DNA from: Rebecca billardiae RCC1528
Taxonomy: Eukaryota; Protista; Haptophyta
Length of the DNA: 64,000 nucleotides
Direction: 5' to 3'
NCBI GenBank assembly: GCA_965240325.2
Contig: OZ251223.1
Location: 682,001-746,000, forward strand
Shown: piece after piece, positions 1 through 64,000 of the stretch
Layout: each line of letters starts with the position of its first letter
How positions within the stretch are numbered: the stretch's first letter is position 1
Position numbers and translations under genes: made by a program
The notes under the pieces: generated by a model
Seen by the model: the letters and a program-made list of their open reading frames with translations, nothing else
Databases searched by the model: none
Told to the model about the DNA's origin: nothing

Positions 1-238
1 TCTTCAATCTTGATTCCTTTGATCACGTCATTCTCAATTTAGCGATTCAACTGTGAAAACGACGACGACGGACCGCCGTCAGTTAGACACCCAAAAATCA
101 TTTGTTGTGCGTGGATTTTCATTATTCCTTTTCGGAGTCCGGCCCGGCTTCGGTAGCCGCCGCCGTCGCCCTGCTCGAGCTCGTCAGCTCGCACGACGCT
201 GGCGCGGTGCCGGCCCCACACGAGCACGGCGCGAGCTC

Positions 239-1240
239 ATGACGGTGCGCACGCCGAACGGCAAGGCCGTGTCATCGCTCAAGGTGGCAGAACTGCGCGC
301 CGAGCTCAAGAGCTTAGGGCTTCCCACAGATGGGCTCAAAGCCGTGCTCGCCGGTCGCCTGGAAGAGGCGCTCACCAGCAGCGCACAAGAGCTGGCTGCG
401 GCGGCCCCCGAGCCCACTTCAGCTCCCGTGCCGGCGGCCGTGGACGCAAGTCGTGGTGCTGTCACCACCACGCCCGACAAAAAGCCGGCTGCCGAGGAGA
501 AGGGGCGGCGCAGCTCCCGCGGCTCGGCGCGCAAGTCCGCGCCTGATGCTGACAAGGGCACGGCCACGCTGCAACCGGCAGCTGCACCTGCAGCGGCAGA
601 CTCGGCGCCACCGAGTCACGCCGCGTCGGCAGTACCCGCTGAGGCCGCACCAGCAGCACCAACGCCAGCCAAGGCCCCGCCCTCGCAGCCCGCGGCTGAG
701 CGCCCCGCGACCGAATCGGCCGTGGCCGCGCAGCCGCACCGGGCGCAGGAGCCAGCAGATGGGACTGCCGTCCCAAGCATGAGCTCGGAACCAGCTGCCG
801 TGCCCTCGCAGGCTGCCCCTGCCGCTGCGATGACCAAGAAAGTGCCTGCTCCGGCTTCCGAGCCCACGGCGGCGCAGCCGCAGCCCGGCACGACGGGCAG
901 CAAGCGCCCAGCACCTGCGGCGGCAGGAGCTCCGGATGCAGCCATGCCGGCGGCGGCGTCAGACTGGGTGACGCAGTGGGACCCGAAACATGGGTGCGTC
1001 TACTACTTCAACACGCGCACCAAGGAGAGCACGTGGGCGGCCCCGCCGACGCTCGCCCCACCCGGCGCTGGCGCAGGACACGTGAGCCAGCCTCCGCAGC
1101 TCCCGGCCCCGCCTCCGCAGCCGGCACCGAAACGAGCACGCGCGGATGCTGCGCATGGGAAGCCGGCGTCGGAGGAGTATCGCGAGAGCTTCCGCGAGTA
1201 CATGGCGAGATACCAGGCATCGCTCGCAGAACGCAGCTAG
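239..1240 (+). CDS. SAP-domain / WW-domain protein with Ala/Pro-rich linker
   Basis: ATG at 239. N-terminal SSLKVAELRAELKSLGLPTDGLKAVLAGRLEEAL is a SAP domain; DWVTQWDPKHGCVYYFNTRTKESTWAAP is a WW domain. Confidence 0.85.
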   Translation: MTVRTPNGKAVSSLKVAELRAELKSLGLPTDGLKAVLAGRLEEALTSSAQELAAAAPEPTSAPVPAAVDASRGAVTTTPDKKPAAEEKGRRSSRGSARKSAPDADKGTATLQPAAAPAAADSAPPSHAASAVPAEAAPAAPTPAKAPPSQPAAERPATESAVAAQPHRAQEPADGTAVPSMSSEPAAVPSQAAPAAAMTKKVPAPASEPTAAQPQPGTTGSKRPAPAAAGAPDAAMPAAASDWVTQWDPKHGCVYYFNTRTKESTWAAPPTLAPPGAGAGHVSQPPQLPAPPPQPAPKRARADAAHGKPASEEYRESFREYMARYQASLAERS

Positions 1241-1808
1241 GAACTGGCTGGCGCTCGCGTCTCCCTGTCTGCAGCTCCCCCGTGATCTCCGGTGCAGCGG
1301 GGCTGCGACCGCCACATCACACCTGGGAACGCGCGCATTTCAAAACGCACTCGTCCCACGTCCTCCCTCCTTTTCGCGCGTGCTCCTCGTGTCCATAGCC
1401 GCCCAACCTGGGACCGGTGGGCAGATTGGCGCCCACGACTCGCACGTGACTCTGGCAGCCGCGACCGTGCGCAGCGGCCACCGGACACCATGCGTCCGAA
1501 GGCTCTGACTGCCTGACTCTTCTGCGCCGTGGCCTGCGGGATCGCGGAGAGCCGGAGAGCCCGGAGACGTCAGTCAGACGCGGCGCAGGTAGTCGGTCAA
1601 TGCCGTCAATGTGATCGATCACCGTCACTGAGCTCAGGCACGCATCAGACATCAATCAGTCTGTTCTCAGACATCACGTGACTCACGTAGACGTAGTTCA
1701 GATTAAATAAGTTCACGTAGTAGTAATAAGCTACCGCGATCAAATATATATATATATATCAATATTATGATGATGATGATCATCCGGCCTCAATTATTAT
1801 TATTAATA

Positions 1809-3026
1809 TTAACCGTCGGCGTCGGAATCGGGCGAATCGGCGTCGTCGTCACCGCGATGCCGACGTGTGCGGCGGTGGCGCTCATGATGGTGATGATGTC
1901 TCCTGCGGCTGTCATCGTCGGCCGCCTCAGCGCTCGTCGCATCATCATCGCTGTCCATGTCGAATCGGCCGGTAGCATTGCCGAGCTGCGAAAGAGGCGG
2001 TGACGGTGGTGGTGGTGTCTCAAGAATGCCGTCGAAGGAGCCCGTCTTGTTGCCTCCTTCGACGTTTGGTGGTCGGTCTTCCGCGCCATCTGGCGAAGAC
2101 GTGCGCGCGTGCCGTGTGCCCAGCATGACGACGACGAGGATGCCACCCAGGATGATGCACAGCACGGTGCAAGCCACAACCACGAGGCCGATGCGTCTCG
2201 ACCGTTTCACGGTCGAGCCCCTGCGGCTGCGCTGCTTGAGACCGCTGGTGCCCTGTCGCCTCAGCTTGCGCTTCGTGTCACCACCCGGCCCTTCACTCCG
2301 TGGCGAAGGCGCGGAGAGCTCGACCCCTCGACTCGCGGGTGCCGTCTTTTGCAGCTGGGCCTCCTCATCCTCACCACCCTCGTGTTCAGGCCCCCCATCG
2401 GCACCCGGCGCCGTCCATGTTGGCGCCGGCAACGCCGCAGACGCCACCGAGCTCGAGGAGGCTGGTGTGTGCATCATCTGAGCCGGCACCCCAGTGGCCT
2501 CCGGGGACGCCGCGCCCAGGTCGTCGATGGCTGGCAGGGGAGGGCGCGCACTGGACGTCACGGAAGCGTCTGGCTCGGCCCATGCCGACACCCGCAAGGC
2601 CTCCGACGCTTTGGGATGCTCGGACGTCGGCGTGTGCATTGGCCTCGGGGTCTCAGGTGCATTCCGGAGCTCGGGGCTGGGCCGGGCGTGCATGGCGGAC
2701 CGGCTAGTGACAATGGGTGCGGGGCTCAATCCTTGCAGCGCGTCCAGCCGCTGCGCGAGCTCCAGTGCTTCGCACTGCTCGTCCATGCGGATCGCCCGTC
2801 GCTCGAGCTCGGGGAGGTCACCCTCTTTCTCCCGCAGCTCGTCGAGCAGCGCATGTGCGCGAGCGCGCAGCGTGTGCACTTGTCTCGAGACTGACGCCTT
2901 GGAGGCACCATCTGGCGTGGACGTCACCTTCAGCATGTCGGCGCGCGCGATGAGCGCCAGAATGTGCTCTTCGATGAGGCCGAGTGAGCGCCTGCGATAA
3001 TCGGTGGGGACGAGGCGAGCAGCCAT
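1809..3026 (-). CDS. Hypothetical protein: N-terminal coiled coil, low-complexity middle, one TM helix near the C-terminus
   Basis: Long ORF with likely ATG at 3026 (MAARLVPT). TM segment IGLVVVACTVLCIILGGILVVVML is preceded by a basic patch. Confidence 0.6.
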   Translation of the reverse strand: MAARLVPTDYRRRSLGLIEEHILALIARADMLKVTSTPDGASKASVSRQVHTLRARAHALLDELREKEGDLPELERRAIRMDEQCEALELAQRLDALQGLSPAPIVTSRSAMHARPSPELRNAPETPRPMHTPTSEHPKASEALRVSAWAEPDASVTSSARPPLPAIDDLGAASPEATGVPAQMMHTPASSSSVASAALPAPTWTAPGADGGPEHEGGEDEEAQLQKTAPASRGVELSAPSPRSEGPGGDTKRKLRRQGTSGLKQRSRRGSTVKRSRRIGLVVVACTVLCIILGGILVVVMLGTRHARTSSPDGAEDRPPNVEGGNKTGSFDGILETPPPPSPPLSQLGNATGRFDMDSDDDATSAEAADDDSRRRHHHHHERHRRTRRHRGDDDADSPDSDADG

Positions 3027-3715
3027 GTTCAAAAGTGGGACGGGACGGTGGGAATCCGCATACCGGGCCGCCGCCCCGGCCGGTAAAACCAAACAAAAAA
3101 GATGAGGAGCCCCGCACTCGATCAACGGTCACCGTCGTCGTCGGCAGGACCACCATGTCCCTTGGTGAGCAGGACCATGCAAAGCCATGGACTGGGACTG
3201 TTAGGTCGCACCGGCGGCGATGGCAGTATGGCACGGTGTGAGCCTTGATAGAATACTGCTGCTGAATGCCGCTGACGGCCCGTCACTGCCGATCACCGGT
3301 CAGGCGGCGAGGCAGGAAGGCAGGCGGAGCCGTTCTGGCACGTAGACGGCCCCGGGCATCGCCGCCCGCCGTCATCGGGGGCCACGCGCCGACACGCCGC
3401 GCCGTGCGCGATCTGCGGTGCGACAGGCGACGGCTGATCGGTCGACCGGGCCACCGCGAGCTGTGTGAGAGTGCAAAAGGTATGGTCGCCAGCCGGACCT
3501 CCCATGCGTGAGAGCTGGCTGGGACAAGTGTCGCATATCCACAATGCCAACTGCGCTGCGACCATCGCCACGGTGTCCGATCGTGATTGCTGTGGGCAGA
3601 ATGGCCTCGCGATCGAGCCAACGCGCAGCCGAGCGCGGCGGTCTGCCGCCGCGTGTGCCATCAGCACAGCGCGCGCGTGCGCGCTGCCGAGTGGTGGCCA
3701 TCAGAGAGACCGCGC

Positions 3716-5594
3716 CTAACTCAAGTTCTTGGCGATGAGGTCGTACCGCGGCACGGCGGTGATGTCGCCGTGCACGACAATCGTCGGCGGCGACTTGAGC
3801 ATGCGCTTGGCGACGTCCGAGAGCTTCTCCGGCGTGACGGCCTGGATCTGCTTGCACAGCTCGTCCGGATCGATGCGCTTGCCGTACGTGGCGACCTGCC
3901 GGCCGATGTCCTCGAAGAGGATCGACGAGCTCTCCAGGTTCATGTGCAGCGACGTCATGAGCTGGTTCTTGGCGCGCTTCACCTCGTCCGCAGCAAATGG
4001 CTTGCTGCCCATCGCCGCCAGCTCCTCGACGAGCACCGACGTGAGCGAGCCGATGTTGGCCGACGGCGCGGTGCCGTGCAAGAGGAAGAGGCCAGAGTCC
4101 GAGTGCACCGAGTTGGCCGTCGACGCGTTCATCGCGTACGGGTACTTGTTCAGCACGTTGAGGTAGAGGCGCGAGAACATGCCCTTGCCTGCGCACGCAC
4201 ATCGCGCAGCGGCGCGCACGGAGCACGCATGAGCCATCGGTGTGGGCAGGGCCGGGCCGCCGCCGCGCGCTGCCGCCGCACGGATCGCGGGCGCCCGCGC
4301 GAGGCGCGCAGGCTGCGGTCGCGGCGGCGCGCGCGTACCCGGACCACCCGCGGAGAAGGAAGCCCCGCCGCCCATGAGCATGTTGAGCACGCACACCGGG
4401 ACGAAGTCCGGGTCGTTCCACCCGACGCCCTCCAGGCCGACGCTGCGCGCACGGGTGGCGTGGAGCCAGGGCGCGCGCGCAGGTTGGGGTGCGGGCCCGA
4501 GGGTGACGGGGCGTGCGCGGCGCGCGGCGGAGCGGCGGGGCATGGCGACGCGAGAAATACGCACCCGACGTGCGTCAAGCCCGTCTCGGCGACCGCGCGG
4601 TACTCGCCCCCGCTGTACGTCGACTTGGGGGCCGGCGCTGGCGCCGAGCCCTTGGGCACCGAGCCAAAGGCTGCCTCGGCCGCTTTCACGAGCTCGGCGT
4701 GTTCGACGCCGGCGGCGGCGAGCACCATGTTGGCCGGCGTGTAGTGCGCCTCCATGAAGCCGCCCAGCACGTCCGGCGTGAGCTGCCCCAGCCCCTTGGC
4801 CGAGCACATGAGCGGCATGCCCAGCCCGCCGCCCGAGTAGCCCGCCGTGTGCGCCTTCTCCGTGAGCAGCAGCTGCGGGTTCTCGACGAGGTCGGCGATG
4901 TCGTTCGCGTAGAAGGCCTTCTTCTCGGCGAGCTCCCACTCCACGAAGTTCCCCTCGAGCGTGGTCTCGGCGAGCATCTCCACGAGGTCCTTGGCGTTCG
5001 GCTTGAGCGCCATGGCGGAGTAGATCATCTGCTCGCGGCCCGCAGTCGCGTGCACCTGCGCACCGATCGCCTCAATGTCGCGCACCATCTTGAAGTGGGA
5101 CCTGCTGCCCGTGCTCTGCGCGGCGCGGCGGCGCGGGGGTGCGACGGGGTCCCACCAAGGCACAGATGCTCAGCTGGCCGTCGGGGGGCGCGGATCCGGC
5201 CAAGAGCACGCGTGCAAGCGCTTCGGAGCGTCGCGCGAATCGGCCCGTGCGCCGCGCCGCGTACCGTGAACGCCATGAGCTGCAGCATGTACGACGCGCC
5301 CGAGTTGGCCGGCGTCTCGAAGCGGGAGCCGGTGTTGACCACCACGCCCACCGTCGCGACCGCCGAGGTGTCTGCCTGGCTCACCACCTTGAGGCCATTG
5401 GGCAGCGTCGTCACCTGCGTCTTTGGCGTGGGGATCAGGCCCTGCGGCGCCGGAGTCGAGTTGTCCTCGAACAGAGGCACGTTGAGTGGCGTGCCCGGCA
5501 CCTGTGCCAGCTCCGGAGCCCCCCAGGCCCACCGCCGCGCCGCTGGCGCCGCTGCTGCGCGCAGCGCGTGCGCTCGGCCAAGCTGCAGAGCCAT
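3716..5594 (-). CDS. PMPCA: Mitochondrial processing peptidase alpha subunit (M16 family), 4 exons
   Basis: Presequence MALQLGRAHALRAAA; TQVTTLPNGLKVVS; GSRFE; glycine-rich loop GGGASFSAGGPG|KGMFSRLY; EDIGRQ. Three GT-AG introns (about 5115-5263, 4443-4564, about 4188-4338) join the frames. Confidence 0.93.
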
Positions 5595-5762
5595 CGATCC
5601 CCGAGGTGCCACACTTCGCAGTCGGGCGCCGAGACACCAATGACGCATCCGGACTCATCAGGGCTTCCGGATCATCCCGAAAGCATCGGACTTTCATACT
5701 TCACGGCCAGCCACGGCCGGCGATGGCGGCCTCGTGCTGACGTGGACAGTGGTGGCTGGGAA

Positions 5763-6683
5763 ATGAATCCTCGAGCACGGCTCGTGCTCGTGCTCGCGTG
5801 GCTGTACGCCCCTGCGTGCTCCCCGTCGGCCCGGGGCGTGCTTTCCATCGCTCACCCGTCGGCCGGGGAGACTCTCCACTACGCGGCAGGCTCAAGGTCG
5901 CTCAACGTGTCCCTCCAGTACGAGTATGAGCTCGTCGCGTTGCCGACCGCGCCTCTGCGTGTGTGCATCGAGCTGCAGCGCGCGCAGGCCGCGCACGACT
6001 TCGCGTGGTTTGCAGAGGGCTGCTTCGAGACGACCCAGCCTATCACGCTCCTGCTCCCGTCGTCGCCTGCCACGTTCCGCATCCACGCCGCCCTTGCTGA
6101 CGACAGCATCGATCCCCTGGCGCGCACGACGGTCGACTTCACTGTTGCGCCCGTCCCTCCGTTCGAGCCGGCGTACGGATGGCGACCAGTGCCGCCGGGT
6201 GCCGGCGTCCCTGCTGGCCTCGACGTGCGCATGCACCTGAGCGGCGAGGGATCCGAGGCGAAGATCCCCGAGCCCTTCAGGCTGCAGCTCAGCCTGGACG
6301 CGCCTGTCCAGGGCATCTTCCGACACGACGTGCACCGGCACACGACGGTCCATCAGCTGCTCGACGCGCTCGACGAGTTCGCCAAGAAGCGGCGGGAACG
6401 TCACCCGAGCGAGTCCGCGACGCCTTTCTGCTCTGAGCTGCTTCTTGCGAGTGGCGACGGAGCTCATCCGCATGGCGCCCACGCCAGCGCCGCGAGCGGC
6501 GGCTCTGATGTCGATGCGGCATGGATCCCGCTGCTCGAAGCCGCGACCGCGGAGGAGCTGGAGTTGTTCACGCTGCAAGAGAGGCTGCGCGTGCGCTGGC
6601 ATGCGTGCGCACCAAGCAGCGGGGGCACGTCCATTGCTGCCCACTCGCAGGCACACCCTCATCAAATGCCAGTCGAGCTGTGA
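5763..6683 (+). CDS. Signal-peptide protein containing a SIL1 N-terminal-like motif
   Basis: MNPRARLVLVLAWLYAPACSPSARG leader; FEPAYGWRPVPPGAGVPAGLDVRMHLSGEGSEAKIP resembles the SIL1 N-terminal motif. Confidence 0.7.
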   Translation: MNPRARLVLVLAWLYAPACSPSARGVLSIAHPSAGETLHYAAGSRSLNVSLQYEYELVALPTAPLRVCIELQRAQAAHDFAWFAEGCFETTQPITLLLPSSPATFRIHAALADDSIDPLARTTVDFTVAPVPPFEPAYGWRPVPPGAGVPAGLDVRMHLSGEGSEAKIPEPFRLQLSLDAPVQGIFRHDVHRHTTVHQLLDALDEFAKKRRERHPSESATPFCSELLLASGDGAHPHGAHASAASGGSDVDAAWIPLLEAATAEELELFTLQERLRVRWHACAPSSGGTSIAAHSQAHPHQMPVEL

Positions 6684-6706
6684 CGATTGACTTACTATAT
6701 ATATAT

Positions 6707-8452
6707 GTCTAGCCGTCCTCGTGAACGCCGACGCCAACTGCTGGCCGAAGGTGGGCACGCCGCCTGGCATGTCGATGCCGAGGCGGCTGCGTGTGTTCCT
6801 ACTCAGTGGGATTTACGTGTCCTCATGCCTTGGCGAGCGGCAGCAGATGCGGTGGGCATGCCGCTCGCCGTCGACGAGACGCGGTGCGTGAGTGATCCCG
6901 CGCGGACGTCCGCTGACGGAAGGCTGAGCGCCTGCGGACTCGTCGACTGAACCTCCACCTGACCGCCCGGGAGCAGCACTGCCGGGGACCTAACCTGAAA
7001 AACCCAATCGTGTTGGGAGGCAGGGGGTCACATGAGCCCTAAGTGCAGCGCCGCAAGACCGGGCGGTCGGACGGCGGGTGTTGTGATCCCGCCGCCCGAG
7101 CACCAGACCAACGGGCCCTGGGTGGGCGGGTTGCCGAAAGATGTTGGTCGGTGCACGCGACGCGCCACCCGCGTGCGAGCCGCCGCCGCCGGCGACGCAG
7201 GACGAGCTTGGCTGGAGCCATCTCGCACGCCGCGCCTGGCGAAGCAGGCGGCAGAGGCCGGCGCCGGAAACCGATCTCCTCGGCAGAAAGAACAACCCGG
7301 ACAGACTGTTTGTCCGGGAGCAGCGCCCTTTGAGGCGATGGTCTGGTAGAGGGCGATGTGGCTGATGAGCGGCGCTGGCGCCCGGCGTTCTTGTCGTCCT
7401 CTTAGACAATCAGTTATTGTACCAATAACCCCACGTCTAGCCGTCCTCGTGAACGCCGACGCCAACTGCTGGCCGAAGGTGGGCACGCCGCCTGGCATGT
7501 CGATGCCGAGGCGGCTGCGTGTGTTCCTACTCAGTGGGATTTACGTGTCCTCATGCCTTGGCGAGCGGCAGCAGATGCGGTGGGCATGCCGCTCGCCGTC
7601 GACGAGACGCGGTGCGTGAGTGATCCCGTTTCATGGTGTGTTGGGGAGCACCGCGTGGAGGAGCATCCCATTGAGCGATGGGAAGGAAAGGGGCAAGGCA
7701 CGTGTGAGTCGCGCACGCACGAGGGCCGGCCAGCGGGGGCTGGGCAGGTGGGGCAGTGCGAGTGAGACGGAACCCGAATAGGAGAGACAGCAGGCAGCCG
7801 GCCCCGCGGGCGCGGCGCTGCGGAAGCAGGAGAAGGCTAGACGGCCTTTGCGGATGCTGTGAACGGCCCGCGGGTGCGCACGGGGCCCGGCGCGCGGTGT
7901 GCCGCCAGCGGTCCTTGTGTAGGAGCCGGCTGGCGTTGGCACCGGGGCGATCCCGAGGCAGGGCGGGAGAGATGGAGCAGCGATCCGCGTGGGGGCGCAC
8001 CCACGGAGGAGGAGGCATGTGGCGAAGAGGGAACGGTGCGATCGGGGCGGGTGCGGAAGAGCCACAGGGTGCGCACGCACACAGAGAGAGAAGAGGCGGT
8101 GGCCCGAAGCGCGAGGGGGCGCGATGCGGAGCGTTGCTTACCGCCGAGTTGCCGAAAGATGTTGGTCGGTGCACGCGACGCGCCACCCGCGTGCGAGCCG
8201 CCGCCGCCGGCGACGCAGGACGAGCTTGGCTGGAGCCATCTCGCACGCCGCGCCTGGCGAAGCAGGCGGCAGAGGCCGGCGCCGGAAACCGATCTCCTCG
8301 GCAGAAAGAACAACCCGGACAGACTGTTTGTCCGGGAGCAGCGCCCTTTGAGGCGATGGTCTGGTAGAGGGCGATGTGGCTGATGAGCGGCGCTGGCGCC
8401 CGGCGTTCTTGTCGTCCTCTTAGACAATCAGTTATTGTACCAATAACCCCAC
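6707..8452. mobile_element. Direct-repeat array A-X-B-A-Y-B (putative non-autonomous split-direct-repeat element, or head-to-tail dimer)
   Basis: A (about 194 bp) at about 6707-6900 and 7435-7628; B (about 305 bp) at about 7130-7434 and 8148-8452. Copies look identical by eye, B1 abuts A2 directly, and the left end follows a (TA)n run. Confidence 0.6.
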
Positions 8453-8664
8453 ATACAGTCGTTGCATTCGTGACCGCGTTACGACGATCCTATACGACGA
8501 CGTCGTAGCTTACGCAATGCCGCCGTACCTCTAAGCTACACGACACAATAGTGATCGATCGTCATCAGGCGCGAATAATGGTGAATTCATGACGACAGTC
8601 GCGGCATCATCACATCTGCTGTCATCGGGCGCCTCCTGGCCAGCCTGCTGCTGCTCCGAGTCCG

Positions 8665-11600
8665 TCAATCACCCGCGCCATCCGCTGCGCCCGCTGAGAC
8701 GGCGTCGCCGGTGCCACGGTACACACCTGGGTGGTGGTGCGAGGCGCTCGGCGTGGGCGGTGTGACGGTGGCCTCGACGCCAGCGAGGGACGGGCGGCGC
8801 GCGTCGGCGTCCGACGAGTCTGCCGGTGACGCGACCACCTCCACGTCGCTCGAGCCGCCTGGCATCCTGCCGCTCTCGCTGTCGTCCGCGCCAGCGGCGG
8901 CGGCCTCGGCGGCAGCCCCAGCGCTGCCGCCGTCGCGTCGGCCACTGTGGATGGCGCTGTCGTCGTCGCCGCCGAGGTTGATACGCTCGATGGACCCGCT
9001 GCTCGCCGCTGGGTGCACTCGCTGGTGCATCGGCTCGACGTCATGACTGCCGCGCCTCACGCCCACCGCGCGGTGCGTCCAGCGGCGAAGCGCGGCCGGC
9101 ACCCGCTGGAGCCAGCCGAGGAGTGCGCCCGTGCCGCGCGCCGGTGGCGGGCGGCCCGCGCCAGGAGCGCCGCTGGCACGGGCGTCCGCCCCCACGACGT
9201 CGGGCGCGCTGGGCTCGGCGGTGCCCCACGCGGGCCTGCCGCCGGGCGGGGGCGCTGGCCGAGCGCCACCGCCGCCGCTGCCGCCGCCGCCGTGCGCGGC
9301 GCGGCCGCCCGGCCTCGCGCGCCCGCGCTCGCTCGGCACTCCAGGCTCGGACGCTGTGTCGTCGTCTGCCACGAGCCGAGCGCCGAGCTCCAGCGCGTAC
9401 TCGGAAGCCGTCTTGGGCACGGTCGGCTCGGCGGGCGCGCGGTGCGCGTGCTCCTGCCTGCCGCTCGAGCACGCGCTCGAGTGCGAGCTCAGCCCGCCCG
9501 CGCTCGGCACGTGCGGCGGCGGCAGGTACGTACTCAGCAGATACTCCTCTGTGAGCGCGGCGGGCGCGGCGCCCGCGGCGACGTCGGCGGCAATCTGCCG
9601 CAGCGCGCGCTCGAGCGCGCCCGCCTCCCCGCGCTCGGCCGCCCTCCGCGCCGCGCCGTCGCTACCCATGCTCTTGGCGGACGAGGTGACCGCCAGCTTG
9701 GTGAACTCGTCCGTCTCGCGCCTGCGCAGGAAGAGCTGCTCCTCCCACTTGGAGGTGCGGTCGTGCGCAAGCTCAAAGGTGTGCGCGGACGCGTCGGCGC
9801 CGCCGGGCTCGGAGCGCAGCCGCTTCCACCACGGCAGGAAGTCGTCGAAGGAGATGGCGCCGTCGCCGTCGACGTCGAGCTGCTCGAACGCCTCGCGCAG
9901 CCGGCGGCGCGACACCTCGACGCCCAGCTTCGTCAGCACCGCCGCGAGCTCGAATCTCGAGATCGCGCCAGATCCGTCCGAGTCGAAGGTGTTGAACACG
10001 CGCCGCACCTCCCAGTCTGAGAACCACGATGCGTATTCCTCGAAGCCGATCGAGCCGGAGGCGTCGGCGTCGAGCTCGTGCAGCGCGAGCGCGAGCTCCT
10101 CCTCCGTGAGCGTCGAGCCCACCGCCGCCATCAGCGCGCCCAGCTCCTTCGCCTCGATGGTGCCCGAGCCATCCGCGTCGAACCTTCGAAACACTTTGCC
10201 CAGACCGTGACGCTGCCACCACGGCAGGAACTCGGCGAATGAGATCAGCCCGTCGCTGTCCGTGTCGAGCTGCGCGAGGAGCGCCTCGAGCTCGTGCGGC
10301 GCGAGCCGCTCGCCCAGGTCGGCGAGCAGCGAGCCGAGCTCCGCGGCGGACACCGTCTCCGAGCCGTCCTTGTCGTACCGCTCGAACAAGCGGCGCACGC
10401 CGTCCGAGAGCTGCACGACGAAGGACTCGGCGCCGACGCCGGACGCTCGGTGCAGCGCCTCGCGCTCAAAGAGCGGCGAGAGGAGCGAGCGCCGGCCCGC
10501 GCCGCCGCCCGCGCCCGCGCTCTGCCGCTCCGCCTCGACCGAGTAGATCTCGAGCACGAGCGCGGCGAGCAGCGAGAGCACGATCGCGTTGGTGAGCAGC
10601 ACGAACGTGACGAGGTACACCCACGTCAGGAAGCGATCGGCCGGTCCGCCGCCGTCGAGCGCGTCGGTGAGCTCGGGCCAGTTGGCCGCGAGGACGAGCT
10701 GGAGCAGGGTGACGCCGCCGAGCAGCGCGTTGTCGAAGCCCGGGCACCACGCGCCGCACACGGCGCGCGCGCCCTCGTCGTGCTGCGCCCGTCCGTGGAA
10801 CGCCTCGAGCCCGACCGCCAGATATGCCGAGAAGAGGATCAGAATGGTCGCCAGCACGGTCATGATCACGGGGCGCATCTGCAGGAAGGTGCGCGTGAGC
10901 ACGCGCAGCTTGTGCGAGTGCGAGAAGAGCGAGAACGCGCGGATCGAGCGCAGCACGCGCAGCGTGCGCAGCGCGCGCGCCGAGCCGGGCGCGAGCTGCC
11001 CGCCCTCCGCCACCGCGGCGAGCGCCTGCGAGACCACGAGCGTGACGATGGACGCGAGGACGATGGCGCAGTCCATCCGGTTCCACAGGTCGGAGAAGAA
11101 GCCGTGCACGGAGTGCGCGCCCATCTTGAGGCCCATCTCCACGGAGAACCACGCGACGAACGCCACGTCGATCGCGTCGTACGTGCCGGGCGCCGCCCAC
11201 GCGCGCGCCTCGCGGTGCGCCTGGAGCGCGAGCACGCACACATACAGGAGGATGGAGCCGAGCGTGACGCGCTCAAAGGCAGACGTCTCGACGAGCCGGC
11301 GCAGCGCGGGCGCGTGCGCGCGCAGCCACGGGAAGCGCTTGAGGAGCGCGTGCGGCGAGCCGGGCCGCACGCGCAGCAGCAGCACGTCGCTCAGCTTGAT
11401 GAACTCCTGCGCGGTCAGCACGTTGTCGCCGTCCGAGTCGAGCAGCTTGTAGAGCACGGAGCGCTCGAGCGTACTGCGCTGCGGCTGCACCGACTCGGCG
11501 AGCTTGCCAAACTCGGCGTACGAGATGGCGCCCGAGTCGTCCTCGTCGACCAGCGCGAAGGACAGGAGCAGGCACCGCCGCTCGACCATCTTCTCCTCGA

Positions 11601-12829
11601 GCACCTTGATGCCGTGGAAGCGCTTGTAGAACTCAAAGACGATCGCGACGATCGTCGGCATGATCATGATCGTGCCGACCAGCACGAACGCGAGGAAGTA
11701 CGCAAGTGAGGCCGGGTGGCGGTTGAGCGCGGGCCACATGACGTTGGGGTAGTTCTCGCCCGTCATCAGCGTGAGCAGCGCGACGAACGCCAGGTCGAAG
11801 CGGTCGAACGCGTTCGAGTCGTCCCCGGCGAACGCGGGCGCGCGCAGCCCGAGCCCCTCGAAAATGGACACGCCCACGATCGCCCAGATCAGCGTGCACA
11901 CGAACGCGAGCGTGGCGAGGTCGGCGAGCGAGGGCAGGCTGTCGAGGATGGAGAGGACGGAGTTGTACGACGCCTTGTCGGTGAAGGGCAGGTACAGCAT
12001 GCGCAGCGGCCGGCTCCACCGCAGGTACGCCACGGTGCCGCCCGTGCCCAGCACGATGCACGCGGCCGCCACCCAGTCGACAAAGCACGCGAGCGCGACG
12101 AGCACGCGGACGTAGTTCTGGCGCTGCGCAACGGCGGCCGAGCGCCGCTGGTAGCCGACGTGCAGGCAGATGTCGGCCATGTACGTGAGCGCGCACGCGC
12201 CCTCCAGCACCGCCACCCACCACGCCCACGGCCGCGTGCCCGGCAGCCCGCTCGCCGCGGGCAGGTACGTGCGCTCCGCCTCGACAAACACGAGCGCAAA
12301 GTAGAGCGCGACGACGAGCTGGACGAAGCGGCGCCAGCGCGCGTCGTGCGCGACGAGGAAGAACGCGCGCGCCCAGCGCTGCTCCCACGCGATCGTGCCG
12401 GGGTCGATGCGCTCGATCGCCAGCTTGGCGAACGTGCTCGCGAGCTCAAAGCGCTCGTGGCTTGCCCAGCTCATCGACGTGAACCGCCGGTGGAGCGCGT
12501 CGAGCCCGCCCGACTCGTGGTGCCGCACGCGCTCGTCGAAAGTCGACTGGTCGATCCCAAGCTCCTCGAGGCTCTTCGTGACGAGCGCCTCGTACAATCT
12601 GCACGCGAGAGCGCGCGCCGGGCGCGCGCGGCGAGTGAGAGGGCGCGCGTGCTGATGTGGTGTGGTGCACCGCGCAGAGCGCGCACTCAAGCTCCTGCTG
12701 CTCGAGCTGTAGCACGCGTATCCGGTTTGTGAGCGACCGACGGAACGTGCGTGGCCGCTTCAGCGGGTTGGGCATCGGATGCCTCGCCCTTTCAGGAGAG
12801 GCGTCGGAAGCCCGATGAGGGTCAGCCAT
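8665..12829 (-). CDS. TPC: Two-pore channel (2x6TM) with linker EF-hands and a C-terminal multi-EF-hand array
   Basis: Exon 1 from ATG 12829; intron 12599-12686 gives ...QELELYEAL.... Pore I LLTLMTGENYPNVMWP; linker EF-hands DEDDSGAISYAE and DSDGDNVLTAQE; S4 RALRTLRVLRSIR; pore II LLQLVLAANWPEL; six further EF loops. Confidence 0.88.
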
Positions 12830-13090
12830 TGTGTCACTCTTCCGCGTACTGTATGTATCCAGACCGCGCAAAAGGGGGAGTCGAAAAACGACGTGGGTAA
12901 GCCAGCCATGTCGTCGGTTACACTACTAGTACGAACTATTAATATTGTATGCGGTTCAGATGCGATAATTGTAGCTCAACAGCAGCCATTAATTTTGGCG
13001 ATCGTCGCCGATTCGACGGAGCTTCCCCAGTCTTCGTCGGCGCCAATCACGATGCCCGGGGCCGGTCGCGGCCGGGTGCGCGCCGGGGCC

Positions 13091-14122
13091 ATGGCGCTGT
13101 GCGCACTCTTCCTCGCGGGTAGCGCCGTGGCGCTGCACGCGCCGGCACGGTGCGCTCGATCGCCCCTTGCGCGACTCCCTCGCACCTCTGCCGCGCGCGG
13201 AGCGAGCTGCGCGCGCATGGCGGACACGACGCCGATGCTCTCGCTCGCCGCCTTCCCGTTCCCCCTGACCGAGCTGCTGCTGCCGGGCGAGCGCAAGGAG
13301 ATGCACCTGTTCGAGAGCCGCTTCATCTCCCTCTTCGAGCTGGCGCAGCAGCAGGGTGGACTCGCCTCGCAGATGCTCTTCACGGACGACGGCTCGACGC
13401 TCGCCATCGGCGCGCTTCTCTCTGTCGAGGAGTGGACGCGCCGCGACGTCGGCCTGAACGTGATCGTCCGCGCCGTCGGCCGCGTGAGGCTGATCGACGT
13501 GCATGGCACCGAGCCCTACATCAGCGGCCTCTTCGAGCCGCTCCGCGACGCGCCGCTCACCACGGACGCGCAGCGGCGCGCACTCCGCGCGCAGCAGGCT
13601 GAGCTGTACGAGTTGCACGCCGACTGCCGCGCCGCGCGCACGCGGCTGCTGCGCGCGTGCGAGGAGGACGGGACGTGCCTGATCGACGGCGAGCTGCCCG
13701 CGCCCGCCGCAGCCGCCGCCGCCCCCTCCGGCTCCTCCGCGTCCACCGACACGGACACGGAGCTCGCCCCTTCCGCGCGCGTCACGTGGGGTCACGAGCT
13801 GACCAGCCCAGATTCCGGCTTCGCATCGGCGCTGGACGAGCAGGTGGCGAGCGCGACCGCGGCGGTGCTGGCCGGGCGCGAGCGCGCGATCGCTGGCGGG
13901 CGCGCCCCATGGGACGGCGCCTCCGCCGAGGATATCGAGCTCGGCCTCACCTCGATGCTCGCGTGCGCGTGCTTCCCCGCCGCGCAGCGCGTGCGCGCGC
14001 TCGCTCTGGACGACGTCTCCGTGCGCTTCGACAACGCGATCGAGCTGCTGCAGGAGCAGCGGCGCATGCTCGCGGCAAAGACGGCGCTGCTCTCCGCATT
14101 CGGCTCACCGCGTGGCGAGTGA
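13091..14122 (+). CDS. LON N-terminal (substrate-binding) domain protein, probably plastid-targeted
   Basis: Signal peptide MALCALFLAGSAVALH followed by an R/S/A-rich transit-like stretch; AFPFPLTELLLPGERKEMHLFESRFISLF and VRAVGRVRL match LON_substr_bdg. Confidence 0.8.
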   Translation: MALCALFLAGSAVALHAPARCARSPLARLPRTSAARGASCARMADTTPMLSLAAFPFPLTELLLPGERKEMHLFESRFISLFELAQQQGGLASQMLFTDDGSTLAIGALLSVEEWTRRDVGLNVIVRAVGRVRLIDVHGTEPYISGLFEPLRDAPLTTDAQRRALRAQQAELYELHADCRAARTRLLRACEEDGTCLIDGELPAPAAAAAAPSGSSASTDTDTELAPSARVTWGHELTSPDSGFASALDEQVASATAAVLAGRERAIAGGRAPWDGASAEDIELGLTSMLACACFPAAQRVRALALDDVSVRFDNAIELLQEQRRMLAAKTALLSAFGSPRGE

Positions 14123-14607
14123 GCGCGCCACGCACGCTCTGCGCGCCGCTGGTCACGCCCCGCGAAGGCGGCTTGCTTCTGGGAGCGCGTGGCTGATGTT
14201 GACAAGGTATGTTGTCTGTTGAACGCAGTCACGGACTCACAGTGGCGTCACTCACTCACTGCCGCCTGGCTCGCGTCGTCGCTCGCGTCGTCGCAGACCA
14301 CGCGCGGCTTGCTCCGACTTCGTCGCACGCGGTCTACGAAACACCTACCACTGGCTACAGCTCCCCTATCTGTTGCCGTCGACTGACGCCACGGCCAACT
14401 TCAGTCTTCGTCACTCTCCGGTCGGCCCGGTCCGCGTGACGCGGCACGGCCGGCACGCCCGCATGGTGGTACGCGCGGACCGACGGCGACGGCGAGTCCG
14501 AGCCGGCGAGCCCGAGGGCGAGGGGTCGGCGGAGACGCAGTGACGTACGTATGCGGTGCTGGAAGCTTGGCAGTTGGCAGCGGTGATTTGCAAGTGTGAA
14601 TCACTGA

Positions 14608-16484
<1,877 letters not shown>

Positions 16485-16869
16485 CGCGCCACCACCACTG
16501 GCTGCCAAACAGCCGGTGTTCGAACAAATCAGTCGGATGCCAGCCTTGACAGTGTGGCACCCAGTGTCCGGGTGACACGTACCTGGGCCAGGCAGCAGCC
16601 AGCGGGGCTGTCGCTGTGCTCAGCCAGGCTCACAGGGCTCTGACAGCTTCTGACAGGCGAAGTCGGCGACTCGCCAGTGGCGCCAGGCGTCGTGCGCCGG
16701 TATCAGTTACGCCTTACGGTCGTGCAGTCGCACCGTCCGCGCACACGGCACAGACTCTACTGTAGTTACGACAGACCGCGCGCACTGGGCCTGGGCCCAG
16801 GCTGTCTAATGTCTGGCAGCCGCGCCTGAATAGTGATGAATCTGATTCGGCGGTTGACGGGCGGCTTGA

Positions 16870-17876
<1,007 letters not shown>

Positions 17877-18593
17877 CAAACTGAATAACAATCATCTATA
17901 GTCTGCTATGCCACCAATGCCACGTGGCACGTAACTAATAACCACGTTGAGCCAGTCTTATAACTTATTCTTAACTGCTTGGCAGCCACGCTTCGGCTTC
18001 ACACTGCGGATCCGGCAGCGACTCGCTGGCGGCCTGACGTGTCACGTGAGGTCACGTGACGAGGCCCGTCCCGCGCGGCGTCCGCGACCGTGACGACTCG
18101 GCGACTCCCCGTCTCACGACCGCCAGAGCCCAGACTCAGAGGCTCCTAAGCCTGCGCGGCCCGCGGCCAGGGCCTGAGCCGCCTGAGGGGTCGGCCGGAG
18201 AGCCACCTGCACGAGTCATCGCGACACCGGCATCATACTGTAAAATAAGACATACTCACATAAAAGTCGACACCGTCCCGCGGCGCTGGGTATTAATTCT
18301 GCGTTCTGGTTCGATTTCGAGGCGCCGGACTCACCCGTCGACGCCGCCGTCGTCAGCCGTCACCAAAACGTCCGATCGACCGAATCTGCTGATGATCATG
18401 GCCGCGCACGTCTGTGACGTCCTCGTCGTCCTCCCGCTCGAACCCGGCGTCCAACGCGTCCGCCGTGTTCGAATTATTCCGTCGTCGTGGCGCTGATGAG
18501 CTGGCGAGGACGCCGTTGGAATCGCGGTGTCACGTGCACGCCTCGTCGCCACATGCTGCACGATACAGCCTCGCGCGCAGCATGCTTCCGTAC

Positions 18594-21076
<2,483 letters not shown>

Positions 21077-21525
21077 TGTCGACGGTGCGACGCCGGGTCT
21101 AGACCGGTCCGTTGACCGGACGCTCAGCGTCGGCCAACGGGCACCTCAGTGACTCAGTGAGGCGGCGGACACCGTGGCTGAACAAGTCAGTACCATGCAG
21201 GCTGAAGCTTGCCAAAATTACGAGTCTACAACATTCGTGTCTTACAACATGATTCGTGTCTTAGTAGTCGTCGTAGGCTGCTTGTTCTTCCTTCTTACTG
21301 ACTACGTCTGTAGCATTGTTACTGTAATCGTCATCATCAGCACATTGTCATTCCGGAATGACAATGTCAATGATTGTACGAACAATGTAGCTACCGAGAC
21401 GAGCGAGACACATTACCCCCATAGGCTCTCTTCTCTGTAGTAATCGTCCGGGGGCTCCAGGCGGCGAGTTCGCGAGCCGTGACCGAGAGCTCGGCGGTCG
21501 CTCGGCAGGCCGACAGGCGGTCGCG

Positions 21526-22258
21526 ATGCTGTCGACGTGCCGTGCGCGGGCGCTTGCCCCGGGGCTGGTGACGCGTGCCTTTCATGCGGCCCCGGCTGTG
21601 CGCTCGTCCTCCCAGCCGCAGCGCGAGCCCCGCATGCCAAAGATGGAGGACGACGGCAACGCGTCGTTCTCGGACGTGCTCCACGGTGCAACCCAGACGC
21701 TTTTCGTCACGGAGATCCTGCGTGGCATGGGACTCACGCTCTCGATGTTCTTTCGTGAGAAGGTCACAATCAACTATCCGTTCGAGAAGGGACCACTGAG
21801 CCCGCGCTTCCGGGGTGAGCACGCGCTGCGGCGATACCCGACTGGCGAGGAGCGCTGCATTGCGTGCAAGCTGTGCGAGGCCATCTGCCCAGCCCAGGCC
21901 ATCACGATTGAGGCGGAAGTGCGCGAGGATGGGTCGCGGCGGACGACGCGGTACGACATCGACATGACCAAATGCATCTTCTGCGGCTTCTGTCAGGAGG
22001 TCCGTTGCATGTCGGCACGATGCGCGTGTGCGCACCCACGCGTGCAGCGTGCCCGCTCCTGACACTCCGCTGGCCTCCCCTTTGCGCGCGCGCGCGCAGG
22101 CCTGCCCCGTGGATGCGATCGTGGAGGGGCCGAACTACGAGTACGCCACGGAAACGCACGAGGAGCTGCTCTACGATAAGCACAAGCTCCTGGACAATGG
22201 CAATCGATGGGAGGCTGAGATCGCGGCGGCCCTCAAGTCGGAGCACGTCTACCGCTGA
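21526..22258 (+). CDS. NDUFS8: Complex I 2x[4Fe-4S] subunit TYKY, 2 exons
   Basis: [24 protein letters not shown]; [12 protein letters not shown]; CIFCGFCQE|ACP. Intron 22000-22099; mitochondrial presequence. Confidence 0.97.
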
Positions 22259-23477
22259 GATGTGCACTGGCTGCGCTGATCACCCGACGTGGCTGCCAGG
22301 TGCTCGCGGCAGGCGATGGTGGCGCCATCGGCATGCTCTCGGCGATCCCGAGCAAGCCGACAGCTTGCTGTCACTGGATGAACGGGCAAGACTAGAGCCT
22401 CCGGAGTGACCGGAGTCCCGTACCTCATCGCCCTCGGACTCGGGACTGTAACACTCAGGACTGTAACAGCCCCACTAACTAACAGTGACAGACTGAGTCG
22501 GGGCGCAGGCCGCAGGGGTGCCGTCGCCCGATGACGTTGGCGACACGTCACGAGTGTCGATGACGATCGGCTGACCAGTCGCGGCCAGGACCCGTCCCGC
22601 GAACTGGTCCAGAGAGTCTGCCAGTCCGTCAGAGCTCATCGCAGCCGGGACGGGCCGCCGGCCGGCGCGCTGCGGCCGGGCCGGGCCCGCGGCTGCGCCT
22701 GCGCGGCCCCGGCCCGATAGAGGCACCGTGAGGGCAGTTGCGGTGACTTGCGGTCCGAGACTCTCACACGGTAGACAAGCCGCGCCGCCCGCGGGGTCGG
22801 CGCTGTGACTACTGTACTTACTACTTGTGGCGCCGCGCTGACCGGCGGTCTCGGCGACCGTAACAAACACTAGCAGTACAACTCGCGCCGACTCGGACTG
22901 ACTGAGTCCGGATATATATATATATATATGGTCGTCCTTCTGATCGACCATCAGTTGATATTTATGTTACGAGCCTATACTGATGTCTCACCTGGTGGCC
23001 TGGACCTGTGTCCTGTGCCACTCTCAGGAGTCTCTAGGGCCCGGCGGGGCAGAGTGCCTGGTAATACTGCCTAGTGACTAAAGTGACTCACTGAGAGTCT
23101 CTCGCGGCCTCGCGGGTACGCCGGTGCCCGGTCGCGGTCGCGCGGAGCCCGGAGCTACCGTACTCGCGGAGTACTGGTTAGGTTAATACTGTGATGCTAA
23201 TTATAAATAATAATAACGGCTATGCTGCTACACAAAGCGCGTGGTGATGACTTGCCGCGCAGCTCGTCTGATAAATGATGTTTATGTGCGCGTCCCCTCT
23301 CCCAGGTGCCCTAGAGGCAGTGTGGTTCGATTGTGTACTCAAGACGAGCGCAGCGGCAGAGGATGCCTATTCGTGAAGCGGCGAGTAGAAGTGCACCGCA
23401 ACGGGTATCATTCTGTGGAAATGTCCAAACCACCCAACGGCGGCGGCGCAGAGTGGGTATCGACATCGCGTGGGCAT

Positions 23478-23988
23478 TTACTCGCAGTTGCCGCCCTCGT
23501 AGCGCTCGAGCTGGCGGATAGGCTTGTAGTTGAACGGGAACATGTTGACAGACGACTTTGTGTGCGCGATGACACGGTTGGTCACGAAGTGCACACCATC
23601 CGCCTCAGTCTCGTGGATAGCCTGAGTGCTGCGCTTCGTGGGCATGATCGTGTACTTCGGGTTGCAGGTGAACTCACGCGTGATGGCGTAGGCGCAGACG
23701 GCCGTCGCAAGGCCAAGGGTGGCGAACAGAGGGTAGATCTCCGGCTTCAGGAGCTGCGCGCGTTCACACCGGAGGAGGCGCGCGCGAATGCAGGCAGGGG
23801 ACGACGAGGTGCGAGTCAGCACGCATGCGCCAGTGGTGACCAGGCGTGCTCTTGGGCACGGGAGCGCCTGGACTGCTGGGCGCGTGCGACGCCGATCTGG
23901 CGAGCTTGCGCGATGAGGTCGCGGCGCAGACGCGTGCACGCGCAGGGTGTGCACGCACCCAGTAGCGCGCGAACCGCGAGCTGGACAT
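23478..23988 (-). CDS. B12D / NDUFA4-like small mitochondrial membrane protein, 2 exons
   Basis: Exon 1 MSSSRFARYW (23959-23988), intron 23754-23958, exon 2 LLKPEIYPLFATLGLATAVCAYAITREFTCNP. Matches the B12D W..PEVYPLF...NP pattern. Confidence 0.8.
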
Positions 23989-24328
23989 GCCGGTGAAGCC
24001 ACCGCCCTCAGAGAACGGAAGCGGGTTGCGACCACCGCCCGGGCGAACACCCTCGTGAGCCATTGTGTTGTGCGGGGAAGGGGAGGAGAGGGGAGGACTT
24101 CGGCCGCGCAGAGATGCTTGGGCAAGATTCCCGTCCGTGGACGGCACCGATGCACCGGTAATTGGCCCACAACAAACTGCCTGACGAACTTTGGCCTGGG
24201 CCGTCAAAAACGGCCCACCGGGCCCGCGGGATTCCTTATTGGATTCCGGCACCCCAACCCCCTTGAACAAACTGACTGACTGAGCCGGGCGCGACTTTGT
24301 AACGTCGAATAACATTGTACGTATCACG

Positions 24329-25429
24329 ATGGCGTCGCCGACGCGCACGCTCGGTGTCGCACTCGCGGCCGCATCGGCGTTATTCTTTGCTATGCAAGGG
24401 CTCGCCGTGAGCTTTGCGGCCGCGCGTGGCGTCACAATCTGGCAAATCGCCTCCATCGTTGGCGGAGGCAGATGCGTTCTCGCATTTGCACTGACGTGCA
24501 CGCGGTCCAACTGGAGGAGACACGCCGTGTGCGTCGGACGAGACGGCTGGTTTGTTGCTCTCTTCGCCGTATGCCAGGGGTTGGCCGCGCTTCAAGTTCT
24601 GACCGAGTTTACAGCGCTGTCCATCCTTCCTGTTGGGGAGTCGACGGCGATCGCGTTCAGCGCGCCGATATGGAGTGCACTCATTGCGCGCCTCTGCCTT
24701 CGCGAGCAGCTTGCTCCGACTCATGGCGTGGCCGCTATTGGCGTCGTCGTGGGTGTCGCGCTCATTGCACTCAATGGCAACGAATCACCGGCCCCATCAA
24801 TCGCACATGACGCACGAACGCACGTGGGTGGCCTTGCGTGCGCTGTCTTGACCGCCATCGCCATCGGTGGGGAGACTGTGGCGCTGCGAGCCGTCAGCGC
24901 GGCTGAGGTCCCAGCGGTCGTCTGCACTGCGTGGTCTGGATTAGGCATCTTCTTCACGGCAGCGCTGGTCGCTACGGCCCGCGCAGAGCCAATTCTACCC
25001 CAATTCTCGTCATCTACGACTACGTGGCTCATGCTCACAGCGGGCGCCACCATGTCCACGGTCGCGCAGACTCTTCTGGCAGCAGCACTGCAAATGCTCG
25101 AGGCAGGGCCGGTGACCGTGCTGAGTGCGCTAGAGGTCTTCTTCGCTTTCTTTGGGCAAGTGTTGGTGATGCATGCGCCGGTTCGGGTGCGCGCTTTGGC
25201 AGGCGCTATCCTCATTTGCGTGTCGGTACTTGTGATCAGTCTTCACACGGCTGTCAGCGCTGATGCGGGGCGGCACAAAAGTCCACTGAGCCACAGGCAC
25301 ATGGCAGTGGGAACCAGGCCCGCTGAAGGGACATCTGATCATGGAGCTGCTGGCACGCAACGCACAATCTCGACTGCTGCTGTGAGGCAGGATGGGAGTA
25401 CCAAGTCCCCGCTACTTGTGAAGCCTTGA
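24329..25429 (+). CDS. EamA/DMT-family transporter (about 10 TM)
   Basis: Two EamA-like halves: ALSILPVGESTAIAFSAPIWSALIARLCLREQL and ALQMLEAGPVTVLSALEVFFAFF. Intronless and lower GC than its neighbours. Confidence 0.85.
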   Translation: MASPTRTLGVALAAASALFFAMQGLAVSFAAARGVTIWQIASIVGGGRCVLAFALTCTRSNWRRHAVCVGRDGWFVALFAVCQGLAALQVLTEFTALSILPVGESTAIAFSAPIWSALIARLCLREQLAPTHGVAAIGVVVGVALIALNGNESPAPSIAHDARTHVGGLACAVLTAIAIGGETVALRAVSAAEVPAVVCTAWSGLGIFFTAALVATARAEPILPQFSSSTTTWLMLTAGATMSTVAQTLLAAALQMLEAGPVTVLSALEVFFAFFGQVLVMHAPVRVRALAGAILICVSVLVISLHTAVSADAGRHKSPLSHRHMAVGTRPAEGTSDHGAAGTQRTISTAAVRQDGSTKSPLLVKP

Positions 25430-25719
25430 ACATGCTGGCAGCATGTGGTGAATGCTGCGGGAATGTGGCGCGGATTGATTGCTGCAGGGAGTGATGCTGA
25501 TGACACTGGTGACTGGAGCCGTCCGTGGGCGGCGGTTCAACGGCAGTCTCATATGCAGTCATTGGTCGCGTCGTCATCGCCACTACTCGCACAAGGTGCT
25601 TGACTACTCTTCATATGTACTTCGTCACGAGTCCGGCAGCGCGGCGTCAACACTCGCCGTCGCGTCTCCGCAAGTCGACGGCGAGTGTCAGACGTGCACA
25701 TCACTGCATCGCATCATTC

Positions 25720-28359
25720 CACAGTGCCGGAAAACTGCTCAGGGTGACGTTTTAAGTTGTCCGCACCACTAGTCGAATCATCGGACAATTCTGAAGCGGT
25801 GCGCCTAAATTCGGCGCACCATAGGCGCGTCGAATCGTGGCACAGACCTTGGTAGCAGGCCACACCTGAGCGCGCTGCGCGCGCCGACGCGCGCTCGGCG
25901 CGGGCAAAAAATCATGCGCCGTTGGCATTACGCAGCCCCGCGCAGCGCTGTGCTCGAGCTCGGCGGCGGCGAAAGCGGGCGGGCGCACACGGCGGTGCCC
26001 GTGCGCGCTGCTCCGAGCGCAGCTGCGGCCACCCCGGCGGCATACCGCCGGTCGAGGGCACGAAAACCGATTTTTCGGGAAAATGCAGAGCAGCGGCGCC
26101 CGAGCGCGCCCGAGCTCGTCGCAGCACAGTCTCCTGGTGGCTGCGCCCCGTGAAGCCACGCCACGCGGGGCGCTGGCGTGCGCGTGGCCTGCGCCCACCG
26201 TGCGCTGCCCGATCATGGCCGTCGACCGCTCCGAGCGCCTCACCACGCGTGCTCGAGCCCACCGATACTGACGCCCGAGCACGGTGCCGGCAGCGCTCGC
26301 AGGTGGGCGTCGGAGAAAACACGCCGGCCGAACGAGCTTGAAGCGTCCGCCGCGATGCCAACGGCAGCGGACGACGTGCGCGCCACCTCGGCGCCAGTCG
26401 CCCAGCCCTTGCGCGGCGGTGCGGGCTCGCTCGTTCGCCGCCATCAGCTGCGCGCGCGCAGCCCGATCACTGCCCGCTGGTTCTGTTGTCGAGCAGCTGC
26501 GGCCTGCCACGCGCACTGCCGGACATTGAGCCACAGCGCGAGCACGCGCCTCGTCTGGCACGCGCGAGCACTCAGCATCGTGCGTGGCCACCATGACGCG
26601 CCCATCTGCGCCAGCAGCGATGAGCACGCCGCCGTTCAGCTCGCATCGGGCTCGCTCGCGACGCAGCAACGCGCGGCCGTAGCGGCAGCAGCGGCGCCGT
26701 CGAGCACGCGCAGCAAACAAATATGCAGCGCGGGCGAGTCGACGGTCTGGAAAATGCGCGATCACGCCACAGCAGGCTGGCAGAGCCCGCCCGAGCTGCA
26801 GCATGCCGTAGGTGCTGCCCCAAGCTCTCGACTGCCCGTAAGCGGCGGCATGTGCGGCGGCGCCGGCGGCGGCCATGCTGCCACGCCGTTGCGCGCCGCG
26901 GGGCGCCGTCGGCACCTCCGTGGTGAAGCGCACAGAGCTCGAGCCCACGGGGGCTGGCGACCGTCAAACCGACACCCCATGACGCGGGGCTGCGTGCGCC
27001 AGCTGCGCGCACTCCGTGGGCCCACCTAGCCCGCTCGAGCAGCTCGCCTTGGCTGCGCGCAGCGGCTCGAGCACACTGGTATGGGACGCCTGCCTGCGGT
27101 GCCGCCGAGCACATGCGGCCGACGGTCACTCAGCACGGGCGACTCGACGGCGGCGAGCAGGCGCGACGGCCTCGCCGCGCCGCGGAAAAGCCTGCCCGGG
27201 CTGCAGCACGCCGTAGGAGCAGCCCAGCGCCCTCCTCCGCCCTCCAGCTTCGGCGCGCGCAGCAGGCCCGGCGGCGGCCATGCTGGCGTGCCCAAGCATG
27301 AAGATGGGCGCGGCCGGCCGCGCCGTCGCAAAGCGCGCAGAACTCGAGCTCGGGGGGGCGGACGGCCGCCAAACTGGCGCGGCAGGACGTGGCACTGCGT
27401 GCGCCAGCTGCGCGCACCCGCTGCGCCCGCGTGGCCCGTGCGAGCGCCGCGCCTCGAGCACACGCAGCTGCTCGACACAGCCACGGCAGTGTGGCTTGTG
27501 CGCGTGCACGTGATCAGTCTCAGCTCTGAGGCGCGCGCTCAGGAGGGCTGCGGCCGGGCCGAGCGCGATCTGCGCGGACGGTACAGCCTGGCGGCTCATG
27601 CCAGCCAGCCCAAAGCCCGCTCCGCCATCCGCGTCATGGCGCTCCAGCCTCTCGCGTGCTGCGCTGCAGCCGCGCTCGGCAAAGACGTCGCCCAGCCCGC
27701 CTTGCACGCGGCTGAGCAGTGGCAGCCAGGCGAAGCGTCGTCGCGGGCGAGGCTGCGCTGGGTGATGCGGCTCGGGTCGGTGGGCAAGTCGCACCCCGCC
27801 GTCGGTCGCCTCCACGCCTCAGGCTCGCTCGAGGTCAAAGACAACTGCGCGGCGCGGCGTTTGCGCGGGCGGGCCGCGGGCGTGGCGGGGTGTACGCGTG
27901 CAATGTCACAGCCTCCCACACAATTTCAGGAGGGTGAGACGCACCGCCAGCGGCACCCGCACACAATCCCACCCTGCGCGAGCCACCTGCCGTGTCGACT
28001 GAAGCATCAGGCTCGGGCGCAACCGCGGGCGGCGCATGCAAGAAGCTCGCGAAACGCACCGCGCGCGCCGTGAGGGCGAAAGGAGTTAGGAGAGCACCCG
28101 TCAGGGCGGCGAGGAACTTGCCCAGCGCCACGCGGAAGACGACCCCAGCCCGCGTCGACGCATAGTCGGGCCCGCGAGCAGCCTCGTCGGTCTTCGCCGA
28201 GTAGATCGCGCCGCGAGCCGAGGCACCGCTCGTTTGAGGCTCCGTCCGCCGCGAAGTCGCGGCTTCCACCCGAGTTCCACTGTCCGGCCGAGACCGGATT
28301 CGCTGACTCGAGCTGCGGACCGTCCGAAGCGTCACGGAAAATTCCAATCCTGCACTGTG
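25720..28359. mobile_element. Non-autonomous CMC/Transib-like DNA transposon with CACAGTG termini
   Basis: Left end CACAGTGCCGGA-N12-GTGACG-N9-GTCCGCA; right end (reverse complement) CACAGTGCAGGA-N12-GTGACG-N9-GTCCGCA. Both flanks share TC. Confidence 0.7.
26731..27470 (+). repeat. Degenerate tandem duplication, 405-bp period
   Basis: cgggcga(g/c)tcgacgg at 26731 and 27136; tgcgtgcgccagctgcgcgcac at 26991 and 27396. Confidence 0.7.
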
Positions 28360-28434
28360 TCATCATCATTCATCATATATCGACATCGTCGACGACGCGT
28401 TACATGGCGATATGACTTATGACGAATATTAGCA

Positions 28435-28435
<1 letters not shown>

Positions 28436-28488
<53 letters not shown>

Positions 28489-28522
28489 CTCTATATATAT
28501 ATATATAGCAGCTATATATATA
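28436..28522. repeat. (TA)n microsatellite, interrupted
   Basis: Pure TA from about 28436 to 28487, interrupted to 28522. Confidence 0.95.
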
Positions 28523-28616
28523 ATCTTCCGGACCCGATGCGCAGCAGATGCCATCACAGTTAGTTATAAAATATGTATATGTAATAATACTACGACTACC
28601 GTCGGTATATATATAT

Positions 28617-30593
28617 GATTAAACTTTCTTCAGGAATGCGCACCAGAAAAAGCCTTAAGAATCCGCTGGAGTTTCGCCGTCAAATCTCGAGCCGGCCCGC
28701 CACTGGCGGAAACGCCACGATGCGGGCCTTCTTCCTCGTCGACCGCACGTGCGCTCTCGCGATCGTGCGACGAGCTGCGGGCAGATCGACCCGCTCTTCC
28801 TGATCAGAGGCCGAGAGCACTCCCAGGTGCGCCAGCTCGCGAGCGCGCACCTTCCTCCTCGCCGCGCTCGCCGAGCACGAGCCGATCTGCAGCAGATGTG
28901 CAAGGAGCCGCATGTGGCCTTCCTCGCGCGCGCGGCACGGCTGCACACAAAAATCGTTAGAGGGCACTTCTCCGCGCATTCTACATTTTGGGGAAAGAAC
29001 GCCTGAACTGCACAGGAAGTGCCCTCTAACGCTTCCGCTCCTCGCCGTTGCGTGCACGCGCAAAGGAGCACTGCAAAGGGTGCGACTGGGAGCATTCCTT
29101 CTCCCGGGCGGCCACCACGGCCTCGGAGGTGGTGAGGAACGCGTCGGCGACCACGGCGTGGACCACCTCCGTCGTGCCGGACACTCCGGTCGCCCCTCGC
29201 CGGACTCCATCCTCGCTGCGCGCTGACCGTTTGCCGAGCGGGCTGCCCCGCCGCCTGCCCGGCGTGTGCCCGCGTGGTGACACAAGATGGTCGAAGGCGT
29301 GGCAGCGCGGTGGTGCGTGCGATCGGGGGACCCCATCTGAGCTACGACACGGGCGCGCGCGCTCGTCCGTGCTCATCACGGTGGTGGACGCGCGCGTCAC
29401 GCGCTCGTCGGCTGTCGCGCGCTGACGGCTGGGCTGCTTTTTGGTGTCTGCGGCGGCCACAGCTCGCCGGTACGGGCCCTATGGTGGCAGCGAGTGGTAC
29501 GCGGCGTTGTACTAGGTCCGCGCGCGCCACGCACGACGCTCGGCCGGCTCGCCCTCGGACCATTGGCTGAGTTCTACTCGCCGCGCGCGCCGCGCGCGGG
29601 AGCCGCTCGGCAGCTGCTCCGGGCGCGAAGCGCGCCCCGCGCGCTGCACGTGGGCGCGACGAGGTGGTGCGGCGAGCGTGCGCGAGTGTGTGCGCGTGAT
29701 GGGCACCCCCATTGCGCGACTTGCCATGCACATCTGCCTCTCGCCAAGCCTTCGACACGATAGCTGCGACTGCTGCTCGGAGGTGCGCTCGCCGGCTCGC
29801 GCACGTTTGAATCCGGGCTCGGCAGCGACCACGCGGGCGAGGGGCAGCGCGGTGCACGGTGGCGGAGCGCGCGCGGAGCGCAGCCTACACCTCCTACGTG
29901 CTCCATCCAGACACATCCCGCATGCTCGCGCGACCTCCTCGGTCCATCACGCGCGCGTGCGCGCGCGAGCAGGTGTGCATTCGCCGGGCGCGTGCACGGC
30001 GCGCCGCGTTGGCGCGCGCACGCCGATACCCGTGCGCAGCTCGACGAGCGAGCGCGGTGTGTTTCGATGCGTATGGGGAGGCTCGAATTTACGCGCGCGC
30101 ACGCGCCGGCCCTCGCCGCCCCTTCGCTCGCCCAGGCCTCATCTGCGCGCTCGGCGTTTGCAGGCAGCTGCTCATTCTTTCCGACACGTGCGCAAACGAG
30201 CAGATGGCGCTGGGCGAGGTCGATTGGTGCGTCAGATATTCGGCAACGATCAGGCCCGCGCGTGTGCCGCCACTCGTGCTACTCTCGGCGACCACCTCTG
30301 GCTCGGTCGCGCGCACGAGGCTGCTCGCGGCCGAATCGTGCCGTGTACCGTAAAGCTGTACCGTGCGCGGCGAGGCGCACTCAGACGTCGGCGTGGGCTG
30401 GCATGCGATCGTCCAACGAACAGCGTCGACGAACGAGCATGTCGCGAGCATGGTTTGGCGCACTTCATGGCGCGCACGAGCCGCTCGAAGGCGCGCGAGG
30501 GCGCATAACCGCCGTCGTGGCCGCCGACCCCATCTTGGGCCGCGCGGATTCTTAAGGCTTTTTCTGGTGCGCATTCCTGAAGAAAGTTTAATC
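28617..30593. mobile_element. Non-autonomous DNA transposon with 50-bp perfect TIRs, embedded in (TA)n
   Basis: GATTAAACTTTCTTCAGGAATGCGCACCAGAAAAAGCCTTAAGAATCCGC at 28617-28666 and its exact reverse complement at 30544-30593; TA runs on both sides. Confidence 0.88.
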
Positions 30594-31878
30594 ATATATA
30601 TATATTCGACCTCACCCTCATCCAAGTGCTCCGGAAGGCGCTCGGCCGCGGCGGCATCTGCCGTCGCCGCCGCGTGCCCCAGGCCGAGGCGGTGCTCCAT
30701 CCCGGCCCCGCTCCCGTAGGGGGGCAGGGCTGCGGGTGGCGCACTGTCTGACCTGGACGGAAGGCGCGGACGCATTCTATGTGTCTGTTGCACTCTGAGC
30801 CTGACGCTTGTCCGATGCTGCCACGTCGTTAAATATATATATATATGTATAACTACTATATATATATATCAATCATTAATAATACGGTCAGTCTGATCCG
30901 GATCGGCCTATTCACTTATTGCCTAGATACTGGCTAATCGGAGCACCGCGCTGTTGTCGCCCTGAGCCACCGCGCCGCCTCTGCTGTCTGCTGAGACTCC
31001 GTGCAGACTGCAAGCAAGGCATGGCGGCCACCGCTACTTGCACCTGCACTCCGCGTGCCCCCGCACGTCACCCACCCGCAGTCCGGCACCCGGGACCAAG
31101 GGTAGACCTCCACTCCACATTGGCCAATGGAGGTCCGGGTCCCGCTAGCTGTTTTGAGTTTGCAGGGAAAGCCGGGGAGGGGACCCCCCGGTGACCCTTG
31201 ATTCCATTTTCCCTTCAGTCTGCAATGGTGCAGCCAAAGAAACGTTACACGCTTCCCCTCTCAGCTCCAGCGGAGGGGAAGCGTGGGGGAGGCGGAGGGT
31301 GCAGTGTAACGGCTTGGCTGATGCAGACTGTGATTCCCTTCCGGTTCAGTCTCTCAGGGGCGTGCCCCGCACTCGACAAATCGAACCGCGTTCCTATTGA
31401 AATTGGCTTCCTCTATTTCAAGCAATTGATTTCAACCGTTTTCAAGCGGGTACATGGCCCGCGCCAACCAGTCCCCGACGGCGAGTCCAACTACTACTAA
31501 CTGATACGGCCACAACATCATCCACCAGCTGCTGACCAAGAACAGGCTACACCATCGCCCACCATGACCAGCCACTGACCAAGTAGGCGACTGTGACATC
31601 ATCCGCACCAGCTGCTGACCAAGTAGGGGATCGACGGCCTGGCCGACGCCAACATGCTCACTCGCCTTTGATTTCGTACCCATGCACTTCCTGGTGGGCC
31701 TGACGACGTCGACGACGACAACAACGACATCCGCCATGGGGACCAACATCAACGTGCTCACACCACTGCCACTGCTGCAAGCTTCGACCAGTACCACTAT
31801 GCAGACGAATCAGGAGAGCTGCGCCCTCGTGCCTGTGTCTTTTTAAAAATCATAGAATTAGTCCGGTGGGGGGGGCAT

Positions 31879-31990
31879 TGCTTTCGGGAGCGTGTGGCCT
31901 TGGTGTGGCACAGGGCTCCAAGACGGTACACCGGTGCTTTCGGGAGCGTGTGGCCTTGGTGTGGCACAGGGCTCCAAGACGGTACACCGG
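31879..31990 (+). repeat. 56-bp tandem duplication spanning the left junction of the hAT MITE
   Basis: tgctttcgggagcgtgtggccttggtgtggcacagggctccaagacggtacaccgg x2 (31879-31934, 31935-31990). Confidence 0.9.
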
Positions 31991-32429
31991 ACACCGGTAA
32001 ATACCGTACCGGTGCGTACCGGTGCGTACCGGTATGCACCGCCACAAACTGCCGCGCACCGGTGAGAGTCCGGGAGGGGTCGTGTGCGCCCGGACCACAG
32101 ACAGCACCCGCGAGCCTACGGACTGACGCGGAGCTGTCACTCACTTGTCAGTCAGTGTCCGAGGTCGGAGTCACTGCTGGCACTCTGGCAGGGAAGGCGA
32201 CAATACGCCGCCGATTTCGTCCAATAATTGGGCTGTTTCTATCAGTAAATATAGGCCCAAAAATTTTCGTCGCCTCGGGCCGGCGGGGCCCCGCGGCCCG
32301 GGGGGGACACCCCCCGGCCCGGGCCCGGACCCCCCCGCGGTGCGCGCACCGGTGTCTACCGCGGTACACCGGCGCCTGCGGCGTCGGTGCACCGGTACGC
32401 GTACCGGTGCACCGGATCTTTGAGCCCTG
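31967..32429. mobile_element. hAT-type MITE
   Basis: Termini CAGGGCTC...GAGCCCTG; 8-bp TSD GTGTGGCA (31959-31966, 32430-32437); subterminal ACCGGT-rich repeats. Confidence 0.85.
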
Positions 32430-32478
32430 GTGTGGCAGGATCCCGGGAACGCCCTTGCTGGCTTGGCCTTGCATAACA

Positions 32479-35400
32479 GAGCGGCCGCCAGCGGAATAAG
32501 GGGTTGGACACCCACGCGCTCGCCCAGTGCGGGGAGGGTTGGACACCGAGCCGCCGGTATCCAACCCCCCGCCGGTATCCAACCCCCCTTCGCCGCCGAT
32601 GGAGCGCTCCGGTGGCGGCGCGGGCGGTTCGGGTGGGCCCACCCGACCACAATGACCCGCGCCGGCCACCGCAACGCCGCCTCGCGACCCACTTCGCGCC
32701 CCGTGGGCACCTCGCAGAATCGCGCGGCCCCGGTGCAGGCGGCGCGCGCCTGCGCACGCGCTGCCGAGCGAGTGTGCGCGGATGGCGCGGGTTCTCCGCG
32801 GCGCGGAATGACGGGAAGGATGCCATCGTTCGTGTCGCCGCGCAGCGCAAGGTCGCCGCCAGGTTCGCGCGCTGTCACGACCCTGCCCACCAGCGAGCGC
32901 GGATGGCTGAGCCGGGCCGCCAGCTCGATGCCTTGGCGAGTGCGGCGGTTGGCGAGAGGGATACGGGCGCGCTCGACTGTCGCGGGCGTGGAGAGCAAGC
33001 ATGTACCTGTGCGCAAGCCGCGCTGCCTTGAGTCGCCGATGGTGAGCATGCCATGCACCTCGCACGCATAATTTCTTCTCGCCTTGGCGAATGGGCCGAG
33101 CCCTTGACAGCCTGAACTTGACAGGAGTACTTGTCAGAGCAACTAATACTCATGCATGGCATGACAACAGCCACGTGCGCAGGTGGTGCTTACAGATGCG
33201 CATATGTTGTCGCGACCATACGCATCCCGAAGACTCCGATTCATGGCTCCACGGCGCTTACGGTCTGTTGTTTCCACTTCACTGCATGCACGGCTCGTGC
33301 AGGCTGATCGGGAACTCATCGACAGCCGTCTCCTTCGCGCGGCTGTAAACGCACGATCGGTGGCTCAATGTGACGCGGCTTGCGCGCAGATACATGCTTC
33401 CTCGCTCAGCCTCAGCTCGTGCCCCGAGTTGATCGCATCGCGCGCCAGGCGGGCACTGACGCCGCTGAGGCCGGCACGGACGGCTCAGCTCTGAGGCGCC
33501 GCTCGCATGCACGTGCGCTGATCGTAGGCACCGCCAGTCGACGAGGAGCAAGCTGCGGGGCGCAGGACGAAGCATATGACAGCCTTCCAATACCACGCAA
33601 GCAACGCGCGTGGCTTTCGCACGGCAACTCGACGGCCGCCGCGTCTCACGCCGCACGCGCGCCTAGCGCTCATCCGCATCTGATCGAGGCCAACGGCAAC
33701 GCAGGCAATGAGGGCCGCCCGGCAGTCGTATCATTTTGATGAATCAAATTGCAATGCAAACAAAAAAAGTAGGCGGAACAACTGCTGGAAACTATCTCGC
33801 CTGCCTGAGCTGTGTGCGTCTCTTATCCTTATAGTAAACGGTCGTAGCACGATCGAATACAGTGTCATATCAGTTTACTACGTACGACTACGTACTGCTA
33901 GCTAAGAATTATATCATTTTACATAGGCGCTTACAGCTCAGTTACTCAGTAGGCAGGCGAAATCGACTCCGAGTCCGACGCCCGCCAACTGCCGCCGCCC
34001 ATGACTCAGCAGCCGTCGCCGATCCGGGCCCGATGGTACGGCGCCGTCACTATTCACTGTACACTACTAGCTACTCAGTTGGCTGTCGTAATAGTAGCAC
34101 AGCAATAATCGTATGTCGTAAATTATTACTTATTAGCCCCTGACACGTTCGCTTTCGACACCATGCTACTGTAGCCTGGGCGTATTTTGGCGACACTGCT
34201 TCACTGCGGTGGCGGCGAGTGCAGTTGAGGTGTGCCCGGACCCGATAGCTCGAGTCCTCGCCAATAGGCGTGGGTGTGCATCCTGGGTCGTTGTTGATTG
34301 AAGTTTGGTACCCGGCGGCCGGCGAGCCCGACTGGCGGCGAGCAGACCTGCCTGCGTGCCGCCGGGTGTCTGTAGCCCCCGTGGCGCTGAACCGGCAACC
34401 GCGCGGCGCGCGGTGCGTGTGCGGCGTAGCTCTGCGGTCTGCCCACGCCACCAACGCCACGCATACATCCTCGCGCCGTGCCGCCAGCTTGGCGCTGCCG
34501 TCAGCCAGAGCCGATCGAGTGCATGCCCGAGCCTGCTCCGAGGGCATCAAAATGAAAATGGGCTGCGTGTGGCTGCGAGTGCAGTTTCGTCGTCGCCTAT
34601 TTTTGCCAGCGTCGCAGAGTTGGCGCGCGGCAAGCCCACCGTAGCAGCACGACTCCCGAATGCGCAAACGCCGGGGAACAGCTGACTTAATGCCGCTCAC
34701 ACGACGGCGCTCCACGCCGAAAAGGATCCCAGACCTGCCCGTCGGCTGGCTCGTGCATGCGCGCCGACCGCCGGGCGTGTCGACCCCGTGCCGCACAGAG
34801 CACTGGTCAGCGGTGCCGCGACCAGGTGGGTATGTGTGCGCTTACGCGGCTGGGCCTGGTGCATGCATGGGCGGATGGGCTCTGCCCGGCTCGGCGCGTA
34901 GCGGGCGTGCGGGCTGAGACAAAGTCGTCACGGCTGTGCCGAGTCAGCGACTAAACCTGCGGGCCGCCCTACCTTAGCGCTGGCACCAAACGCTGTAGCA
35001 TGACTGCTCGTACTGGTCAGTGCTGACCAGCGACGGTACTCCGAGCGCGATTCAGCAGGCTGCCCGCAGATCGTTCCAGACCGCCAGCCTGCCCTCAGAG
35101 TCTGCGACGCCTGCTGAGCACCGACCTCGGCCGTGCGCATGGCGAGGAGCTCAGACAATGCCCGCGGCTCAGGTTGTCGAAGTGCCGGCGACGTGTGGCC
35201 AGTAGCGCGTCAAGAGTGTCATGCGGGACGTACGCCAAGATGGACGTGCGCGAGGACGCTTGCGGGCGGCGCATCTACGCCAACCGCCGCACTCGCCAAG
35301 GCATCGAGCTGGCGGCCCGGCTCAGCTATCCGCGCTCGCTGGTGGGCAGGGTCGTGACAGCGCGCGAACCTGGCGGCGACCTTGCGCTGCGCGGCGACAC

Positions 35401-35741
35401 GAAGGATGGCATCATTCCCGTCATTCCGCGCCGCGGAGAACCCGCGCCATCCGCGCACACTCGCTCGGCAGCGCGCGCGCAGGCGCGCGCCGCCTGCACC
35501 GGGGCCGCGCGATTCTGCGAGGTGCCCACGGGGCGCGAAGTGGGTCGCGAGGCGGCGTTGCGGTGGCCGGCGCGGGTCATTGTGGTCGGGTGGGCCCACC
35601 CGAACCGCCCGCGCCGCCACCGGAGCGCTCCATCGGCGGCGAAGGGGGGTTGGATACCGGCGGGGGGTTGGACACCCACGCTCGGTGTCCAACCCCATTC
35701 GCGCGTGGGTGTCCAACCCCTTATTCCGCAGGCGGCCGCTC
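32479..35741. mobile_element. Non-autonomous DNA transposon with long (about 470 bp) TIRs
   Basis: Arms 32479-32954 and 35278-35741 are near-identical inverted copies. Termini GAGCGGCCGCC; TAACA on both flanks (32474-32478, 35742-35746); repeated GGGGTTGGA(C/T)ACC subterminal motifs. Confidence 0.85.
33794..33841. repeat. Diverged copy of the Tc1/mariner (pogo/Tc2-like) TIR also found at 53461 and 57697
   Basis: atctcgcctgcctgagctgtgtgcgtctcttat...agtaaac matches 53462-53506 with small insertions. Confidence 0.75.
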
Positions 35742-35766
35742 TAACAGCACGTGGGCGAGCTCATCG

Positions 35767-37386
35767 ATGGCGGCGGGCGCTTCCGCGGCGGTCGGGCTCC
35801 TCCGGCGCAAGTCGGGGCGCGGCGACGCGCGTGCGACGTTCCTTCTGGCGAAGCGAGCTCAGGATGGCGACGGCATCATGCAGGACGAGCGCGAAGCCTT
35901 TCGCCTGTTCACCCTCGCCGCTGAGCGCGGCTGTGCCGATGCGCAGGCGAGAATGGGCGACATCTACAGGGCAGGCGAGCTTAGTCAGTCCGTGGACTTT
36001 GAGGCAGCCGTGCGCTGGCTCCGGCTGGCGGCCGAGCAGGGCCATGCTCACGCGCAGTGCAATCTGGGCTGGTGCCACGAGCAAGGCAAGGGTGTGCTGC
36101 AGGATCGGGGCGAGGCAGTGCGCTGGTACCAGCTGGCAGCAGAGCAGGGCATGGCTGTCGCGCAGTGCAATCTGGGCCTGTGCTACGAGCAAGGCGAGGG
36201 TGTGCTGCAGGATCGGGGCGAGGCAGCGCGCTGGTACCGGCTGGCGGCTGAGCAGGGCTGTGCTCACGCGCAGTACAAACTGGGCGTGTGCTACGAGCAA
36301 GGCGTGGGTGTGCAGCAAGATTGGGGCGAGGCAGCGCGCTGGTACCGGCTGGCGGCCGAGCAGGGCATGGCTGTCGCGCAGTGCAATCTGGGCCTGTGCT
36401 ACGCAGAAGGCAACGGTGTGCAGCAGAATTGGGGCCAGGCAGTGCGCTGGCACCGGCTGGCGGCCGAGCAGGGCTATGCTAAAGCGCAGTTCAATCTAGG
36501 CCTGCGCTACGCGCAGGGCGAGGGTGTGCAGCAGGATTGGGGCGAGGCAGTGCGCTGGTTCCGGCCGGCGGCTGAGCAGGGCGATGCACAAGCGCAGGGC
36601 ATTCTGGGCGATTGCAACCTGCAAGGCTTGGGTGTGCAGCAGGATAGGGACGAGGCAGAGCGCTGGCACCGGCTGGCGGCCGATGAGGGCTCTGCTGAAG
36701 CGCAGTTCCATCGGGGCGGGTGCTACGCGCTTGGCGAGGGTGTGCAGCAGGATTGGGGCGAGGCAGTGCGCTGGTACCGGCTGGCGGCCGATCAGGGCCA
36801 TGCCGAAGCGCAGGCCAAGCTGGGCGGGTGCTACGCGCTTGGCGATGGTGTGCAGCAGGATTGGGGCGAGGCAGTGCGCTGGTGCCGGCTGGCGGCCGAG
36901 CAGGGCGTTGCTGAAGCGCAGTCGAGTCTGGGCTCGCGCTACTTGCTAGGCCAGGGTGTGCAGCAGGACTTGGGTGAGGCTGCGCGCTTGTTCCGACTCG
37001 CTGCTGATGGCGGGAGCGCACAGGGGCACATCTGGCTGGGATCGCTGATGCTGCAGCGTTCCGGAGCCGTGGAGCTGGATGTGGAGGAGGGCGCGCGGCT
37101 GCTGCGCCGTGGCCAAGAGCTCAATCCCAGCTTCAGAGATCACGTGTGCGATATGCTGGCTGCGTCAGCTGGAACACGCGAGGTGGTCTCCCAGTGCTGC
37201 ATCACCTGCGGACACACTGGTCGTGGTCTGAAGAAGTGCCAGCGGTGCCACGTGGCGGTCTTCTGCTCGCGTGAGCACCTGCGCAGCTCGTGGAAGGTGC
37301 ACAGGCCCCACTGCATCAAGTGGTGCTCAGAGGCAGCAGGTGAAGCCTCTGCCGCCGCTGCGCCCGCTGTGTTTGACACTGTGTAG
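35767..37386 (+). CDS. Sel1-repeat protein with C-terminal MYND-type zinc finger
   Basis: About 11 repeats of the 36-aa unit AQCNLGxCYxxGxGVxQDxGEAxRWYRLAAEQG; C-terminal CITC...CQRCHVAVFCSREH..SW..HRPHC. Likely ATG at 35767. Confidence 0.9.
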   Translation: MAAGASAAVGLLRRKSGRGDARATFLLAKRAQDGDGIMQDEREAFRLFTLAAERGCADAQARMGDIYRAGELSQSVDFEAAVRWLRLAAEQGHAHAQCNLGWCHEQGKGVLQDRGEAVRWYQLAAEQGMAVAQCNLGLCYEQGEGVLQDRGEAARWYRLAAEQGCAHAQYKLGVCYEQGVGVQQDWGEAARWYRLAAEQGMAVAQCNLGLCYAEGNGVQQNWGQAVRWHRLAAEQGYAKAQFNLGLRYAQGEGVQQDWGEAVRWFRPAAEQGDAQAQGILGDCNLQGLGVQQDRDEAERWHRLAADEGSAEAQFHRGGCYALGEGVQQDWGEAVRWYRLAADQGHAEAQAKLGGCYALGDGVQQDWGEAVRWCRLAAEQGVAEAQSSLGSRYLLGQGVQQDLGEAARLFRLAADGGSAQGHIWLGSLMLQRSGAVELDVEEGARLLRRGQELNPSFRDHVCDMLAASAGTREVVSQCCITCGHTGRGLKKCQRCHVAVFCSREHLRSSWKVHRPHCIKWCSEAAGEASAAAAPAVFDTV

Positions 37387-37607
37387 TCGGCCAGGGCAGC
37401 CAGCCCGGGGCGGCCGGCCATGCCGATGCGTGCCCCGATCGGACTCTATCGCGGGGCACTTGCTATAGTCGATATATATTGCGCTCCCGCACCGTCCTCT
37501 CATAGACAATCATCAGTTACTTATTGTGCCAGCAATAATAAGTATAACCCTGCACATATATTGATTATTATGACGACAATATTTATATTGACGACACTCA
37601 TGTCTCA

Positions 37608-38549
37608 TCATGACTCGTCGGGCTGTGCGTACCACATCGTCAGCGCAAAGCGCTCGCGCCAGGCTGGGAGCACTTCGTGCGGGCACCGGTAGTCGCTGAA
37701 GAAGAGCAGCAGGCGGTCAGCCACCGGCGCGACTTCGGCGCGTACGAACGCGCCTCGCTCAGCCGTGCCGGTTGCTCTCCAGATGCGCAGCTCGCCGCCG
37801 TCGCCTGGCACCCACGCCGGGGTTGTGTAGTAGATAGCGGTGAGGCGGCGTCTGTTCGGGCATGGGAAGTCGCTGGCGGCGTTCTGCGCGTCGTTGCAGG
37901 CGTTGTCATAGTGCAGCGCGTAGGCAGCCCCGTCGGCGTACCGCGATACCATCGGGCGAGAGCGCCGGCCAAGGCCCAGGGCTGGTGCAATCGTTGGGCG
38001 GAGCAGCTCATCAATGGCACGCGCTGCTGCTCGCACCGCACTCCAGCTCGAGGCGATGCCCTCCGTGGCGTCGTCGATCCAGGCGACAGCGTCGCCACGG
38101 CGGGCGCTGCGCACCTTGGGTACCCCGTCGTCGCCGCCAGCCAGTTGACCAGGCAGCAGAAGTCCTGCGAGCGCAGCGGCAGCCATCTCGGAGTGCGCTG
38201 CGATCGCAATCTCAGCGCCGAGCGCACCGTCGATGCAAACGTACTTGGTATCGCGCAGCTGCGCGAGGATTGCGTCGGCCTCGAGTGCCGGCGTCTCCAG
38301 CCCGTGGTGGAAACGTGGTCGCGGGGGTGCCACGCAGTCGTCTGCGCTGCCAGCCGCCACAGCCCGCTGCAACCAATCCGGCCACGCTGACTCGTCTGTG
38401 TCGAGCTCGCACACGAGGGCGAAGCTACGCTTGTAGTGCGCAACGGCATCGTCCATCGCACCTGCGGCCTCGTGGCGTGCGGCCCGCAAAAAGCACGAGA
38501 CCCCGCGCCGCAGCGCATCAGGATCCACGTGCGCCGGTAGCTCCGTCAT
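37608..38549 (-). CDS. 2OG-Fe(II) prolyl 4-hydroxylase, PHD/EGLN-like
   Basis: RGDAVAWID; YALHYDN (HxD); RRLTAIYY..W...GGELRIW; APVADRLLLFFSD..PHEVLPA..RFALTMWY. Confidence 0.88.
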   Translation of the reverse strand: MTELPAHVDPDALRRGVSCFLRAARHEAAGAMDDAVAHYKRSFALVCELDTDESAWPDWLQRAVAAGSADDCVAPPRPRFHHGLETPALEADAILAQLRDTKYVCIDGALGAEIAIAAHSEMAAAALAGLLLPGQLAGGDDGVPKVRSARRGDAVAWIDDATEGIASSWSAVRAAARAIDELLRPTIAPALGLGRRSRPMVSRYADGAAYALHYDNACNDAQNAASDFPCPNRRRLTAIYYTTPAWVPGDGGELRIWRATGTAERGAFVRAEVAPVADRLLLFFSDYRCPHEVLPAWRERFALTMWYAQPDES

Positions 38550-38550
38550 C

Positions 38551-38567
38551 CGTCACGTCCCGTGACG
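38551..38567. promoter_or_regulatory. Palindromic TGACG pair in the 62-bp divergent intergenic spacer (candidate bidirectional element)
   Basis: CGTCACG-tcc-CGTGACG inverted repeat between the two start codons. Confidence 0.35.
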
Positions 38568-38611
38568 TCCGGCCGACATGCTGATCGTCATCACCGGCGA
38601 CGGAATTCAGA

Positions 38612-40174
38612 ATGGCGCCTGCCCGCCCTCGGGCCGTGCCGGGCAACGCGACCGATGCGGAGAAGGGCATGCGTGCGCCTGATGGGGCCAACGCCTCCGC
38701 CGCTTCCGGCCTCGAGCTCTCCGTAGCGAATCAAACGGGTGATCGCCGTCCGGCGCGCCCGAGCCCGGAGAAGGAAAGGGAACTGCGGCGGCAGTCCCTC
38801 CGGGCACACCTCGAGTTCATGCCGCTGCGCTGGGCTCTCAACGAGCAGCAGGAGGGGACCAGCGGGCTGCAGAGTCCGAGCCTCGCTTCGGCGACGACGA
38901 ATGGCTCCTCGTTCCCGCCAGCGCGTGTCAGCCCCATGCGGGACGAGCGCCTGCTGCTCGCGACCACGACGCTCTGGACGATTGCGGAGCCAATGTATGC
39001 GGCAGCTGCGTGCGTCGCGCTCCTGCTGCTGCTGCTCGTGCGGCGTGGGCGGGTGCGACGCTTTGCTGGCGCTGCGGTGGAGCTGCTAGACCTGCGAGAG
39101 GGCGGACTGCGCGCAGACGCGGGGCTCGCGCCGAGCACACCACGAAAGCCCGGGCTGATGTCACGCTGGTACCGTCGCGGTCTGCTCACTCTCGGCCGCT
39201 GGCCGCGACTCGAGCGGTGGACGGGGCGCGAGGCCAAGCGCAAGCCCTCCATGGACGCGTCGCCTCTGGCGGGCACCGAAGCCGCGGGCGTGGGTGACTC
39301 GAGCGGCAGCGCTGCGGGTGCGCACCGCGACTCGTCCGGCACCCCGCGCCGGCCGCCGCCAATGGCCGCCCTCGAGGAGTGGTGCCCGGCGCTGCTCGGC
39401 TCGACGTCCGACCCGCCCTCGATCGCAACGGCCGAGCAGCGCATGGTGCTGGCCAAAGCCCTGCCAGCGCGCTTCGGCATCCTGGACTGGTCGCTCATCT
39501 ACTCGACGGATCAGCACGGTTGCAGCATGCGGACGATGCTCTCTCGCGCGGTGAGCGCGCTTGCCCACACGCAATGGCCAGTGTCCGGAGCGCTGACTCC
39601 TCGTCGCTTCGCATCTCACGCTGCGCAGCGTTAGACGCTGCGCATCTAACAAACTCAACACCCCCGCCCGACGCGCGCACGCACGTGCGGCACCCCGCAG
39701 GAGCGGCGTGGACCGAGCCTCCTGCTCGTGCTGGACTCCGGCGGTGCGCTCTTTGGCGCGTTCAACTCGCAGCCCTGGCGCAAGAGCGCGCACGGCTACT
39801 TCGGCACGGGCGAGAGCTTCCTTGTGCAGGTGTGTGTGAGTGTGTGCGCGCAGCCGGCGCCGGCGGTGGCAGCGCAACCGGTGGCGCGCGTGCGCTCGCG
39901 CCCGTCGGCGCGCTGCTCACACGCCGCTGCGAGCGCGCGCACCGCGCAGGTACACCCGCGCTTCCAGGTGTTCAGGTGGTCGCGCCGAAACTCCCTCTTC
40001 GCCCTCGTCGGCGCCGACTTCATCGCGATGGGCGGTGGCGGCGGATTCGGCCTGTGGCTCGACGCCTCGTTTGAGCAGGGCTCGTCGTCCGCGTGCGACA
40101 CGTTCGACAACCCGCCGCTTGCATCGTCGCGCGAGTTCCGCTGCGTGAAGGCGGAGCTGTGGGGCTTTATGTGA
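38612..40174 (+). CDS. TLDc-domain (OXR1/NCOA7-like) protein with one TM segment, 3 exons
   Basis: LPARF..LDWSLIYSTDQHGCSMRTM; YFGTGESFL; MGGGGGFGLWLD...GSS..CDTFDNPPL...ELWGF. Introns 39551-39700 and 39830-39949. Confidence 0.88.
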
Positions 40175-40837
40175 TGTGAGGGCGGTGCCCGCCGCTCCGC
40201 CTCCGGCCACCGCCGTCCGCCGGTCGGACCATGGAAGCAGAATAAGCCAGCGCCGCTGAATCGCAGTGCGCACGCGATGATTGACAGTACGTCGTCCGAA
40301 TGACGGAATGTCCGCCATCATCCATGCCTGCATGACTAGTATGTCTAGTCACTCTAGTCTGAGGTCGACGAGTGAGGAGCGCCGCGGCAGGGCCGCCGGG
40401 CCGCCCGGCCCGCGGGCCAGCCGCTGCCACTCTGCCAAGTGCGGAGTGCCAGGCGCCCGCCGCCCCGCCAGGGCGGAGGGCCCAGGGCCCCAGCCCCGCC
40501 CCCAGGCCAGCCGCGCGGCGGCCCGGGCCCGGCGGGCCGGCGGCTGCCGCGCGCCCGCGCTTTTACCATCACTACGATCCGGATCGGTCCCAGCAGTGGG
40601 TGCGGCCGAGCCCGAGTGACCGCTGAGATCGAAGGCTTGAGCTAGGATTCGCGCTCGGGAGTCCAACAGGCAATAGCCGTTTGTAGTCGATGGCTAAGCA
40701 GCCCGCTATTCCGTATTCGCTAAGCAGTAAACCGTTAACCGACTTGACCCGGTCGCGCCGCCAGCGCCGCCTTGTCAACTTCGCTCAGCTGCTCTGCGTG
40801 CAGGTGCTCGCTCCTCGGCCTGTGGAGAGACCGATCA

Positions 40838-41911
40838 TCAGAGCATGCTCACCCCGCCAGCCTCAGTCGCGTGCTCGGATGAGCTCTGCCCGATGGTTCG
40901 GCGCCGCGCTGCGAGGAGTCCGAGGACGGCGAGTGCCAGCACACCCACGGCAGCCAGCGCAAGGGCAGCTGTTCGAGCGGCGCCACGGCCCCACCTGCGC
41001 GGGGCCGCATCCCGTGGCGTGGATTCTGCTCGAGCATGCATGCGGTCATGCGGGCGCCGATGAGCGCTCCGCCAGCCTTCCCGCACAGCGCCCGAGCCCG
41101 TGAGCGCGCTGTCGTAGAGCGGTGTCACAGATGGCGCGCTCGCAGGCCGCGCCGGCCGGTTCGAGCTGGCTGGCGTCAACGCGGCCGAGTGCACAAAGTA
41201 GCGCTGCCAGGCGGCGGAGGCGAGGTGCTGCGGCGCGGGGGGAGACGGCGGCGGGCTGGAGGCGATCCGAGTCGCGACGTACGGCGAGTCCCGCCTGCTG
41301 CTGAGCACGGAGACGTCTTGGAAGCGGCCCTCCGACAGCTGGTCTGAGTCTGGCAGGAAAGCTGACCACTTCTGCGCCGGTCGCTGGGGATGGCGGCGCC
41401 AGCCGCCCCGGGCGGTCAGCTCGGGCGGCGGCGGTGGCGGCGGGATCGGCGGCGGCGGAGGCGACGGGGAAGGAGAGCGTGGGGTCGACGTGGATGTCGA
41501 GCGCTTGGAGTGCGAGTCTGCTTGTGCTTGTCGCTCGGCATCCTTGCGAGCGCGGCGCTGCTCGCGGCGCCAGCTCCTTCCCTTGTGCTCCTCCTCGTGC
41601 GTATCGCGCGGCTCCGCGTGGGATGGGCTCGGCGCAGCCACTGCGACATGGCCCCGAGCGTCGTCCCCGTCGGGCAGGCCGCGAGCGATGTCGCGGAAGC
41701 GCTCCCCGTCAGCACACCTGCCGTGGCGCGGATGGCATGGGCAGGGCGGGAGGCTGCTGCCGCTGCCGTCCGTCTGCTGAGACGAGTACGTGCAGTTGAT
41801 GCGCTCAGGCTCGCGCGCGCGCGCGCGCCAGCCGACGAGGCCGATGCAGGCGGCGAGCGCCACCACCGCAGCGACGGCGGCGAGCGCCGGTCGGCGGTGC
41901 GCCACGCGCAT
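40838..41911 (-). CDS. Hypothetical Pro-rich protein with N- and C-terminal hydrophobic segments
   Basis: ORF with ALAAVAAVVALAACIGLVGW, SPSPPPPP runs and AALALAAVGVLALAVLGLLAA; start uncertain. Confidence 0.45.
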   Translation of the reverse strand: MRVAHRRPALAAVAAVVALAACIGLVGWRARAREPERINCTYSSQQTDGSGSSLPPCPCHPRHGRCADGERFRDIARGLPDGDDARGHVAVAAPSPSHAEPRDTHEEEHKGRSWRREQRRARKDAERQAQADSHSKRSTSTSTPRSPSPSPPPPPIPPPPPPPELTARGGWRRHPQRPAQKWSAFLPDSDQLSEGRFQDVSVLSSRRDSPYVATRIASSPPPSPPAPQHLASAAWQRYFVHSAALTPASSNRPARPASAPSVTPLYDSALTGSGAVREGWRSAHRRPHDRMHARAESTPRDAAPRRWGRGAARTAALALAAVGVLALAVLGLLAARRRTIGQSSSEHATEAGGVSML

Positions 41912-42841
41912 GAGCACCGAGTCGTCCTGCAAACGGCAAGCGCCGCTTTGGGATGCTCAAATCGGCGAAGCTCGGCGTCGCAAAGCTCATCCGGACTTCA
42001 GGGGCGTTGCGCCAGCTGGACAACGCCGTCCGGTCTTTTCAGATCTGCGCTTTTCAAAACGAAATGTTTCGCGCTTTGTCCAACCAAAGGAATCCTTTGG
42101 TCCAACGGCAAAGCGCGGCCGGCGGATGGCGAGCGGCGTCGCCGCCGCATGGGTGGGCGATCGCCGTTGCCGCAGAAGACGTGCGTCGGAAGCAAGGAAG
42201 CGGGCAGATGGCGCGTCGCACGCGTCGTGGAAGTCGGTCGCGACACTCGCCAGCCTCAGCGCCCGCGGCGAAGCCTCGTCCATGGGCGCCCTGCGTGCCG
42301 AGGCGGCACGGCCACGCCGCTAATCGGCCACGGCGACCGGCCTCGCACGCGTCTTTGCGGCGCGAAAGGGCATCCCAGCTGCGGTCATTCGACTTGTGCG
42401 CCGGGAGACGTGTGCCAGCTAGCCAACGCGCACGCGCTGCGAGCTGCAAGGCGTGTGCAAACGTCGCCCGCCGCACCGGCCGAGCGTGCGCCGAGAGCGG
42501 CACAGTGGGAGAGGTCCCCGATCCGAAGGCTGCGGCTCTCGTCGGGGGCCCTCCAGCAGTCCAGCTTCGTGTTTCCACGAAGATCGGACCCGAGCCGGTT
42601 TGTCCAGCTGGCGCAACGCTCCGCAACTTTCAACTTGGCCGGGCCGGGGCAGGTCCGAACAGCAAACAGCGCGCAGATTCACACTCTCACAGACGTCAGT
42701 CACAGCGGGAGTCGTGCCACCCGTTCCACGGGGTGTTGTTCCGCAGTTCCGCCTCCAGGCGCCCCGCACCCGGCTCGTGGCGGCAGGATGGCGATCAAGT
42801 GGCGCGTGGCCGACGTGCGGCCCGAGATATACGTGACTTGG

Positions 42842-43823
42842 GCGCCGCGCGCCGCGCTGGCGGGGCGGCCGGGACCCATGCGCGCCTTCGAACTCCCGGC
42901 GCCCGCGTGCTCATCGGCTTCCTCCGCCTGCGAGTAGCCCACGACCGCGCCCGCCGCGCTCTTTGAGTGGGTTGACCGCGCCCGAGCCTGCTCGCCGCCG
43001 AGCGCAGGGATGAGTTGAGCACGGCGCGAGGCGGCGATGGCGGTCGGGCGATCGCATGAGCCCATTTGGGCCCCATCTGCCACGGCGCGACCGCTTCAGC
43101 ATGCGTATGTGACCCCACATGTCATGGTTGTCTCATGTCGGGTAGCAGGTGAGCACTGTCGGCCAGCATGTCCGCGCGCGCGCGCGCGCTCGCGCAAGGC
43201 TATACGGGTCGGATGCCGCTCCGTGGCGTCTCGTGATGTCTGCACTACGCAAACTGGCTGGCACGATTGGTCCGCATCTGTAGTTATGCGACGCCTGCCG
43301 TGTTCGCGACGAGAACTCAAGCAAGTTCTTCTGGCGACCAGAGTTGCCGTCAGCATTGACGCACGTTGCGAGCTGGCAGAGCAGTGAAGGTCATGCCCTT
43401 GCTGGCCCACGCTGGGCAATACACGGTAATCAGCATGTCCTGATGCCAACTGTGATGTGTTTCCGACCCGTCTGGCCCTGCACAGGCGCGGCGCGCGCGG
43501 ACACGCTGGCCGACAGTGCTCGCCCGCTACCCGACATCCATGACAAGTGGGGTCACATACGCATTCTGAAGCGGTCGCGCCGTGGCAGATGGGGCCCAAA
43601 TGGGCTCATGCGATCGCCCGACCGCGATCGCCGCCTCGCGCCGTGCTCAACTCATCCCTGCGCTCGGCGGCGAGCAGGCTCGGGCGCGGTCAACCCACTC
43701 AAAGAGCGCGGCGGGCGCGGTCGTGGGCTACTCGCAGGCGGAGGAAGCCGATGAGCACGCGGGCGCCGGGGGTTCGAAGGCGCGCGTGGGTCCCGGCCAC
43801 CCCGCCAGCGCGGCGCGCGGCGC
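42842..43823. repeat. Foldback inverted repeat (arms about 335 bp, spacer about 310 bp)
   Basis: 42842-43181 matches the reverse complement of 43491-43823 with a few substitutions and one 7-bp indel; no TSD seen. Confidence 0.85.
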
Positions 43824-43938
43824 AAACAGCAACTCCTCGACAGCAGAGCGCGTGGATCGCCGCGACGTCGACGTCGCCCGCCCGCCCCCGCCGCCCCCTC
43901 TCATTTCTCAACGGCCGCGGCCCCGCGTGCGCCCACTG

Positions 43939-43987
43939 TGGTCCGGGAGCTCATAGGTCGTGTCACGACCTATGAGCTCCCGGACCA
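43939..43987. repeat. Perfect 24-bp palindrome with a 1-nt spacer
   Basis: TGGTCCGGGAGCTCATAGGTCGTG-T-CACGACCTATGAGCTCCCGGACCA. Confidence 0.95.
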
Positions 43988-44070
43988 TGTCCGAACTAAT
44001 CGCCTTTCTGGAACGGGTGGCACTCAGTCTCAGTCTCAGTCACTGACATGCACGATTATTCGCCAAAGTA

Positions 44071-44664
44071 CAGGTGGATACGGGTGATCTGGACAGTGGC
44101 CGACCCAACTCACGCGGAGGCCTCCCTGGGAGCATTGGGGTCGAAGGGGCGCCAGGGACGGACTTCAGGGGGTCCCTGGAGTTCCGCCGCAGCGCGCTTT
44201 CTGCGCTGCGGGCCCGTCTCCGCGCGTGGCGGCCGCAATGGCACTGTCCAATTAGCCCCTGGCACTGGCTGAGGCATGGGAATCGAGCTCAGAGACGCGC
44301 GCGCGGAGGAAAAGCGTGTGCAGCGGCTCGGACGGTTGCTCTGGGACCTACCCACGCCAGCGCAACCGCGCCTTGCCTCGGAGTCCGCCCTTCCTGAGTC
44401 GGCGCACGCGCCTTGCGGCTTGAAACGCTGGCGTTCGCCCTTGTGCGCGGGACTCACGAAACAAGGCGAAGGCGGCGAGAAGCGCGACCTGGCGCGTGCG
44501 CAGACGACGTCTCACGACCAGGTGAGTTCAGCGAACATCGTGCGCCGTCGTGGCGACCCGCCAGTGGGCGCTCGTGCTCGTTCGCCCACGAGCCCTCGCC
44601 ACGAGGCCCGCCGCCCGCTGAGTGTCCAGATAGCCCCTGTGTCCAGTTAGCCCGTATCCACCTG
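44071..44664. mobile_element. Tc1/mariner-type MITE
   Basis: TA|CAGGTGGATACGGG....CTGGACA and TGTCCAG....CCCGTATCCACCTG|TA; TA target duplication. Confidence 0.85.
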
Positions 44665-44944
44665 TACTGTCTCGTAACACTCGGTCTAATGACAGTGTAA
44701 CTGTAAGCCGGCCCGCCCGCCAGGGCCGGGCGCGTCCACCGTGCCAGGCCACTATGACTATGGTTAGTACGACTCGACATCGATCTGTAGTCGTCATCAG
44801 TCGGCCAGTCGCGGCCGGTCATTTACTCATTTTCCGGTGCAACCTGTCCGCCATCATCGTGCGTACATCATGCTGCCGTGCACCACCGCGGCCTGCCGCC
44901 GCCAGCCGAGGTGCCGTGCTCGGCGCCCGCGCCGCCGCCGAGAA

Positions 44945-47900
44945 TCAGCTGCTGCTCGTGAGGTAGATCTGCACGACCTTCTCCGTCGAAAACCCGCGCA
45001 TGCACGTCGGGCACTTTCGGTCGCGCAAGTCGAGCCGCTTGGTGATGCACTGGCGGCAGAAGGTGTGGCCGCACGAGGTGATCGCGACCTCCTTGGCGCC
45101 GCGCGGGCACAGCGGGCACTTGAGCTTGGAGCGCAGCAGCTGGATCTCCTCCTGCAGCATGCTCTCGCCGTCACCGCCCGCGACCCTCTCCTGAAGCTGC
45201 GCGGCGCGGCGGCGGCGCGGCGGCGGCGGCGGCGCAGCGGCGGCGGTGGCGGTGGCGCGGGCACAGCGCAGCCGGGGTGTGTGCGTCGGGTGTGAGGGCT
45301 GGGGGCACGTGCGCGCGTGGCCCGCGGCGCGGGTGTGCACCACGCACCCGCTGCAGCTTGCGCGTCATGTCCGCCAGCTCGTCCGAGGCGCGCTCGCCCT
45401 TCTCGCGCCAGTCGGCCGCTTCGCTCTCCGCGCGCTCGAGCTGCTGCGCCGCGCGCTCGCACGCCTGGCGCGGGCCGCGCGCCGCGCCGCGCGCGGGCGG
45501 TGCCGGGGTGGGCGTGGCGCGCAGGGTTGGGCGTGTGCGCGCAGAGCGGGGCCCGGACGCGGCAGGCGCCGAGCGCGCGCGCGCCGCGCGCACCGCCGAC
45601 TTCTCCTCCGCGGCGGCGAGCCTGGCGGCGCTCGTGCGCTGCGCCTCGGCCGTCTCGCGCCGCCACCGCTCGAGCTGTGAGCCGAGCGCCCTCAGCTCCT
45701 CGGTGCGCTTCGACTGCGGGCGGGGCGGCGCGCGGGGGGCGGCGTGAGGAGCGGCGCGGCGGCGCGGCGGCGCGGCGGCGCGGCGGCGCGGCGGCGCGGC
45801 GGCGCGCGCACCAGCTCAGCGGACAGCCGCGCGCAGTGCGCCTCCGCGCTCGCCTGCGCCTCGCGCAGCGCCTCGCACACGCGCTGCGTTGCGCGGCGAT
45901 GCGCGGCGCGGCGGGCGCGGCGGGCGGCGGGCGCGGCGGGCGGCGGGCGCGGCGGGCGCGGCGCGGTGTGTGGCGCGCGTGAGGCGTGCGCGCGCGCACA
46001 CATGCGCGCGCAGGCGCGTGCGCACGCACGCGCACGCGCACGCGCACGCGCACGCGCGCGCGCGCACGTCCGTCGCGGCGAGCTTCTCCGAGAGCGCGGC
46101 GCGCTCCTCCTTGGCCTGCCGCTCGCACGCCTCAGCGCGCGCCCTCCCCTCGACCAGCTTGGCGCACAGCCCGTCCTTGGCCTCGCGCTGGCTCGTCAGG
46201 TTCGAGATCTGCTCCTGGCCCTCCTCGTAGTGACGGGAGATGAGCTCAACCTCGGCGAGCAGCTCCGAGTGCTCGGCCCGCGCGGCGGCGAGCTCCGCCG
46301 CCAGCCGCGCGCGCTCGCCCTCCGCCGCGGCGAGCTTCGCCACCAGCGCCTCGGCGCCCGCGTCGTCGGCGTCGGCATCGGCATCGGCGTCGGCGTCGGC
46401 GCCGGCGCCGGCGCCGGCGCCGGCCGCATCAGTATCCGCGCTCGGCGGCGCGACGCCGCCGTCCCCGACTGCGTCACCCGCGGCGGCCGGCGGCGCGGCG
46501 GCGGCGCCACCGCCTCCGCCGCGCCGTGCGCGCGCCAGCCGCGCCCTGAGCGCCGCCTCCGCCGCGGCCGCGCTCTGCGCGGCCGCGACGAGCGCGTCGC
46601 GCCCCTCCCGGAGTTTCGTCAACTCCTCCTTGGCGCGCGCGGCCTCGGCCTGCGCTCTCTCGAGCAGTTGGCGCGCGTCGGCGACCGCGGCCTCGGCGCC
46701 GTCGATGCGCGCCTGCGCGGCCTCCCTCGCGACGCGCTGCTCCGCCGCCTCGGCGCGCGCCGCCTCGAGCTCGCGCGCCCGCGCCACCGTCGCAGCGCGC
46801 ACCTCCGCTCGATGCGTCTCGCCGGCCTTGGCGATCGCCTCGCGCGCGCTCGCCGCGAGCTCGCGCTCGGCGCGCGCCTCGGCCGCGTCCTTCTCGGCGC
46901 GCGACACGATGTTGGCGTGCGCGGTGGCGAGCGCCTCGAGCTCGGCGCGCAGCGCGGCGTACTCTGCGGAGGCGCGCACCGCCGCCGAGGTCGGCGCGCG
47001 CGCCTCCGCGTGCGCGCGCTCCGCCGCCGCCTTTGCGACGCCGAGCTCGCGCCTCAACTGGTGCGCTTCGGCTGTCCGCGCGTCGGCGCGCACCTTGGCG
47101 GCGGCTGCGTCGTCCGCCGCGTCCGCCGCCGCGGCGAGCGCGTCGGCCGCGGCGCCGCCCGCGCCGCCGTTCGGCGCGCCGTTCTGCGCGCCGCCCGCGC
47201 CGCCCTCCGCGCCGCCGCCGCCGCCGCCGCCGCCGCCGTCCGCCGCCGCAGCCTTGGCCGATTTCAACTGCTCTGTCAGCTGCTCGCACCGCGCCGCCTG
47301 CTTGGCGGCGTCGCGCTGCGCGGTGCGCGCGGTGGCCTGCGCGCGCTCCGCGGTGCTGCGCGCCGCGGACGCCGCCTCCTCGCTCTGCGCGAGCGCCGCC
47401 CGCGCCGCGTCGAGCGCGGCGGTGAGCGCGCGCCGCTGCGTCTGCAACTCGGACGCCACTTCGGCGTCGCGCGGCAGCGCGGCGGCGGCGCCGTCGGCGC
47501 CGCCACCCTCCGCCGCCGGGCTCGCGGCCGCGACGGCGGCCGCGACGCGCTGCAGCAGGGCCTGGTGCTCGGCGGCGCGCGTGCGCAGCGCGAGCTCCAG
47601 CTCGGGCGGCGCGCCGTTCGCCTCGGCGCCCGGCTCAGCCTTCACCGCCGCCTCGGCCGCGCCCTCCTCGGCCTCGCCGCCCGCCTCCTCCGCTTTCACC
47701 GCGCCGCCGCCGCCAGTGCCGTTGCCCTTGCCGTCGGCGGCGGGCAGCCACGGCTGCGCGATCATGTCGACGACGGTGCCGAGCGGCGCGAGTCGAGCGC
47801 CGCCCTCCAGCACGCCCGCGCGCGCAGGCAGCTCGGCGAGCGCCGCCGCGCCGCCGCCGAGCCGCGCCCAGAGCACAGCGAGCATCTCGTGGCATTGTCG

Positions 47901-48299
47901 CCAGTGCGAGTCGATCGCGCCGAGCGCGGCGGCCGTGGCGGCGCGGCGGTGCTCGGCGTCGGCGAGCGCGCTCGCGAGCTCCTCCTTCTCCTGCTTGAGC
48001 TGCGCCGTCTTGAGCGAGAGCATCTGGTTCTGCTTCTTCAGCACGGTCGCGTCAAGAGTCTGCGAGTGCGTGCCGCCTGCACTGCCGGACGACGGGAGCC
48101 GCGCCGGGTGCTGCGGCTGCGGCGTGGGTGGCTGCGGGGTGGACGGCTCGGCGGCGGTGACAGCGCCGGCGTCCTTGACCAGGTGCTTCTTCGGAAGCGG
48201 CAGCGAGGCCGCCGCCTGCTGCTCCATCACGTACAGCTTGCGCTTGTCGCCCATCTTTGCGCGCGGCGCCTCCGCGTCGCCACCCGGTGGCGCCGACAT
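44945..48299 (-). CDS. BRE1: BRE1/HUB1-like RING E3 ligase (H2B monoubiquitination), 5 exons
   Basis: N-terminal LDATVLKKQNQML; long coiled coil; C-terminal KLKCPLC...CGHTFCRQCITKRLDLRDRKCPTC...IYL. Introns 45197-45347, 45465-45593, 45714-45811, 45884-46067. Start 48299 or 48254. Confidence 0.85.
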
Positions 48300-49228
48300 G
48301 CGCCGGCGTCCTGGGCCACGCGGGCTGGGGGCGGGCGCGCGCGTTTGTGCGTGTCAGCGGGCCGTGCTCCGTCGGCGAGGCGGACGCTGCGCGCGCACAC
48401 GCGGCGCGCACCCGCGGGTGGGTCGAGCGGGGTGATGCTTGCAGCTGGCCTCGGAAGCGTGGCGGCGCTACTTTCACTTGCGATGGGGGCGCCCGGCCGC
48501 CCTTTGCGCGTGCGTCAGCCAGTGGATCCGGGCGCCGCGTGAGAGAGTCAACGTGGTCAGTCACTCTTCTATTCCTTTGGTCAGGCAATACCTGACGGAT
48601 CCAGAGCTACGGATCGTCTCCCTCAGATTGACTGATTGATGCGCGGTCGATATCAATAATGATGATCAGCGGCGCCGTGCGTCGCCAGTGGGCAGTGGCA
48701 GTGAGCAGACGGTCGGCGGTCTGGCATACAGTAGCCCGTGGACTTGGCCACCGCGATCCGAGAAGCTACCTAGTTGACCACCGGTGGCGGTACCGCCACA
48801 GAATCTTCGGAACGGGTTGCGGCCGTTGCATAGTATCGTCTCACATGATACACTGTGACGTGCTGAGGCGCGGTCCGAGACTTTGGGCGGTTTGGCTCAC
48901 GAATGTAACGCCGCGACGGGCGAGCGGCGAGCCCGCGGCCGGCAGCCGGGTGGACCGTCGATCCGACGAGGAGTCGCGGCCGCCGGGCCAGTCTCCCGAC
49001 GGGGCTGCCACGTGGTGACGGCACGCCGGGCCGCCGCCTGTCAGTCAGCAGTGCCTCCGGCCTGCAACCCACCGGCTGCAGACCGCGCCGCCGCCTCGCA
49101 CCGCTGAGCGCACGGCGGCCGCGCGCCGCGCGCGAGCGGGCGGCAGGGCCGGTGGTGTGCTCGCCGTTGCGGGCTTGCTGGGCTTGGGCGCGTCGCCCCG
49201 CGCGCGGCGCGGCCGCGGCGACGCGCGC

Positions 49229-52200
49229 TCAGGGCTGCGCGCCCTTCTGCTTGAGCGTGATCTTGTCCCCGAGCGACAGCGCGATGCCCTGCGTCTTGCT
49301 CCGGATGCGGATGTAGCCCGAGATCCGACCGTCGGCCGAGCGCTTCTCGACCGACACATTCACCAACGCGGCCTCGCCAAAGTTGGAGCGGGCGTAGAGG
49401 TTGGCGGCGAGGAAGCCGGACTCGCCGCCGAGCGCGGAGGGCGGGGTGAGGCACTTCATGTTCGTCGAGCGCACGACGTGCTCGAGGAACGCGCGCACGT
49501 CCGTGATGTCCGTGTTCACCGCAACCTGCGCGCGCGCGCGGGTGCCAAGGGGCGGCGCGCGGCGCGCGCGGGGCGGACGCGGCGCTCAGCGCGCGCGCGC
49601 GGCGGTGGGGCGCGGGGCGCGTCGGGCGGGCGTGCGCGGCGCGTGCGCGCGCCTTGTTCTCCCACTCGAACTCGGCCCACATCGCGCGGAACGCCAGGTC
49701 GGAGCACGACGCGGGCGAGATGTAGTCCATGATGTCGATGTGGATGTCGTGCAGCACCACGCACGTGCGGTCAGCGTTGACCGGGCCTGTCGCGTCGTAC
49801 ACGATCGAGCCGAAGACGATGCCGGTCTCGGTCGAGGCCACCTTGATGTTGGCGCGGATCGAGCGCGACTCGCCGGGCGAGAGCGAGTGCGCCTGCGGCC
49901 GCTCGCACAGCTTCAGGTCGCCCACCGTCGCCAGCTCGAGCGTGAGGTTCGCCATCGTCTCGGCGCTCTGGTTGACAACGAGCACGTCGAGAACGATGTC
50001 GTACTGGTGCACGGTCACGAAGGCCTCGGCGTACACGGGGTCGGACATGCCCTGCGCGGGGTCGGGGGTGCAGGTGGTGAGGGAGGGAGGGAGGGGAGGG
50101 AGGCGCAGGGGGGCACGCGCGGCGGGGCGGGGGCGGCTCAGCACGGGGGCGCGCGCGCCTCCCTCCGCGCGCGCCCCCCTCCGCGCTCCGCGCGCGTGCC
50201 GTGAGCTGCGTCACGCGCTTGAGCCGCTGCGAGAAGTCGTCCGCCTCGGCGCTGTTGCCGGTGAGCGCGCTGAGCTCGATGTCGTGGTCGTCCGTGTCGA
50301 GCTCCACGTCGGCCGCGCCGCCCTTCAGCTGCCGGATGTTGAGCAGGGCGTCGACCTGGCGCACGGCCGCCTCGGGCGCGAGGTCGGGCTGTTTCGCCGC
50401 CGCGCCCTCCGCGCCCGGCAAGCCCTTGGCGCCTTCCGCCGCGCCTTGCTCCGCCTCCGCCGCCTTCTTGTCGGCGAGCAGCTCGGCAAAGGACGCGTGG
50501 CACTCGCGCAGGAAGTGCTCGCTCACCGCGGCGGAGGGCACGGAGAGCAGCTGCAGGCAGATCGAGAGCCGGTCGGCCGAGTCCGCGTCGATGCGCTGCT
50601 CGGGCGCGCGCGACTGCCCGAGCCGCAGCATGCCGATCAGAATGGCCATCACGTCCGCAGTGACCAGGTTGGCTATCCGAGTGTCAGGCACATGCTCGCG
50701 CGAGCGCAGGGCGAGCTTGGTGAGCGCGGTGCCCGCGACGGCGGCGAGGAAGAAGTCGCCGCCGACGATGAGCTCGCGCAGCTTGAGGCCAGGCACCGAG
50801 CCGCCCGCCATGCCCGCGCCCTTCCCGCTCCCCGCGCCGCCGCCGCCCGCGCCGCCGCCACCCGCCGGCATGACCGGCGTCGACGCGTAAGTGCCGTCTG
50901 CCAGCACCGTCGTGCGCACGGCCGCCGACTTGGGCGCGGCCGGCTTGCCGTCGGCGTCGGCGCCGTCCGCCGCGGCGGCCGCGGCGGACTCGTCCGCGGG
51001 CAGCAGCGGCAGCGAGCCCAGCGCGCCCTTCACCGTCTGGAACGCGCGCGCCACCTCGTCAGCCGAGTGGCAGTATTCGCCGAGCAGCCACAGGGTGATG
51101 CGCAGCACGCGCGCCGAGTGCACGGTCGGGAAGACGTCGAGCGCCTTGGCCATCACGGAGGGGCGGAGCTGCGTGTGCACCTCGACGATCTCGCGCACGA
51201 ACAGCGCCACGTCGAGCGCCGACGTCTGGTGCTGGTCCGCCAGGAAGTCCATCAGAACCGGCACGACCGTCTCGGCAACGTCCGGAAACTTGACGGCGCA
51301 CGAGTGGATCGCGTGGATCAGCAGCTCATTGTACTCGGCGCTGCGCTCCGAGCCGGAGGAGTCGGCCTCCTCCGCCGCCTTGGAGCGCGAGACCTCCTTC
51401 TTGAGCGCGTGCACCACCTCGGCGATGTTGCGCGGCGTGATCAGGTCCAGCGTGATGTCGAGGCACTTCTTGCGGATGTCGAGGTTTGGACTGCGCGCAC
51501 CGGCCGCGCGCGGTCGGTGGCGGGCGCGCGGCGCGGGGGGCGCGCGCGCGCGCGGCGTGAGCGCCCGTCGCGAGCGCGCGCGCGGCCCGGCGGCGCGGCA
51601 TGCCACCACCCACCCACCCACGCACGGACGCGCGCGCGAGCGAGCGAGCGTGTGCGTGTCCAGATTAGCGCGCCGCGCACGGCAGAGCGCAGCGCGACAC
51701 CCAGGGCGCGCGCCCAGGCGGGCGTGCTCTGCGGCACCGGATGACCCGACCCCGCACTCGGCTTGCGGGGAGGGCTTCGATAGGCGCCGGGCGTGCGTGT
51801 GCGAGCGCGCGCGCGCGTGCGCGCAGCCCCTCCACCCCACGCCCGCCGCCGCGCGCGGCCGCGCGCATCGGCCGCCGCACAAGCGCGCCATCCGCGCCGG
51901 CCGCGCGCATCGGCCTCCGCACAAGCGCGCGCGCCGGCCGCGCGCATCGGCCGCCGCGCAAGCGCGCGCGCCGGCCGCGCGCATCGGCCTCCGCCGCACC
52001 TGGCGAGCGCGCGCATCACGTCCATCACCATCTCCTGCAGCACGCGCGGGTGCTTCGCCTTGAGCTCCTGCAGCCGCTCGAGCACGATCAGCTTCACGTT
52101 GTGGTCGCTCTCCGCCGTGAGCAGCGTCGTGTAGCTCGACGCCGCCGCCTTGATCGCGGTCGGCGACGCGGTGAGCGCAACGAGCGTCGATGAGCACTCG

Positions 52201-53161
52201 TACAGCACCGCGTTCGACGTCGTGTTGAAGAGCGTGAGGATGCACCGGATGTACTTGCTCTTCTGGTACGGGTCGGAGCGGCACACCTTCCGGATCAGCT
52301 CGAGCACCACCAGCTGGAACAGGTCGCCGTAGTTGCTCACCTGCTCCAGGTTGTCCGTGAGGAACGCGACCGCGCGCTCCTGCGCGCAGTGGAAGAGCAT
52401 CAGGAAGGCGTTGCGCTTGCACGACACGTCCGACTCGGTGTGCAGCAGCGCCTCGATGAGCTCGGGCGCGTCGGGCATCAGCCCCTCGAAGTGGCGGTAG
52501 ATCGTGTACGTCGTGAGCACCGCCGCGCGCCGCACGTACGAGTGCCGGTGCTCGAGGTTCGTCTTGACCGTCGGCACAAGCGGCTCGAGGAGTTCGGGCT
52601 CGGCGAGTTTGCACAGGAAGCGCAGCGTCGAGCCGCGGATGTACTCGTTCGGGTGCTGCAGGTCGTTGCGCAGGTTGTTGCTGCGCGCGCGCGGGAGCGC
52701 GGGAGGGGCGGGGCGCGCGCGGGCGAGGGGTCAGGTGCGAGCGCCGGCGGCCGCGCGCGCGCACCGGCGGCGCCAGAGCCCTCGCCATCAGCCGCGCGGC
52801 CGAGGGCGTGGCGCGCGCGCCAGCTCGTGGCGCGCGCGCGTCGCGCCCGCAGGCGTGCGCACCAGACGAGGATCATCTCAGGGAGCAGCTTGCCGTCGGG
52901 CCCCGTCTTGTCCACCACCTCCCAGTAGATGAGCAGCAGCTTCTTGATCGTGTGGTCGTCGCACGGCACGCAGAACCGGATCACCGTCATGAGCAGGTTG
53001 GGCATCATCTCGCCGTTGAGCATCAGCTGGATCGTCGTCTTGAGCGCGTTCACCTTCGTGCCGATGTCCTTGTCCTCCAGCTGCTCCTTGATCTCGTCCT
53101 CATTCGGCGGCGCGGACTTGTCGTAGTGCAGCAGGAGCGTGCAGTTGCGCTCCATCGCCAT
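49229..53161 (-). CDS. COPB1: Coatomer subunit beta, 5 coding exons
   Basis: [13 protein letters not shown]...LLPEMILV|C; [10 protein letters not shown]; VTQLT|[10 protein letters not shown]; [13 protein letters not shown]|VAVNT; [18 protein letters not shown]. Introns 52681-52862, 51491-51999, 50052-50199 (GC-AG), 49526-49652 (GC-AG). Confidence 0.96.
51855..51998. repeat. Intronic minisatellite (about 38 bp, about 4 copies)
   Basis: Repeated ggccgcgcgcatcggcc(g/t)ccgcacaagcgcgc units in COPB1 intron 2. Confidence 0.8.
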
Positions 53162-53460
53162 CGCGCCCTGCGGTGCGAAGCGCGCGCCCGGTGGCGCGCC
53201 CGTCCGGTGGGGGAGAGCGCACGGGGTTAGGGCGGGGGCAGCGGTGGCGCGCGGCGCCGGACGACCGGCGAACCCCGCCGACGCGACGAACCGGGCGCCG
53301 ACGTCCTCACCGAGCGACCCCGCCGCCGCTGCGGCGCCGTGAAGGAGCACGATGGCGCAGAAGCTGCCGCAAAAGAGTCCGGCTGTGCGGGGCAGTCCTG
53401 CTCTGCTTTGATCGATCGGGATTCGTCGGGAAGATGAATCTGAGAGTCTGAACAGATCGT

Positions 53461-53509
53461 AATCTCGCCTGCCTGAGCTGTGTGCGTCTCTTATTCTTAG
53501 TAAACTGTA
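53461..53509. repeat. Tc1/mariner-like TIR (pogo/Tc2-type), inverted partner of 57697-57745
   Basis: AATCTCGCCTGCCTGAGCTGTGTGCGTCTCTTATTCTTAGTAAACTG|TA. Confidence 0.85.
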
Positions 53510-53764
53510 GCAGCATGCTGCATGGCTGATCGCATGCCAGTGACTGCGACTGTGAGACGCAGTAGTGCCGTTGAACGTTCACGGGCCGGCGGCCGGCAGG
53601 CGGCAGGCCTCAGGCTGATCCAAGTGTTCTGTTTTCTGATTCAACACAGTGCACAACAGTATACGACAACACGGTTCCGCTGTGCGCCCGCAGGCGCGGC
53701 GGACCGGTCCCGGTGCGCAGTGCCACGGGCCCACGGCGGCCGCGGCCCGGCCCGGGACAGCACT

Positions 53765-56700
53765 CTATTCGCCTCCGCAGTGCTCGCGGTCGCGCTCGGT
53801 CGCGAGCTCGCCGAGCACGGCCGAGAGCTCCGACTGCAGCACCGAGCCGCCCTCAGTGAGGGTGTGCGCCAGGCGCACGGCGGTGCGCGAGCCGGCCCGG
53901 CACAGCGAAGCGCGCGCAACGCCCGCATCCCGCGACGAGGGCGTGCCGCACGGTGACGGCTCGAGCGCCGCACTCGGCGGGGTGGTGCGTGTCGGCGTCT
54001 CGATGCGAAGAGGCGCGTGCCTGTGCGCCGTGAAGCGAGAGTGCCACTCCGGCGAGGAGGGCGGCACCACGCATTGGCCGACGGGGCTCCCCGGAGACAG
54101 GCACGCCGGCGCGTCTGCGGGCTGCAGCGCGTGTGCCGCGTCGCGCCCCAGCACGCCGGAAGACGCGGCGATGGCGCCGTCGCGCGGCGCGCCGCCCGCC
54201 AGCTGGTGGCCGCTGCCGATCGCAGCGGCCGACACGCTGCGCGCCATGTGCTCGGCCGCACGCGGGTGCTCGGTGTTGGCCAGCAGGACGGAGCTCGAGA
54301 CTGCGCGCAGGGCGCTGCCCGCGCTCGGCACCGCGCCGAGCCGCGACGGGCGCACGTGCCGCGCCCGCCCGCGCAGCGCCACGCCGTCCGCGGACGAGGG
54401 CGACGACGCGCCCCGGCACGAGGCGGGCGAGGGCGACGCCGAGTTCGAGCCCGACGACGAGGAGGCACCGCAGAGCACGTCCGCTCGCGTGCGGGCGTTG
54501 ACGGGGCTGCCCTGGCTCGGCGAGCCCGGCCCGCTGAGCGCGGCCGGGCTTCCCTCGCCCGCGGGCGAGGGCGTGGGCGAGCCCTCGCTAGAACGCGGCG
54601 AGCGGCTGAGCTGCTCCTGCAGGCTGGTGCGCAGTATCTGCATGATGGTGGCGATCCCGTCCCTCGACTTGTCCACGCACACGTTCAGGCCCGCGGCCTC
54701 GAAGTCGGCGCGCTCCGGACTGCCCACCGGATCGCCTGCGAGCGCGAAGCGGGGCGGCGGCGGGCGATGGGCACGGGCGCGTGCGCTCGCGAGGAAGTGT
54801 GGCGGGGACCGCGCGGATGCGCGCGCGGCGCGTGCGGAGCCGCGCGGGGCGGCGCGTGCGCACACCGGTCATGCCGACGATGACTCCGTCGTAGCCGAGG
54901 GAGCGCAGCTTGCGCGTGGCGTTCGCGCCGCTCATCACGGGCATCTGCGCAGCGCGTGCGGGATGGCGCGTCGCGTCGTGCGCATGTGAGCGGCTGCTCG
55001 CGAGCCGCGGCAATTGCGCGCGGCACGCTCGGTCGTCGGAGCGCGCGCGCAACGCACGCACCTGGTTGTCCATCAGGATGAGCGAGTAGCGGCGCGGGGC
55101 CTCGAGCACGCGCTGCACCGCCTCCTCGCCGTCCGCCGCCTGCTCGTACTTCACCCCCAGCTTGTTGAAGATGCGCAGCGGCAGCGCGCGGCGCAGCAGC
55201 GCGTCGTCCTCCACGTGCAGCACGAGCAGAGTCTCGTCGGTGGGCGCGGAGCAGGAGGACGCGGAGGAGGAGAGCGGAACAAGCGAGCCGGTGCCGCCGT
55301 CCGTCGGCGGGCCGACGGGCTGCAGGGCCGGCGGGCGGTACGCCACGTGCCTCGGCGACGTCGGCGTGCTCCCGCGGGTCGAGCCCCCCCGCTGCGACTG
55401 CCCGTGCCCCCACGGCGTCGGCAGCTGCTCCTCCTTGGGCGACGAGCACTGTCGCACGATCTCGGGCGCTCCGGACGCGGACATGATGAACACGCTGCCG
55501 CCGGGCCGGACCGGCCGGCGCGCGGGGCGCGCGAGGGGCATCGCCGTGTGCGACGCGGCGGCGGAGAGCCGCGAGCCGGCGGGCGCAGCCGTGCTGCTTG
55601 GCGGATGCAGCACCGGCGCGAGCTCGTCCAGCCCGATCCGCACGTTCATCTCGGGCGAGTTGTGAACGCCGGTCGCCGCGAGCGACGACTCAGAGTCGTC
55701 GTCCTCGCCGCCGCGTTCGCACGCGCCCTCCGAGCCGTGCGCGTGCGCGTCCCCGCTGGCGGGCTCGGCGTCGGCGGCCGACGGCGCGGCGTCCTCCGCG
55801 CACGCGTCGTGCGCGCCCGACGGCTCCACCGTCGCCTCCTCCTCCTCCGGCAGCGGCGGCGCGTGCTGCGGCGCGTGCGTCGGCGCGAGCGGAGGGCGGC
55901 GCTGCCGGCGCGCGTGGCCGAGCGCGCAGTCGAGGTCCATGGCGAAGGTGCTGCCGCGGCCGATGCCGGGCGAGCTGACGCTGAGTCGACCGCCCGGGTG
56001 CAGCGCCGCGATGCGCCGCGCAATCGACAGCCCGAGCCCCGCGCCGCCCAGCCCGCGCAGCTGCCCAGCCATCACGCCGTGCGCAAACGGGTCCGCGCCG
56101 TTCAGCGCGCACACGTCCGCGGCCGTCATGCCCATGCCCTGGTCGGTGACGGAGATGCGCAGCCGCGGCGGCGCGGCGGCGTCGTCGGGGCGGCCCAGCA
56201 GGCGCGCCGAGATCGTGACGGACGTGTCCGCCTCGGAGAACTTGATCGCGTTGCTCAGCCCGTGGCCGAGGCACTGGCGCAGCCGCCGCAGGTCTCCGTA
56301 CAGCTTGCACGAGGACAGGCCGGGCGGCAGCGCCTCGACGACGAGGCTGATGCGCTTCTTGCGCGCCCACGCGGCGTACAGCTCGACGGTGCCGTGGAGG
56401 AGCGGGCGCAGCCCGAACGTGTTGCGGCACAGCGCGAGGTTCCCCGACTCGAGCCGCTCGAACTCGAGCATGTCCGCGACGATGGCTTCCATCAGCTCGC
56501 ACGCGACGTCGATCGACTCGAGCCGCTCCAGGAAGTCCGAGTGGAACGGCGAGGCGGGCGGCTCGGCGGCGGGGCCGGCGGGCGCGTCGCCGCCGTTCGG
56601 GTGCTCCGCCGCCGCGTACCACCCCGTGCGCTCCGCGACGAACGCGTCGCGCAGCGACTCGACGAGCGAGGTGACCGAGAGCAGCGGCGTGCGCAGGTCG

Positions 56701-57494
56701 TGCATCACGGTGCGCACCAGCCGGCAGCGCGCGCCCGCGCTCGCCTCGCGCGCCTGCTTGGCGAGCTGCTGCTCGACGCTGTGCAGCTGCGCCAGGACGT
56801 TCGCCTCGGCGAGCGCCTGAGCGCTCCGCCCCTCGCGCACGAGCGCGAGCATCGCGGCCATGCGCATGTGGCAGACGCAGGCGAGCGCATGCGCGGAGAG
56901 CAGCGCGCATGCACGCTCGGCGCGCGCGGCAGGCGACACGCCCGCATCAGCGCTCACGCCCGCCGCCACGGCTGCGGCGGCCGGTGGAATGAGCCACCGC
57001 ACCTTGCAGCCCGCGGGCGCAGCGGCCATCAACACCACCGTGGCCAGGCGGGCCACGAAGGCGAGCGCGCGGACGAGAAGAGCCGCGAGCGCGTCTGGCC
57101 CTTGCGCGGCGCTGCATGCGCCAAGCTCGGCGTCAGCGGAGAGCGAGGCGAGGGCTGCGGCTGGCAGGCACATTGCGAGCGCACACGCCTCGTCGAGCGC
57201 CGCTGCGCCCGTTGCGCCGCGAGCGAGTCCGCACTGCGCGGTCGCGCGGATGGCCGCAAACGCCACAGCCGCCGCAGCAGCGAATGCAGACGATGCGCGC
57301 GCTCCTGGCAGCACGTCCCGCAGTGCGAGCGCCACGAGCGTCGCGAGAGCACACGCCAGCGCCATTGCGCCGCTGTGTGGCGTTGGCATGACGCGTGCTT
57401 GTCGTGCACACGCGTCGCCACCGTCCGCCTTCAAGAGGCGCTGGTGGTCGAGCATGAGAAGTTGTTTCTGGGTAGGGCGATACCGCGAGTGCAC
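53765..57494 (-). CDS. Membrane hybrid histidine kinase (HisKA, HATPase_c, receiver), 3 exons
   Basis: H-box VMHDLRTPL; N-box RLRQCLGHGLSNAIKFS; G1 VTDQGMGM; G2 GAGLGLSI; receiver LHVEDD...LILMDNQ|MPVMSG...K. Introns 54945-55061 and 54736-54865. Start could be 57494, 57389 or 57365. Confidence 0.9.
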
Positions 57495-57696
57495 ACATCA
57501 ATCAGTCTCATCACCGCCTTGGCGGTGATGAGATTTATGATACGCTCGGAGTGGTTCACACCCGGTTTCACACTTGCACATCTGCACAAAATCTTGCTCT
57601 AGCTTGTGAAGTTGGTATCCTCTCCGATTCGATCTGGGTTTTACCCAGGGTGTCGTAGTGAACCCAAATCGACGAACCCAACCCCGCTGAATTAGG

Positions 57697-57745
57697 TACA
57701 GTTTACTAAGAATAAGAGACGCACACAGCTCAGGCAGGCGAGATT
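57697..57745. repeat. Tc1/mariner-like TIR, exact inverted copy of 53461-53509
   Basis: TA|CAGTTTACTAAGAATAAGAGACGCACACAGCTCAGGCAGGCGAGATT. Confidence 0.85.
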
Positions 57746-57756
57746 GACGCCCGCCA

Positions 57757-58065
57757 ACAGTACGGCCCAGGAAACCCGGCCGTCATCTGTGTTCGAAATT
57801 GATTAAAGGGGGATGAAAGAAGATGATGTGATGCAAGAGCCCTTTCGCCTTCCTCTTTCCCACGCCCATTATTTTTGATGAGGCTGACAAGGGGAACGCT
57901 ACAGTACGGCCCAGGAAACCCGGCCGTCATCTGTGTTCGTCATTTTTGATGAAATTGATTCAAGGGGGATGAAAGAAGATGATGTGATGCAAGAGCCCTT
58001 TCGCCTTCCTCTTTCCCACGCCCATTATTTTTGATGAGGCTGACAAGGGGAACGCTACTGTACGG
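57757..58065 (+). repeat. Tandem duplication, about 145-155 bp x 2, AT-richer than background
   Basis: acagtacggcccaggaaacccggcc...aaggggaacgct at 57757-57900 and 57901-58056; the second copy has a small insertion. Confidence 0.9.
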
Positions 58066-58886
58066 ATAACCATACCCCCACATGGAAGTATGATATGATA
58101 TTGCGTTGACCACGGCAGGGTTGACTGACGCCTACAATACTTGACCCAAGGACCATCAAATAATAGCCCGCCTTGCGACGGGGTCGCCGTCCCCCGGCCA
58201 CGCCGACTGGCGTTCGTTGAATGAGTACAACAGATTGTGATTGGAGCCCCGTGCACAGTGGCCGCGGCACTCGCATGACAGGTCCAGCGGCGCCCTGTGG
58301 GCAAGCGAGCCAAGAGGCGCAGCGAGTCCGGTGCGGCTGCAGAGTGCAGTACTCAGGCCCGGTGAGCGCGAGCGCCGAGTCGCAGGCGCGCGCGCGCCGC
58401 GCCGCTGGCGCCGGGCTCGCCCGGGGGCCGCGCCGGGGGAGAAGGGCGCCGCTGCAGCGCTCCTTCTAGTTCTGCCATCACACGCGATCCGCCGGCAGAA
58501 AGAGTAGGAAGACCTGACTCGCGGGTGCGCCAAGTTTTGACAAAAACAATGAATCAGTTCAACTCCGCGCGCTCTGCGGGTAAACCTGACAGTTTCAGCC
58601 AGCCAGCTGGCTCGAGCGGCAGGCGCGTACGCGACCGCTCGGGGAGCACGGGGCAGGCTCGACCAGCTGCTACCAGCGGCTGAGACTGCCAGCTGACATC
58701 CGGACCTGCACCATCGCCCTCGCTCGGGGCACAGCAGGGCCATGCGAGCGCGCGGAGCGAGCCGCGCAGCGCACTGTGGATCGCGCTCCAGCTAAGCTCA
58801 AGGCCGCGCTCAAGCAATCCGATCGCGGTGCAGGCTATGCTCTGCCACCAACGCCGACTTCGTGTCGACGATCGGGCACTGCCGCC

Positions 58887-58949
58887 GACGAATCAGGAGA
58901 CCCGCGTCGTCCTACCTGTGTCGTTAAATCATAGAATGAGTTTAGTCGG
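58887..58949 (+). repeat. Dispersed repeat, about 60 bp, also at 31804-31866
   Basis: gacgaatcaggaga...cctgtgtc..ttaaatcatagaat..tagtc is shared between the two loci. Confidence 0.6.
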
Positions 58950-58994
58950 ACTGCTCATGCTGTCCCGCAGAACTTTATAATACTCAACTAGTCA

Positions 58995-58996
<2 letters not shown>

Positions 58997-59057
<61 letters not shown>

Positions 59058-59060
59058 GAG
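58997..59060. repeat. (GA)n microsatellite
   Basis: About 32 AG units with one interruption. Confidence 0.95.
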
Positions 59061-59143
59061 ATTATAGTGGCTCGGCCCTTTACCACCGAACCGTATAGCT
59101 GTTTATTCGATGCGGACCCCCGACCTCAAGCGGAAGGGCGCGC

Positions 59144-61762
59144 TCATGCACCGACGACGCGGAGGCTAACGTTCACATGGGTCCAGCCGCGCCGCGCGTC
59201 GACATGCGGCGCGACGATCACGAGCGCGCCCGCAGTCAACGCGGGCTCCGCGCGCGTCGGCGGGCCGCTGCGTGCGCCTGCCGCCGCTCGTGCGCGAGCC
59301 TGACGCGGCGGCGCCGTGCTCCACCACCAGCCGACCGCGTCCCACGCGCCGCGCGTGCTGGGTGCGATGGCCTCGCCATTCACCACGACGCTCTCGACGA
59401 GCGCGGCGGCCACGCCACGCAGCTGCAACGCGTGCCGCGCGCGCGCCGGCTCGGCTGCGTAGCCTGGGCCTGCCACCGGGCTGACGGACGCGCGCAGCCG
59501 GCGCACTGCGCCGCTGCACTCCCACGCGAGCTGCAGCCGCGTGAGCGTGTGCGCGCCACGCGCGTACGCCAGGCTGGTGCCGTCGTCCATGTACGCCCAG
59601 CCCCCACCGCCCTCGACGGCAGGGCTCGCGCCAGCGCTGCCGGCCGCGCGCCACGCGGGCGGCGGCCAGACCGCCCACGCGATCGTGCGCTCGGCGGGCG
59701 GCGCGCGCCGCCGGCCTGGCGCCCACAGGGGGAGTGCGCTGCCCGCGCGCACGAGGGCGGGCGTGTCGTCGAGCCCCACGTCGAGCGGCACGACGGCCAC
59801 GCCGTCTGCGCCCGCGCCCTCGGCGGCGCCGGCGCCGGCGCCGGGCGCGCGCGCCGGCGAGCCCTCGTACGCGCGCGCGCCGTCCCAGCTGCACCACGCC
59901 CCCGGTGGCAGCCACACGCGCACGCGGCCCGCGTCGCGCGCCCACTGCAGCACCGGCCGCACGAGCACCGCGTCGCCGACGTGGAACTGGGCGGAGAGGT
60001 CGAGCTGCAGCCGCGGCGCGGCGCGCACGGCGCGCGCGTACGCGCGCGTCGCGCCGTGCGCGAACCACATCGGCGCGAGGGGCGGCGCGCCCGCGTCGTC
60101 AAACGCGCGGCGCGCAAGCGCGTACAGATAGGGCACGAGCGCGCCGCGCAGCCGCAGCTGGCGCAGCAGCGCGGCGCGGTACGGCTCGGGCGCGCGCCAC
60201 GCGCGCGTGTCCGCGCCGCCGCCGCCGTGCGGCCGAAAGAGCGGCGACCACGCGCCCCACTGCGCGTACCGCACGAAGCGCCGCGCGTTCACCGGCGCGC
60301 GCGCGCCCGCCGCGTCCGCGTAAGGCCCGAGGTCGGAGCTCAGGCTTGCGAAGAGCTGGCCCGCCGCCACCTCGGCGCACGCGCGCACCGACGCCTCGAG
60401 CGGCGTGAAGTGCGGCGGCAGGTGCGGCGGGGGCACGTCGCCGGTCCACGCGCCGGGGAAGCGGTGCGCGCCGAGCGCGCCGCGCAGCCGCGCACCGCGC
60501 AGCGGCGCCGCGTTGAAGTTCGTCCCGTCCGCGCGCCCGGGCATTCGGTTGAGCGCGAGCGTGCGGCCGCCCGAGCGCGCGGCGAGCGCGTGCAGCGCAT
60601 AGTTGGCCAGCACGTTGCAGTCGAGGTCGGCGGGCGCGGTGGCGTCGCCGCACACGCCGGGCGGGCGCGGCTGGCAGTTGCCGTCGATCCAGACCCAGTC
60701 CATCGCGGGCATGAGCAGCGCGTCGTGCCACGCCGTCACCCACGCCACGTCGTACAGGTTGCACGCAAACGTCTGGTTGGCCGACGGCTCGGCGCCGATC
60801 GCGCGCGCAAACGCGTCGTACCCGTCCTCCGAGCCGCGGCGGATGGCGCAGCCGGGGTGCGTGTTGGACATGAGCGCGAGCGGCGCGCCGTACGCGTTCG
60901 CGCCGGAGCGCAGGCCCTCGCGCAGCGCCTCGGGCCGCGGGAAGCGCGCGCGCGCCCACGAGTAGCCGCACCAGCCGCCGCGGTGCCAAGCGTAGTCGAG
61001 GACGAGGACGTCGAGCGGCAGGTCGAGGCGCGCGTGCGGCGCGAGCACGAGCTCGGAGAGGCCGCGCTGCGTGTACAGCTCGGGGAGGCAGCAGCCCGAG
61101 TACCACACGCCGTACGCCGCGAGCGGGAGCATCGCCGGCGTGCCCGTCACCGCCGCCAGCTGGCGCGTGCCCTCCTGCACGTCCGCGCCGTAGCACAGCA
61201 AGTAGAGGTCGGTGGGCGCCCCGGGGCGAGCGGCCGCCCACCACGCGATGCGGCTGGGGCGGGAGGCGTGCCCGGCGTCCGGCTCGAGGCGCGCCGTGCG
61301 CGAGTCGTCCAGCACGTACCAGCCGCGCGCGCTCACGGGCACCGGCGGCAGCGCATCGAGCAGCGCGTCGTCGATGCCGCCGGCCACGTCGACCACGGCC
61401 GACCAGCGCGTCGACGCGCGATCGCACGTGAGCTGGATGCGCGCGCGGCCCGCGCGCTCGGGCGTCAGGCGCAGGCGTAGCGCCGCCGTCTTCACGCCGA
61501 GCGCGTCGCCCGCGCGCTCCACCACGAAGCGCGGCACGGGCGTTCGCCGGTTGACGACGACTAGCGTCGGCCGATCGTCGATCCCATACGGCCGCGTCCC
61601 GAGCTGCACGCGCACGAGGCCCTCGCGCAGCACCGTGACGCGCTGACCCGCTCGGCCCTCGACCACGGCCGACGTGTTCGCGTGCGGCTCGTCGTCGCCG
61701 GCAGCCAGTGATGCGAGGATGACGACGGCGGTGGCGACGATCGCTGCCATCGGCACCCTCAT
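59144..61762 (-). CDS. Secreted glycoside hydrolase family 31
   Basis: Signal peptide; PAMLPLAAYGVWYS; LPLDVLVLDYAWH..GYSW...FP; nucleophile WVWID; acid/base WTGDV; SSDLGPY; RYAQWGAWSPLFRPHG. Intronless. Confidence 0.9.
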   Translation of the reverse strand: MRVPMAAIVATAVVILASLAAGDDEPHANTSAVVEGRAGQRVTVLREGLVRVQLGTRPYGIDDRPTLVVVNRRTPVPRFVVERAGDALGVKTAALRLRLTPERAGRARIQLTCDRASTRWSAVVDVAGGIDDALLDALPPVPVSARGWYVLDDSRTARLEPDAGHASRPSRIAWWAAARPGAPTDLYLLCYGADVQEGTRQLAAVTGTPAMLPLAAYGVWYSGCCLPELYTQRGLSELVLAPHARLDLPLDVLVLDYAWHRGGWCGYSWARARFPRPEALREGLRSGANAYGAPLALMSNTHPGCAIRRGSEDGYDAFARAIGAEPSANQTFACNLYDVAWVTAWHDALLMPAMDWVWIDGNCQPRPPGVCGDATAPADLDCNVLANYALHALAARSGGRTLALNRMPGRADGTNFNAAPLRGARLRGALGAHRFPGAWTGDVPPPHLPPHFTPLEASVRACAEVAAGQLFASLSSDLGPYADAAGARAPVNARRFVRYAQWGAWSPLFRPHGGGGADTRAWRAPEPYRAALLRQLRLRGALVPYLYALARRAFDDAGAPPLAPMWFAHGATRAYARAVRAAPRLQLDLSAQFHVGDAVLVRPVLQWARDAGRVRVWLPPGAWCSWDGARAYEGSPARAPGAGAGAAEGAGADGVAVVPLDVGLDDTPALVRAGSALPLWAPGRRRAPPAERTIAWAVWPPPAWRAAGSAGASPAVEGGGGWAYMDDGTSLAYARGAHTLTRLQLAWECSGAVRRLRASVSPVAGPGYAAEPARARHALQLRGVAAALVESVVVNGEAIAPSTRGAWDAVGWWWSTAPPRQARARAAAGARSGPPTRAEPALTAGALVIVAPHVDARRGWTHVNVSLRVVGA

Positions 61763-61865
61763 CGCCCGACCGGATGCGCCGGCCACCGCGGCCGCAGCGC
61801 AATTCAGCAAACGGAATTTTGCGCTCGCCGGTGCGCACCCCCATGGCCAGTGGCTGATCAGATCA

Positions 61866-63002
61866 ATGGCTACCGGCGCCGTGGCCGCCCGAAGGCCAGC
61901 CCGGCCACTGGCCGGGCTGGCCTTCGGTCTCTACTGCCTGCTCGCCCCGCCTTGCCTTGGGGTCGAGCCGCCGGCTCGGCCGGAGACTGTGGCCGCAAGA
62001 GGGCGGCTTCTGGGGCCTATCCCCGGCATCTTTCGGCACATCCGCCGGCCGGCCGCTGCACCGCGCGCATCGGCTCGGACGCCGAGCAAGCCTGCACAGG
62101 CAAAGCCGAATGTTGACCTCCGGGCCCTCGCGCGGGTTCTCGGCTTCGAGCCATGCGTGTGGATCGTCTGGATGGGGAACGCCATGTCTGGCGAGCGTCT
62201 CCGCGCCATGCAAGCCCTGAACCGCTCGATCGGCGTGCCCGTACGGCTGGTGACTGAGGCAAACGTGCAGTCGTACGTCAAGCCGGGCCACGCGCTGCAC
62301 GCGGGCTTCGAGTACCTGTCCGCGATCCACCGCTCCGACTACCTCGCCGCGTACCTGTCGCACCACTACGGCGGCGGCTACCATGACGTCAAGCGACCTC
62401 ACGGCTCGTGGGCGCCCCACTTTGAGCGCTTTGCCAACGATCCCGGGCTCTGGCTGTACGGCCCGCGCGAGCAGCGCGCTGGCGCCATCGCGTGCAAGGA
62501 GGTTGCGGCCTGGGCGGACGCCGAGTGCGTGCGGATACGCGCGGCGCGCGGGGAGACGCGCACGTCGTTCCGCTCCGTGCGCGCCGAGCCGCGCGGCTCG
62601 CACATCAACGGCACCGTCGACCGTGTCGACAAGATCATGGGCGCCTGCTGTGAGCGCGTACGCAACGCGTACGCTCGGCTCGTGACCGTGCAGGCATTCA
62701 TCGCACGCCCGCGCACGGCACTCACCGCCGACTGGCTGCGGCTGAACCACGAGCGGCTGGACTACCGCCTGGACGAGCTGCGCGCGCACACAGCGCGCTT
62801 CCCGCGCTGCTGCCACAAGCACGAGGACGCGTACCCGATCGGCTGGAACGACCTGAAGGGCGGCGCGCTCCATCCACTCATGCTCAAGTACGCAGAGCAC
62901 GTGGGCACGGGCATGCCGCGGCACGCACACGCGAGCTACCGCGATCCCGCGTCGGAGGACAGGCCGTACGATGCGCGGCGAGCAGGGCCCGCGATGCGAT
63001 AG
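61866..63002 (+). CDS. Type II membrane glycosyltransferase, GT32 / capsular-polysaccharide-synthesis-like
   Basis: N-terminal hydrophobic anchor; VWIVWMGNAMS..R; LHAGFEYLSAIHRSDYLAAYLSHHYGGGYHDVK. Confidence 0.75.
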   Translation: MATGAVAARRPARPLAGLAFGLYCLLAPPCLGVEPPARPETVAARGRLLGPIPGIFRHIRRPAAAPRASARTPSKPAQAKPNVDLRALARVLGFEPCVWIVWMGNAMSGERLRAMQALNRSIGVPVRLVTEANVQSYVKPGHALHAGFEYLSAIHRSDYLAAYLSHHYGGGYHDVKRPHGSWAPHFERFANDPGLWLYGPREQRAGAIACKEVAAWADAECVRIRAARGETRTSFRSVRAEPRGSHINGTVDRVDKIMGACCERVRNAYARLVTVQAFIARPRTALTADWLRLNHERLDYRLDELRAHTARFPRCCHKHEDAYPIGWNDLKGGALHPLMLKYAEHVGTGMPRHAHASYRDPASEDRPYDARRAGPAMR

Positions 63003-63670
63003 CACGGGGCTACACGACGTGCAGCACGTACTATGACACTACGGCCGATCGAGACGAAGCGAGTACCGTCGGTGCGCTTGGTCCGCGGTCGCGCTCGCCG
63101 CTCGGCGCTGGATCGGCCGTCGTCCCGGTGCGGGCCGCTGAAAGTTTCCTGAATATAATCACAGTCGTATCCTTGATAATCGGCGGTTGACCATGAATAC
63201 CGTCCGGCGGGGCCGCACTGCTGATCGCCTGATCCGAGCCTACTGCTGCCGCTGGCTGCTAAGTCCGATGCCATATATTAGCACTCAAACCGTACGTACT
63301 CCTGTTACCAGTGTCACCCGGTCACCGGGCCTGATCAGTGATCAGTAGTGATCATCGGGCTGATGAGGCTCGGATGATTCCGCATGCGGCGTGGCGTTTA
63401 GTGCATGATGCCCTATGTGTGCCATGCGCGGTTGAGGTGGGCGAGGACGTGGGCGCAGCACCGCAGCCCGCTGCTGATACCATCTCGGCATCTCCTGGTC
63501 GCAGCACAGGTCGCGGCCACATGTCGGAAGGCCCGAAGGTTCACTCCCACCGTGAGTGAACCCCATCAAACAAAGAAACATCGTCGACAGACTTCTACGA
63601 AGGCTCCGCCAATTTGGCGGCGACATATGCCCAGGGCCTTGGCAAGGTAGCGTGCGGCACCTGCGTGCTC

Positions 63671-63910
63671 TCAGCAAGCATCCACTGTCCGCGCTCGCTT
63701 GCTCGCGGCATTTTCTGCCTCGGTCACGTTGAGCCGCTCGATGAGCGGCGTCGGCCGAGCGGTGAAGCTCACCTTGCGCCGGATGACTCCCACCACCTCA
63801 TAGTGCGTCTGGGGCTCTTCTCTCCTCTTCGAGAGCACAGCCTGCGGCTTCTTCAGCTGCATCATGGACCCTTCGAGCACCTGCTTGCCGATCTGCAGGC
63901 GCACCTTGTC
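63671..63910 (-). CDS. CTF8: Chromosome transmission fidelity protein 8, last exon (gene continues upstream)
   Basis: LQIGKQVLEGSMMQLKKPQAVLSK...YEVVGVIRRKVSFTARPTP matches the Ctf8 pattern; CAG acceptor at 63911-63913. Confidence 0.8.
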   Translation of the reverse strand, partial: DKVRLQIGKQVLEGSMMQLKKPQAVLSKRREEPQTHYEVVGVIRRKVSFTARPTPLIERLNVTEAENAASKRARTVDAC

Positions 63911-64000
63911 CTGCACGCGACGCGAGTGCGAGCGCACGCACGGGAGCGCGCCTGAGCTGCGGCTCCGCAGCGCTGCGTGTCGCGCGCGGAGGAGCGCTTA

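What the first reader, a model, noticed from the sequence alone, without database searches (positions are those of the whole stretch)
25720..28359. 2.64-kb element bounded by the V(D)J RSS heptamer CACAGTG with block-conserved, fixed-spacer TIRs
Seen: both ends start CACAGTGC and align without gaps over 46 nt (27/46 identical). Identity falls in three blocks (1-12, 25-33, 40-46) separated by divergent spacers of fixed length. No canonical RSS nonamer is present. The flanks share only TC (left tcattc, right tcatc). Known: CAC-terminated ends typify CMC-clade transposons (Transib, ProtoRAG, Chapaev, CACTA), and an RSS is conserved blocks plus a length-constrained spacer. Inference: a non-autonomous element of a Transib/RAG-like or unusual CMC family in a non-animal, probably algal, genome.
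Basis: partly seen in the sequence, partly recalled or inferred. Interest (0 to 1): 0.75.

Follow-up and report, generated by a model that had tools for sequence, protein, structure and literature searches.

The report
Non-coding transposon of RAG1-fold lineage
This is one of about 65 nearly identical copies of a young, protein-less 2.6-kb jumping element in a GC-rich (probably pavlovophyte) alga; a related 6.2-kb element encodes an enzyme predicted to fold like the antibody-gene recombinase RAG1, but the family duplicates 2 bases on landing, so it is an unusual branch of a known transposon group, not a RAG ancestor.

Summary
Window 25720-28359 is a real DNA transposon copy. Both ends start CACAGTGC, the 46-nt inverted ends match at 27/46 in three fixed-register blocks, and a 2-bp target duplication (TC) flanks it.

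It is one of about 65 copies (134 termini) of a 2,633-bp family. The copies are 99-100% alike, lie on more than 25 contigs of the 72-Mb genome, and sit in AT-rich pockets. Fourteen of 16 copies checked have 2-bp duplications. I found no sign that it codes for protein.

A related 6,204-bp coding element lies at G000:C14:815838-822041. It shares the left 197 bp (89%), about 0.5 kb at the right (76-84%), the same end blocks in the same register, and a 2-bp duplication.

Its 795-aa ORF has no Pfam or PDB sequence match and about 12 relatives among 1.84 billion proteins, one cluster from Pavlovales. It is predicted to fold like the RAG1/Transib core (Foldseek E 4.5e-7; VIA Z 18.8).

Verdict: a non-autonomous member of an undescribed RAG1-fold lineage inside the CACTA-Mirage-Chapaev-Transib clade. 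It is not a Transib: the duplication is 2 bp, not 5 bp, the ends are symmetric, and there is no nonamer.

The scan had already reported other copies and the 6.2-kb element (s1-348504, s1-371982, s1-348445); I re-derived both here. Mobilisation in trans is inferred, not shown.

The parts
25718..25719 (.). Left copy of the 2-bp target-site duplication (TC)
   Evidence: 2-bp duplications of varied sequence flank 14 of 16 copies checked.
25720..25765 (+). Left terminal inverted repeat, 46 nt. Block 1 is CACAGTGCCGGA, block 2 is GTGACGTTT at positions 25-33, and block 3 is GTCCGCA at positions 40-46.
   Evidence: It matches the left end of the 6.2-kb relative at 42/46.
25720..25914 (+). Left arm shared with the 6.2-kb coding relative (element positions 1-195; 89% identity to L052 501-697)
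25915..27844 (.). Internal 1.9-kb GC-rich (about 73%) cargo with no similarity to the coding relative and no detectable coding signal
   Evidence: No Pfam match in six ORFs. tblastx against the relative finds nothing beyond the arms. No 3-base periodicity in substitutions. Indels of 1, 2 and 7 bp among copies.
26691..27479 (.). Two tandem units of 405 bp, about 70% identical (26691-27075 and 27096-27479), inside the cargo
   Evidence: (family D1)
27845..28202 (-). Right arm shared with the relative (element positions 2126-2483; 76% identity to L052 6194-6545). In the relative this region lies upstream of the conserved part of the first reading frame and is probably leader/promoter.
28081..28087 (.). 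Private 7-bp insertion of this copy (absent from the 17 other copies aligned)
28314..28359 (-). Right terminal inverted repeat, 46 nt. Block 1 is CACAGTGCAGGA, block 2 is GTGACGCTT, and block 3 is GTCCGCA, in the same register as the left end.
   Evidence: It matches the right end of the relative at 39/46.
28360..28361 (.). Right copy of the 2-bp target-site duplication (TC)

Best explanation
Window 25720-28359 is a young, non-autonomous cut-and-paste DNA transposon. It keeps only the two arms of a coding element: about 195 bp on the left and about 515 bp on the right, including the 46-nt inverted ends. Between them lies 1.9 kb of unrelated non-coding DNA.

Shown here:
- It has multiplied to about 65 near-identical copies.
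- It lands in AT-rich pockets.
- It duplicates 2 bp of target.
- A 6,204-bp relative in the same genome (G000:C14:815838-822041) has the same end architecture and the same 2-bp duplication.
- That relative encodes a 795-aa protein predicted to have the RAG1/Transib core fold.

Inferred:
- A transposase of that lineage, supplied in trans, binds the three conserved end blocks. The source is the C14 element or a closer parent not in the assembly.
- Block 1 contains the cleavage-proximal heptamer CACAGTG. Blocks 2 and 3 are inner binding sites at fixed distance.
- The enzyme cuts at the heptamer border by the nick-and-hairpin chemistry known for RAG1, Transib and other CA...TG-ended elements.
- It reinserts with a 2-bp stagger.

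The lineage belongs to the CACTA-Mirage-Chapaev-Transib (CMCT) clade. It fits none of the named superfamilies by the sequence tests that the tools allowed.
For: Copy number and youth:
- 134 termini against 2 for the control, and 123 with the stricter pattern.
- 40/40 scored matches are 96-100% identical.
- Most copies differ from the consensus by 1-8 substitutions in 2,633 bp.

Transposition rather than segmental duplication:
- 2-bp duplications of varied sequence in 14 of 16 copies; the binomial P against 1/16 is about 1e-15.
- The copies lie on more than 25 contigs.
- Flanks are 34% GC within 20 nt, against 69% at 1.1-1.5 kb away.

Non-coding:
- No Pfam match.
- No codon periodicity.
- Indels of 1, 2 and 7 bp.
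- No translated similarity to the relative outside the arms.

The relative:
- Shared arms and end blocks.
- AT/AT duplication.
- It is the only intact gene of this lineage in the genome.

The enzyme:
- AF2 model with pLDDT 68.6 and pTM 0.66.
- All 48 best PDB matches are RAG1, HzTransib or BbRAGL, with best E 4.5e-7; the next unrelated match has E 0.27.
- VIA-align: RAG1 Z 18.8 (464 residues aligned, 5.0 A, model 42-763 to RAG1 460-1006), BbRAGL 15.8, HzTransib 14.7, P element 9.9.
- The nearest named language-model clusters are RAG1 RNase H/ZnC2/ZnH2.
- D161, D251, C311-x2-C314 and a GQE motif (E700) are conserved in relatives.

The CMCT definition is taken from PMC12730594.
Against: - The shared arms are only 76-89% identical to the C14 element, while family copies are about 99.8% alike. 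C14 is therefore a cousin, not the direct parent.
- Its ends differ from the family's at 4/46 (left) and 7/46 (right) positions, some of them inside the blocks. Cross-recognition is plausible but untested.
- The C14 gene model is unresolved. There are three reading frames on one strand, separated by an 85-89% GC repeat.
- The fold evidence rests on a 14-sequence alignment and a medium-confidence model.
- No CACTA, Mirage or Chapaev structure exists in the PDB. A RAG1-like best match therefore cannot separate Transib kinship from general CMCT kinship.
- The catalytic glutamate is not settled: E700 is favoured by colinearity with RAG1, and E375 in a conserved HxxEN motif is the alternative.
Confidence: 0.8

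Rival explanations
1. Orphan family. The burst was driven by a closer parent element that is no longer in the genome or not in the assembly. The C14 element cannot move the family, so the copies are now immobile.
For: - Arms are 76-89% identical to C14, against about 99.8% among copies.
- The own-genome protein search finds no other intact gene of this lineage, only a fragment with a stop and a 29% paralogue.
- No longer element with the family's exact ends appears among the listed termini.
Against: - The copies are so young (0-8 changes per 2.6 kb) that loss of every parent copy since the burst would have to be very recent.
- The block positions shared by the family's two ends are also kept in both C14 ends.
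Confidence: 0.3
2. True Transib/RAG-like element, i.e. a member of the Transib superfamily with RSS-like 12/23 ends.
For: - The heptamer CACAGTG is identical to the RSS consensus.
- The best structural matches of the relative's enzyme are RAG1, BbRAGL and HzTransib.
- The nearest language-model clusters are RAG1.
Against: - The target duplication is 2 bp, not 5 bp.
- Both ends have the same spacing, with no nonamer.
- There is no sequence-level match to RAG1 or Transib by Pfam scan, PDB phmmer or a PDB profile search.
Confidence: 0.07
3. Ordinary CACTA/EnSpm non-autonomous element.
For: CAC...GTG termini. A short target duplication: 2 bp generally, and one copy fits 3 bp.
Against: - The coding relative has no Transposase_21 or other plant-type CACTA domain at E up to 1.
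- The termini are CACAG, not CACTA.
- The duplication is 2 bp in 14 of 16 copies.
- The genome scan for PF02992 found nothing, but its controls did not ring either, so that scan is uninformative.
Confidence: 0.1
4. The 2.6-kb unit is itself autonomous and encodes an unrecognised protein in its GC-rich interior.
For: Long open frames exist on both strands (up to 398 aa). All copies have the same length.
Against: - At 73% GC, long open frames are expected by chance.
- No Pfam match.
- No codon-phase bias in 99 substitutions of the most diverged copy (35/32/32) or between the two 405-bp units.
- Young copies tolerate 1-, 2- and 7-bp indels.
Confidence: 0.04

Closest known systems
Transib transposons and RAG1/ProtoRAG (HzTransib, BbRAGL, vertebrate RAG1)
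   Same: The terminal heptamer CACAGTG equals the RSS heptamer. The relative's enzyme is predicted to share the RAG1 core fold from the dimerisation/DNA-binding domain to the C-terminal domain (Z 18.8, 15.8 and 14.7). It has DDE-type acidic residues and a C-x2-C motif after the second aspartate.
   Different: The target duplication is 2 bp, not 5 bp. The ends are symmetric, with no 12/23 asymmetry and no nonamer. Sequence similarity is undetectable. I found no RAG2-like partner. A long acidic/Ala/Gly low-complexity insert lies at residues 485-599.
Mirage (CMC superfamily; 2-bp target duplications, from established knowledge of Repbase classes)
   Same: 2-bp target duplication and CA...TG termini.
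   Different: Transposase kinship could not be tested, because no Mirage reference sequence is reachable with these tools. As I recall, Mirage is described from animals, not algae.
EnSpm/CACTA
   Same: CAC...GTG termini, a short duplication, non-autonomous derivatives that outnumber the coding element, and conserved inner blocks near the ends.
   Different: There is no Transposase_21/DUF4218-type domain. The termini are CACAG, not CACTA, and the duplication is 2 bp, not the usual 3 bp.
ESTA and other recently named CMCT lineages (Kojima 2025, PMC12730594)
   Same: These are lineages that match RAG1 only by structure-aware comparison, with 2-bp duplications and CA...TG ends. The paper defines CMCT as making 2-5 bp duplications and sharing C(2)C and H(3-4)H motifs.
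   Different: ESTA is fungal and duplicates TA specifically. Here the 2-bp targets vary: AA, TG, TT, AT, CA, AC, TC, GA, TA.

Membership tests
CMCT clade (CACTA/EnSpm-Mirage-Chapaev-Transib, as defined in PMC12730594) | Termini 5'-CA...TG-3' | tested here: met
   CACAGTG...CACTGTG in the window copy, in all listed copies and in the 6.2-kb relative.
CMCT clade (CACTA/EnSpm-Mirage-Chapaev-Transib, as defined in PMC12730594) | Target-site duplication of 2 to 5 bp | tested here: met
   2 bp in 14 of 16 copies and in the relative.
CMCT clade (CACTA/EnSpm-Mirage-Chapaev-Transib, as defined in PMC12730594) | [quoted passage not shown] | tested here: inconclusive
   In the relative's 795-aa ORF, D161, D251 and C311-x2-C314 are conserved among relatives. 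H345-x3-H349 is present, but its first H is kept in only about half of the relatives. The glutamate is either E700 (conserved GQE) or E375 (conserved HxxEN). I could not inspect model coordinates.
Transib superfamily | 5-bp target-site duplication | tested here: not met
   2 bp.
Transib superfamily | RSS-like ends: heptamer plus spacer plus an A-rich nonamer-like block, with asymmetric spacers | tested here: not met
   The heptamer is present. Both ends align without gaps, so the spacing is symmetric, and there is no nonamer.
Transib superfamily | Transposase detectably similar in sequence to the Transib/RAG1 core | tested here: not met
   No Pfam match at E up to 1. No RAG1 or Transib chain by phmmer or by profile against PDB sequences. 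The similarity is at fold level only.
EnSpm/CACTA superfamily | Transposase_21 (PF02992)-type transposase | tested here: not met
   No match in the relative's ORFs. The genome scan was blank but uninformative because its controls were blank too.
EnSpm/CACTA superfamily | CACTA termini and 3-bp duplication | tested here: not met
   CACAG termini. 2 bp in 14 of 16 copies, and one copy fits 3 bp.
Mirage | 2-bp target-site duplication | tested here: met
Mirage | Transposase groups with Mirage transposases | not testable with these tools
Non-autonomous derivative of a coding transposon | Shares both termini and subterminal arms with a coding element but lacks its gene | tested here: met
   Arms of 195 bp (89%) and about 515 bp (76-84%) are shared with L052 501-6704. 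The interior is unrelated.

The most novel reading that the evidence does not exclude
The family and its 6.2-kb relative represent an independent, non-animal lineage of RAG1-fold transposases. It uses the exact RSS heptamer with symmetric, block-structured ends and a 2-bp strand-transfer stagger, and it was mobile very recently. If the C14 enzyme is active on these ends, the roughly 65 clean copies with known ends give a natural system to ask two questions. What sets spacer rules (symmetric against 12/23) in this fold? What sets stagger length (2 bp against 5 bp)? A phylogeny could also ask whether the lineage branches near the base of Transib/RAG1.
Probability: 0.25. Interest if true: 0.65.

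Novelty: new variant of a known kind. Interest (0 to 1): 0.45.

Why it matters
RAG1 and Transib are the best-studied case of a transposase becoming an immune-system enzyme. Outside animals, relatives are sparsely described. In the held library I found no paper that joins Transib or RAG1 with haptophyte or Pavlovales terms among the top results.

This alga carries a recently active family with RSS-identical heptamers, whose only coding relative has a RAG1-type predicted fold but a 2-bp stagger and symmetric ends. That widens the known range of end architecture and target stagger for this fold. It also gives a well-defined pair, enzyme gene plus about 65 substrates, for biochemical tests.

For genome annotation, it explains about 175 kb of otherwise unclassifiable GC-rich repeats that sit next to genes.

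It does not change the picture of RAG origins. It is a branch of a recognised clade, and the scan had already met it several times.

Tried and rejected
1. Longer elements with the family's exact ends. Every listed terminus pairs at about 2.6 kb. The 'unpaired' ends were full copies with a mutated partner end, one truncation (L034), one 91-bp stump followed by CT repeats (L031), or a copy with a nested insertion (L039).

2. The pattern CACAGTGCNGGAS, meant to catch other ends. It gave 12 hits against 16 for the control, all unrelated on inspection.

3. Genome scans with PF02992 and PF12940. Both were blank, but the control genomes were blank too, so they are uninformative.

4. Word-index protein searches with the 795-aa ORF, both whole and restricted to residues 1-440. 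Neither gave hits. The exhaustive search was needed.

5. GC3 profile as a coding test. It is uninformative in this genome; a control gene shows 0.65/0.56/0.65.

6. Folding the first reading frame of the relative (L052 5412-6125, minus strand) with 4 relatives. The pLDDT was 46.9, too poor for a fold search, so I ran none.

7. Comparison of the relative's coiled-coil frame with the N-termini of P0001 and P0002. No significant similarity.

I therefore could not read the ends of relatives in Pavlovales sp. CCMP2436 or in the metagenome contigs.

Each was searched apart, by reference.

Full report
**Observation**

The left end at 25720 and the reverse complement of the right end at 28359 both begin CACAGTGC. 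They align without gaps at 27 of 46 positions.

The matches fall in three blocks: positions 1-12 (11/12), 25-33 (8/9) and 40-46 (7/7). The spacers between them match at only one position in all. Beyond the heptamer, 20 of 39 positions agree; 38 of 100,000 shuffles of one arm reach that. There is no nonamer. The flanks share TC.

**It is a real, multicopy, young transposon**

- A pattern made from blocks 1 and 2 occurs 134 times in the 72-Mb, 41-contig genome, against 2 for the reversed control. The hits come in convergent pairs about 2,633 bp apart on more than 25 contigs.
- A search with the whole element scored 40 candidates, all full length or nearly so, at 96-100% identity.
- In an alignment of 18 copies, most differ from the consensus by 1-8 substitutions. 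The window's copy differs by one substitution and a private 7-bp insertion near 28081-28087.
- Flanks of 12 end pairs show a 2-bp duplication in 11: AA, TG, TT, AT, CA, AC, TC, GA, TA, TA, AA. One pair fits 3 bp.
- With further copies, the total is 14 of 16. Chance would give 1 in 16 each.
- The 20 nt next to the ends are 34% GC, against 69% at 1.1-1.5 kb away. The element lands in, or survives in, AT-rich intergenic pockets. In the window it sits between an EamA-like ORF ending at 25429 and a (TA)n tract at 28436-28507.

**It shows no coding signal**

- Six long ORFs have no Pfam match at E up to 1.
- At 73% GC, long open frames are expected in every frame.
- The two internal 405-bp tandem units (about 70% identical) show no codon-phase bias in their differences.
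- The same holds for the 99 substitutions of the most diverged copy: 35/32/32.
- Young copies carry indels of 1, 2 and 7 bp.
- GC3 is not a usable test in this genome.

**Search for the coding partner**

Every terminus listed belongs to a 2.6-kb copy. The apparently unpaired ones were copies with a mutated partner end, a truncation, a stump, or a copy with a nested insertion. A first attempt with a relaxed block-1 pattern gave only chance hits.

Notes from earlier agents of this scan then said that a 6.2-kb master exists (s1-348504, s1-348445). One title gave the layout CACAGTG, 17-bp spacer, GTGACGYTT (s1-341131). I used that layout as a pattern. It returned one new end, at C14:815838.

The locus (L052) holds a 6,204-bp element at L052 501-6704, with CACAGTG at both ends and an AT/AT duplication.

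- It shares element positions 1-195 with the family at 89%.
- It shares positions 2126-2483 at 76%.
- It shares the last 55 bp at 84%.
- Nothing in between is shared, at either DNA or translated level.

Its ends match the family's corresponding ends at 42/46 and 39/46. All four ends share positions 1-8, 10, 12, 26-30, 32 and 40-46, in the same register.

**The enzyme of the 6.2-kb element**

On its minus strand there are three real-looking reading frames, separated by an 85-89% GC tandem-repeat region. Each was searched apart, by reference.

The 795-aa frame (L052 3165-778) gave these sequence results:
- No Pfam family; the only hits are low-complexity ones to its acidic/Ala/Gly insert.
- No PDB sequence match, either alone or as a 14-sequence profile.
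- No relatives by the word-index search.
- In the exhaustive search of 1.84 billion representatives, 32 hits. About a dozen cover the core; the rest hit only the low-complexity insert.
- One related cluster holds a Pavlovales sp. CCMP2436 protein and MMETSP transcripts.

An AlphaFold2 model built on these relatives has mean pLDDT 68.6 and pTM 0.66. The core blocks score 75-95. The fold comparisons were:
- Foldseek against the PDB gives RAG1, HzTransib and BbRAGL as all 48 best matches, with best E 4.5e-7. The next hit is an unrelated protein at E 0.27.
- VIA-align gives RAG1 Z 18.8 (464 residues, 5.0 A, model 42-763 on RAG1 460-1006), BbRAGL 15.8, HzTransib 14.7 and P-element transposase 9.9.
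- The language-model look-up puts RAG1 RNase H/ZnC2/ZnH2 clusters among its nearest named neighbours. That is a lead only.

In the alignment, D161 lies on a predicted strand and D251 at the end of a strand. Both are conserved, as are C311-x2-C314 and a C-terminal GQE motif (E700, on a helix). H345-x3-H349 and an HxxEN motif (E375) are also present. Colinearity with RAG1 favours E700 as the third catalytic residue. I could not inspect coordinates, so this is open.

**Copy number of the coding element**

The assembly holds one full copy (C14). There is one truncated copy covering positions 2723-6204, which lacks most of the 795-aa frame (C27). There is also a 613-bp fragment with a stop (C7). 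A six-frame search with the core found only these and a 29% paralogue on C13.

**Mechanism**

Shown:
- Dispersed near-identical copies.
- 2-bp duplications.
- Shared arms and end blocks with a coding element.
- A RAG1-type predicted fold for that element's protein.

Inferred:
- A transposase of this lineage acts in trans on the family.
- It reads the three blocks at fixed spacing and cleaves at the heptamer border.
- It uses the nick-hairpin route established for RAG1, Transib and hAT-like enzymes.
- It integrates with a 2-bp stagger.

The arms are 76-89% identical to C14 while the copies are about 99.8% alike. C14 is therefore a cousin, not the direct parent. Whether it can still move the family is the main open point.

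**Comparison with known families**

[quoted passage not shown] The termini and the duplication fit. The motif test is only partly met.

- It is not a Transib. The duplication is 2 bp, not 5 bp. The ends are symmetric, there is no nonamer, and there is no sequence-level similarity.
- It is not an ordinary CACTA element. There is no Transposase_21 domain, the termini are CACAG, and the duplication is 2 bp.
- Mirage shares the 2-bp duplication, but its transposase could not be compared here.
- No CACTA, Mirage or Chapaev structure is in the PDB. The RAG1-like best match therefore says 'CMCT fold', not 'closest to Transib'.

**Novelty and verdict**

It is a new variant of a known kind: a non-autonomous family of an undescribed, rare, RAG1-fold lineage in a probably pavlovophyte alga.

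Other copies of the same family and the 6.2-kb element were already reported by this scan (s1-371982, s1-348504, s1-348445). One of those reports had not found the enzyme. Here the link was re-derived from sequence.

Limits:
- The fold of the first reading frame failed (pLDDT 46.9).

Noticed in passing
L039 (G000:C18:913962-918435), positions 3089-3919: One family copy carries a nested insertion of about 831 bp. Its inverted ends start CAGGGATGC and it has an 8-bp duplication, GACTCGAG. This looks like a hAT-type miniature element that landed after the family spread.
   Followed up: partly
L052 5409-6680 (minus strand), residues 194-397: The first reading frame of the 6.2-kb element is 28% identical (E 6e-16) to residues 117-317 of P0020, whose cluster holds MMETSP transcripts and a Pavlovales sp. 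CCMP2436 protein. In P0020 this domain sits directly before the C(2)C...HxxEN region that matches the 795-aa frame. It may be a second, diverged N-terminal half or the remnant of a second transposase gene. A fold attempt failed (pLDDT 46.9).
   Followed up: partly
L052 4283-5410 (element positions about 3783-4910): An array of tandem and inverted repeats, 85-89% GC, with a period of about 229 bp. It lies inside the 6.2-kb element, between its reading frames.
   Followed up: no
L056 (G000:C13:2815000-2824999); match at G000:C13:2821031-2821639: A distant paralogue (29% identity) of the RAG1-fold core lies inside a 1,677-aa open frame. An end-like CACAGTG followed by an A-rich stretch (AACAAAAACAA) lies at L056 7948, minus strand. 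It is probably a different family of the same clade.
   Followed up: no
L040 (G000:C1:4963787-4966420) and the neighbouring copy at G000:C1:4960044-4962678: Two family copies lie 1.1 kb apart. One is 96% identical to the consensus, and 77 of its 99 substitutions fall in element positions 2000-2600. This suggests a subfamily or a recombinant right arm.
   Followed up: partly
window 28436-28507: A (TA)n microsatellite of about 70 bp lies 77 bp to the right of the element, in a 32% GC pocket between GC-rich genes.
   Followed up: no
window 24329-25429 (+): A 366-aa ORF that looks like a multi-pass membrane transporter (EamA/DMT-like by eye) ends 290 bp to the left of the element. I did not scan it.
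   Followed up: no
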